A stretch of DNA of 56,531 nt, counting the filler, from Basidioascus undulatus (Eukaryota): the NCBI GenBank assembly GCA_000826855.1. It is 5 parts of 5 records of this genome, joined end to end, with 100 filler letters (N's around TTAATTAATTAA, not from the genome) between each part and the next. Parts side by side here need not be neighbours in the genome. Positions count along the whole stretch, not along the records: positions 45,332 to 56,531 come from JTLS01001030.1; 4 more parts are not named here. One strand, 5' to 3'. The notes beneath the pieces were generated by a model, which saw only the letters and a program-made list of their open reading frames with translations, did not search any database and had not been told where the DNA came from. This document shows positions 1 through 56,531 of the stretch, piece by piece. Each line of letters opens with the position of its first letter. Positions within the stretch are counted from its first letter, which is position 1. The translations under genes and the position numbers were made by a program.

Positions 1-194
1 TCACAACAACTACCCCTATGCTCTTTAGCCTGATATGGGTGTGTGAAAATCTGTGAAAATTATTATGATTGGGCTGTGACTGTCAGGCTTGGTCGTGTTT
101 CTCTTGCGCTCAGGGTACGTAATACGGATGATCATCGGCCTCCGGACGTGAGAACATGCCTTCATGAATGTCATGACCGTCATCACCCAACCTC

Positions 195-2855
195 TCATCG
201 CCCCACAGCCTCTGCGCCCGTCGCGCGACCCATCATACCCGCCAGCGTGCGCTGCAGCTCCTCCCACTCGACCTCGGGCCGGGGCACGGCTGCCTCGCCA
301 ACGTCGTAAACGTACAGGCTGCCGTCGCTCGAGCCGAGCGCGGCGCGCCGCCCGTCCTTGCGGTCCCAGGCAAGCTTGTTGATCGCACGCGGGGAGGGCG
401 AGGTGGTCGCGACGGGTACCTGCGAAAGTGAGGGTGAATATGAGGCGGAGAAAAATGGACGGTGAGGGGTAAGCTGCAACGGAAGGCACGCTACGCACCT
501 CCGTGTCCACGTTCAGATTCCAGAGGTGGAACTCGCCGGCGCCGTCGACCGAGCCAAACACGGCCGGATGCGCAGGGTGCCACTTGACGTCGTACACGTA
601 GTCGGTCGCCTCGTCGAACGAGTGCAGAGGGAGCACGGGAAGCGGCCCCGTCGGCGCCTTGGTAGCGGTGCCCGCAGCAGCAGCGGCGGCGGCAGCGGCG
701 GTGGTGCCTTTTGCGCGCCAGAGTTTGACGGACCAGTCGACCGAAGACGTGAGGAACATATCGCTGAAGTCGACGGGCCCGACGCCCGGGTGGAAGTGCA
801 GGCCCGTAACGGGACCGGCGTGGCCTGCGTACACGTCGGCGTGGTTGAGCCCCGCCTTTGTGCCCGCGCGGTCGTACCGGTTGCCCTGGAAGACGTGGCC
901 TTCCTCGGTCCCCACCCAGAACGTCGTCGTCTCGTTGTCCGGGAAGCCGAGGGACGTGATGGCGACCTCGTCCGTCTTGGTGCTGTGACCCGTCCGCGTG
1001 AGCTCGAGCGTTTCCTGCGCACGCCCAAAGGCGCCCAACAGCATCAACAGTGCATCGCAAGCGAGAAAGTAGAACAATGAGAGACGCACTTGAGGCTGAG
1101 CGAGCATGTCAAGCAGCCAGCTGCAGACCATGCCGTCCGTGCTGGTCGTGATCAAGTTGTGCGCGTTCTGCGTGCCGACGATCTGCATCGCGTAGACGGG
1201 GTGCGTATGGCCAGCGGCTGAGAGGGGCGTCTTGAGGACGGGGAGATGCTTCGCGCGCGTGTCCCAGAGCAGGATCTGGCCAGAGTAGGTGCCGCCGAAG
1301 ACGAGGTTGGAGTGGAAGGGGGAGAAGGTGATGGATAGGACGTCGGACTGTTCGAAACAAATCAAGTAAGCGGGCACAAAAATGTGGCTGGAGAACATCG
1401 GCGACGTGAGACGAACCTGGGAGTGGAAGACGAATTCTGGTCGCTCGAGCAGATGCAGGTTCCAAACGGCGACGATACCGTCAGGCTCGTTCAAGCCGGA
1501 CGGGTTCTTGTTGTAGGAGGCGACGCTGAGTTCGGGGTACTGAAGACAATCACAGCCGGTCAGCCCTCTGAAGCATCTAACCGAGGGATAGTATGTCCAA
1601 GATCACGCACAGTGGGCGACCAGTCGACGTCCGTAATCGAGCGATTCTTGGTCCACTTCTCATCCGAGAAAGCGCAGACGAGCTTGATCGTCTTGCCCTC
1701 CGAGTCGTCCCTGAGCAATAACAGTCTCGTCAGATTTCCTGTTCGCCGAGAGCTTCTGAGCATAGCAAGTGAACGGGCTGCGCACACTGCAGAGTCTGCG
1801 CCTATCCGATAATCCCGCGTGTAGTCGTACCCATCGCTCAACGCACGCTGCACGATCTTGGATGAGTGTTCGATGAAGTCCGAGAACTCGGGCGCGAGGT
1901 AGACGGCCGCTCGCTCTTCCTCGGTCAATTCTGCTCCGGCGCAAACCCACAGAGTGAGCGCTCAGGGGAACTTCGCAGGTGTGAAGACCCACGCACCTCG
2001 GATCTCCTGCTCAATCTCCCTCTCCAGCTTCGCCTCCTCCTCCGCCATCGCACGATCCCGCTCGGCCTCGGCGCGCAGGCGCTCCGCCTCCTCGCGCTGG
2101 ATGCGCGCGCGCAGCTCGGCCTCGTCCGCGCGCGGAAGGTCGTCTTCCGTTTCGGTCGAGGTGGAGGTGGTCTGGACTTCCTTGTTGTACACGACGCGTT
2201 CCTACAGGACAGCGCCCGCATATCTTGAGAGATAGCCCTAAGATGGTAGAATATGAAAGACGAACTCGTTGTGGGAGTTCAAACAGTTCTTGGTCTACGG
2301 AGACGAGATCAGATGCGGACCGGAACCCAGACCCACTGCTCCTTCACAATGTCAACTCCCTCATAACCTCCAAGGTCAACAATTATGACGAACCTATCCA
2401 TGAAATGCGACACGTCCGTCCCTCCTGGTACCAGCGTCGTGCCCAAGCTCCCGCGCTCGCTTCCAGCATCGGAGAAGCCACCAGCAGCGAGTGAAGGCGT
2501 TGCCGGGGAAGAGGGAAAGCCGTCGCCGAGAGCTTGTGAAGCTGACAACGGCAGGGGAGCGGAAGAAGATGGTGCAGGACTGCCGGTGCGAGGTCCGACA
2601 AGAGACTCTACGAGATCGTCAACGTCTTTCCGGACGAAGGGGCTCCCCGGCGCAGTCGAGGTGCCGGCCTGTTCCGCCCCGCACGTCTACCTCAGCGCCA
2701 CCTCGGAGACTGATATAGAGCACAACAAAACACACCTCTGCCAGCTCACGCTTGGACTGCGACAACGCGTTTGAACGCTCCTCGCGAGCGCGCCGCAGCT
2801 CGGCGAGCTTCGCCCGCTTGGCTTCGATCTCAGCGCGCCGGCGGGACTCGGCCAT
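195..2855 (-). CDS. PAC11: Cytoplasmic dynein intermediate chain (WD40), multi-exon
   Basis: N-terminus MAESRRRAEIEAKRAKLAELRRAREER; light-chain-binding segment YNKEVQT; FIEHSSKIVQRAL; WD40 repeats (RSITDVDWSP, GGTYSGQILLWD, HTHPVYAM, LTSSVDWSVKLW, DYVYDVKWHPAHP); exons separated by GT-AG introns; ATG 2855, TGA 195-197. Confidence 0.95.
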
Positions 2856-4250
2856 GATGGGACGGCGATTAGGATGGGAAGGATATAATGCAGGTAGTGT
2901 GTATAAGTGTCAATTTTGGTGCTATTGCGGCTTCGGGTGTTCGACGAGGATAAGAATTGAAGCGAGAAGCTGCTGAGGTGGATGCGGGAGAGGGTCGAGC
3001 TCAAGAGACGCGTGCAAGTCGCGGCGGTGATGGTCCGCTGCCCCTTGGCTGCGTCAATCATCCCTCGGCCACACAGACTCTCACACCATGTCATATTCCT
3101 CGCGCTGATACTGACGTGAATATCGAACGATTCCACGCACACTTACTTTGACAATAATGTATTCGAAGCGTGCTCAGTTCGCTCGTTTCATTCGTTCGTC
3201 CTTCCACATCGCACCGTCGAGCGTCGTCTCAGCCCTTTCTCTGAGCGATAGGCGGCCGGACGGACATTCGTGTTTCTTTGGGAACTCAACAGGTCCAACT
3301 GGGTCTTGAAGTTCAACAGTTGGGGGCTTGCCGACCAGGTCGGCTTCGAACTGGCTCGCCGCATCATTGGCTCGCGGCGACGATGCTTCTTGAGGGCCAT
3401 GGGCATCAACTCAATCAAACATAACCTTTGAAGTCGACGTCCAGGTCGACATCCAAACCTTTACTGCAACTCACCTATGGTCACCTCCCATGCGAGTGCC
3501 TGATCCTTTCGACGGCAACCCTGCACACCACAGCCGAGCTCACTCCCAGTCCTCGAGCAACCTTCCCGCCAGCTGCGAACTCTGATTTTCAATATTAGGG
3601 ATTGACTTTACCCAATTCGAATGCATTCATCAGCGAAACATTTCGGCTCCGATCCGGTCGCACTTGGCCGCTATAACCACAATATCACTGACAGTGCCTT
3701 CGGGCCCAACTTGTCAAGCTCACGAAACATATCTGGCCCTGGCGAGACATCGCAGCCCACACGGGCCAGAACTTCTCAAGAAAACCTACCAGTTTGCATG
3801 TAGTTTGGCACACTCATCAAGGTCCAATGTCGGCTGTATCTTAGGCAGCTCTGAGAGCTCTCGTTTCGGTTCCTCGACGCGTGCGTTCTCTACTTGATCA
3901 GGTTTATCCCGAAACCCCCTATGAGTTTCTATGGGCGCAGCTGGGGGCCCCTCGAGCTAGACGTATGGTGCCTGCGGGCACACATTTGGAAGCGGACGCA
4001 GTGAGGACTTTCAGGCAGACAAAACCGTTTCGCTTCTCATTACAGTTCCACTTCTATCTCCTCTTGCTCATCTTCCATCCACCCATCCTCAAGTCAGTCA
4101 GCACCGGTATCCTCCCAGTATAACCCGCACTTCAGCGCCACCTTCTCTACCTCCCTCGTAACCCTAGCGCCCCAAACTGAGGTGGCCTCATACTCGCGCC
4201 CACCAAAGAAGTCCTCCCAGCACACCCTCTCCAGCCTGCTCACCTTGCCC

Positions 4251-5094
4251 GCCGATATCGCGCTGTGTCCTCTGGAAGCGACTCGCATTCGTCTCGTGTC
4301 CCAGCCGACGTTCGCCAGTGCCTTGGTTAGCGGGTTCTCGAAGATCCTCAGCCAGGAGGGCGTGGGCGCGCTGTATGCTGGGTGAGTGCGATTGTTGACT
4401 GCGTGAAGACGCTGTGCTGACTTGTGGTCCGGCCCGGGATAGTTTCGGTCCCATCCTGGTCAAGCAGGTTCTGTACACCATGGCCAAGTTCGCTGTCAAG
4501 GAGGAGGTCTTCGAGGCGTCTGTCAAGGCGATGGGGAAGCCGAAGTGAGAGCTGTCTAACGGTACCATCACGTCGCTCAACCTCGGCTTGGGTCTGATTG
4601 CTGGTTTAGCTGCTGGTGCGTCCAAGAACTTCACTCAACTATGTTCTACCGCCGAGAAGAGAAGGATCTGCGGTAACTCTTGCCGACGTGACCGTGCAGC
4701 GATCGTTTTTCAGCCGGCCGACACGCTACTGAGCAAGATCGACAAGGCCAAGGCTGAGCCTGGTGAGGCGTCACCTCCCGCCTGGTCAAGATGGCCAAGC
4801 AGCTCGGAGTCCGCGGTCTGTTCGGTGGCATGAGTCAGTCTACCCGCAGACATCTATGCCAAGCATAGGTGGGTGTTGCAACGCCTGACTACTCTTTTTC
4901 CCGCCGTATCTGCAGCTACTCGTCTCGTCATGATAGGTACTCTGACCGCTGGCAGTTTGCCATTTTCAGAGAGGTACAGTACCGTGTTACGATTCCGTTA
5001 TCGCGCCGCTCAACTGACAGTGGCTCTATTCCTCAAGGTCAACCGCCTCGTCGCAGCCACAGGTGGCTTCGACATTCCGCCTTTGTCTAAGTGA
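4251..5094 (+). pseudogene. MIR1: 5'-truncated, intron-retaining pseudogene of mitochondrial phosphate carrier (Mir1/Pic2 family)
   Basis: [58 protein letters not shown] are carrier signatures; in-frame TGA at 4546-4548; frameshifts near 4770 (TSRLVKMAKQLGVRGLF resumes in another frame) and near 4953 (G-Q-FAIF broken); no N-terminal third found upstream. Confidence 0.88.
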
Positions 5095-5536
5095 ACGGGG
5101 ATGGAGTATGGATAGGTAGAGATTCCATGATAGACGGCATCGCCTCAATGAGAGAAGAATACGAGGGCCACCTGTCCCCCGGCAGTGCACGCCGAGCGTG
5201 CTTGAATGGATGGGGTGGGATGCGTTAGACTCTTGAGCGAACGCAGGAATGAGACCAACAAGACTGCTCAAATTTCCAACAACTCCGTAACCATACAGTG
5301 TCATCCCAAAAAGGGAACATCTGAGAGAAGGGAGAAGCTCAGAAACGACTGTCAGTTTCAGTGCACAGAATCGGCGTCATCTCGCACACGTAAGCAGCCG
5401 CACTCGATTGTTTCTCGGCGAGGAAGACGTCGCTGCCCTTCCCTCCATCATCCCACTCTCATCATCCCACTTTCCTCCATCCGCCCATTTCTGTCTATCC
5501 TCAGGGAACGATCCTCTACTCGGAAACGACCCCAAC

Positions 5537-5940
5537 ATGTCATCCGAAAGTCCATTCCTTCCCGACGCTCATGAAGCACCCGCTACATCTCCCGCCCCAT
5601 CTCGTGCGAGCCCTCCGGGGGACTGCCTCCAGTGCCGACTTACGGGCGCTCTCACGCTCGGAGGGGCGGGAGTGTATGCTTTGTACGAGGCGCGTAAGCA
5701 CGGCGCTTTCGAACGCGTCAAGGGCACTGGGCGAGGCGACTCGGGCACGGTCGCTAGACTGGGCAAGGGGCTGAAAGGGAAGGGTGGGTTGCCGGGGACG
5801 GGTTTGGCGGTGTTTGGACTGGGTGCGTGCTTTCTTGCATATCATGATTCCGGAATACAACTCATCCTTAGTATGCGGTGGCTTAAGGGCTGATTTCGGC
5901 GGGGCTGTTCCGGCTAATGGTCAAGAACCCTCAACTATGA
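5537..5940 (+). CDS. Small DUF4536 (DMAC1-like) membrane protein, 2 exons
   Basis: DCLQCRLTGALTLGGAGVYAL motif (DCxxCRxxG) plus a second hydrophobic Gly-rich helix; intron 5823-5887 restores GLISAGLFRLMVKNPQL*. Confidence 0.75.
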
Positions 5941-7062
5941 TCTGATACTTCCCGTTCTTGAGACTTACAACGACCGATCCGATTGCTGCACTGGCTCACA
6001 TATCTTACACTTCCAATAATTGGCTGGGGTTCGCCTCAGTCGTTCACATCCGACTCTGCGCTTTCAACCGATTCGAACTCAACTCGCTTGCTCTCTTCTC
6101 GCGCACTCTCGCATTTTGCCCGCTCGAGATTTCACTCGCCCTCGACCGCACCCCTTACTTCCGGCTGTCGGTCCTCGCCAGTCTAACGGAACCTGCTCCA
6201 CTGCTCCCGTGTTATGTTCGATCAAGCGATGAGGCCTGGCAGCTGCGTGGGGAAGCGTTGGCGGCTGCAGATCCGTGCATAACTCCATATCCTGGCTGAG
6301 AAGGATCTGAGGGTCACTTCTTGCATACTATTGCATGACTGGCTACTCGCGGTCCATGTGCCCGCTTTGATGAGCAACGATGCGAATTGACACGTCCTTG
6401 GTCGTGTCGATCAAGAGCGTGCGCGCTCCTACGTTGCTTTGTTGGCGTACTCTCCTATATTTTCACTCCAGATATAACCTTAAGGGATTGTTGTAGCTCT
6501 GAATATGATTTCTTTCATGGAGGTCGAACGTCCATCTCTGCGGCAAATGTGTCTGTTTCGTCGCGAAGACCGCAGCGGCTGAGAAAAGAACCCGGTCGAA
6601 TAAACTTCGCTGACGATGTCCGTGCGATGTACAAACCTCCATTTCTGCTCTATTCTTTGACAGTGGGAATACGGAAAGTGAACGACGCTGCGCAGCTGCA
6701 CATGGGTGGAGTGCAGGTTGAGCAAGAAACCATGGCCACCGTGGTTGGGCGTGATCCTTCCACCGACATGGAATCCGAAGCAGTCAGAAAACGGTTACCG
6801 TTTCACCTTTGCGGTATGTTGCCGGATAATGCTCCCGACATACAAAGGAATGAGAAGGCGACGTCTGCGAAGCCCGAATGCCCGACTCCGGGACATAGCG
6901 GCCCGGTCCGTCCGCGTCGCGCTACGAGGGCTCAAGGTGTCGCCATTGCCTGCACTGCTTCTTGTCCTCCCCTCACGGCCTCCCATCAAGAAGCAGATCT
7001 CCCAAAGAGTGCAAACCGCTGGTTCATCTGTCTAGACTACAGCCTCCCCGTATCGTGCAAAC

Positions 7063-8075
7063 ATGTCCAGTAAATTCATCCTGCTCTCCAACCCCAACTC
7101 GCCGGTACGTCTTGGCCTTCCGCAGCTACATCCCCAACCGCTCGACATCTGGAACCCATACTGATGCAGTTCTTGGAAGTACGTACACAAAGTGCGCGTG
7201 GCCGCGCGAGAGCTGGGGCTGTGGGAGCAGATCGAAGTCCGGGACGTCAGTGCGTGTTCCGTCTTCCTCCTCTTCGAACGTCTGATGCTGGCAGACTTAC
7301 CTTCCCAACTCCAGTTGCCTCACCCGTAATCGACTCAGAAGTCGCGCAGAACAACCCTGCCGCAAAGGTCAATTGACCACCCTGCATTTTCCACCCTCTG
7401 CGAGCGCTCAGCCCAGGCACTGCGTGGCAGATCCCGACCCTCGTCTTCCCCTCCGGCGAAGGCATCTTCGGATCGCAGACTATTGTGCAGTACCTCGACC
7501 TCATCGCAGGCGGGGGGAAGCTCCTCCCGCCGTCGACGGATGCGCGCCGCATCTCGGCGCTGACGCTCGAGAGCGCGGCGGACGCCCTGCTTGACGCAGC
7601 TCTGTTGCTGCGCTATGAGACGTTTGCGAGGGTGCGCTTGAGAGGCTTGATCTTAAATGACACTGCGAGTTGATGTTTCATGTTGCAGCCGGAAGCGCTT
7701 CGTTGGGACGACTGGGCCGAAGGCCAGAAGAAAAAGGTCCGTCGCACTTCAACGTCTCCGTGCCCGCGCAAGCTCTCGCTCAACTCCTTCCTCTCCAACA
7801 CCACACAGATCTTCCGCTCCCTCTCATACTTCGCCGACCGCCTTCCCTCAGCGACAAACTCCGCTCCCGGCGGGCGACTCTCCGACCCGAGCGCCACGGG
7901 CGTCCTGCCTCTCCAGTCGATCGCCGCCGCTTCCGCGCTGTGGTACCTGGACCGGCGCTTCTCTACCGACTTCGATTGGCGCGCGGCCGTCAGCGGCGGC
8001 GCGGCGCTCGCGCGCTGGTACGAGCAGGTGCAGGCGCGGGAGAGCTGGAAGGCCGCTGAGCAGCCAATTTCTTAG
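7063..8075 (+). CDS. Glutathione S-transferase, bacterial YibF-like subfamily, 6 exons
   Basis: Spliced: MSSKFILLSNPNSPYVHKVRVAARELGL...NNPAAKIPTLVFPSGEGIFGSQTIVQYLD...ADALLDAALLLRYETFARPEALRWDDWAEGQKKKIFRSL...IAAASALWYLDRRF..DWR; five GT-AG introns (donors at ~7105, 7250, 7368, 7632, 7737). Confidence 0.85.
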
Positions 8076-8230
8076 TCGCGGGCTGGCGGGCATTGGCGCA
8101 TTTAATTGCATCCAGGGGACTATAATACCAAATTGACAATCATGATCAAACGCCTTCGGGCTAGCACGATACACTCCTGCTGATAATCTCAAAATGGCTA
8201 TCTGCGTGCTTCAAACAATACACACCACAC

Positions 8231-10637
8231 TCAGAACGCCTCGCTCCACACATCTCTTCCACCCGGCGGGCCGCCCTCCTGCTGCTGCTCGTCGCGCCTG
8301 GACAGCGGCTGTGCGTAACGCTCTTTGAGCACGGCGAGGCGCGAGCGATAGTCGTCCGCGTTGATGTACGCGCCGCACAGCCTGCGACGGCCTTCGAATG
8401 CGGAGCGGCCGTGCAGGACGCTGTTGAGGGTGAACACACCGTGTGGGAGATCAGCGTGATGCGAAGAGAGCGGAGGAGAGTATGAGGAGAGACGGACCGC
8501 CAGTTGTCGAAGACTGCAATGAAAGAGCGCCGGCGTCAGAAGATCTGATCCGAGCATTGGGGACATCAAGAAAGCCAAACGCACTCAATGCTGTGCCCGG
8601 CGCCAAGCTGCTCCAGTACTCGGAGTCATCGCTAGTCAAGATTTCGTTCCACTTCCTCAGCGCGTCATACCACTCCTCCACGACAGCCGGGTCGATATTG
8701 CGCATCGCCGAGCGGTCGTCGTTGTTGTACCGGACCTGGAACAGGTCCGTGCTGACGGGGTCGTGCCGGAGGATGGGGTACCCGGCGAGCGGCGCCGGCC
8801 GGATGAGCACGTCCGGGTCGCCTGCCGCGTGCGCCGGCACGCGCACGGTCGACAGGAGCTCGTACGCCCGTGGGTGCAAAGAGCGCAGGAGAGAGGCACA
8901 GTAGAACCCGTCTACGATGAGCGAGTGCCCGCCTGTAGGAGCGGCTTCGAGAAGGTGGAAGAGCTGCAAGCCGATGGGGTCCGTCTGAGGGAGAGGGTGA
9001 GGGCACGTCGCGGTTGAAGACAGCAGATCGACACATACGAAGTAAGTCGTATCAGCTGCAAACCGCTCGAAGCGTCAGCCTCAACATCAGAGAAACGGAA
9101 GGGCGATCAAAAAGACGCACTATGAACTTTCAGCGCAAGATTCGTGTACGCCGTGTCGCCATGTGCCAAGTCGGCCGTAAAGTCCCAGAACCCGCCATCT
9201 GCGCACCCCATCCCATCCACCTCATCAGCCACCATCACCACCCTCCCTCCTGCACCGCCGCTCGCAGGACAAACGCACAGTGCGACTCGCGGATGAACGC
9301 GATCCTTCTCGCGAGCTTCTCCGTGTCCTCCGGGTTGACGGGCACGCCCTCGATAAAGCAGAACCCGAATTGCTCCTGCGTCCCACCATCCCATGGTTTT
9401 CTCCAATCAGCCGATCTGTCGCGGGAGGAGAGAGGGGAAGTGCACGGGCGACGCACGATCTTGCGCAGCCACTTGAACACGCCCGCGTCGTCGCGCATGA
9501 CCTCCTCGTACGAGACTTTGGGGGGTGTGGAGGCGATGCGGGAGGACCAGAGGATCTTCCTGTGTTCCGCACCAGTCCCATTCAATGCTCTGTCAGCAGC
9601 GGAGGAAGGAGACAGACGCACTCGTCATCAGCTAGGATCCGGCGGTCATGCTCGTCCGCCAAGGGGGGGTTATAAGAGTTGGCGTAGAGCCAGCGCCAGG
9701 CTGCCATTCCATCCTCAATCAGCTCCATATCCAGCCAAGCGCACCCACCATCAGTCCTCCAACGCACGATACCGCGAAACATGAGGCGGCTCGCCTCTCA
9801 CCGGCGCCCCTGCAGCCGCGCCCACTCCCAAATTGCATCAGCACCTCCCGCATCAGCTTGCCTCTGAAGCCCCAGACGCACAGGTGACTTCCAGCCCGGA
9901 TGGCGAGCTCTCCAGTGCGGTCGGGTGCATATCAGGCGGGATCTGGTCGTCCCTCTCGCAACCGATCAGCACCGCCTTCCTTCCTTTTCCCTCCCGGCTT
10001 CCCCTCCCTCCCTGTCCACTTACGCCAAATGTGTCCACCAGCCGCTGCTTCGTCACCGGGTGGAAGCACTCCGGCTGGCGACAGTGGTCCCTCAGCCAGA
10101 TATGATGGCTGCGCCCCATTCCATCCCACACCCATCCCAGTCCTCAGCATCGCGGAAGGAAGGAAGGAAGGGAGGAAGGGAAGACGCACAACTCGCTCGT
10201 CCGCCCGCTCTCCCACGTGATCTTCACGAACCGCTTGTCGAACGACGCGCGCGGGCCGTTGTGTGCTGCGGTGGAAGCGGGAGGGGCGAGGTCGTCGGAC
10301 TGTGAGGAGGGAGGCGCGGGGGCGGGGTTAGTGGTGGAGAGCGGGCGGTATCGCTGCTCGGAGCATCGGATCAGCAATGCTGGGTTCTCGTATGTACGAT
10401 GGGAATGTACGGGAACGCACACTGCTTCCGCACACAAGCGAGCCACTCCCCCCGACGAGTGCGACGCCGGCTCGGACGGCGCTGCTTCGAGCCGGCGAAG
10501 AGCGAAACGACGTCAGTTCCCCCGCTCCCCGCGCTCCCTTCCCTTCCGCGCTTCACTCACGGGGCGGGGGATGCGGCAAAGGCGCGCGGGCGCGGGCGCA
10601 GGGCGGTGCGCGCTATGCGCGTGGCGGAGGTCGACAT
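8231..10637 (-). CDS. TMLHE: Trimethyllysine dioxygenase (Fe/2-oxoglutarate dioxygenase, carnitine biosynthesis), multi-exon, probable mitochondrial presequence
   Basis: HIWLRDHCRQPECFHPVTKQRLVDTF (GBBH-type N domain), FGFCFIEGVP, GFWDFTADLAHGDTAYTNLALKVHTDTTYF, DPIGLQLFHLL, VDGF, QVRYNNDDRS, FDNWRVLHGRSAF..RRLCGAY; Arg/Ser/Ala-rich N-terminus MSTSATRIARTALRPRPRAF. Confidence 0.93.
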
Positions 10638-11072
10638 TGTGTAGATGGTAATGGTGGTTGGTGGGGGAGGAGAAGAGAAGCCAAGACAGTTGAGGAACAG
10701 GGGACGGAGTTGGGCCCGGCGTCCCGAGGTTTCGGGCGTGTTCGTGCATAGCTGTGTTTCGGAGGCGTATTTGCTGATTTTGAGAGAGACGGACAGGCAG
10801 GAAGGAGGTGTATGATGAAAAGGATATGAATTGAATTGAATAAATCAGAGGGAATGTGTGTCGGTGTGGTGGGCAACCCGGGAGGACATTGAGGTGAAAT
10901 GCACTCCGAGACTAGAGAAAGGACGCCATTGCGAACGAGGGAGGACTAGAGCACGAAGGAAGAACAGCGAGCAACGAGCAATGAGCGACGAATAGGAATA
11001 CGAGTACATATTCTCAACAACACAGCGCGGAACAGCCAACAATAACAAAGCAAGCAACCCTCCGCTCCTACT

Positions 11073-11245
11073 CTACACCCTCCCCGCATCCGCGCTCGCA
11101 AACCGCCCGGCGCGGACCCTGCGCCTCTGCAACTCCTCCAGCGCCCCTCCTCCGCCGAGGCTGGCGGCCCACGCCTGGGTATCCGGGAGGCTGCTCGACC
11201 GCGCCGGGAGGGCCGGCGGCGGGAGCGCGCGGTCGCGGTACAGGG
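11073..11245 (-). CDS. 3' end of an unidentified gene truncated by assembly gap
   Basis: Open GC-rich frame LYRDRALPPPALPARSSSLPDTQAWAASLGGGGALEELQRRRVRAGRFASADAGRV* running out of the gap, followed by UTR-like sequence. Confidence 0.5.
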
Positions 11246-11345
11246 NNNNNNNNNNNNNNNNNNNNNNNNNNNNNNNNNNNNNNNNNNNNTTAATTAATTA
11301 ANNNNNNNNNNNNNNNNNNNNNNNNNNNNNNNNNNNNNNNNNNNN
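11246..11345. other. Artificial 100-nt assembly spacer
   Basis: N-run with central TTAATTAATTAA (stop codons in all six frames). Confidence 0.99.
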
Positions 11346-12219
11346 TTCTACTTCTCCCTCACCAACCCCGTATCGACACCCTCCTTTGAACTTCTCTTTT
11401 TGTTTTTCTTCTTCGTTCTCCGTTGCTTGGTTTGGGTTTGAGTTGCATTGGGTTTGGGGGAAAATGGGGGAGGGGAGGGGGAGGGGGCGTTGGAGCTGTT
11501 ATACACGCATTGCAGCAGCTGAAGACGCGGGTGCAGCAGCGCATGCATCGTCTGCTTGAGAGGGAAAGGGTCAGCTGAAAGAAGGAAGTTTGGCTGCGCT
11601 GCGTCGGCCCCACTCAACTTGCACCCATCCACAGCTCGCCGCTTTGTCATGGAAAACCGAGACCTTGGCTCTTATCTCATGGAGCGATGCAACTGTTTCT
11701 CTCCAACACCGCAAGACACGCGCGCGCGAGGTGCAGGATCGGCACGAAGCGGATGTGCGCTCCTTTGAGAGTGGACAGGCGGTACTCCCTGGTCCTGATC
11801 GAGGAGCGCGGGTCACGCTCTAATCTCGTCTGTCTCGTTCGTAGCTGTTGATCGATTACGATGTACAGGTCTACGATTCCATTGTGCTGCTTCTGAAGTC
11901 CGCGGTCGTTGTTGCTCCATCGTGCTGCAAAGTAGTCGCCACTGCGCAGGCGTTGTCGCAGAACGTCGCGGACCATCTCGCTCGCGCGAGGACATTGGGC
12001 AATAGAATGTAAGTTTTCAACTTTATTGCCTAAATCTCGGTGTTATATGAGGTCTTCTGGGGGAAAAAGTAATGGCCGCAAGACGCGCTATGAGGAAGGA
12101 GAAGACGCACCTGACGTAAGCACCGGCGCTGTGGGAACTCCCAAGAGACCTGCGCTTTCTTGCCGCTTGCTCTCAACGCTCATCTTCTCCTTGGTCTCTA
12201 GGCACCGCGCACTGGCAGC

Positions 12220-15200
12220 ATGGCGGATCAGGGCGAGATTACGATTCGTGCGTTTTTATAACTCTCAGATTCCGGTACAGGAGTGGACTGGCTGACGCCT
12301 GAGCGCCTGGGAGCAGTCAAGCGGCCTCGCGCTGAGGCGGCGGTATCTGGCCGCAAGTTTTTGAAGAAGACGGCGCGGGGGAAGGTCATCAAGGGTGCGT
12401 CTCTCGCTCCCAGTTTCCACACCGATACGCAATACTAAGGCGTTTGGAGGAGGCAGTCATTCGCGAGCGCTACCTCCGGGACGACATCGGCTCTGGCTCG
12501 CTCTTCGACACCGTCTCGGCCGGCCCCGCGCCCGTGCTCTCCGCCAAGGGCATTACGTCCCACCAGGCGTTCTCTTTCGGACACTACCTCATACCCGACA
12601 CCAACGTCTTCCTCGCGCAGATGGACTTGCTCGAGAATCCGGCGTTCAAGGACGTCGTCGTGCTCCAGACGGTGCTTGACGAGGTCCGGCACAGGAGCCT
12701 GCCGCTTTTCTCCAGGCTCAAGGCGCTGGTGGCAGATGAGGACCGGCGCTTTTACGTGTTTTACAATGAGTTCAGGAGGTGCGTCGTTGAAATGGGTTGA
12801 TGATAAGGGCAGGGGGCCTGGGAGGCTGAGCGATGGGGATGCGGCGCACAGGGATACCTGCACGCTGAGGAAGGAGGGCGAGTCCCCAAACGACAGGAAC
12901 GATCGGGGTCCGTTTTCTCTCTCTCCACATCCATTCAAACCACTATCGACGCTCAACCCCACCTCCCCCCAGCCATCCGCCAAGCCGCCGCCTGGTATCC
13001 CCCCCACCTCTCACTCTCCCAACGCCCGTCCTCCCCCGCCCCCTCCGTCGTCCTCCTCACGGACGACGCCGACAACCGGCGCAAGGCGAAAGCGCAGGGC
13101 ATCGCGGCCGCGGGCGTGCGCGAGTACGTCGAGCGCATGGACGCCGCGGAGCAGCTCGTCGACCTCGTTGCGAGCCCGGGCGACGACGAGGTGTCGCGGG
13201 AGAAGAAGGAGAAGAGGGCGGTCTACTACCCGGAGGTGAGGATCTCGCTTGTTGGTGAGGTAGAGGGATCCGGGTGTCTGATGGGCGAACGGATGCGCAG
13301 TACCTCCCCACGGCCACATTGATGGCCGGCGTAAAGGCGGGCGAACTGCACCAGGGGCACTTCAACGCGAACCCGTACAACTATCTCGAGGTACGCTCTT
13401 CCCCCTGCACTCGTCTTCCGCCATGCGCACTCCCTCACCCCTCTCCTGCGTGACAGGGCACCGCACGCGTCTCGGCCTTCGCCAAGCCGATCCTGCTCAT
13501 CGGGCGCGAGTCGATGAACCGCGCGATCGACGGCGACGTCGTCGTCGTCGAGGTCCTCCCCGAGGCGGAGTGGAAGGCGCCCGCGGACGAGGTGATCGAC
13601 GCGGACGCCGCGCTGCGCAACGACGATGCCGAGGCGGACGAGGAGGAGCGCGGGGAGGGCGATGAGGCGGAGCGGCGCGCCGCGGAGCGCGAGAAAAGGG
13701 AGGCGGAGGAGGTCGCGAGGCGGAACGAGAAGGAGCGACAGCCGACGGGACGCGTCGTCGGCGTCATCAAGCGGAATTGGAGGGCGTGCGTGGTTCTCCC
13801 CTTTCCCCTTCTCCAATCGAGACTGAACCTCCCTCCTCCGACAGCTACGTCGCCCACCTCGACCGCACCTCACTCACCGCAACCACCAGCACCTCCCTCT
13901 CTCAACAGACCGTCTTCGCCACCCCCCTCTCACGTTCGATCCCCAAGATCCGCATCCGCACACGCCAGGCTTCCTCGCTCCTCTCGCAGAAGATCCTCGT
14001 CGCGATCGACCGCTGGGAGCCGACATCGCGCTACCCGGAGGGCCACTTTGTGCGCGCTCTCGGGCAGGTCGAGAGCAAGGAGGCTGAGCAGGAGAGCTTG
14101 CTGTTGGAGTATGACGTGCCCTACAGGCCGTTCAGCAAGGCGATTCTGGGGTGCTTGCCGAAGGAGGGGGACGAGTGGAAGGTCCCCCCGAAGGATTACG
14201 CGAATCCGGCGTGGAGAGATAGGGAGGACCTGAGGGAGGAAGTCATTTGCAGTATCGACCCGCCGGGTGAGTGGGTGGTTGTATGAGATTGGGAGAAGGT
14301 CGGGGCTGATGCGGGTTGGGTGTGGGAGGACAGGCTGTCAGGACATCGACGATGCGCTTCACGCCAAGTTACTCCCCAACGGGAACATCGAGGCGGGCGT
14401 CCGTGCGTCCCTCCTCCTCCTTCCCTTCTCTCCCATTTCCTCCCTGACAGCGCGTTTGGATGCAGACATCGCCGACGTCTCCTACTTTGTCCACCCGGAC
14501 AACCCGATGGACGCCGAGGCCGCGTCACGCGGGACCACAGTCTACCTCGTCGATAAGCGCATCGACATGCTCCCCAGCCTGCTCGGCACGAACCTGTGCT
14601 CGCTCCGGCCGTTCGTCGAGCGCCTCGCGTTCTCGGCCATCTGGGTGAGCCCGCGCGCAGCGAGCAGGGTAGTTGGAGCGAAGGGGTGCTGATGCCCTGG
14701 ATGGTGGGACGCAGGAAATGACGCCCGACTCGGACATCGTCAATGTGCGGTTCACAAAGTCCGTCATCGCGTCCAAGGCGGCGTTCACGTATGAGGAGGC
14801 GCAGGTCCGGAAAGACGATCCGTACGTCCCCTCCCTCTCTTTCTTCCCTTCCCCTTCTCGCACGTACTTACAATCCCGCCCGGTCTGTTTTCAGCTCCCT
14901 CTCCGACCCAATCACGCAGTCGATCCGGCTGCTCAACACGCTCGCGCTCAAGCTCAAGGCAAAGCGCATGGCTGCGGGCGCGCTCAATCTCGCGTCGCCC
15001 GAGGTCAAGATCCACCTCGACTCGGCCGAGTCGGCGGAGCCGATTGACGTCGAGCAGAAGGAGCTCCGCGAGACCAACAGCTTGGTCGAGGAGTTCATGC
15101 TCCTTGCCAACTGCTCCGTCGCGCAGAAGATCTACGACACGTTCCCCCAGACGGCAGTGCTTCGGTGCGTCTCTCCCTCTTTCCCTTCTACTTCACCTCG

Positions 15201-16358
15201 CATGCTGATGCGTATTGGGCACCCAACCAGCCGCCACATGCCCCCGCCCAAGACGAACTTCGAGACCCTGCAAGACATCCTCACGAAACGCAAGGGGCTC
15301 GCCCTCGACGTCTCGTCCTCCGGCGCACTCGCGGCGAGCCTGGACAAGTGTATCGACGCGCAGGAGCCGGCGTTCAACACCCTCGTGCGCATTATGGCCA
15401 CGCGATGCATGCTCTCCGCCGAGTACTTCTGCTCGGGCAGCGTTTCGAAGGAGGCATTTGGGCACTATGGACTCGCGAGCCCGATCTACACGCACTTCAC
15501 GAGCCCAATTCGGCGGTATGCCGGTGCGTTGTGCTCGATAGCTTGCTTCTTCCACCTTCGTTGCGGTCCGGGACTCAATGTTGTCCCTTCACAGACGTCC
15601 TGGCCCACCGTCAACTCGCTGCTGTGCGTCCATCTCTGCCCCGTGGCCTGCCCGCCCGTTCCGCATGCTGACAAGTCAATCCAATTCCAAACACGCAGGC
15701 CATCTCCTACGCGCCCCTCCACGCCTCGCTGCACAACAAGCAGTTCGTCGAGCGCATCATGGACAACATCAACAAGCGCCACCGGCTCGCGCAGATGGCC
15801 GGGCGCGCGTCCGTCGAGTTCTACGTCGCGCTCGCCATTCGTGCGCGGAACGAGAAGGCCGGCGAGAACGCTCAGTCCGTCCGGGAAAAGTGCGTCTTCA
15901 CCGTCTTGCTCTCTTGGAGAGGAGAGGGGCGAAAGCTGATTTGTGCTGCGCTGTGAAGGGCGTATGTCATTCGGACGTTCAGGAACGGCATCGCCGTGTT
16001 CGTTTCGTCGTGCGTGGCTCGTTCTTTCTCTGCTCTCGCTAGCAGACTTGTTGACGTTGTGGAATCGGACGGCGGGTGTCCAGACTCGGCATCGAGGGCC
16101 TGATCACCTTCAAGCGCTCGATCGAGTTCGACCCTGAGGCGTACGAGGTTACCATTCCGCGTCCCGATGGGCAGGGCGAGGTCAAGATCGGTGCGTGATT
16201 CCTTCTTCATCGCCTGGTGGATTGCTCTGATGTGTACTTCCCGCACAGGCATCTTCGACTCGGTCACGGTCGACATCCTCGTCGAGAAGGACCGCAGCAC
16301 GCAGCGCGGGAGGGTCAAGATGGTCCTCCGCGAACCGGTCGACTCGTCGGACCTGTAG
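12220..16358 (+). CDS. DIS3: Exosome catalytic subunit Dis3/Rrp44 (PIN + RNB + S1), multi-exon
   Basis: [33 protein letters not shown] and [25 protein letters not shown] catalytic [69 protein letters not shown] 12220, TAG 16356-16358. Confidence 0.97.
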
Positions 16359-16805
16359 TTTGTGTTTGCTCATATTTTGCCACGTAGAGCACATTTATTC
16401 TGTTGTTTGAGCTCGGTTACTCCTGTGCGAGTGCACAAGGCCGGCTTGGCTTGATCAGTCGCTGTGCGCTGTTCCGACAGCCTGCGACAGTTGCTTATTG
16501 CCGGAGAGTCGTACGTATTGCAAGGTCAACCGGAGAAATCGCGTTTCCGCACAGTACGGCACTCTGATATCCAACACCGTGCACGCGCTGTCACAGTCTC
16601 GATCAGCCTGTAGCTATGCAGGCGACACCTTTCTCCGCTGGCACGAATCGGGTGGCATATTCATTTTTCGAAGCTACAAATGATGAAGAGACCGCAAGCC
16701 CGCAAGACACCCCTTCGCATTCAACGCCCATTCACTTTGCCAGAAACTCCTCAACCGCCTCCCGCTGCATGATGCCCCATAAGGTCCCGTCGACCAGGCT
16801 GCCTC

Positions 16806-18193
16806 TCAACCAATCCGTCGTTCGTTTTTGAAAATTTTCGAAGTCAATAAAGCTGCGACATCGACCCCCTTGCCCAACATCGCGTCACGGAGGGAGCCCA
16901 TTTCGTACTCGTATTGCTGGTTCGGTCGGTCTAGTAAAAGGAGCGAGATTTTCTGTAAAGCGGGCAGCGCTTCGAACACGTCGCGCAAGATTGCTGGCGC
17001 GATATTAACAGTTGTCAGGATAACTCATCAGGGCGCCCGTCGCCGTCCCGGAGGTCTCAAAGCTCGCGTCCGAGACCGTATCAACCCTCGCTGGGAGGGG
17101 TGCTTCCCAACAGGTCCCTCACCCGCTCGATCCTCTCGGAGAAGCCGAAATTCTCGCGGTGCAGAAGGCGCTGAAGGACAGTACGAGAAGGTTTGGGTGA
17201 AGGCGGCGAAGTGCGTCCTGGAGCCTTCATCTAGCCTCCTCTGCGTTCCGCGCCTCGCGTACGCGCTCTTCCTCGCCGGCGCGCCGGGTGACCACTCGAG
17301 GCACGAAGTGGTTTTCAACTCGGCACGGGCGCGATGATCGAGGACGAGATTGCCGCGCCGTTCCACCACGCTGCTATCGATGTTGGCGAGATGGAGCTCG
17401 CGGAGGGAGATTCTCAAGAATGAGGGGTTCCTCGAGGCGGCGAAGAAGCTTGGGTTGCCGGAGGGGGCGTGGTCGTTGGGACCCTTGTGAGCCCCGAAAC
17501 AAAGATTCTAACATAAAAGAGGAAGTGCTTATGAAAATCTGCGTGGCAGGGATCTACGGCTGCGACAGCATGAGCCACAGCGCCCCTCTTCACCTATTTG
17601 AAGGGCTGTGAGGTTTTTGAAAGTGTCGTAGTCCTCGCGACGTTTATCGACATGCCAGACCTTGCGAAGTAGCGCTGCCGACGCGACCGGAAGAGCGTTG
17701 TGAACATACGCAAGCCGAGGCGCTGGTGTGGGTATCCGGAAGTGGTCGAAAAGTCCAGTTGAAGCTGCGCCATTATTGTCATCAGCGGCCTCTCAACTGG
17801 ACCGGGATCATCAAACCTGAAATAGTTCGCAGGGCCGAAACGGTGCGCGTCGATGATGATACGGTGCAAAGACGGCTGGACAGCGTGTAAGAAAGCCGCA
17901 ATGGCCTTTACCTCGGTATCCGAAAGTTTTTCCTCTCTGTTTGAGGCTCCATAAATCGAGAGAGTACACCTGAAGCGGATTGACGTGAGGCACCAGCGCG
18001 ATGAGCGCAGCGACCGAAGGAGGCTGCTGTGGAGATGGGGAACACTCACTGCCCTCACGCCGCGCGAGACCAGGCTGAGGGCGAGCAGAGTGTTCTGGGC
18101 GTCACGATTGGGTGCGCAGGCGAGAGGGTGCGAGGAGAGCGCGAGGCATTCTGCGATGTAGGAGATGACGTCGAGGGGGGTCGAGACGGGCAT
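16806..18193 (-). CDS. F-box-like / leucine-rich-repeat-like gene, possibly degenerate
   Basis: N-terminus MPVSTPLDVISYIAECL...QNTLLALSLVSRGVRAVSVPHLH resembles a fungal F-box-like motif; downstream LRELHL and LPALQKISL segments; a clean frame could not be traced through ~17000-17300. Confidence 0.5.
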
Positions 18194-19326
18194 GGTGGCT
18201 TGAGTGGGATGGGAGCTCTGTGCACTTCTTGTTTCGGGGTGCCGCGCGCACAGCAGATCCTTCCCGTCATAGTGGTCCCTTCTTTCGGCTTTTTGAGCAT
18301 ATCCCCCCCTGGTCCCACTCACTCTTCTCTTTTCTCACTGGTGTCTCCGCGCACACGGCCCTGACTTATTGCGAGCGTCCCTCAAACCGTACGTCTGGTG
18401 GCCGGCCAGCCACAGATAGCCCAAAGTTCCAGAGGTATGTTTCACAAAAAGTATGGTTAAGGTTGCACTTTCAAGAACGAGCAATGACGTACCAGCTAAG
18501 GCTTGCATAGCTGAGCTGGCCTGCCTATCGCTCAGCTGTCCGTGGTGCAGTAACAGCGCGTCGCCTCAGGGCCCGAAGGTCGAACCTGTCGGTCAATACC
18601 GAATACCCCAGCCATGCGTACACAGTCACTTCCCAGGCCCTCGGCCTAGATTCCGCCGGGGGCTAATCAAAGTATCTGAAAGGTCGCCGCGGGTGGCAGT
18701 TGGCGCGGTGCACAACTGTGCAACGTACCTCACGTTGACCGCTCGCAATCTCGATTCCTCCTTAAAGTCTCTACCTTAAATAAACGGATCTATGGAGATA
18801 GTTCTTCTTCCTCATATCGTCTGTTCGATTACTCCGTCCCTTTGTGTTGCGACTACGCCGAAACGTTCAACAAACCTGGGAGTTTTTGTCCCGCTTCCAA
18901 CCCGCCCCGGGCACCTCTTTCAATGCCCACAGTTCAAAGGTACTGGTGATGTTGAGCCCACTTAAGTCTAGGTTTCTGCGAGTGATGGAGTGGGGCCGTG
19001 AAGAGAGGACTGCGAAGACTGAACACCTCCTAGATCCTCTCTTGTGCTCTTCATACACCCGTCAATCTAGAGACAGCATGTGAATCAAGTAATTCTTTTC
19101 TTTACCGAAAATGTGTTGTTACGTTGAATACTGAACGGCAAGAAAACACGTCCATCGCTTACGTAAAGACGCGTCTCTTCATTTCCGTGGATCGCGTCCC
19201 CTCAAGTCCCCTCCCTCTTGCTTGCCCTCCGACCACCGCCATCCCCCCATACATCTGCCTTCCTCCTACTTTGAACGCGCTCACAGACTGCTCTTTTTTA
19301 ACCCACACTCATACACCAAGCGTGCC

Positions 19327-20339
19327 ATGCCTCCGAAGCGCAAGTCCACCGCGCCCGCCGCCTCCGAGCCGTCGAGTACGCCAAGCGACGACGCGTCTGC
19401 CGCAGCGGCGGACATCTCTGCGCTGCTCGCGCAGCTCACTTCGAACGCGCTTGCGAAGACCAAGGCGTCAGTCGCGTTCGGGTGTGGGTGATGGGGTTGC
19501 GGCGCGCGCTGAAGGGCCGGGGAGGAGGGTGAAGGAAGCAGAAGAAGGTCGTTAAGGAGGGACAGGTGGAGATGGATTCGTTCGTGCGTTATCCTCTATT
19601 TTCTTGATGATGGATGGCCACATCTGTTGGTGAGGGGGAACAGGAGAAGCAGTTCTCGGATAAGATGAAGGAGGGGTACTCGGAGCTGTCCGTCGCTTCC
19701 TCATGCCTCTTACCGCTCTCGGCTTACACGGTCCACTTTCGCCGAAATCTACCCTACCTCGACCGATCGTACAGCCTCGAGCACCACGCGTCCTACCTCA
19801 AGTCGGATGACGCGCACGTGCTCGAGCTCGCACAGTGCTGGGAGGAGCTCGACCTCGCTGTGCGTCTTCCAATCCTTCACTTTGCCCTCTCGCTTATCAT
19901 CTCCTGGTCCCACTTCTGATCTCAAATCTTCTTATCCGCCGGCTTAATCTCACCCTCTTCCTGACTTCCTTGGTTGAGCGAGTACAGTACACAGAGCAGG
20001 TCGTGCGTCTCCTCCCATCGTTCTCCCTCTCTCCCTCCGCCTCCCTTCGTTCCCCTTCTCCCACGCTGCCTGAACAACTCACACCAACACCATCTCCCCG
20101 CCCCCCAGTCGCACACGACAACCCTCTCCACCGACTCCGCCTCCCTCAAGGCGCGGTGGCTCCGCACAAAGCAGACCTCGCTCGCATCGATGGAGAAGAA
20201 GCTGACTTGTGCGTCCCGTCTCCTGTCTTCCCTCTCCATTTGCAGCTCTGCGTTGAGGATCACTTGAGTTCACTGGTGTTGGACTTGGATGACAGCGGAT
20301 GAGCGCTTGGTGGAGGCTATGAGGGCCGCGGGGGAGTGA
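19327..20339 (+). CDS. Small (~158 aa) coiled-coil protein of unknown function, ~7 exons
   Basis: Exons splice in frame: MPPKRKST...LLAQLTSNALAKTKAKQKKVVKEGQVEMDSFEKQFSDKMKEGYSELLEHHASYLKSDDAHVLELAQCWEELDLAYTEQVSHTT...LASMEKKLTSDERLVEAMRAAGE*. Confidence 0.7.
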
Positions 20340-20662
20340 AGGCGGTGGGAGATGCGCTCGCTGGCGGAGTGAGAGGGTGGGCAGTGAACGGGGAGAGGCA
20401 TGGAGAACGATGAGCAAGAGTTCCGGGTGAGGTGGTTTTAGTCGGTTGATCGCATGGACTGGTTTTCTTCCGTCGCTGCGTCCGAAGTGGATTAGTCGCC
20501 GCGCTACCGCGCTTGGAACAGCGTGGCTGTATCTCCATTCGAGGCACCCTCAACCCATCCCGCTCCACGCATGATTCGCAAAAAGATCGAGAATAACTCA
20601 AGTTAATCCATCCCCTTCCTTCTCCCCCTGGCTCCCCACATCTCCGCACCCCTCTCTTCACT

Positions 20663-22465
20663 CTACGACTCCATCCTCTCCCCTCCCTCCCCCTCCTTCT
20701 CCAACTCCGACGCCTCTGCCGCTACCCGTTCCGGTTCCGCTACCCCCACTGCCGCCGCCTCAGGTTCCCCTCCTGCCGGCGCCGCCACGGGCGCCGCCCC
20801 GTTCTCTGAGCCGGAAGGCTTCTCCGGCGCCGGCGCCGGCTCGTCGAGCCTCCGCTTCTTCGATGCCGTTACGGCGTGCGCGGTGGGGTCGTCGAATCTG
20901 ATCCCGAAGCGGAGTGAGCATCAGTTAGGATTGGGTAGCAGTATGCGAGTGAAAGATGGAAGAAGAGTCGGAGAGCGGAAAGGGGAAGACGGAAGGAAAC
21001 CGAGGGGAGGCAGAAGGGGAAGAAGAAATAAGAAGACGTACATCCTAATAGCGTGCAGCAGAAACCCGCCACTGCCCGACATGTTCATCATCGGGTGCGT
21101 GCGGCCAGGCAAGACCTGGTTCCCCATCCACCCGACAGTCCCCCAACCCCAGTCAATCACCGCCTCCCTTCGCTCAGGACTGGCAAGGAAGAGATGAAGA
21201 ACGCGCACGTACCTGGTACTCCCGCATCCAGCTCTCCGTAATAGACGGGTGGAGGACGTAGTTTGTCGCGCGGAGCTTGTTTTGTGCTTCGGTCAGGACC
21301 TGGTTTTCCCTCCCGTCGTCGTCAATCTCATGCTTTCTATGGAGGGAGGGGTCGGGGCTCGGAGTGGGGTTCGAGTCGGGGCAGAGAGGGTTTGGGTCGG
21401 GGTGCGGGGTGCGGGTTCGGGCCAGGGAAGGGAGAGGCGACAGGGGAGGGAAGGAGGAGCGGGGGAGAAGGAGAGGGAAAGAGGGGATAGAGGGGAGAGA
21501 GGGAGGTGGGGGAGGACGCACATGGGCGAACGGACTGTACGCGACGATGGACGCGCTCCCCGCGAGGTACTTGTGCAGGGCGTCGACGATCGAGTATGGC
21601 TCGTACTGCGATGCTAGAATGAGTCTGCCCGAGGTCCTACTTATCAATACCTCGCACCTTACACCTCACACCTCCCCAGCACTCCAGACGACGGCAGGCG
21701 GGAAGCGGAAAAAGCAGAAAGAAGGCGGAAGGGAAGAAAGGGGAGGATGAAAGCGCCACCCACCCGTCAAACTCCCCCTGATGTAACTCCGCCCGCGCGC
21801 GCTCAAGCGTCTCAAACAGCTCGCGCCGACGGCGGATCTTGTCCCTCTCGTGCGTCGAGCGGAAGTTGGTCCCGCCGTCTTTGGCGGAGAGGGGGAGGGG
21901 GGCTGGTGAGGCGCGCTCGGTCAGCTTCAAATCCAACAAGGAGGATGAAGGAGGGCGAAGGGAGGAGGGGAGGGAGAAGGGAGAGGAGGGGAGGGGACAG
22001 AGGTAGAGGAGACAAGGACCCACGCGGCGTGTAGTCCTCGGCCATGTTGGACCAGTTGAGGGTGGAGACGAGGGACGTTACGAGCGCGGGGGGGAAGTTC
22101 ATTGCGGCGAGGACGTCGAATGCGGGGGGCGAGTCGGCGTCATGGATTGCAAGGATCTTTCCTTCGTCTGGATCCCACCGCCGGCTCCTCTAGTCAGCGT
22201 CCTCCCTTCCGAAGGACAAAGTTGGGGAAAAGGGAGAAGGAGGGAAGAAGACGCACCCCCCAACCGCTCCAACACCGCCCCCACCACCAGTCCCGCGCAG
22301 TCCTCGACGACGATGTACTTCCCACCCGGGCGGACGTTCGCGAGCGAGAGCAGCTGGGACATGCTGTCGGGCCGGAGCTCCCGGATCTTGGCTGGCAGCT
22401 TGTGGAAGTGGTGGGCGGTCATGTTGTGGGATGTTGGGGGGAGGGGGGTGACGTGCTTTAGGAAC
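20663..22465 (-). CDS. TRM6: tRNA m1A58 methyltransferase non-catalytic subunit Trm6/Gcd10, 5' part lost in gap
   Basis: KIRELRPDSMSQLLSLANVRPGGKYIVVEDCAGLVVGAVLERLGG, LHQGEFDG LILASQYEP, LAGSASIVAYSP, ITESWMREYQVLPGRTHPMMNMSGSGGFLLHAI; stop 20663-20665. Confidence 0.93.
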
Positions 22466-22578
22466 CTAGGGGGACGAACAGAGTGAGTTTCGGGCGGGAT
22501 GGGCGGATCGAGAAGGGAAGAGAGGGCGGGGAGAGAGGCGAAGGCGATGGGGAAGCGGAGGGAGAAGGGGAAGGAGAG

Positions 22579-22678
22579 NNNNNNNNNNNNNNNNNNNNNN
22601 NNNNNNNNNNNNNNNNNNNNNNTTAATTAATTAANNNNNNNNNNNNNNNNNNNNNNNNNNNNNNNNNNNNNNNNNNNN
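22579..22678. other. Artificial 100-nt assembly spacer
   Basis: N-run with central TTAATTAATTAA. Confidence 0.99.
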
Positions 22679-23255
22679 GGGGCTGGGGGGGGAAGGAGGG
22701 GAGGTTGAGGTCAGGGGGAGAATGGGGTGAGGTTGAAGGAGGGGAGCTGGGCGAGCGAGTCACTCAGTGAGCTCGAGATATCTGAAGGGGCACAGCCGCC
22801 AGGGACGCGTCGCGCGGAGATGAAACTCAACGCGCCTGAGACCGACGCGACGGCTACAGCGTTTGGAAGCACATTGTGCTCTGCCCACGCCTGCCTTTCT
22901 TGGTTTTCATCGCAACGCCTGCATTAAGAAGAATAGGAAAAAATCTCTGTAAAAATTCCCTTCAATTTTTGGATCTTCAGGGGCAGCAAAGGACGGAGAA
23001 TGGCGCTTAGAACCTGCGACTTCCAACAGACAGTGGCACGAAATGGCTTTCACGGCACAACATGTGAACGGTTTATGATGATGTACTTACTACACTTCCC
23101 TGTGTACCCTTAGAGACCCGAAATCAGACGACAAAAGAGAACCGGTAGTCAGGCAGACATGCAAACAGCAATGGAGATGCTCCGGTATCCCTGAAAGACT
23201 GTACTATCCCGACTACAGCGCTTGCAATAAATCATCTGGAATTCGGAAAGTCAAG

Positions 23256-25162
23256 TTAGGCTATGGACAGCGGGGCATGAATGACGGACTCGCCATCGCC
23301 GGGAATAAAACATATGCGGAATTGCTGGCGAAACTCGGGGTGCTCCCTCCCGCCATAAGAAGCTGGGCGAGCGACGTCACGCAGAGCGTTACGATCTGGC
23401 TTGTAGAAGGTCCATACCCAATCCCGAAGAAGCGATACTTTGAGGGAGTCGTTGTCGATATAGCCTCCGAAGAGCAGCCTGCCGACACGGTCCAGAGCGA
23501 TGCGCCTCAGGCAAGTCAGAACGGAATCGGAAGTGACTGTGAACACGAATGAAAATGAATATCGCACGCACGCCAAGGCGTTCTCTTCGGCCCCGCTCTG
23601 GTATTGTGATAAATGCAGAGCGATCTCTTCAAGCTGATACGTCCCCGAAAGGCCGCGAGCGATGGCGAGCTGTGGGCACCGCCAGAACTCGTTAACGTTG
23701 CATTTCACCAAGACAAGGGTGTCCAATAGACTCACCACCTCCTCGGGGCCGCAGCAGTACTGGAACGATAGGCACTTGATCGGACGGCCCGTACGCTCGA
23801 GGTGCGATATCGACTTGAACGCGTCCGCGAGGTCCTTGCGGTCGAAGGGCCCGCTCGAGAAGGGCTCGATGCGGAGCTCGACGGTCTGCACTTGCAGGTA
23901 GCGCGACGACAGAACCGGGAACTCCCACGCGGACGGCTCGAACTTGGTAGTCGTCTGCAGGTACGCGATGCGGCGCAGGTTCGGAAAGAGCGTCTCGACG
24001 GAGGGGTCAGGGGGAGGGACGTCGGAGGGATGGATGGGCTCTTCGCCGTCGAGCTCGTCGATGGCGGCCTGCTCATCCGGTGCCGGACCCAGGAGCTGGC
24101 ATATTTCTCGGACCTCGCAGGAAAGGCCGACAAGGAGGTGGAGGGGCGGGAATGCGTCTAGGTCAGAGACCGGCGGGGCGTCCTCGAGGTTGGCTGAAAA
24201 CTCGAGCTCGGTGAGGTAGATCGCTCGCCCGGCGCAGCGATTGATGGTGAGGTAGCCGTTCGGACCGCCGAGGCCGGTGACGGTCAACCGCCGAAGATGG
24301 CAGAGTGCGGCTGGGAGGTCGAGCGCAGAGGGGATGATGACGTCGCTGAGGTTCCGTCCGGGGCGACTCGAGCGGACGTCGAGGGACGATCGAAGATGAA
24401 GTTCGACAAGAGTGGGCCCGCTGGCCGCGATGGTTTGCCGGACCCAGGAGGCCGCGGCGCCGAGGAAGAGCGCCGAGCCGTCGACGACGAGGCAGCGCAG
24501 ATGGCGGCATTCTGGCGGTGGGAAGGGGACATGCACCCATTGAGGCCGCTCTTCCTCGCTGCGGACGCGGAGGTGGACTGTGTGGAGGTGCGGAAGAGAG
24601 CCGAGGGCAGCGAGGATGTCGAGCCACGTCGCGGACCCGCTGTCGGCGAGGTTGATCGAATGGACGTCTAGGCGCACGGTGCACACATTGCGCGTGAAAA
24701 GTAAGGTCGAGGCGAAGTACCTCAGGGGCTGGATGACAGTCTGGTCCCGCAGAGGCTGGGGCGTCCCGGCCGGGGCTTGCCGAATCGTCGCGGAGACATG
24801 CTGGACGAGGTCCGAAAGGTCGCGGCGGCTGCAAGTCTAGAAGTGGGTTTTAGTGAGCGCGTATTTACATCTTATGCTTGTTTGAGGCGCAAGCTTAGCG
24901 TACGTACAGTGAAAGTGTCGAGATACTTCTTCACCTGCGTGGTGGACTCGAGGACTACATGGCGATAAAGCACAGGGCGTGCGAGTGCGCAAAAGCGGTG
25001 ATTGGTGCGCGCGAGGGAAGCCAGGCTTTTTTGCCTTAGAAATGGATAGCTCAACGAAATGTATTCGATAATTTCGATGAGGACCTCGTTCGATAGCGGC
25101 GAGAATGGGTTCGACACGTGGGAGAGGGAGACATGCGAGGCGTGCGGCGCGAGCGAGGACAT
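23256..25162 (-). CDS. F-box-like protein with LRR-like (RNI-type) repeats
   Basis: PLSNEVLIEIIEYI...LASLARTNHRFCALARPVLYRHVVL F-box-like motif followed by long frame with LxxLxL repeats (LPHLHTVHL, LRCLVV, LVELHL, LRRLTV, LTELEF, FPNLRRI). Confidence 0.75.
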
Positions 25163-25865
25163 AAACGAAACGATTTCGATCGATCGAGATGTTCAAATGA
25201 TTGATAAACGAACGATAGAAGAGGATGGCTATGGGAGAGGAGGTTGAGTATGGGAGACCAGCCGAATGTGAGTATCAGTCACTGGGATCCTTCAGGGCCG
25301 GCTTCTGAAAGCGCTCGCCTTCAACGGTTATGGAACCTTATTTACAACAGACTCCGTGCCAAAAGACTTCCCATTTTTAATCGTTGCAATCAGTGTAAGC
25401 GATGGGAATGATCGCACAAGCAAAAGTGAACTTGTGCTTGGTCAGGCTGCGCTACTGCATCGGACGTTGGTGTACGTGCTTTCGTGACTGCCACTGCCTC
25501 TCTCGTTTCCGCTTCCTGCGATGCCCATGAGCAAGGTCACAAGAATCGATGATGCATACTTAGCATGCACAACGTGTCTCCTTTCGGGAACCCATACCGA
25601 ACCAGTGAAGAAAGCTCAGGCATGAAGGCGACGCAGCGAGCTGTACGCATGCCCAAGGCTGACCCCCTATATGTCCTGCCTGTACGTGCTCGCGAGTCGA
25701 TGATCCTGCATTCTTAGCAACTCTTGAATTCCAAGCTGCCCTGGCTATGGACCCAGCGGGCATCAAACGACAGGCAACGCCCACTCATCGACCAACTCAG
25801 CTTGTCGATTCAATCCTGCATGTTATCCTGTCTCCCTCACTCTACCCTGCCTCTGCTTCCACATC

Positions 25866-27187
25866 CTACTCCCCCTGCTTCTTCTCCTCTCCCGCTGCCG
25901 CTGCCGCTCCCTCCTCCTTATTCTCCTCCCCCTGCCCTGCGGCCGTGCTGGCGCCCGGCGTCGCCGGCGCGCTCGCGCCCTTGAGCTGCCACGCGGGGAT
26001 GCTGGGCTTCCCGCCGGGCACGCCGAGATTTAGCCCGCTCGGCAGGCCGCCCGACGTCGGCGCGGCTGGGCTGGCTGGCCGCGAGAGGAGGAGGGACTTT
26101 AGGGACTTGAGCTCTGCTTGGAGCTCGGACAGCGAGGTGGACTGCGCGGTTTCTTGGGATTGGATCATCTGTGGTGGGGGGAGGAGATTAGGGCGGGAGA
26201 GGGGAAATAAAGGGGAAATGGAAAGGGGGATAGGGGGAGGGGAAGGGACGCACGCGGGGGAGAGATTCCCGGATCGTGTCCACTTCCCGCTTGAGGCTCT
26301 CCATCTCAGAGCGCGTTTGGAGCTCGCCATCGCGGACGGCCTGGGGGCGTTAGCGTCAGCAGACGTCAAAAGTTACGTGAGGAAGGAGAGGTGAAAGGGG
26401 AAGGCGGAAGACGGAAGCAAGAAAGAACGCACCTTCACCGCGCCCTCAACCTCCCGGATCGTCTCCTCCACCTTCTCCTGCTGCCCAGCGAGGCTGTCCC
26501 GGATGGCGGTGGTGTCGGATTGGAGGGTTTGGAGGAGGTCGGCTGAATGTGGACAATATGAGAGGGTGAAAGAAGGAAGTGAGAGGAGGCAGGCGGGACG
26601 CACCTGCTTCGTCGTACCGCTTGTTGAGCGCCTCGAGGTCAGACTCGTACTGGGTGGAGGAGGGCGGTTGGAGGTGGGGGAGAAGGTATTTCTGTGCGGT
26701 TGGGAAGGGTGCGGATGAGATGGGTGTTTAGGGGAGGCACGGGGGAGACGGAAGACGGACGCGGGCGAGGGAAGCCACGCCGTAGACCAGCCCGCCGGAG
26801 ACGATGGCCATGATCTGTGCTCATTATAGTTACATTGAATATGCTAAAACGGAGTGGCGGGGAACGGAAACGCACAAAGTAGTCCCTCCAATCCCTCTGG
26901 GGCACAGGCGGCGGTGCCGGTGCATACATCTGCTGCCCGCCCGGCCCGGCATAGTACGGCTGCATCTGCTGCGGAGGCAGGGATGGTGCGCCGCCCGACC
27001 CCTGTCCGGCCTGGCGCAGGGCCTCCTCGATCTCGCGCTCGTTGAGGCCCTTGGACTCGAGGAAGGCGATGCGCTTTGCGATGGGCGCGGACTGGACGGA
27101 GGGGTCGCGCAGAAAGGAGACCGCGGAGGAGATGAGGTCCTGCCGCAGGGGCTGGGAGGAGGATGCGGGGGGGTTGGAGGTGGACAT
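25866..27187 (-). CDS. PEX14: Peroxisomal membrane docking protein Pex14
   Basis: LRQDLISSAVSFLRDPSVQSAPIAKRIAFLESKGLNEREIEEAL (Pex14_N), RDWRDYFIMAIVSGG, KYLLPHLQPP, LSELQAELKSLKSLLLSR, KPSIPAWQL. Confidence 0.96.
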
Positions 27188-27337
27188 TGGGGCAGGATTG
27201 GGGGAGGAAGAGGAGGATGAGATTTGGACGGTGGTGGTGCGGAGGAGGAACACTGCGGTGGAAGGTCGAGGATAACGAGGCCGGGATCCAAGTTGCCGGT
27301 GCCCCGCTCGTCCTTGCCCTCTCTCCCTCCTGCCCTC

Positions 27338-27857
27338 ATGCCCCTCTCGCTCCTCCTCCTCGCAGTCTGCCTCGCAGCTCTCCGCACAGCAGCCCAATCG
27401 CCCACATCGACCCCCCATGCAACGACCTCGCTCCTCACAATCTCCGACTCCATCCTCACGTCCACCACCCTAACCCCCACCAACGCCGACGGCCAGCCCG
27501 TCTCCCCCACCCAGACCGAGTCCCCCACCGTCGTCGGCGGGCGCGGCGCGTCGACCTCAAAGATTGTCACCGCGACGACCGTCGCGGCGGTGATCATCCT
27601 CGTGCTCGTCGTCCTCACAGCGTTACTCCGCGGCGCTTCGTGGGTGCGCAGCCATCGCGAGGCCAGGAGACGAAGGAGAATCAGGGGCGCTGTGGAGAGG
27701 GAGCAGGGCGCGCTGGGAGGTGAGATGAGGAGGCGGCAAGGAAAGGGAAATAACGTGTATAATATCAGGGAGTTTGAGGTGAGTTGCCACCCTCGGCTGA
27801 ACGGCGCAGACTAGCAGACTGACGAGGCGGGGTGCGGAACAGGGCGTACCTGCGTAG
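27338..27857 (+). CDS. Small type-I membrane protein (signal peptide, Ser/Thr-rich ectodomain, one TM, basic tail)
   Basis: MPLSLLLLAVCLAALRTAAQ signal-like start; S/T-rich stretch; VAAVIILVLVVLTALL TM; RRRRR; intron 27779-27842 gives terminal GVPA*. Confidence 0.65.
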
Positions 27858-30800
27858 TTGGAGCACGGTGAGGGATGTATGAAATACCCACTGTCATGTA
27901 TACCCAGATTCGATATGCTGCATCCCGGGCGAGGCGCTTCCGTTCCGGCTCGAGAGGGCAGCCACCCCCTCGTCGTACTCGCCCGTCTCCATTCGATCTC
28001 ACTGTCGCCGCGCGGTGTATCCATTAGAGCATTTCACGCTCTCGCACAGAGCTCGTTCATCCTGTGAACGCTCTTTAATTAGCTCCATCCCTCGATCACT
28101 CATTCCTCATCGCCGCTTCTCGCATGTGGCTCTCGCTTCGTCCCGATCTTCGCTCACCCCTGCCCGTCCCTCCTTCGTAATCCACTCATCTTCTGCCTCC
28201 CTCAGTCACACCTCGTCTCGCACCTACGTCAAATTGCTCACTTTCCAACGAAGTACACGCGCAGCAGAAGCGGGGTATGGGTGGGCCAATATGCGCCGAG
28301 GCCTTGGACGAGCGTCGCCCGTCGTCATCTGTTTTCAACCTCACCTGCCTCTCTCATCATCACAAAAACAACCTGCCGCCTTCGCAAGCAAGCGTCTGTA
28401 CCATCGGTCACTGCCCAGACCGGACTAGGCACGCACGCTGCACGCTGCAATCTTTCGCAAATGGTCCAGAGTTGCTGATTGCACACCTCTGAAGCAACCT
28501 ACAGTGGTTCTTTATGGCTAGTGGATAACCATCAAACCTCATATCTAACTCGTCCGCACCGGTCCCCTCGCCTTGACGCCTCCAAGTCCTCCTTCGAGCA
28601 GCCCCACACTGACGCGGTTCTCCTCCCTCCCAGCGCCAAACAAGCTGAGTGGATCGCTCTTCCAGGCCCTCTCCGGGTCCACCAGCCCATAAAGCGCATG
28701 CACGAGCGTAAGCGGCTCCGCCAGTCTAGCCGCCGCGAGGCGAACGAACGGCCTTCGAGGCAGTGCGAGGAGTGCTCGAGCGAGGAGCGCGAGGGCGATG
28801 AGTGCACCCAAACATCTCAGCCAACATTAATACAACAGGGAAATTAAAGTAGAAGAAACAGGCCAGTACCTTTGGAAGGGGATGATTGGTGTTTCGGCTC
28901 AGTGTGAAGCATGCAGTCGCATCGCTTGCTTTTATACGGTGTACGAACCGCTTGCTTATCGTCGCGGCCGCTTATCGCACTGCCCGCGCCATATTGGAAC
29001 GCATGACACGATTGTGCAGGATTTTACCAGCTGACCTGTCGTATTTCGGCAGCCTTGAAGCTAGGTCCAGGCACACAATAGCACGAGGATTCGCATGCTC
29101 ACCCGTGCTTTCGCTGCAAAGATCGCGTGCACTCACGCTACCTCGTCGGCGCTGGCTTTTATCCTGCTGCGATACATGCTGCCTGAGCAAGCGCCAAGGT
29201 GTCAATTCTGCCTTAAAAGGCCATAAGGCAACTTGAGGACGGTCTCAGGGGCATACGGCACCCTTTTGGCCGTATACATGCAGTGGAAGTGGCGATGCAC
29301 GACAACGCCATGCCGAACAGGCGGCATGCTCATCCAAAAGATCATGGTCTTGCGGGCCTGCTGGGTGACGGCCCTGTTCTGAGACAAGGACATCTAATCT
29401 ATCCAAGAAAACCTCTCGGTGAGAAGAGAGGGAGGATGACCCCGAAGCTGGAGCGTCGAAATCTCAAAGCAACACTTTCAGTGTCTACAGAAGGGCTACC
29501 ACCCACAAACTCCGGCACATCTACTTTTACACTCAGGTTCATGCATGAAGTTTTTATTCCATTAAACTTGCTCGTGGCTTCCCGTAAACGCAGGGCGAAG
29601 TGTCAGACAACCCTGTTGAAGGGCAGCTACCTCGTCCGTGTCATGGAATTACCCAGAAAGGGCACCCGTGTCGACTTTTATTAGAGTATCTGTGAGTATT
29701 AACGCCAACTTTGACTTCAGGTCTTCCATCACCCTGTCCAACGGCCTGTGGACCTGCGGGATCAATCCGAAGCGCCTCTGTCCTTCAGCAGACTCATGAT
29801 CACGGGCCACTCCAGCAGCTCCCGCCCTTAATGATTTCTTAGAGAGGCTTCAAATGCTTCCCTTGTTTTGTAATGCACCGAGGATATGTCTGTAAATCCG
29901 CAGGCTCAGCTGTTGCCATTAAAGCCAGCCACGCAGGCGAGCGCGAGCGCAAGAAACTTCAACAGCGTCGTGTTGCCGTGCAGCTGTATACATCGCAGAA
30001 GAGCCTCAAATTTGCCACCATATCCGAGGATATTTCACAGTCCTACTGTTACAGTAAACTGGGGAACGGCACATCTCAGTGAAGGACTCTGAGCCGAATC
30101 AGTACCTGCAATCCACCGCAGCTTCCACAACATGCTTACCACTGCGCCAAAAACACGTACCACCCAAATCACTAGCAACAAACATCTCTATCTCTGCATA
30201 CACCTCCAATACGGTCGTGCGCCGTCAGGCTCAGCAGCTGCTCAAAGCCACCAACTTGAAACGACCGGTTGGCAGCAAAGCCTAAAAGCAGTCGGCTTTA
30301 TGGACCCCGACACGTCACAGGCTGTAATAGGCTGTATGATACAGTAAAGCCGACTGCTTTAGGTTTTGTTGCTAACGTTTCGTTTGAAGTTGGAGCCGTT
30401 GAGCAGCTGCTGAGCCTGACGACAGACGGCGACGTTAAAGATGTCGGCAGCAGCTTGGGAAAGGGGCATGTCTATTAGTGAAAAGCAGTGTTACATTTAA
30501 GGCTGGAGCGGTGGTAAGTGCGTTGTGGAACTGCGGTGGTTTGTGGGTAAGGAGTCTGCTCAAGGACGCAGCCTTTTATCCCCCGAAACCACTCCGAAGC
30601 TGTATGGACCTCGCTCAACGTCCGGAGTTCGTTCGATGTAAGGGAGGCACAACATTTAGCAAATGAACGGAACGATGCTGCGAAGTCGTCTGCGAGTCTT
30701 TGGGGCGTACGACCTCCCTTCATTAGCGGCTGCTCTTTGTAACGTTGTAGCGATTGCACCCGCGAGAATCTTGGAGAAGTACGACTCAAAACATCCCAAA

Positions 30801-32486
30801 CATCGCTCATGTCACTTTTCCCGCTTCGTCTCACACTTGCATGGGTGCAACACAAAGGATCGTTATGCGCAGGCCACGGCCTCAGTCATTGGTCTGAAAG
30901 GGGGGTTTCAGGAGATGAAGAGCGAGAAGTGAAGCCATGGGAGAGTGCAGTGATGAATGCTTCCCGAAGAGCAAACTGACAGTGAACAGCCATGAAAGAA
31001 TACTGGCGAACAAAGGTAAATAAGGTGCGCTACTGCCTGGGCGTCGCGAAGACCCGCGACCTGGGACAACTGCGTCAGATCGTACGTCCAACAGAGCGCT
31101 GACTTGCTTTATATCGCTGACAAGAGCCTGCATACATTTTTGAAAAATCTCAAGACTGCATTATTCTTTGCACAAGTGGATATTAGAAAGCAAGCCAAGA
31201 AAGGGGAGGGAAGCCCAACGTTTCTTACGTTTTCATAATGCGTCTGAGCACGGATCATCCGCGGACAGCCGCTGAAGCGCGTGGTGCCAATGCTGGGGTA
31301 ATTGGACTTGACAGTCTATCTGTGAATGGCAGTTTATAATGGAGAAGGCAATAAGTCAAACTTGTCGTCGAATTTATAATGCTGCAGTGAGAGGGCGGAA
31401 AGAGGGACATTTTGGCAATGTGCTCGTAGGAGACTCGTCAGCATGACTGACTGGTTTCATTCCGGCGCTTAGGACCGATAATGGATCTCCAGGAACGCAG
31501 CACGCACTGCCTTCCCTTCCTCGGACTCTCTCTGACTCCCTCTTGGAGGATAATTGAGGTGAAAATATAACTTATAAATTTTTTTTGATACTATGACGGT
31601 TCAAACGCCTCTAAGAAGGTGGAAAAGGGCGAAAAGTGGCTAAAAAGGCGAAAAGTGGCTTCGGACGAGTTCTCCCCAGGTTGCGTATGCTCTCGGTCGT
31701 CGCCTAGTCGGCGTCGGTTCTGCGGTCCATTGTCGCTCATGGTCTTCGTTGGACGAAAGAATAGCTCAGGCACTAAGTTCTGCACCGAAGTCTGGACTCG
31801 GCATTGTGTGCCGCCTTCCAACAGGGGGGAGGGATCCTTGAGCGCTCAGTTTCCTCGCACTGCAGCTAACGAAGAATCAAGGCTCCAGCTTATAGTATTG
31901 CTGGAACTGTTCCTAAGAGATCTAGCAGAATTTGAGGGCTGATTCAACATAGGTACCCCCTCACCCTAATAGGATCCATCTTAAGCGAGCGTTCCCTTTG
32001 ATCTTTGATCCTTTGACGCCCTGAGCTGCGTCGCAACGTCGCAGCCAGCTCGGAAGCCCAAAATCTGAAACTGAGCTGGAGTGATAAAGCCTGTATGTCC
32101 TCCAGAAAACGAAGCTCTAGCATGAGTACAATGATGAACAACGGCACAGCACAGTGCAGGACATTACACGGCGGTGCGCGACAAGCCGCAAGGACTCGGC
32201 GAACAGGGGTGCGCCGCTCGAACGTCAAGCTTTCAAAGATACAGGCCTTTCTATCTTATTAAACGGTGAGCTGGCTCTTCCGACATCGGACAAAGTTTAT
32301 AGAAGCAGCCAAGGCTGCACACCTCATGTACCATGCAAGCCGCCCAGGTCCCTCGAATCAGGTAACAGGCGGCCAGGAAAGGAAAGACCTTCAAGACCAC
32401 TCATAGAAATAACTACTGGCTATTTGAACTGGGAGAGTGGAGTGTTGTTGAGGGGGCCGACCAGCCGGCCAATTTGAGGCGGTTGA

Positions 32487-32599
32487 GGGTTGGAATGTTG
32501 TCTTGCTTTTCAGTCTTTTCAGTCCGATGGACTAATAGGACTGGGCTCAAAAGCTGAGGACTGTTAAAATGAATACGTTGGCCTGATCATTCCAATCCC
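32487..32599. mobile_element. Candidate 113-bp MITE
   Basis: Terminal inverted repeats GGGTTGGAATG / CATTCCAATCCC (one indel), flanked both sides by TTGA; internal CAGTC/GGACTG inverted motifs. Confidence 0.5.
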
Positions 32600-32911
32600 T
32601 TGAGGATCGCCGGATGCGGCGTGAAAACTCGTGTTCGAGTTCTGGCACGCAAGCGCAACGATGGCCCCTCATCTTCCTTGGTTCCCTGTCATCCTCACAT
32701 TCTTCCAATGAATTTCAAGCTGTGGGAGAAGGGTTATACTTATCATGAATTGCTGCTGGGGAGGGAGAACGGTGCTGAGGGGCGAGTTGTTTGAGTTGGT
32801 CGATAGTGAGATGGCGCACCAGCGAAACGATTTCGCCCGATGCTTCGTTCTTTCCTTCTTGCCATCATCACCCCATCCCACTGCTCTTCACTCCTTATAT
32901 CCATTAAACCA

Positions 32912-33906
32912 ATGTGCGCGTCCCTCCATCTCCTCTCCCCCGTATCTTATCCCCTCCATCCCTTCCAGGCCATCGCAGGAGCGCACCCCGCTCCTCCCGA
33001 CGCCCTCAACCTCCACAGCGCCCACCTCGCCCTCGCCCGCGCCCAAACCTACGCCGTCCTCGCGCGCTTCCCCACTCCTCTCTTCCCTACATGCTCTATT
33101 CCAAGCGCAAAATCATGCGAAGCACTACCCGCACAGTCTACCCTCCGCTCCGGCGCGCGTGCGCGCTGCACAAGAGGCGCGGGAAGCGGTGAGGGAGAGG
33201 GAGGGGGAGTGTGTGCGGGTGCTGGAGGATTGTGAAGAGGATAAGCAGCTGTGGGAGTGGGTAGAGGAGGGAGGGATAAGAAGAGGTACGTTGGTATAGG
33301 TGCGATGTACTGTTGATGCTAATGTGGGGTCGCATCCCAGTCGCCCACCTCCTCCTCGACACGCGCAGCCCGCCCCTCATCTCCCACCCGCTCGTGCAAG
33401 AGTCGCTCAAAGATAACTGGCGATCAGGCATCCCACATCATACAGATCCTTTAACCCCATCCCCGCCCTCCCTCTCTTCAGGCTTCCTCCACTTCCTCGA
33501 CCGACAGCGCACGCCGCGGTGGGTCTCCCGGCCTCTGCCCTCCCTTCCCCTACGCCGCTCACACACCCAACCCGACAGACTAGCCTTCTACCTCCAAGCG
33601 ATCTTCAACACCCTACACCTCGCCCTCCTCCTTCGCGTCTCCCTCTCCCGCTTCGAAACGACCCCCTTCTTCGCGCGGACCACCTCCCCCGCCTACCCCA
33701 TCCTCCTCGGCATCTCGGCGCTCTCAACCCTCCTCCAGACGCTCCCGTCCCTCCCACCCCTCTCCACAGTTCTCCAGCTCCTCTCCCTCGCTCTGCTCGC
33801 GCTCTCTCCATCCATCTCAGCCCCCACGTCCCCACGCATCCTCCTCTCCCACATCCCGCTCTGGCGTCCGAACCTCGCAGCGTGCGGTCCGCAGCGTGAG
33901 CACGCG
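32912..33906 (+). CDS. Divergent TRP/Yvc1-like (vacuolar channel-like) membrane protein, 3' part lost in gap
   Basis: N-terminal ERTPLL acidic dileucine motif; LISHPLVQESLKDNWRSG and FLDRQRTPRLAFYLQAIFNTLHLALLL resemble the pre-S1/S1 region of fungal TRP channels; further hydrophobic helices follow. Confidence 0.5.
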
Positions 33907-34006
33907 NNNNNNNNNNNNNNNNNNNNNNNNNNNNNNNNNNNNNNNNNNNNTTAATTAATTAANNNNNNNNNNNNNNNNNNNNNNNNNNNNNNNNNNNNNN
34001 NNNNNN
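33907..34006. other. Artificial 100-nt assembly spacer
   Basis: N-run with central TTAATTAATTAA. Confidence 0.99.
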
Positions 34007-34784
34007 AGGCGCTGGCGCTGGGCGGAGGGAGGGGAGGAGGGGAATGCGGCGGGGGCGGGGCGTTTGGGCGCGGAGGGGTTCTGGGCGGCGGAGAGGGCGC
34101 TGCCGAGGAGGCGGGCGCCGCGAGGACCGGAGGGTGCGCGGCTGAGAGGGCAGGACGAGCGTAAGGGTGAGAGGCTGGTGGGAGTTGTTGGGGAGGAAGG
34201 AAAGAGAAGACGTACTGGGGCGGGGCATCGCGCTCTGCTGCTGGAGCGGAGGGGGGTGGCGCGGGGGCGGTGATGCGCCGTGCCTCCTCAAAGATCTGGT
34301 CCGTGACCGCGCTGTCTGCTCGCCCGATTCCATCAAGCACACATAAGCCACGAGAGTCTCCGAGAACGTTCTGCAACAGACGCACCATACTCTGATCCGA
34401 CCAGGTCGTTGAGCTCGGCGGTGATTTGGTCTGGGGGCCAGGTCCCGCGGTCAGCAGCAAGCGACTATGGTCGGAGAGAGATAAAACGGACCCGGCTGCT
34501 TCTGATTCGCAACCACTGTGAGCCCACACCCAGATCAGCCCGTGGCGAGGTGGGAGTCAAGGAGGGCGAGGAAACGAGGACGCACTGACGCAGACATACT
34601 CGGCCAGAACGGCGTCGTCCTCGGTCGCATACGCGCGAGATACGAGCAAGTTTTGGATCGCATTCTGTGGGGATTCAAGAAGGCGATCTCAGTACGGGTC
34701 GGCTGTAGGGAGGGCGGGGATGAGCCGGACTTGGAGCTCTGCCGCCTGGGGCGTGCCCATCGAGATCGCGACGGGAGATGACAT
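34007..34784 (-). CDS. NAB2: Nuclear poly(A)-binding protein Nab2/ZC3H14, N-terminal PWI-like domain; 3' part lost in gap
   Basis: Spliced: MSSPVAISMGTPQAAELQNAIQNLLVSRAYATEDDAVLAEYVCVMVANQKQPDQITAELNDLVGSEYDSAVTDQIFEEA, matching the Nab2 N-terminal pattern (LAEYxxxMxxNxKxxxQIxxELxDL). Confidence 0.8.
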
Positions 34785-35161
34785 GGCGCGGCGAGGGCGT
34801 AGAGATTACAAGGCTAGAGGGCGGCTGCTACGGTGTTGTGTGCGTAAAGTGTGAGGATATGGACGTGCAAATCGTGTTGCAAATCCGCAGTGGACGAGTG
34901 AGGCGTGATGGATAGCACTCGGAGAGCTGCGAACGGAGTTGACCGTGACGCCTGCTTGTCGGCAATACGGTTTTCATGACAGAGACACGGACTCGACGCG
35001 GTCATCCGCGGATGGGTCTTCTTAAAGTGGGCACGCGTCGTGTCTTCTCTTTTGTGCCGGTCGCTCTCTTTTGTGGCTTGCTCTCTTAGCCTCTTCCGTC
35101 ATTACTATCGGAATCTAACCCCCAAATTACATCGTATACCCTCAACACTCACTCACTGATC

Positions 35162-38100
35162 ATGGGCAAGCCCAAGCAACACAACGTCGCATTGCGCATA
35201 GTCACCCCGTGCTGGCCGCGGGAGTATCCGCCCGCGCTCCCTGTCCCGGCGACGGTCACGCCCGAGGCTATAGAGTCGGGAAGGATCCAACGAGAGGGTG
35301 AGCCTCCCTTCCTTGCTCGGTTTATGGTGGTTGGGACGACGGGTGCTCAGTGTAGGATGTTCGGGCTGGATGGATAGGCGTCAGCGTCCTCGACGCGGTC
35401 CTCAAGCCCATCCTTAGCCAGGGCTGTCCCGACTTCACCAAGAAGATGTTCAAGGTAAGACTGTACTTCATCCACCCCTCCTACTCGTCCTCATCCACCA
35501 GCTTCATTCCCCTCCCCAGAATCTCCTTCGAGCCTTGACTTCCCCCGAGCTGCTCGCCTGGATCACCCGCAGCTTCTACCTCAACCCCGCCTCGCCCGCC
35601 TCGTACCTCATCGAGTCCAAGGCCGCGCTGGCGTACATCGCTACGCTGCAGGGGCACGCCGAGGGGCAGCGCTGGATTCTGCAGGTTTGGGCGCCGTGGA
35701 TGGACGCATTCGGGAGCGCGTTTGACGATCGTGTAAAGAAGGGAGAGGAGAATTGGAAAGGTGCGCTCGAAGTCTGCGTTCTTGCGTACCTGTGACTGGG
35801 CTGGAAGCTGAGCAGTCCTTCATGATGACTCTAGGCAATACGAGGATACCTGGTCCGTCGTGTCCTTTCCAAGGCTGTTCCTCTCCATACACTGAAACTT
35901 GTCTTTCCCCAGAGTTCACGAATAACGAGCCGGAGTCCTTCGACAAGAACCCCTTCGCCATATTCAACCGCGTCCCGCTGCGTCATCCACCCAAACAGTC
36001 GAATGTAGGTTTCTCGATATTTCTACTTGTTTCGATGCTGATGCTGCCCGTCTGGCAGGCATCCTCATCGCCTGCTGCAGGGCCCGCGCCGGTCGCGGCG
36101 GCACCCTCTGCGCAGAAGGATGCAGCACATATTCCCGCACGACCCCAGGTGGGATTCATATTCCCTGAGCCTCTAGACAAATAGTTGACGGGTTCGCGAC
36201 TGTCGCAGGTGCCGCCGACCACCAACGCAACTCCTGCTCCCCAGGCGGCGCCGGAGCCTGCAGCGCTGAACACCACTTTTCTAGCTCAAGTATGTCCCAG
36301 ACACGCGTGACACCTTACACACTGCTCAATTTGCTGAATCGATGCCTGCTCAGCCACCTACGACTACCTCTGCCTCGTCTGCGTCCTCCGCCGCGACGCC
36401 CGCGTCTGTGAGCAACTCGGTAGGAGAGCCTTCGCCTCAACAAACGCAGGTAGGCTGGAACGACTATGACGCTTATCCAATGTACGCCGGACTGAACCTC
36501 GTACCTCCCTGCAGCCTGCGCCAACTTTAGCTGCCTCCGCGCCGACATCTGCCCGCGCGGCCGAGCCTGCAGTGCTCGCACCTTCGCGTTCGGAGGTACG
36601 CGTATATCAACGCCTTTCCTCACCCTTACACAGTTCTGAACAGTTTATTTCATCTCCTATATAGTCACCTTGCAAGACAGGCACGTCCGCAGCATCCAGC
36701 GCAACGTCCGAGGCCACATCCACGGCTGGGGCGCCTTCGCAGGTACGTCCCGCTTCATCTCTTCCCCCAAAAACTTTCGATTGTCACGCGCATATATGTA
36801 CGCCAGACTGCGTCATTTTCCACCTCACCTTCGCCGGCATCGACCGTCAAGCTCGTCCCGCTCACCTCGCTGCCCATCCCGCCTGCTGGCCACGCGAGCC
36901 CAGCGCTCGAGCGCGGTTCGGGCGCGAGCAAGTCTACAGGTCCTGTGGGTCCGGTTCGCTCTTCAGTGTTCACTGTATCATAAAATGCTTACTTTTCTCC
37001 GTTCCGGTGCCCGACCAGATCGCTGGTTCAAAGCGCGCGATCAAACCCAAGGAGAAATCCAAGGAGACTCCCACTACGCCTCCGGATGGCCCGCCAGCCG
37101 GCAAGGGCCCACCCGCTCAGCTTCAGCCTTCCGCATCGATCAAGAAGCCGACCCGTCAACCGCTCCAGCTCCTTCCGGCGGCGGAGATCATCTCGCCTGC
37201 GCGGCCCTCGCTCACGGGCGTGTCCGCCTCCCCTCACGCTGTGGGTCTCGCGCTGCTTTTGAACCTCGATTAGGCGATTACGACGTTGGCAACAGTGCCC
37301 ACATAGCGCAGCACTGATATGTTGTCTTCTCGTCGTCAGGGACAGCGGCAGTTTCTGATGGAGCAGCCCGAAGAAGTCACGGACCTGCGAGCTCAGGCCA
37401 AAGCGCAGAACCGTAAAGTGCGTACCGACCCTTTTGTCGCACCGCACTCTGATTGTGGATCTAACCCTGCGGTTTGATGAGTAGCTTTCGCCTCTCGAGG
37501 AGCTGGCGATCGTCGCCGAAACGGGGAACGCGAACTTTAGCGACGCGGAGGATGAGGAGGAGGCAGACGACGTGCCAAAACAGCCCGACGGCGAGGAGAA
37601 GAAGCGGGTGCGTCCATCCCTTCTACCCCCACCTTCCTGTGTTATCACTGTTGGAGCCGGGTTTGGCTTACCCGAACTTGCGTCCGCAGAAACGGAAGCC
37701 CCGCACGCGGCGTCACAAGCGTGCTGCCCAGGAGGCCGTTGCAGAAGAAGAGGTAACATCCCTATCCCGCCTACCGCCGCCCCAGCCGCCGCTAAAAATG
37801 TGATTGTGTCCATTCGCAACGTGCACAGAAGAAGCGCAAGGCCGAGGGGCTGCGGGCTTACGCGCCTCTCGAGGAGCTGACGCCGGAGGAGAGGGAGAAG
37901 ATCGTGCGTGCCTCTTCCGACACCATCCTTTTCTCCGCGCGTGGCTAATATTGATTCCTCTTACAGAAGCTCACCGGTGGCCGTGCGGTGCTTCTGGGCC
38001 CCTCGAATACCCCGAAGTCGGAGCTGGTCAAAATCAAGCGGTCGAAGGAGCGCCGGGCGAAAAAGGAGCGAAAGGTTGCTCCCTTCCCGCTCATAACCCG

Positions 38101-40612
38101 GACGATGTTTCTACCACTGACAACTTCTCTCGCTTCAGCATGCCGCAGCAGCCGCAGCTGCTCCACCGCTGCCACCGCCGCCCCGTCCTGCTGGTCTTCG
38201 ACCGGTACGTTCAATCCTGCCCCGCCTTCTTTCCCCACCGGCGAGTGCTGATCCGTATGTCGTGATGCTGCAGCTCGACAACTCTCGTGTACTGGGCAGC
38301 GCCAAACCTCTCCGCGCTCCCTCTCCGGTATGTTTCCCGCATTGCCGCACAACGTGCGAAGCTGATCCCGTCGTCTGCACAGCCGCCGCGGCCCCCATAC
38401 TACAAGCAGCACCCCAAGTCCCAGACCAAGACCGGGTCCGGGGCGGAGCTCAATTTGAAGACGAAAGCGATGGCGAGGATCGAGCAGTCTGGGAAGGACA
38501 TCGAGGCGGTATGTCCCGTCTCTTGCGCTTGCACCCCTTTATGTCAATTGCTCATGTCGCCGTCGTTCACAGGGCTACATCAGGAGGGGCACAACCCCTC
38601 TCACTATCGTACGTATTCGCTCAATGTCACCGGCGAGCGATAAACTAACCGGACTTCCCGTTCTTAGATGTCTGCCTCGAAGGCGAAGAAGATTACTAGC
38701 GTCCACGACCATCCTGATGTGAGTTACCAGCTGCTCCAGCGTTGTGTTCGGACCTTGATTGACATTCTGCCTTGGCAGCGTCACCTTTTCGTTCCGCGGC
38801 CGGTATGTTCTACCGCCGAGATTGTTTCGCCGTGAGAGTACGCTGACGGTCGTCCCGCATGCTGGCTACACCGCCAAGCTGCCGAGCGAAGTAGTGATAC
38901 GTCCTATTCCTGCCACTCACTTCGTAAGTTCTCGCATATTTCGCTCTGTTAGTCCGCAGCGCTGATCTCTCTTTCGGCAGTATTCTGGAGCGTACGTGAT
39001 TCAACATGAACGAGCCGCCGCACTGGAGGCGGAACGGGCGGCACAAGCCGCGCAGGCATCCACGTCAAAGGTACATTCCACTTCACTGGCTTCCACAACA
39101 AACACGCTTACACGGCTCTTCAAACTCCTACACGGTAAGTCCTCGCCCATCATCCTCGCCGCGGAGTCACCTCCGCCGCCGTCTCGCCACGCGCGCTTCT
39201 CCACGGCCACGGTCTTCGAATACTCCGCCGAAGCGCAGACCGGGAACGCAGCGTCAGTCGAGGTCGTCCAGCTCGGGCCCGCAACTTCGCAGGCGGGCGC
39301 CGATGACGGAGGCGTTCCTTCTAGCGTCCAGTCTTCCCGCGCGTCCACATCACCCGCCCCCGATCCGTCCCCGCCCTCAGCCCAGCCGTGCAAGCGCCTG
39401 CCCGTACCGAGCCCCTCGCCGCCGCTTGAGGCAGAGGAGGTGACTTCGGCGGAGGACAGCGCCGACTCATCAGACGAGGACTCGAGCGTTTCCGACTCGA
39501 GCGAGTCTGATAAGGAAGCGCGGAAGGCTCCGCCTCCGAAGGACAAGGGCAAGGCGCCCGAGAACAAGCGGAAGAGGAAGGCGCCCGCGGACACGAGGAA
39601 GGAGAATGCATCTTGTGATACGCGAAAGACGGTGAGTGTCCATCGCTATCTGCGCTGGGCACAAGGCAGCTCATTCTTATGCTCTTCATTTCCCGCAGCC
39701 TATGCGATCGATTCTGCGCACTACTGTACGTTGCTTTTCCGTGTTGTGGTGGTACGTGCTCACCCTCATCGATTCACGCGCTCAGCCTGCCCGTCCCACT
39801 CTTCCCACCCCTCCTCGCACGGAAGGCCGGCCGACAACGTCTGCAGCCGCAACCTCAGCTGCGGCGAAGGCCGCTGACGGTATCAGCGGCTCAACTTCGA
39901 AGCGCCAGAAGGTTTCGCATCCGGAGCGTTGCCCTACCTCCGCCCTGCCCTTCAAACCTTTCACGCCTGTTCTTCGCGCTCCTCTCACGCCGTCCACCTC
40001 TGCTACCACGTCCTCTTCTCTCCCCTCCTTCTCGTCGTCCCCATCCGCACCTCAGGCATCGAAGAGGTTCGCCGCGCCGTTGCTTCCCCTCTCCGAGCAC
40101 CGCCGCCGCCTTCAGCAAGGCAAACCGACGCCTGCGCCTGCCGGCGGTGCCCCTGGTCGAGCTTCCTGTACGTATCTCTTCTCGTTTTCTTCGCGGAGAA
40201 TGTTGCTTTCTGATCACCCAATGCCCTCGGACTTTTTCAGCGCTTCCGACTCCTCGACGTCGGCCCAAGGCTAACACTCCCCCCTTCGAGTTCGGTCTTC
40301 CGAAGGGGTTCGCTAACCGAGCCATAAGCAGTATGTTGTTGCAAGTGGCTCGCCGGTACTTTGCCACCGCTGACGTCGTTTCCCGTCCCTTTAGTCTTCA
40401 GCGCGATGGCGGAGCGCCAGGAGCACGATAAGCATGAGGAGCTCCGGCTCTTTGCTAAATTATTGGTTGCAGAGATTGGCCCCCATCTTGTCAGGATCGT
40501 GCTGAAAGTTCTGGAGATTGAGTTTGGCATGAACCTTTCTACCCTAGCTCGCATGCTGGCGGAGGAGGGAGAAGAGGAAGAAGGAGAGGAGGATGAGGCG
40601 GCGGAATCTTGA
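35162..40612 (+). CDS. Large, extremely intron-rich hypothetical protein (globular N-terminus, Pro/Ser/Lys-rich disordered body, acidic tail)
   Basis: First exons splice in frame (MGKPKQHNVALRIVTPCW...GVSVLDAVLKPIL...NLLRALTSPELLAWITRSF...); about 25-30 regularly spaced GT..AG introns by eye; ends EEGEEEEGEEDEAAES*. Could be more than one gene. Confidence 0.65.
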
Positions 40613-41499
40613 GAGTTTCGAGGTCATTATGCATCGTGGTCTAAGTGCCTTGTGGTGGTTCTGCGAAATCTGCATATTATTGGCCTGTGTTCCGGAGAAC
40701 TTGAGCAGTCGACAGTCGAGACGTGCCGTGCAACCGGACTCATCATATCAGCCCGTTATCAATTTCTCAAACGCATTTTGCACGTCATGAGCTTGGCGCT
40801 TACAACTCTGAGCGGCATAGACTTCCAATGGTTCAGCCCCCCTCTACTCCGTTTTCTTTTCGAAATGGAAGCTTTTACCGTTCATTGGGAAGACAATGAA
40901 AGCAACTTCAGCCTAAGCCAAGTCGCGGAACAACTCTCTTTGAATGAAAGCAATTGAAACCCTTCAAGAGACTTTGGCTCAATCCATATATCGATGTTCG
41001 CAAAAGTTACAATAAACAATAATCGATTTGTGCATCGTTTCGCTCGAGTACATTGTGGGTCAATTTGCTTGCGCCGCTTCTGTCGTCCACAAGCGGCTGC
41101 CGCCCGTGGCATGGCCGTCCTCAAGCTCCGAGACTTCTTTGTGCGGACGGGAACCGAAGCCGTGCTCCGAAGAGAGACGCTTATCCGGCTGACCTGGGTA
41201 CTCAGTTCCAGCAAGTACGGTAATCTTTGAAATGTAAAAACAAGATGTTCACCGTCCTTGCGCAGGCCGTCGTGCCGATGGCTTGTAAATGTCATCAGGC
41301 TGAGCTACGACATCAATAAAATGAGCGAACTTTTCAAAAAAGAGCCACCTAAGGCAAGCGACTCACTGTGACCTCCCTGCTTGCCGAGCTCAGGCCTCGG
41401 AGCGATCGCGAGATCCAAAACCGTGCAAAAAAGAACTTACACTATGCAGATGTCTTTCGATAAATTCAGTTTTTATAGGTGCAGAAAAGGAGGAGGAGC

Positions 41500-43500
41500 G
41501 GAGGAGGAGGAGTCACTGCGTGCAGGGGGCCGCTTTCCCACATAGCCAAGACAGGGACATTTTCCGGAACAATGCTAATTGCCACCTTGGCGAAGTCAAA
41601 CTTTGCAATGACCTTGGAAAGAATGGGAAGATCCAAGGTCTGCTCCCAGGCACGCTTGATACGCTTGTATGCCACTGTGCCCCTTAGGGTCACTACCAGC
41701 ATGTTCTGGACTTGCTGAAGAATGGCTGTGATAGCCTTGCCTGAAGCATCTGTATAGACCTGAAGCGGCGTACCTCTGAAAGGATGCCCAAGCACCGAAG
41801 CGCTGGCTAGAGCTCACTTGACTAACTTGAAGGCGCACTGTTCAAGCTCGTCCCACCGCCATTTGGATCCTTTGCGCAGCAGCTGGAAGAGCAGAAGGAC
41901 AATTCAGGTGTAATAAGCAATATAGGTCGCAAAGTAGACTGAAGCTTGGATGCACACTTTGGTGGGGGCCATCCATAGCACCGCTTCGACCTTCTCCCAG
42001 TGCTTCAACAGGCCTAAGCGCAACAGGCCTAAGCGCAAGGCCTTCTGTCCAAGGAGAAGAGACTGGTATACAAGGTGAAACTTATTTGGGGATAAGGGCT
42101 TTGAGTACTCAATGTGCTCGAATTACTCCTCAAACATCTTGGAGAAGAAGATGATATTGTCTATATAGACTAGCGCAAAGATCCATGAGAACCTGGCAGG
42201 TTCCCTCAACAAGATTGGTTGAAATGTGTGCCGGGTAGTGTCACAGTTGGCTGTCCCAGGGAAAGGCGTTGTTGTTCGTCTGCAGCATGTCGGTGAACTG
42301 ATGCTGCTGTTCTGCTGTAAGAACCGGGTTGAGATTGAATTTGCACTCTCTGTCTCCTGGGACCTCGGGGACTTTGGCAATCTTGGGCCCTGTTGGCTTG
42401 GCGTCTTCCTCCTTGCGCTGTGGAGAGACAAAGCCTGGAGACTCACTCCTCCTTTGCATGTTCCTTCTTAGATGCGTCATTGGTAAGTGTCTTTTGCATG
42501 AATGAACATGTGCACAGTCATGGCTTCCCCAAGCTGCTTGGATTCCTGCTCCTTTGACTAAGACTCACCGTTGAGGTAACCCTTTGCAGAGCGCGCCGTT
42601 CCAAGGCTGTCACCTTAGAATGATAAGGGTGTATCCAAAGCTGGAGACAAGAATGTGCGTAGACCTGACCGGGACAAGAGCAGGAGTAGCGGCTTCTGCC
42701 AAGGAGATGGTTGCTTTGAAGACGGTGCAAGGCTTGACAAGAATGGTGTTGTCCTCCGTGAGCCGTGATAGTTGTACGTCAACTTGACAGCTTGTGCCCT
42801 GCTTGATGGTCACCAACTTGATCGCCAGGATCTTGAAAAGGCCCAAGATGGCCGGCCTTCTTGACAGCCTGGCTCCGGCTACAAACACGGTTGCTTGCGC
42901 TCGGCGCACAGTGGGGTAGGCCTTTGTCATGAATCAAGCCGATGACATCACAGGATGGGTCATAGCCCGAGGCTGACAAACCAGTTGCCACAGTCTCCAT
43001 TGCTTTCCGCTCCACGTCCCACCTGTTCTACCCAGTTTCGCTCGCTTCCGCTCCGTCGTACTTTGCTACAGTGTTCGCCAGTTTCCGTCCCACTCTGCTT
43101 CCGCCTTGTTCTCTGCCTTTCTGCCCGTCTGCCTTGCTCCTCATCCGGTCTTGCTCCTCCTGCCCCTAGTCCTTGCTCTCTTGCCCCGGTCCAGTCATCT
43201 CATATCTTGCCACCCTCCTGCTGGTAGTCGCCGTCGTGGTCTGCCTCTGTCCAGCTCGATTCCTGACAGCCTTGATCATTGCCGGTGCTTTGCTGTGCAC
43301 CACACAGCGGTAACCCAAAGCGCCAAACTCGAGCTGGGTTGGTTTGCCTTGTTTGCAAAGGTTCGACAGGTTGAAGGCGTCAGAATTGTTGTTACCAAAG
43401 AGGAAGTCCGCACTCATGCCTTTGATGACATAGGCTTCCAGGTACAGCACCACTTTTGTAAGGCCGTAGCCTCTTGAGAGCGATATAGGTGTTGAAAGGG
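41500..43500 (-). mobile_element. Degenerate Ty3/Gypsy LTR-retrotransposon pol relic (protease, RT, RNase H)
   Basis: LEAYVIKGMSADFLFGNN (protease end), FALVYIDNIIFFSK (RT YIDD motif mutated), LFQLLRKGSKWRWDELEQCAF, VLGHP..PLQVYTDASGKAITAILQQVQ (RNase H); many stops, frameshifts and an internal RT deletion; no integrase seen. Confidence 0.88.
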
Positions 43501-43504
43501 CAGG

Positions 43505-43692
43505 TGTGCACAATCAATGAGCTGCTCAATACTTAATGCGCAAGGATGGCAAGGGGTAAAAAGGTAAAGAAGAAAGCAAGAGACAGTCAAACAAAGAAGA
43601 CAAAGCGAGTCGGGTGTAAGCAATCAACACCCAACGAGATTACATAGTGAGGCTTCTAAGCTAAGGTGGCCTAACACTCTCCCCCTCCACTC
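43505..43692 (-). mobile_element. Polypurine tract followed by TG-initiated LTR-like fragment
   Basis: Minus strand GAGTGGAGGGGGAGAG (43692-43677) immediately followed by TGTTAGG (from 43676); downstream end uncertain. Confidence 0.5.
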
Positions 43693-45231
43693 GGTAGAGA
43701 AAGAGAAATAAGTCAAGTAATATCAAAAGAGAATGAAGGAAAGAAACAGTAGGCAAGGGGAGACCGCACCGCCGCTGAACTGGCACCATGTTGTACTGGC
43801 ACCATGTTCCGATGGAGAGTGGGGTCTCTATTTATAAGACCAGTCAGCCATACTGTCCCCGTCCTCCTTCGCCTCAGCATCCTTGAGCGGCTCCATAGCC
43901 GTGGTCTCCTGCGTGGGAGCGTTGGTGCTGCTCGAGGAGAACATGACCAGAAGGTGGGGTGCAGCTGACATGGATGGTGACTGCGGGAGGGGAAGTGTGC
44001 TTAGGTGCGCTGCTGTGCCGTGTGCCCAGGTTGGGGTGCTTTCGCATGTCGGGGAAAAACCTGGCGTTAACAAACTCCTGATAGACGGACTTGCCTGCCG
44101 AGGAGGAGGAAGTGTGGGTGCTGGGGTTGGAGACGACATTGCGGCGGAGGATGTGCTTGGGAATGCGAGCAAGAAGTTCGCATGCAGTGAGTTGTCCCTG
44201 CTGGGGGGTATAGATGACAGCACGTGAGTGGGACAGGTCGATCGAGTGGGGGGTCATGTCAATGGGGACATCCATAGTGATGGTGGTCTTCATGCCGCTG
44301 CATGAACAGAAGCCAATCGCCTGGTCAAGCATGGCATGCATAAGTGCAGCGATGAAGTACCGCTTGCCTGTGTATGACATGGTTGCAGCATAGAGCGCGG
44401 ACAGGATGGGCTTGAAGCGGAGCTGGGCGAAGAGCTCCCTGTCCTCCGCTGTCTGCGGAGGGAGTTGTGTGTGAGCCGGTGTGGTCAGGATTTTATCCCA
44501 ACCACACTTTCCGCTTAAACACAGCAGCCCAAACATCTCAGCACTGTGTTCTGCAGTTGCACAAAATGGAGCACATGGAATTGCCTCAGGGAAGAAGTCC
44601 GAGATCAGGATGGAAGAAAGAGGGAAGGAAAGAGTGAGCAGGCGGAGGCACACGCAGATGGGTGGAAAAGCAGTGCATCATACTTAGCACTATGTACAAG
44701 CCAAACCCAAATTTCCTGTCTTCCTCCTTCCAACAAACCTCCTCATACGAACCCCACATGAGAACACACGCTGCAAGACCTAAATGAGCGGCAGAGGTGA
44801 AGACAAGTGAGGAGGATGAAGGAGACTGATGGGAGGGTGAAGGAAGTACAAGGGAAGGGCAAAGAAGTCAGCAAAAGCGCGAAGTGGAAGTAAAGAAGGG
44901 AGGAAAGGCGTACCGAGATGGACCTACGGGAGATAGGGAGAGAGAACAGGTGTCAGCAGGACAGGCCTCCTCTATACCCTGCTACACATTTAAGGCGGCA
45001 CTCCACGACAATTACCCACCAACCGCCTGCAAACTGTCCCCAAACTTTCCTCAAAGGAACGAAAGAGGTAAGCACCGAGGATTTTTATGCCAACACGATA
45101 TTGAACTCTTTTTGAAGTTACAATGGTCAGGGAATTATTCTATGGACAGGGGAATTGAATTGGAGGCCTGCGAGTGCTGGAGAGAGGGCAGATCTTGTCA
45201 TCGCTGTAGGGCCTTGCTGAGAGCGTCTATC

Positions 45232-45331
45232 NNNNNNNNNNNNNNNNNNNNNNNNNNNNNNNNNNNNNNNNNNNNTTAATTAATTAANNNNNNNNNNNNN
45301 NNNNNNNNNNNNNNNNNNNNNNNNNNNNNNN
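45232..45331. other. Artificial 100-nt assembly spacer
   Basis: N-run with central TTAATTAATTAA. Confidence 0.99.
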
Positions 45332-45477
45332 AATGAAGCGCCTTTCCGCGCTCGAATCCTCCTCCTCCCACACCTCCTCCGCCTCCCTCCCGCGGCCCAA
45401 CCGGCGAGTCCATCTACCGCACGATAATGAAGCGCCTTTCCGCGCTCGAATCCTCCTCCTCCCACACCTCCTCCGCC
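45332..45477 (+). repeat. Exact 52-bp direct repeat at contig edge
   Basis: AATGAAGCGC...CTCCTCCGCC at 45332-45383 and 45426-45477. Confidence 0.9.
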
Positions 45478-46945
45478 CTCTCCTCGCACGCCGCCCTCAC
45501 GCGCGACCTCCTCTCCTCCGCGCGGGCCGAGAACGCGCGCGAGCTGCACGGGCTGGGAGAGAAGCTGGAGGCGCTCGCGATGCGGCAGGAGGTACGGATC
45601 GCGGAGCTCTGGGCGGAGCTTGGGAGGGTCAGGAGGGAACGGCAGGAGCTGAGGGGGAAGGTGGAGTGGTTGGCGGGGGAGGTTCGTTCCCTTCCTCCTT
45701 TCCTTCCTTTCCTTCCTTTTCCCGCCCTTCCCCCCCTTTGGAGTGGAAATTGATTCCCGAATGGCGGAGCAGGTCCTCGTCGAAAAGCGCCTGAGCGTCG
45801 CCCAGCTCTGCATCCTCCTGGTCGTTATTGTGTTCGGAGCGATCACGCGCGGGAGCCGCGCGAGCGTCGTCGGCTCTTCGCCCGTCCTGCAGAACCTTAC
45901 GTTGCGCACGAGAAAAGCCTCGATGTGGGGGAATGGGGGGGTGCATTCGCCGGAGGGGAGCGAGCGCGCGAGGGAGAAGGCGAGAAAGAGCGGGAGAAGG
46001 AGGAGGACGGGGGAGGAAGACGACGACGAGTACAACCGGAATTCTCAGCGATCCCCCCTCCTCCGCCGTCCGCTCTCTCCCCTCCCTCGCCCACCACGCA
46101 CCTTCTCCTTCCCCTCGCCCGCTCCCGGGCCAGGGACGCACCGCGCCTCCTCCTCCGCCTCCTCCTCCGAGCCCGCCGCCCGCCTCGCGCGCCTCGCACA
46201 CCTGCACGGCATCGACCCGCACGTCGTGCGCGAGCTGCTCGCCACCCAGTCCGCCCAACACCAGCAGCATCTCCACCCCTCCCCGCACTTGCATCCCCAC
46301 GCGCACTCCCATTCTTCTGCCTCGTCCACGACTAGCACGAGGCCCGCACCGCTGCGGTTCGTACGCGCCGCAGCGGCCGAGGGCGAGGGGAAGCGCGGGG
46401 GGAGCAGGGCGGGCACGCCTGTGAGGAGGTCGTTCACCCCGGCGCAGGCGTCGGAAATGGAGGCGGAGCCAGAGACGGAGGAGTGGACGACCGATGCGGA
46501 TGCGGACGAGCACCCGCAGGACCTCATCCTTTCGCAATCCCATTCGCTCTCGTCAGTCGAGACCCCCACCCCGACCCCCGGCTTCCGCGCAACACTCCGT
46601 CCCTCGCCCTCATTCTCCCCTACGCCGTCCCATCCGCCTCCGCACCTCGTCCCCCTCCCGCCCTCGCCGTCTCCGTCTCCCTCACATTCACCCGCTCCAC
46701 CACAAACATTCGTCTTCCCCTCCTACTCGTCCTCGCCGCACCCCGAGCTCGTCCTCCCCCACCACCCAGATACGCCCCTCGCCGAGCTTCCACCGCCGCC
46801 GCCACCGAGTCCGAGGCGGGAGGATGAAGGACCAGGGCTGTGGTCGGGAGGGGAAGGGGAACGAGGGGAGAGGAGAGGAGAGGGTGCGGGGGGTGTGGGG
46901 CTGGGCGTTGTCGGGATGGTCAGGAGGGCGGAGGTGGTTGTGTAG
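45384..46945 (+). CDS. SLP1: C-terminal part of mid-SUN (Slp1/SUCO-like) protein, 5' part lost in gap
   Basis: GESIYRTIMKRLSALE, coiled coil, then after an intron VLVEKRLSVAQLCILLVVIVFGAITRGSR TM segment and a disordered tail; the SUN domain itself is not in the contig. Confidence 0.8.
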
Positions 46946-47338
46946 CGTGGGGGTTGGGGCGGGTGAGATTGATGTGCTGTTTTTACTTGCTTGTCTTGGG
47001 AATGTGCATTGCAGGTTAGAGGAGGCTTCGCGTGTTGGCAGAGAGTTGGTTGACGACGTACGTGAAGGTTGTTCAGCGTTTGGTGAGAACTGCGGTAGTG
47101 CTGGTGTAAGGGGCTGGGTGGCGGTGCGTCGAATCAGCCCTTAAACACGAATTCAGGTTCAAATGCATCAGAAATAGTCGCTTTCGTCTCATCCTTGTCG
47201 ATTTGAATTCGCAGATGATGCTGAAAGGGTTATGTTGCAGGCCCGTGACATAGGCTGGCAGCCCTCACATTCATTTGTGCTTCGCTGCATACGAGAGGTC
47301 ACTCTTCCCCGCTCAACCCTTGACCCTCCGGTACTGCG

Positions 47339-48739
47339 TTAGGAGCAGTACTGGTATTGTCTCTTCAAAGATCCAGTGATCCTGCACGCACTGCGAAGTC
47401 GGGTAGGAGTGAGAACTGCCAGACGCAGCGGCAGCACGCTCCTGCACATCAGTCTATCGTTGACATCCCGCTCGAGTGCTGGACGATCTGAGGCGACACA
47501 GCCGACATGGTGGTCTCTGCTCATACGCGTTCGATCATTGTCGAAGTTGAGAGCCCAAACGTGCACCGCAGAGGGCGAAAGTTCATGCAGATTGCGGACC
47601 CAACCCGTCGTTTCATCTCGCCCGTTTGGAAGCCTTCAAGCCTACATTATGTCTCGATTATTGATAGCACGCAATTGTCCCCGTTGACTCATCCCGCGGA
47701 AACACGCTCACTCAGCGCATGGTAAACCTCCGGCGTTGAGATGAGCAACGCTCCTGAACGATCAGGCGGTTCCAGTCCATCCCCAAGAGTCCGTCACCAC
47801 GATGCCAATCCAAACGCACTTCGGAGTATGCCAGGTTTGACGGAATCGGGGCAGTCGAAATACGGGCAGCTGAATGCCTGGCTCTATGTGCAGACACTCG
47901 GTCCGAGAAGGAAGATCCGAGCGCCATGCCTGTCGGGTGGCCTGCGAGCCAGCCCGTGCGGAGCTGCGAGAAGTCAAGTATGACCCTCTCGAAACCAAGC
48001 CCCGACGAATCCCTCCTCCACCAGAATGCCCGCTCTTGGGAGAGCCGCTCGATATCAGATCTCATGTGTCCGTTGAACCACCGCGTCTGTCGACAGCCCA
48101 TTCGTCCCACCGCACGCTGCCGGTGCGGCCTTTCTGAGAAAGGAGAAGCGAGAGCGGGATAATGCAGGTGACTCCTTTGCCGAGTACGTGACCGTCATCT
48201 TTGAAACGCCATACAAGAGATAGGATACCTCTCCCAGCATCTCCGTATGATGTGTGAGAAGAAACCGTCCCACAGGTGAGGTTCATGCTCTCGCATGTCT
48301 CGTGAGTCGAGAGAACCGGCAGCTCAAGCCTGACGATACGTTCTCCCTTCGCGAAAGAGACGGGCATCAGAGACGGAGTGATTGCTGGGGCCTCCTGTGG
48401 CAGCTCCGCCAGGAGCACGATGTCCGGAGCGATGAAAGCGAAAGATGAAAAGACGACGCCGTGAGGAGTGGAGAGCGGCTTGACGACCTGCCCGGAAAGA
48501 CACCCTCGTAAGCTCGAGCAAACGCGTTCAGCTCGGCGCGGGGCAGGTGCGCGGCGATCGCGAACTGCGAGGCGCGAGGGTGGAGCGCTCAGTAGAGCAT
48601 CCTGGAAGGAATGAAGGGGAACGAGTATGTCGTAAGGCCGGGAGATCATGTTTTCGGTGGCTCGGAAGAGGATCTGGCGTTGTGGTTTGGGGTCAAGATA
48701 TGTGCCAAAGCTGCGCGTGTGCAAGCGTCGGCAGGCCAA
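47339..48739 (-). pseudogene. Degenerate basidiomycete F-box-associated-type gene
   Basis: VRLELP, VRWDEW then frame switch to GCRQTRWF, VILDFS and VWALNFD resemble the C-terminal region of basidiomycete F-box proteins; apparent 1-nt deletion at ~48097-48099; 5' boundary unclear. Confidence 0.45.
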
Positions 48740-49313
48740 ACCGTGACCACCTTTTTCTGTGACTTCTGTCAGGACCGGCCAGATCAGTGGACCTCAACCG
48801 AGTTTCGCGGTGGGATATGTCAGATGGAACAGGTAGGGTACTTTGCAGTACCGGTGAACACGAAAACTGCATTCGCCTCGCTTTCACCTATTTGTGTAAC
48901 TTCCTGCCGGAAACATGTCCAGAATCCTTTGACTCAATCTGATAATGGTTTCGGCTTATCCCATGAGGCTCATAAGACGACGACAAGGGAAGGCATTCCC
49001 TTCTAGAAGGTAGCCGAGCTTCCCCATACTTTAGATCATTCAACTTACCTGTGTTCATTAAATCTCAAAGCAGCCACACATAGGGTAGTATTGGATTACC
49101 CGTGGTGGCTGCACGGTCCACGCAATAGCGCTGATGGTCAAGGGTTCCACGCAACGCTGGTCTCTGTTGCGCCACTCAGCAAGTAACGCAACGCTGCCTA
49201 AGCGCGATGTTTTCTTCCTTTGTAAATCGTCGAAGTATAGCTATCGGACATAATAGAGAACCCGGTCGTGACTTGACATTTTCGCGATCTCGCCAAATGC
49301 ATGTCCCCGCCCA

Positions 49314-51207
49314 CTACAACTGCACCTCCCTCAGCACATCCTCCAGCGCCTCCCACGCAGCGCGCACGTCCGCAAACGTATTGTACAGCGGAACCGGCGC
49401 GAGGCGGATGACGTCCGGCTTCCTCTCATCCCCCGTCACGCCCCTCTTCTTCAACCCATCAAACACCTGCTGCATGACGTTCCTCCTTGCGGGCAGAAAC
49501 AGTAAACTGAGCTGCGCGCCGCGCTGCTCGGGCTCCTCGGACGTTAGGATTGTGAAGCCCGGGCGGTCCGCCGCGTCAGCGGTGGAGGATGAAGAGAGGA
49601 AGAAGGGCGAAGCGCGGAGGAGCGTGTCGAGGTAGGCTGTGAGGAGCAGCGACTTCTTGCGCAGCGTGCCGACGCCGCCCGCGCGGTCGAAGAGCTGCGT
49701 GCTCCCCAGGAGGGCGACGAGCGGGAGGACGGGCGTGTTGGAGAGCATCCACGCGGACGCCCCCTGCGAGGGCACGAAAGTCGGATTCATCTCGAACCGC
49801 GTTTCGGGGTCGTGCCCCCACCAGCCGACGAGGCGCGGGAGACGAGCGGTGGAGGAGGAGGAGGCGGGGCAGGTGTACTTGGAGTGCACGAAGATCCCTG
49901 CTAGACCGCCGGGGGAGGCGTTGAGGTACTTGTAGCTGAGCGGACGAGAGCGATAAAGATTGTTTCAGAGGGGAAGACGAGGGAAGACGAGAAGGCGGAT
50001 GGAGCAGGAAGGACGCACGAGCACCACACCGCAAAGTCCACACCCCAGTCGTGCAGGCGGAGCGGCACGTTCCCGACAGCGTGTGCGAGGTCCCACCCGA
50101 CCGTGCAGCCCTGTCCCACCGAACCATCAGCAATGAAATGACGCGCGACACAACACCACGCATGAGACTCACCCGCTCCTGTGCAGCCTTGGTGATCTTC
50201 TCCATTTCGAACCACTGGCCCGTATAGAACTGGACGCCCGAGAAGAGGACGAGCGCGATGGAGTTGCCCTCGCGCTCGATCGCGGATAGGATGTCCTCCG
50301 TCCGGAGGGTGTGCTCGCCCGGTCGGGGCGAAAGGGGCAGGAGTGCGGTTGACGGGTCCAGCTTGTGGAGGAGGACTTGCGACTCGAAGGCGTACTGGTG
50401 ATAAGGGATGCAGGGAGGCATTAGCTCGGATTAAGCGGAGCGCGAGGGGGGAATCGACACACTTGGTCGGAGGGGAACGCTTTCGCCTCATACAGGATCT
50501 TGAATCTTGATGGCGTAGGTCGGTAGAAGCTGAATGGTAGAATCATCAGCATAGCTGTATGATCAAGATTGTACGACAGTTGCGCACGAAATCATCATGT
50601 GATGCAAGTTGGATGTCAGAGCGCCCATAGCGACGACTTCGGACACGTCGGCACCTGCACCCAGCCGTTGGTCAGTAGATGCCCCATAAACGGTAGCAAA
50701 ACAATAGGCTAACCAACGATGTTCGCCAAAGATTCCTTCACAAGCTCGTCGGCCGTCTTCCAAGGGCGATCAAGCGGATGGTCGAAGTGGCCGTCCACAG
50801 CCCTACGACAGTGTGGATCTGTTAGACTGAGCGGCGCCCCAAGCGTAAGGGAGAGGCGCACCTCTCGCTCCAAATCTTCAGCTCCTCTTGGATGAGGTCC
50901 CCAGTGCGCTTGGGCATCAAGCCGAGCGAGTTCCCGCAGAGGTAGACGGACGGGTCGTCGAGGGCTGACAGAGCGCGCCCGAGAATCAGCTACGGCCGAG
51001 ACTCGAAAGACACGTCATGAGTATCCTACACTGCCCCTTCGAAAGAAAAGCATCCGCGCCCATGGTGTGGCGCGGAGGGATGTTGAATTCGGAGCGAAAG
51101 TCATGGAGATCGTCGTGCTCGTCGAGCCAGCGCGGGACGGCTGGGTCGAGCACGTCCGAAATGCCAGAAGCCTCAAGGGCTTTGGTGAGTATTTCGCGAG
51201 ATGCCAT
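49314..51207 (-). CDS. BNA5: Kynureninase (PLP-dependent), multi-exon
   Basis: [105 protein letters not shown] (PLP Lys), [35 protein letters not shown]. Confidence 0.97.
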
Positions 51208-51485
51208 GAGCGTGGTCAGTTATAATTTCAGGAGCGAAAGGAGGTTGCGGTGATGGAAAAAGAGAAAGAGGGGAAACGGAAACCAAGCTGTTTGGGAAAC
51301 AGGCTGCTTACTAGGAGATTCTCGCGGAGATTCGGCCCTTCGCCCGGCGTCTTTGCGCTGCTCGCCGTCCTCGTCCTCCTCGCCGTTGCCTGCATCGCGG
51401 TCGCTGCCGGGCAATCGATCGTCGCCAGTCGAGGCCTTCAGGATCCTTATATTCACGGGCATCCTCCCCTCCCCGCTCCTTCGTC

Positions 51486-52849
51486 ATGGCCGCTCTCTCC
51501 CCTATCCGCGTAGCTCTCTCCTCGAGCTCAAGACGAGCGCCCGCCGTGCTCGTCCGGTCTCGCTTTATGTCTACTGAGGCCGCGCCCGCCTCCGTCCCCT
51601 CCTCTTCCGCTGTACCCGACATCCCCACCAAGCTGCCGGACGAGTCGACGTCCAGGGTGGGCCAAGAGATCTTCGTCCGCGTCTGGGACGGCATCCCATC
51701 CGCTGCTCACGCCCTTGCTATTGTCAAACACCTCGAGCTCAACTATGGCGAGGTCGCGGACTTCTTTTTCCCTCGTGTGAGCATCATTTTTCCGGTCGGT
51801 CTGGGTGCGGGTGGGTGCGGTGGTCTTGACACCGCTCTCCCCGCCGCAGAACATTGACACCAACGAAGTCCAATCCTACGGCTTCATCACCTTCCGCGAC
51901 GCCTCCTCCGTGAACAAGATCGGGACGAGCCCAACGTTCGTCGACGTGCCCGCGCCGGCCGTCAATCCGCGCCAGCCGGGCGGCCTGAGCTGGAACGACG
52001 TCAAGGACGTCTTCAACTGGCGGACGGTCCCGCGCGCGAAGGAGATCGCCGAGCGCTCGGACGCGCGCAAGGCGGTCATGGAGGTCAAGGTCGAGGTCAA
52101 GTCAAACGTGTCGTCTGGTGCGTTGTACTCTCACTTCTGGGGCGGGCTTTGCGTTTCCCTTGACTGCCCTGCTCCCTGCTCCTCTGCCTTCTCGAAGCTC
52201 ACCCCTGATCATGCTTCCTTCTTTCCTCCAATCAGAACCCCGCAGCGCCTCCCAACCCCTTCGTCTCTCCGACCGGAATCTTACCCAGCGCGTGCGTGCC
52301 CTGCAGGCCTTCTCCGGGTTCAACGACGGGCTCGTGCCCGTGCGGGAAAAGGTCGAAAGCGTCCTGCGTTCCCGGGGCGTGACCGTCCCCGAGTTCAATC
52401 CGACCCTCAACACCCCTCCCTCGCGTGTCGATGTCGAGGCGGTCCGCGAAGGTGCGGCGGCGCTCAAGGGCGTCGTCTGGCAGCAGGGCGAGGAGTCGCT
52501 CCCGACTGCGCGACTGAACTGGTCGGTTCCCCCACCGACCACCAGCACCTCCTCCTCCCCCGCGTCGGACCTTCCCGAGCCCGAGCCCCTGCCTGCTTCG
52601 GAGGAGGCCCCCGCCGAGTCGCTCGCGGTCAACGCGCCCCCGAAGCGCCGCTCGAGGGCTTACCTCGCGGGTCTGGCGGCGGCATCGAAGTCGGACGCGG
52701 ACGCGGCTGCGCCGAAGCCGGACTCGAGCGGGGCGGACAGCTCGGCGCAGGAGTTGGGTCAGGAGCCGCAGGTTGGGGGTGCGGCGGAGGAGACGGAGAA
52801 GAAGGAGAGCGGAACGACGGGCGGGTGGTGGGGACCCTGGAAGAGCTAG
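51486..52849 (+). CDS. Probable mitochondrial protein with a degenerate RRM, 3 exons
   Basis: Presequence-like MAALSPIRVALSSSSRRAPAVLVRSRFMST; EIFVRV..YGEVADFFFPR / NIDT..QSYGFITF (RNP1-like); ends GGWWGPWKS*. Confidence 0.65.
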
Positions 52850-53227
52850 AGGATCTGAGGGGCTTGCATTTACTGTGATGCTTTTGAGACTGCGGTGTGC
52901 TCTGACTCATGGGACCTCGCAGGTGCTTCGGTGAAGGCTGCGATGGGCAAACGAGTTACATGGGAACTGGTAGACTTGAAGTTTGAACTTCACGGGCACA
53001 GTTGGTTCGATCTTTCCAGATGCATCGCCAAAATATGAGACGATGGATTCTCAAACAAGACTCCTAGCGAGGCACAAATGATTACCACGTTCAATGAAGC
53101 AACGACAATCGGATAAATCACAGCAAGACGCCACTGCTCATGTCTGCGCTGGAAGGTCCGTAGGGCTGCACTTGAGTTCTCTTCCATCTCCTACTACAAC
53201 AGCTGTGGGCCGTACCAATGCAAACGC

Positions 53228-54832
53228 TCAAAACTTCGGCGGGCTCTCCCCAAGCCCCAAGCCCGAGTCGTGCGGCGATCCAAACTTCGGCTGTCGTTGA
53301 GCGAGGAACTCGGTCAGACGATCGCGGATGGGAATCTCCCATTGGGGACCCAGTCGGTAGAACTGCAGTTAGGCAATATCGCACGAGCTAGTGAGCTTCC
53401 AAATCAGAAGAAGGACGGGAGGAAGGCGAACCTCGACTGTGTTCAAGGCCAGGACTGCAGCTTTGTTTTCTGTCGTCAGGATCTTGTCGAGCAAGGGGGC
53501 GGAGGCGACCATGCGTCCGGCTTCGGGGACTTCGCCCAATCTGTATTGTCAGGAAATTTTTCAGAGTCACCCTTGTTTCTGCGAGGTTGAAGACGTACGG
53601 GAAAGGATAGTCGCTGCCGAGCAAGATCCTGCACAAACCGTTGCACCGTCAGTTCGGCCAGTTACCAAATGAGTGAAGGCGTCAAGTTGTTACCTACCTG
53701 TTCATTCCCACTTTCTTCGCGAGAAACTCGAATGTGTGCTCGTCATGCACGAGGCTGTCGAACCACAGCGCCCGGCGCTTGATCCACTCTGCAGGGCTCA
53801 CGCCGCCGCTGCGACCAGCGACGAGGTCCGGACGGCAATCTGGAGAGTTGTGCAGCGCAGACCGCATTGACTGATAAGTTTGAATGTCGACATAGAGGCT
53901 CGTAAAGCGGCGAAAACGAACCGTAGCCTTGCCCGATGCGCCCCATAGTTCCAGGGAAGCTGCCGCCGCCGTGCGCGAAGCAGATGCGCAGCTTGGGGTA
54001 CTTGTTCAGCAGGCCCGACAGCAGAATAGCATTGATGGCTAGTGTCGTCTCGCAGGGCATACCGACTAGCCAGGACGACCAGTACGATGACCACTATGGG
54101 CAGGTCCACAGTTAGCGCGTAAGCGGCAGAAACGCGCCGGCAACGTACCTTCTCGGCGTTCTCCTTCGCCCAGGTATATCCGAGCGGATGCACGAACACG
54201 GGCATATCGAGCACCTCGCACTCTGCCCACACGGGCTGCAACTCCGGCGCATCGAGGCTCCACGCGCCGATGTGCGTCCCGATCTGGATGCCCTGCAGGC
54301 CGAGCTCGTGCTTGCATCGGCGGAGCTCAAGGATGCTGAGGCTGGGGGACTGGAGGGGGAGCGTGCCGATGCCGATGAACTTGCTCGGGTGGGCGCGGCA
54401 GAGCGTGGAGATGTGGTCGTTCAGGTATCGAGCGAGCTTGTTCACTGGCTCTGCCGGCTGTGTAGAACTGGGAGATCAGCCGCAAAGGGGCACAGTGAAC
54501 GGACTGGATCGGCGCACCTGATCATAGAAGAACAGCACAGGTACAGTGCTAAGCACCTGCGCATCCACATGGTTCTCCTCCATCTCCCGCAGGCGCACGT
54601 CGACATCGTAGCAGTTGGGCTCGACGGTGCGGAAGAACTTGTTGCCCACAGACATGTCGACGTTTCCATCGGCGCGCTCGCGCAGCGTCAGCCATGCGCT
54701 CCCGCCGTACTCGGCCGCGAGGTCGGGGAGCTCGCGGGGCATGATGTGCGTGTGGCAATCAATTCGGAAGAGCGAAGGGGAGTGTGTGCACGAGCACGAG
54801 GTGACCTTCTGGGGGTTGGAGGTAGCGGACAT
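53228..54832 (-). CDS. ACMSD: 2-amino-3-carboxymuconate-6-semialdehyde decarboxylase (amidohydrolase_2), multi-exon
   Basis: RIDCHTHIMP, KFFRTVEPNCYD, QVLSTVPVLFFY, ARYLNDHI, GIGTLPLQSP, GIQIGTH, VFVHP, WLVGMPCETT, FAHGGGSFPGTMGRI, RPDLVA, DSLVHD, ILLGSDYPFPLGE; last exon inferred to end at TGA 53228-53230. Confidence 0.93.
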
Positions 54833-55400
54833 GTTCTGCTCGCAGCGCAGGAGTCGTGAGCACTTCTCGAAGTTTGGGAGGTGAACACAGCCGTACCTGT
54901 TTGATAAGGGATGTGGTGATTGCAATTTCCGTATCTGGAGATGGTGAAGAAGAAGACTTGAGTTGTGGATGTTCGCTTGCGGGAAGCAGGTGACCCCCCA
55001 AGACCGAATGCCGCGGGAGCATCGGCCACTGTGAGGCATGCGGTTCGGATGCGGACCAGTCTGACCCTTGACACGCTCTGCAATCCTCTTCTAGACAGTC
55101 CGTAAATGCGGATTCCAAACCGTTACCACCATTTTAATTATAAGGTGCTGGTCGTGGGCGTTGGCAGCGCAGCCTGGCGAATCTCGAGAGCGTGCGATGA
55201 AACAACACCCGCATGCCATGGCAGTCTCGTGACAGACAGCCTCGATTGTCGACTGATCCCCAAACAGCTCTCAACGGTCTGAAATATATAGGAGAGTTTT
55301 TATATAAAAAATTACAAAGTCCGAAAATGGAAAGACGCGTATGGTATACCAAAAACTGTCCAATGCACCCCTAGACCCGCCCTCCCCATCCTTCACACCA

Positions 55401-56531
55401 CTAGAAACCTTCCTCCTCGTCCGTGCAATACACGTCCAGCTTCCCTTCCGCCTTCCCGCCCGACCGCTCGCGAGCGCACTCGATCGCACAGTCAAAGTCC
55501 GACTCGTCGAGCAGCGAGCTGTGCCGTGCCATCAGGGGGCTACATGTGAGCTCGTTGCTGCGGAAGAAGGGGGGAAGGAGAAAGGCGTGACTACACAAAC
55601 GAGTCCTCGTCCTTGTACTTAAGCCGCAGGCCACCCAGGCACTTGTTGAACTTCATGAGCACCGCCGAGATGAACTGCAGGGGGCGGGTTGGGTCAGTTG
55701 CAAGCCTAGCAGCGTAGAGTAGAAGCGAACGCACCTCGTCGTAGCTCATCTGCGGCATGTTGACGATCATCCCACGGACGTCGTCCCTGTAGAAGAGCTA
55801 TACCTTCCCATCCCCAATCAGCCCAAGCGGAACCCGTCTCAGCAGGCATACTCACCCGTACCTTGATCCTGATCCTCGTGAGCTCGAACGCGTTCGAGCC
55901 GTAAAAGTCGCCGTCGCTCTGGTAGCGGTCGTCCTCGCGCATCACGGGAGTCCGCCCGCCCGGGCGCCTCCCGGCGGAGCTGCTGTTCGGCGAGAGGCGC
56001 GCGGACATCAAGCGCTGCAGCAGCGCCGGCTCGACCTTGCGCGTCCAGGACGCGAGGCGCGGCATGTTCGGGACGGGACTGCGGTCGGCGTCGTTAGTAG
56101 GGCGGTAGGCGTTGAGGTAGTCGTCATAGACCTAACGAAACGGGGAGGGGTCAGAATTCTGCCTGATAGGAACAAATGGGTCGAAGGTAAGTGACGCACC
56201 TCCGTCGCGTGAGCGTAGGCAGGCCGCGGCTTCTCGTCGTCTGGCGGCGTGAGGAGACGGGCCGCGCCCGAACCGGTAACAGCGCGAGCCTGGGGCCTGG
56301 CTGGGGTCAAGTCGAGCCTGGGGGGCGGAGGCGGCCTGGGCGGGGGTGGCCTCGTTCCCTGTTGGCGGGCTGTTCGCGCTCTCCCCAAGTTAGTGCCCAT
56401 CGCAGTCGAGGGGGGAGCCGGCATGGGCGGCCACAGGCGCGCGACGAGGGAATGTTACGTTGGGCGCCGACCGTCGCGCTCTTGGAGAGCCCCGCGGCCC
56501 CACCCGACCCGCCCAGCGGCACGTTGTCCAT
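55401..56531 (-). CDS. noxR: NADPH oxidase regulator NoxR (p67phox-like), C-terminal part with PB1 domain; runs off window
   Basis: Spliced: TEVYDDYLNAY ... FELTRIRIKLFYRDDVRGM ... LRLKYKDEDSFV..LLDESDFDCAIECARERSGGKAEGKLDVYCTD, a PB1 domain with the layout of basidiomycete NoxR; TPR region lies outside the window. Confidence 0.82.

Follow-up and report, generated by a model that had tools for sequence, protein, structure and literature searches.

A kynureninase gene near an ACMSD gene in Basidioascus undulatus, an apparent basidiomycete predicted to encode a complete kynurenine route

Do two kynurenine-pathway genes that lie close together in a fungal genome form a dedicated unit, or is their adjacency a feature of one lineage? 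The question is raised by a locus of Basidioascus undulatus within a window of 56,531 nucleotides (the whole stretch of DNA analysed), which a preliminary description had read as a candidate mini-cluster for tryptophan catabolism. The window joins five ~11.2-kb pieces by linkers of N44, a 12-mer and N44; both genes lie wholly on the last piece, which is contig C38 (11,200 bp) of a fragmented assembly. The reading we prefer, at a probability of about 0.6, is that this fungus encodes a complete kynurenine route in which the lower genes are inherited and AMSDH and AMD are an old pair, and that the adjacency of the kynureninase gene (KYNU, or BNA5) and ACMSD is lineage-specific and of unproven meaning.

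Two genes and their neighbours on one contig

KYNU (51207-49314, minus strand) has eight exons encoding 479 aa and ACMSD (54832-53228, minus strand) has seven encoding 403 aa; the introns of both are GT-AG and neither reading frame is interrupted by a stop, and the span 49314..54832 runs exactly from the KYNU stop to the ACMSD start. The ACMSD stop and the KYNU start are 2,020 bp apart with one opposite-strand gene between them, and these gene models confirm the description of two intact, co-oriented genes ~2 kb apart on one contig and separated by a single gene. It is with this middle gene (51486-52849, plus strand; a model of three exons, 390 aa) and not with ACMSD that KYNU is arranged head-to-head, across a common divergent upstream region of 278 bp (51208..51485). 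Spliced contigs of run X3 remove 7/7 KYNU introns, 2/2 middle-gene introns and at least two of the six ACMSD coding introns (among the 15 joints listed of 21), and they extend to 51245 for KYNU and 51392 for the middle gene, although contig ends are not equivalent to transcription starts. ACMSD has a further intron of 67 nt in its 3′ untranslated region (53149..53215, minus strand), 12 nt past the stop codon, with an X3 joint at 53148-53216. Misassembly of the locus is rejected because genomic contigs of runs X1 and X2 cover both genes unbroken, though both runs may be the source of the assembly.

The middle gene has no Pfam family and an Atlas match of only 0.85, to a eukaryotic cluster; neither search gives a sign of membership in the kynurenine pathway. 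Its N-terminus, Arg/Ser-rich and acid-free, presumably resembles a mitochondrial presequence, and it contains what we take to be an RNP1-like motif, YGFITF. Directly upstream of ACMSD is the 3′ part of another gene (55398..56531, minus strand; spliced joints and exon translations), inside which the contig ends, 1.7 kb from ACMSD. This gene is not HAAO, its pieces have no Pfam match, and we take its C-terminus to be PB1-like, of the sort found in NoxR-type proteins. C38 carries no gene recognised as a transporter, regulator or tailoring enzyme.

KYNU matches PF22580 at 74 bits against a cut-off of 27 and TIGR01814 on two exons. Mapped through a Wallemia protein, its D249, K275, W311 and R450 correspond to the human PLP-site residues D250, K276, W305 and R434, with K275 as the PLP lysine. 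By the same mapping H99 and N339 correspond to human H102 and N333, and are not W and T; in PMC11329768, H102/N333 defines a signature of 3-hydroxykynurenine preference. KYNU is thus predicted to be of the eukaryotic, 3-hydroxykynurenine-preferring type, the ordinary NAD-pathway kind. A search for a second kynureninase in the fragmented assembly (2,992 contigs) found this single locus, so the suggestion of a dedicated kynureninase was not borne out.

ACMSD (PF04909) shares 52–55% identity, from end to end, with fungal-type ACMSDs, of which those with a name are ascomycete. Mapped through sheep ACMSD, with Asp291 placed by the DYPFP motif and residue definitions from PMC9021598, H28, H30, H195, H249 and D319 correspond to the Zn ligands His6, His8, His174, His224 and Asp291, and R68, R260 and W216 to Arg47, Arg235 and Trp191. 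A 54%-identical relative (P0122) matches human ACMSD structures at E 1e-73 versus 1e-25 for uracil-5-carboxylate decarboxylase. By these comparisons the protein sits nearer to ACMSDs than to the other decarboxylases of the amidohydrolase-2 family, and we predict that it decarboxylates ACMS. A second ACMSD was sought in the genome and none was found; the sole other match is an amidohydrolase piece of 28–34% identity on contig C2238.

The predicted route and its gene locations

The pathway genes are spread over six contigs, with IDO (C2886), KMO (C906), HAAO (C2984) and QPRT (C1731) on four other than C38. The HAAO is the only one found and sits among unrelated genes; by inspection of open frames by eye, the HAAO, IDO and QPRT contigs, the last only 3 kb long, show no clustering with pathway genes. 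A sixth contig (C1054, 5.4 kb) carries, head-to-head and 371 bp apart, genes for a 521-aa ALDH and a 145-aa Rid protein whose best PDB matches are AMSDH and 2-aminomuconate deaminase (AMD), respectively. Among the loci of this genome that were compared, the same pair is the best match to the AMSDH and AMD that adjoin ACMSD in an ascomycete-type contig (L044/L060), and two AMSDH intron positions are common to the two contigs.

HAAO, ACMSD, AMSDH and AMD, the set of the fungal 3-hydroxyanthranilate catabolic pathway, are therefore all encoded, the presence of the AMSDH–AMD pair completing the predicted route. This complete route, late steps included, would be the more notable point, ahead of the KYNU–ACMSD pairing. 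We predict that IDO, KMO, the single KYNU and HAAO lead to ACMS, which would either cyclise to quinolinate and pass through QPRT to NAD+, or be decarboxylated by ACMSD, oxidised by AMSDH and deaminated by AMD to 2-oxohex-3-enedioate, freeing ammonia and carbon. KYNU would serve both branches, and ACMSD would govern how much goes to NAD+ and how much to catabolism. The yeast-type de novo NAD+ (BNA) pathway is similar in having one KYNU with the H102/N333 signature and dispersed IDO, KMO, HAAO and QPRT genes; in contrast to it, this fungus has ACMSD, AMSDH and AMD, and flux could therefore be diverted from quinolinate.

Significance of the KYNU–ACMSD linkage

If, in this lineage, ACMSD came to lie beside the single KYNU and the linkage were kept through selection for co-regulation, the arrangement would couple the supply of 3-hydroxyanthranilate to the catabolic branch. 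This is a doubtful reading, although several observations favour it: the two genes are co-oriented and both transcribed, the genome contains a second pathway pair (AMSDH–AMD), and the chance of this one pair falling within two genes is only 3–7 × 10^-4. For any of 35 pathway pairs the chance is 1–2%, both figures assuming 6,000–12,000 genes; chance adjacency is unlikely in one genome, yet not negligible over a large scan. Against selection, the intervening gene is unrelated, transcribed and shares the upstream region of KYNU. Moreover, KYNU and ACMSD are within five accession numbers in 0/25 other, distant fungal genomes that have both genes, an accession-order proxy whose positive controls worked (ACMSD–AMD in 7/24, ACMSD–AMSDH in 5/25), and the linkage is seen in 0/8 fungal ACMSD contigs, of which three are independent with long flanks.

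The upstream regions of the two genes were compared for common words. Their word sharing is above that of dinucleotide shuffles (2/200 and 6/200), and one 11-mer, a point in favour of co-regulation, is present in both but at no other place among 143,832 bases of this genome. However, GC-matched genome segments equal the sharing in 17/163 cases for 7-mers, 15/163 for 8-mers and 11/163 for 11-mers, and not one 8-mer is found in all three of the KYNU, ACMSD and AMSDH/AMD upstream regions. Judged against real genome segments, the two promoters have no significant common motif; that the words exceed shuffles nonetheless counts against our preferred reading. With neither the genomes, the fungal contigs nor the promoter words supporting a conserved, co-regulated module, we infer that co-regulation is probably lacking and that the adjacency, interrupted by an unrelated gene, is probably lineage-specific and not a dedicated unit. 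The adjacency would gain importance only if conserved in relatives, in which case it would offer a clean test of how fungal catabolic clusters form around a shared housekeeping enzyme.

Pathway genes have clustered repeatedly elsewhere, which, together with the low chance of this pair, also counts against the preferred reading. A KYNU match is found on 28 of 48 non-fungal ACMSD contigs (metagenome loci), an arrangement like that of bacterial kynurenine/2-aminomuconate operons; unlike these, the genes here are intron-rich, fungal-type, on separate spliced contigs and divided by an unrelated gene. A bacterial origin, of which there is no sign, is rejected because of the introns, the ACMSD tree and the shared intron positions. 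In Aspergillus fumigatus, the locus tags of idoB and bna5 are consecutive (Afu4g09830 and Afu4g09840; PMC5786828), so there too a fungal kynureninase lies beside another pathway gene, but its partner is IDO and not ACMSD, and FAMeDB Table S4 gives two kynureninases for many filamentous ascomycetes where this genome shows one.

Origin of the lower pathway

Two Wallemia proteins form the sister group of KYNU (support 98/94; SH-aLRT 97 in another tree). The fungus is thus apparently a basidiomycete and a distant relative of Wallemia, a placement given by this single gene, in a tree whose deeper branches depart from the species tree; dependence on one gene also weighs against the preferred reading. 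In a published survey ACMSD is present in 7/50 Ascomycota, 0/50 Basidiomycota and 22/50 non-Dikarya, and AMSDH in 8/50, 0/50 and 23/50, respectively (FAMeDB Table S4). Taiwanofungus has an ALDH8A1-like gene (PMC8865532) and Ganoderma an untargeted 2-aminomuconate annotation made without a standard (PMC8719765), neither of which shows the pathway.

ACMSD falls inside the fungal-type clade (99/97) and outside the clade containing all 15 named Pezizomycotina proteins (96/90), in a tree with many nameless rows and no identified basidiomycete, Taphrinomycotina or Mucoromycota rows. AU tests reject its grouping with three ascomycete subgroups, Dothideomycetes not among them (p 0.015, 0.046 and 0.022, one value borderline). 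This sampling and the borderline value are further points against the preferred reading. Two exon searches for basidiomycete orthologues gave 7/53 and 20/268 matching candidates, none a named basidiomycete, which is weak evidence. Of 30 relatives looked up, 19 belong to nameless clusters.

These results bear on whether an early ascomycete was the ancient donor of the ACMSD–AMSDH–AMD cluster, which would then have acquired host-type introns and been split, with ACMSD ending near the native KYNU; such a history concerns origin only and fits either reading of the linkage. We consider it unlikely. Every named relative retrieved by two ACMSD exons is an ascomycete, no basidiomycete of the 50 has ACMSD or AMSDH, the AMSDH–AMD layout and two intron positions match the ascomycete-type cluster, and transfer of this cluster among ascomycetes has been suggested (PMC7842363). 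Yet ACMSD is not nested in Pezizomycotina, and GC3 (0.75–0.83) and intron sizes match those of native genes. By the accession-order proxy, a chytrid and three zoopagomycetes too have AMSDH–AMD or ACMSD–AMD as neighbours; given these, and given how often non-Dikarya have the pathway, the pairing can be an ancestral one. Most likely, then, the three genes would descend from a Dikarya ancestor and were lost in most Basidiomycota, the ancestral pathway being kept in a deep basidiomycete lineage.

A bolder version is that a deep lineage near Wallemia alone kept a complete tryptophan-burning route and began clustering it in a new order, ACMSD by KYNU and AMSDH by AMD, so that chromosomal neighbourhood controls the NAD-versus-catabolism branch point. 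This is improbable; if true, a cluster would have been caught in assembly, in a combination otherwise seen in bacterial operons. Least likely is a picolinate-producing module, with the ACMSD product free to close into picolinic acid, which might for instance chelate metals. Decay of 2-aminomuconate semialdehyde to picolinate does need no enzyme (PMC7842363) and some leak is expected, but intact AMSDH and AMD genes on another contig are present to consume the semialdehyde, and C38 has no recognised transporter, regulator or tailoring gene. The preliminary description was thus right about the gene identities, their biochemistry and the catabolic branch to which ACMSD belongs, and its dedicated kynureninase and conserved co-regulated module fail or lack support, with picolinate production disfavoured.

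The enzymes and pathway themselves are already known. Within the reach of the open-access literature, what is new is a complete, intron-rich ACMSD–AMSDH–AMD set in a fungus that appears to be a basidiomycete, although bioRxiv supplements (Fig. S9, 5,570 eukaryotes) may list basidiomycetes with ACMSD. Such a set would place the loss of the lower kynurenine pathway later than the divergence from Ascomycota, and would give the ascomycete 3-hydroxyanthranilate cluster, HAAO-ACMSD-AMSDH-AMD (PMC7842363; bioRxiv 10.64898/2026.06.05.730449), the outgroup that it has lacked. In that cluster HAAO is head-to-head with ACMSD (550 ± 220 bp), AMSDH and AMD lie within 5–10 kb of ACMSD, and AMD is reported to be intronless. 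The same four enzyme types are found here, with AMSDH and AMD head-to-head as in the ascomycete-type contig. In contrast to that cluster, the host is an apparent basidiomycete, the genes occupy three contigs, the gene linked to ACMSD is KYNU, the upstream neighbour of ACMSD shares its strand and is not HAAO, and AMD has two introns in its predicted gene model.

Two kynurenine-pathway genes on one contig

The lasting result of this analysis is that what appears to be a deep-branching basidiomycete has genes for a complete lower kynurenine pathway, arranged as two pairs; the pathway itself is already known. The window consists of five pieces of ~11.2 kb each, joined by four artificial linkers, each a 12-mer with stops in every frame between two runs of 44 N (11246-11345, 22579-22678, 33907-34006 and 45232-45331). 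Since separate contigs meet at these linkers, gene order from one piece to the next is meaningless. The last piece is contig C38, 11,200 bp long, from an assembly that totals 32 Mb and 2,992 contigs; it carries clean gene models for kynureninase (KYNU; 51207-49314, minus strand, 8 exons, 479 aa), a middle gene (51486-52849, plus strand, 3 exons, 390 aa) and ACMS decarboxylase (ACMSD; 54832-53228, minus strand, 7 exons, 403 aa). Contigs of run X3 exactly skip the predicted introns (7/7 in KYNU, 2/2 in the middle gene, at least introns 5 and 6 of ACMSD, from 15 of 21 joints), and a 67-nt intron in the ACMSD 3′ UTR (53149-53215, minus strand), 12 nt past the stop codon, is also spliced. X3, listed as 'DNA?', covers genes only and its contigs are spliced, from which we infer an RNA origin. 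Genomic contigs of runs X1 and X2, possibly source data, span both KYNU and ACMSD. These are real genes and their adjacency is real: as the preliminary description had it, they lie near each other with a single gene between.

The middle gene is head-to-head with KYNU (start codons 278 bp apart) and tail-to-tail with ACMSD. It matches no Pfam family, its sole Atlas match scores 0.85, and it is expressed, both introns being spliced in X3. Its N-terminus is mitochondrial presequence-like, and it contains an RNP1-like motif. KYNU passes the PF22580 profile, retains the PLP-site residues and has the H102/N333 signature (human numbering) that the available text of PMC11329768 ascribes to 3-hydroxykynurenine-preferring kynureninases. 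ACMSD retains 5/5 zinc ligands and the substrate arginines and tryptophans, as defined in the accessible part of PMC9021598.

In the ~2.3 kb 3′ of KYNU (47000-49300) no gene was recognised and no Pfam match found; 48094-48149 aligns to another genomic contig with 7 differences, which suggests a short dispersed repeat. A joint at 46288-46650, with 27 other letters between, occurs in X1, X2 and X3 alike; it falls where the gene at 45653-46945 is of low complexity, and may be an artefact of local assembly or of a repeat.

A second pair completes the catabolic route

A search of the genome's contigs found one ACMSD locus and one kynureninase locus, and the latter count speaks against the dedicated kynureninase proposed earlier. 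HAAO (C2984), IDO (C2886), QPRT (C1731) and KMO (C906) are flanked by genes that appear unrelated to the pathway. Aldehyde dehydrogenase and Rid family searches identified, on contig C1054 outside the window, a 521-aa 2-aminomuconate-semialdehyde dehydrogenase encoded in 8 exons (AMSDH; 3713-1688, minus strand) and a 145-aa 2-aminomuconate deaminase encoded in 3 (AMD, a Rid protein; 4085-4650, plus strand), head-to-head with 371 bp between. For the last dehydrogenase exon, the top eight PDB rows comprise seven AMSDH and one hydroxymuconate-semialdehyde dehydrogenase; among PDB entries, the Rid protein is matched best by 2-aminomuconate deaminase. On an ascomycete-type metagenome contig (L044, overlapping L060), ACMSD precedes a head-to-head AMSDH-AMD pair as on C1054; C1054 is the top match of that pair among the own-genome loci compared (13 of 84 dehydrogenase candidates scored), and two AMSDH intron positions coincide. 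Given these PDB matches and the L044 layout, the full route to 2-oxohex-3-enedioate is encoded; judged from sequence, the C1054 pair completes the catabolic route in this genome. This was demonstrated in vitro for the Aspergillus flavus deaminase (bioRxiv 10.64898/2026.06.05.730449).

A 3-hydroxyanthranilate catabolic pathway is known from Aspergillus terreus and other ascomycetes (PMC7842363, in part), and, judged from the genes here, the working is the same. The arrangement does not belong to the ascomycete gene cluster: ACMSD and HAAO do not stand head-to-head, AMD contains introns, and the genes are spread over three contigs. The L044 cluster (7325-11440) itself differs from the layout reported as conserved, with no HAAO seen 5′ of ACMSD. 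Searches of the open-access literature (subscription papers being outside its scope) turned up neither a basidiomycete ACMSD, AMSDH and AMD set nor a fungal KYNU-ACMSD link; the accessible parts of PMC10832562 and PMC4217691 contain nothing on a basidiomycete lower pathway or on that link, and those of PMC8865532 and PMC8719765 hint weakly at related features among Agaricomycetes.

Conservation of the KYNU-ACMSD link

Assuming 6,000-12,000 genes, KYNU and ACMSD would fall within two genes of each other by chance with a probability of 3-7 × 10^-4; for any one out of 35 pathway pairs the figure is 1-2%. We tested conservation in 56 ACMSD-bearing metagenome loci, 48 non-fungal and 8 fungal-type (the latter reduce to 5 independent loci; long flanks are present in 3, and one has a damaged ACMSD). 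A KYNU match shares the ACMSD contig in 28/48 non-fungal and 0/8 fungal-type loci. Accession order served as a gene-order proxy in the available portion of FAMeDB Table S6, where protein accession numbers of 150 fungal genomes are tabulated (PMC13094099): 29 have ACMSD, 25 of them kynureninase too, and in 0/25, all distant fungi, are the two ≤5 accession numbers apart (nearest, 78). By this proxy, ACMSD-AMD are close in 7/24, ACMSD-AMSDH in 5/25, AMSDH-AMD in 4/21 and ACMSD-HAAO in 3/27, and lower-pathway gene pairs are present outside Dikarya too. ACMSD and AMD accessions are 1-3 numbers apart in Smittium, Syncephalis and Thamnocephalis, and Entophlyctis has AMSDH and AMD under successive numbers. 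The preprint's synteny screen, as far as its available text goes, had no KYNU query and so is silent on this link; a fungal kynureninase adjoining a pathway gene is described for A. fumigatus idoB-bna5 (PMC5786828, in part).

None of the fungi open to checking shares the KYNU-ACMSD link, and neither a dedicated module nor the picolinate-producing one envisaged in the preliminary description is supported. The 7- and 8-mers common to the KYNU and ACMSD upstream regions exceed shuffles (2 and 6 of 200 equal them), but 17/163 (7-mers) and 15/163 (8-mers) GC-matched real segments share as many, and this low-power test of upstream words gives no evidence for co-regulation. One 11-mer common to both regions (51286-51296 and 55259-55269), in opposite sense with respect to the two genes, has no further copy in 143,832 bases of this genome; however, 11/163 control segments also have some 11-mer in common with the KYNU upstream region.

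Origin of the lower-pathway genes

The top KYNU matches are basidiomycete (identity ≤58%), and KYNU clusters with two Wallemia proteins (support 98/94 in a 25-row tree; SH-aLRT 97 in a 49-row tree); because of this single-gene placement we call the host a basidiomycete. The named relatives matching two ACMSD exons are all ascomycetes. In a 44-row tree, ACMSD falls inside a fungal-type clade (99/97), beside one fragment, and outside the clade of all 15 named Pezizomycotina proteins (96/90); forced placements on the Aspergillus side (p 0.015), with Sordariales (p 0.046) or with Leotiomycetes (p 0.022) were rejected, the constraint groups having been picked after the tree was seen. ACMSD, AMSDH and AMD have GC3 and intron sizes like those of native genes. 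FAMeDB Table S4 (PMC13094099) lists ACMSD in 7/50 Ascomycota, 0/50 Basidiomycota and 22/50 non-Dikarya, and AMSDH in 8/50, 0/50 and 23/50. The simplest reading is that the lower-pathway genes were retained from the Dikarya ancestor; an ancient transfer of the lower pathway from a stem ascomycete is possible.

In metagenome loci L093-L095, at about 9900-11050, a fungal-type ACMSD is broken by a deletion and frameshifts, and none of its neighbours within 10 kb belongs to the pathway; it is a decaying gene, in keeping with repeated pathway loss. Two proteins look like ACMSD fusions: P0158 (976 aa) has a C-terminal region that is kynureninase-like by eye, and P0160 (623 aa) a C-terminal region that by eye resembles tryptophan 2,3-dioxygenase.
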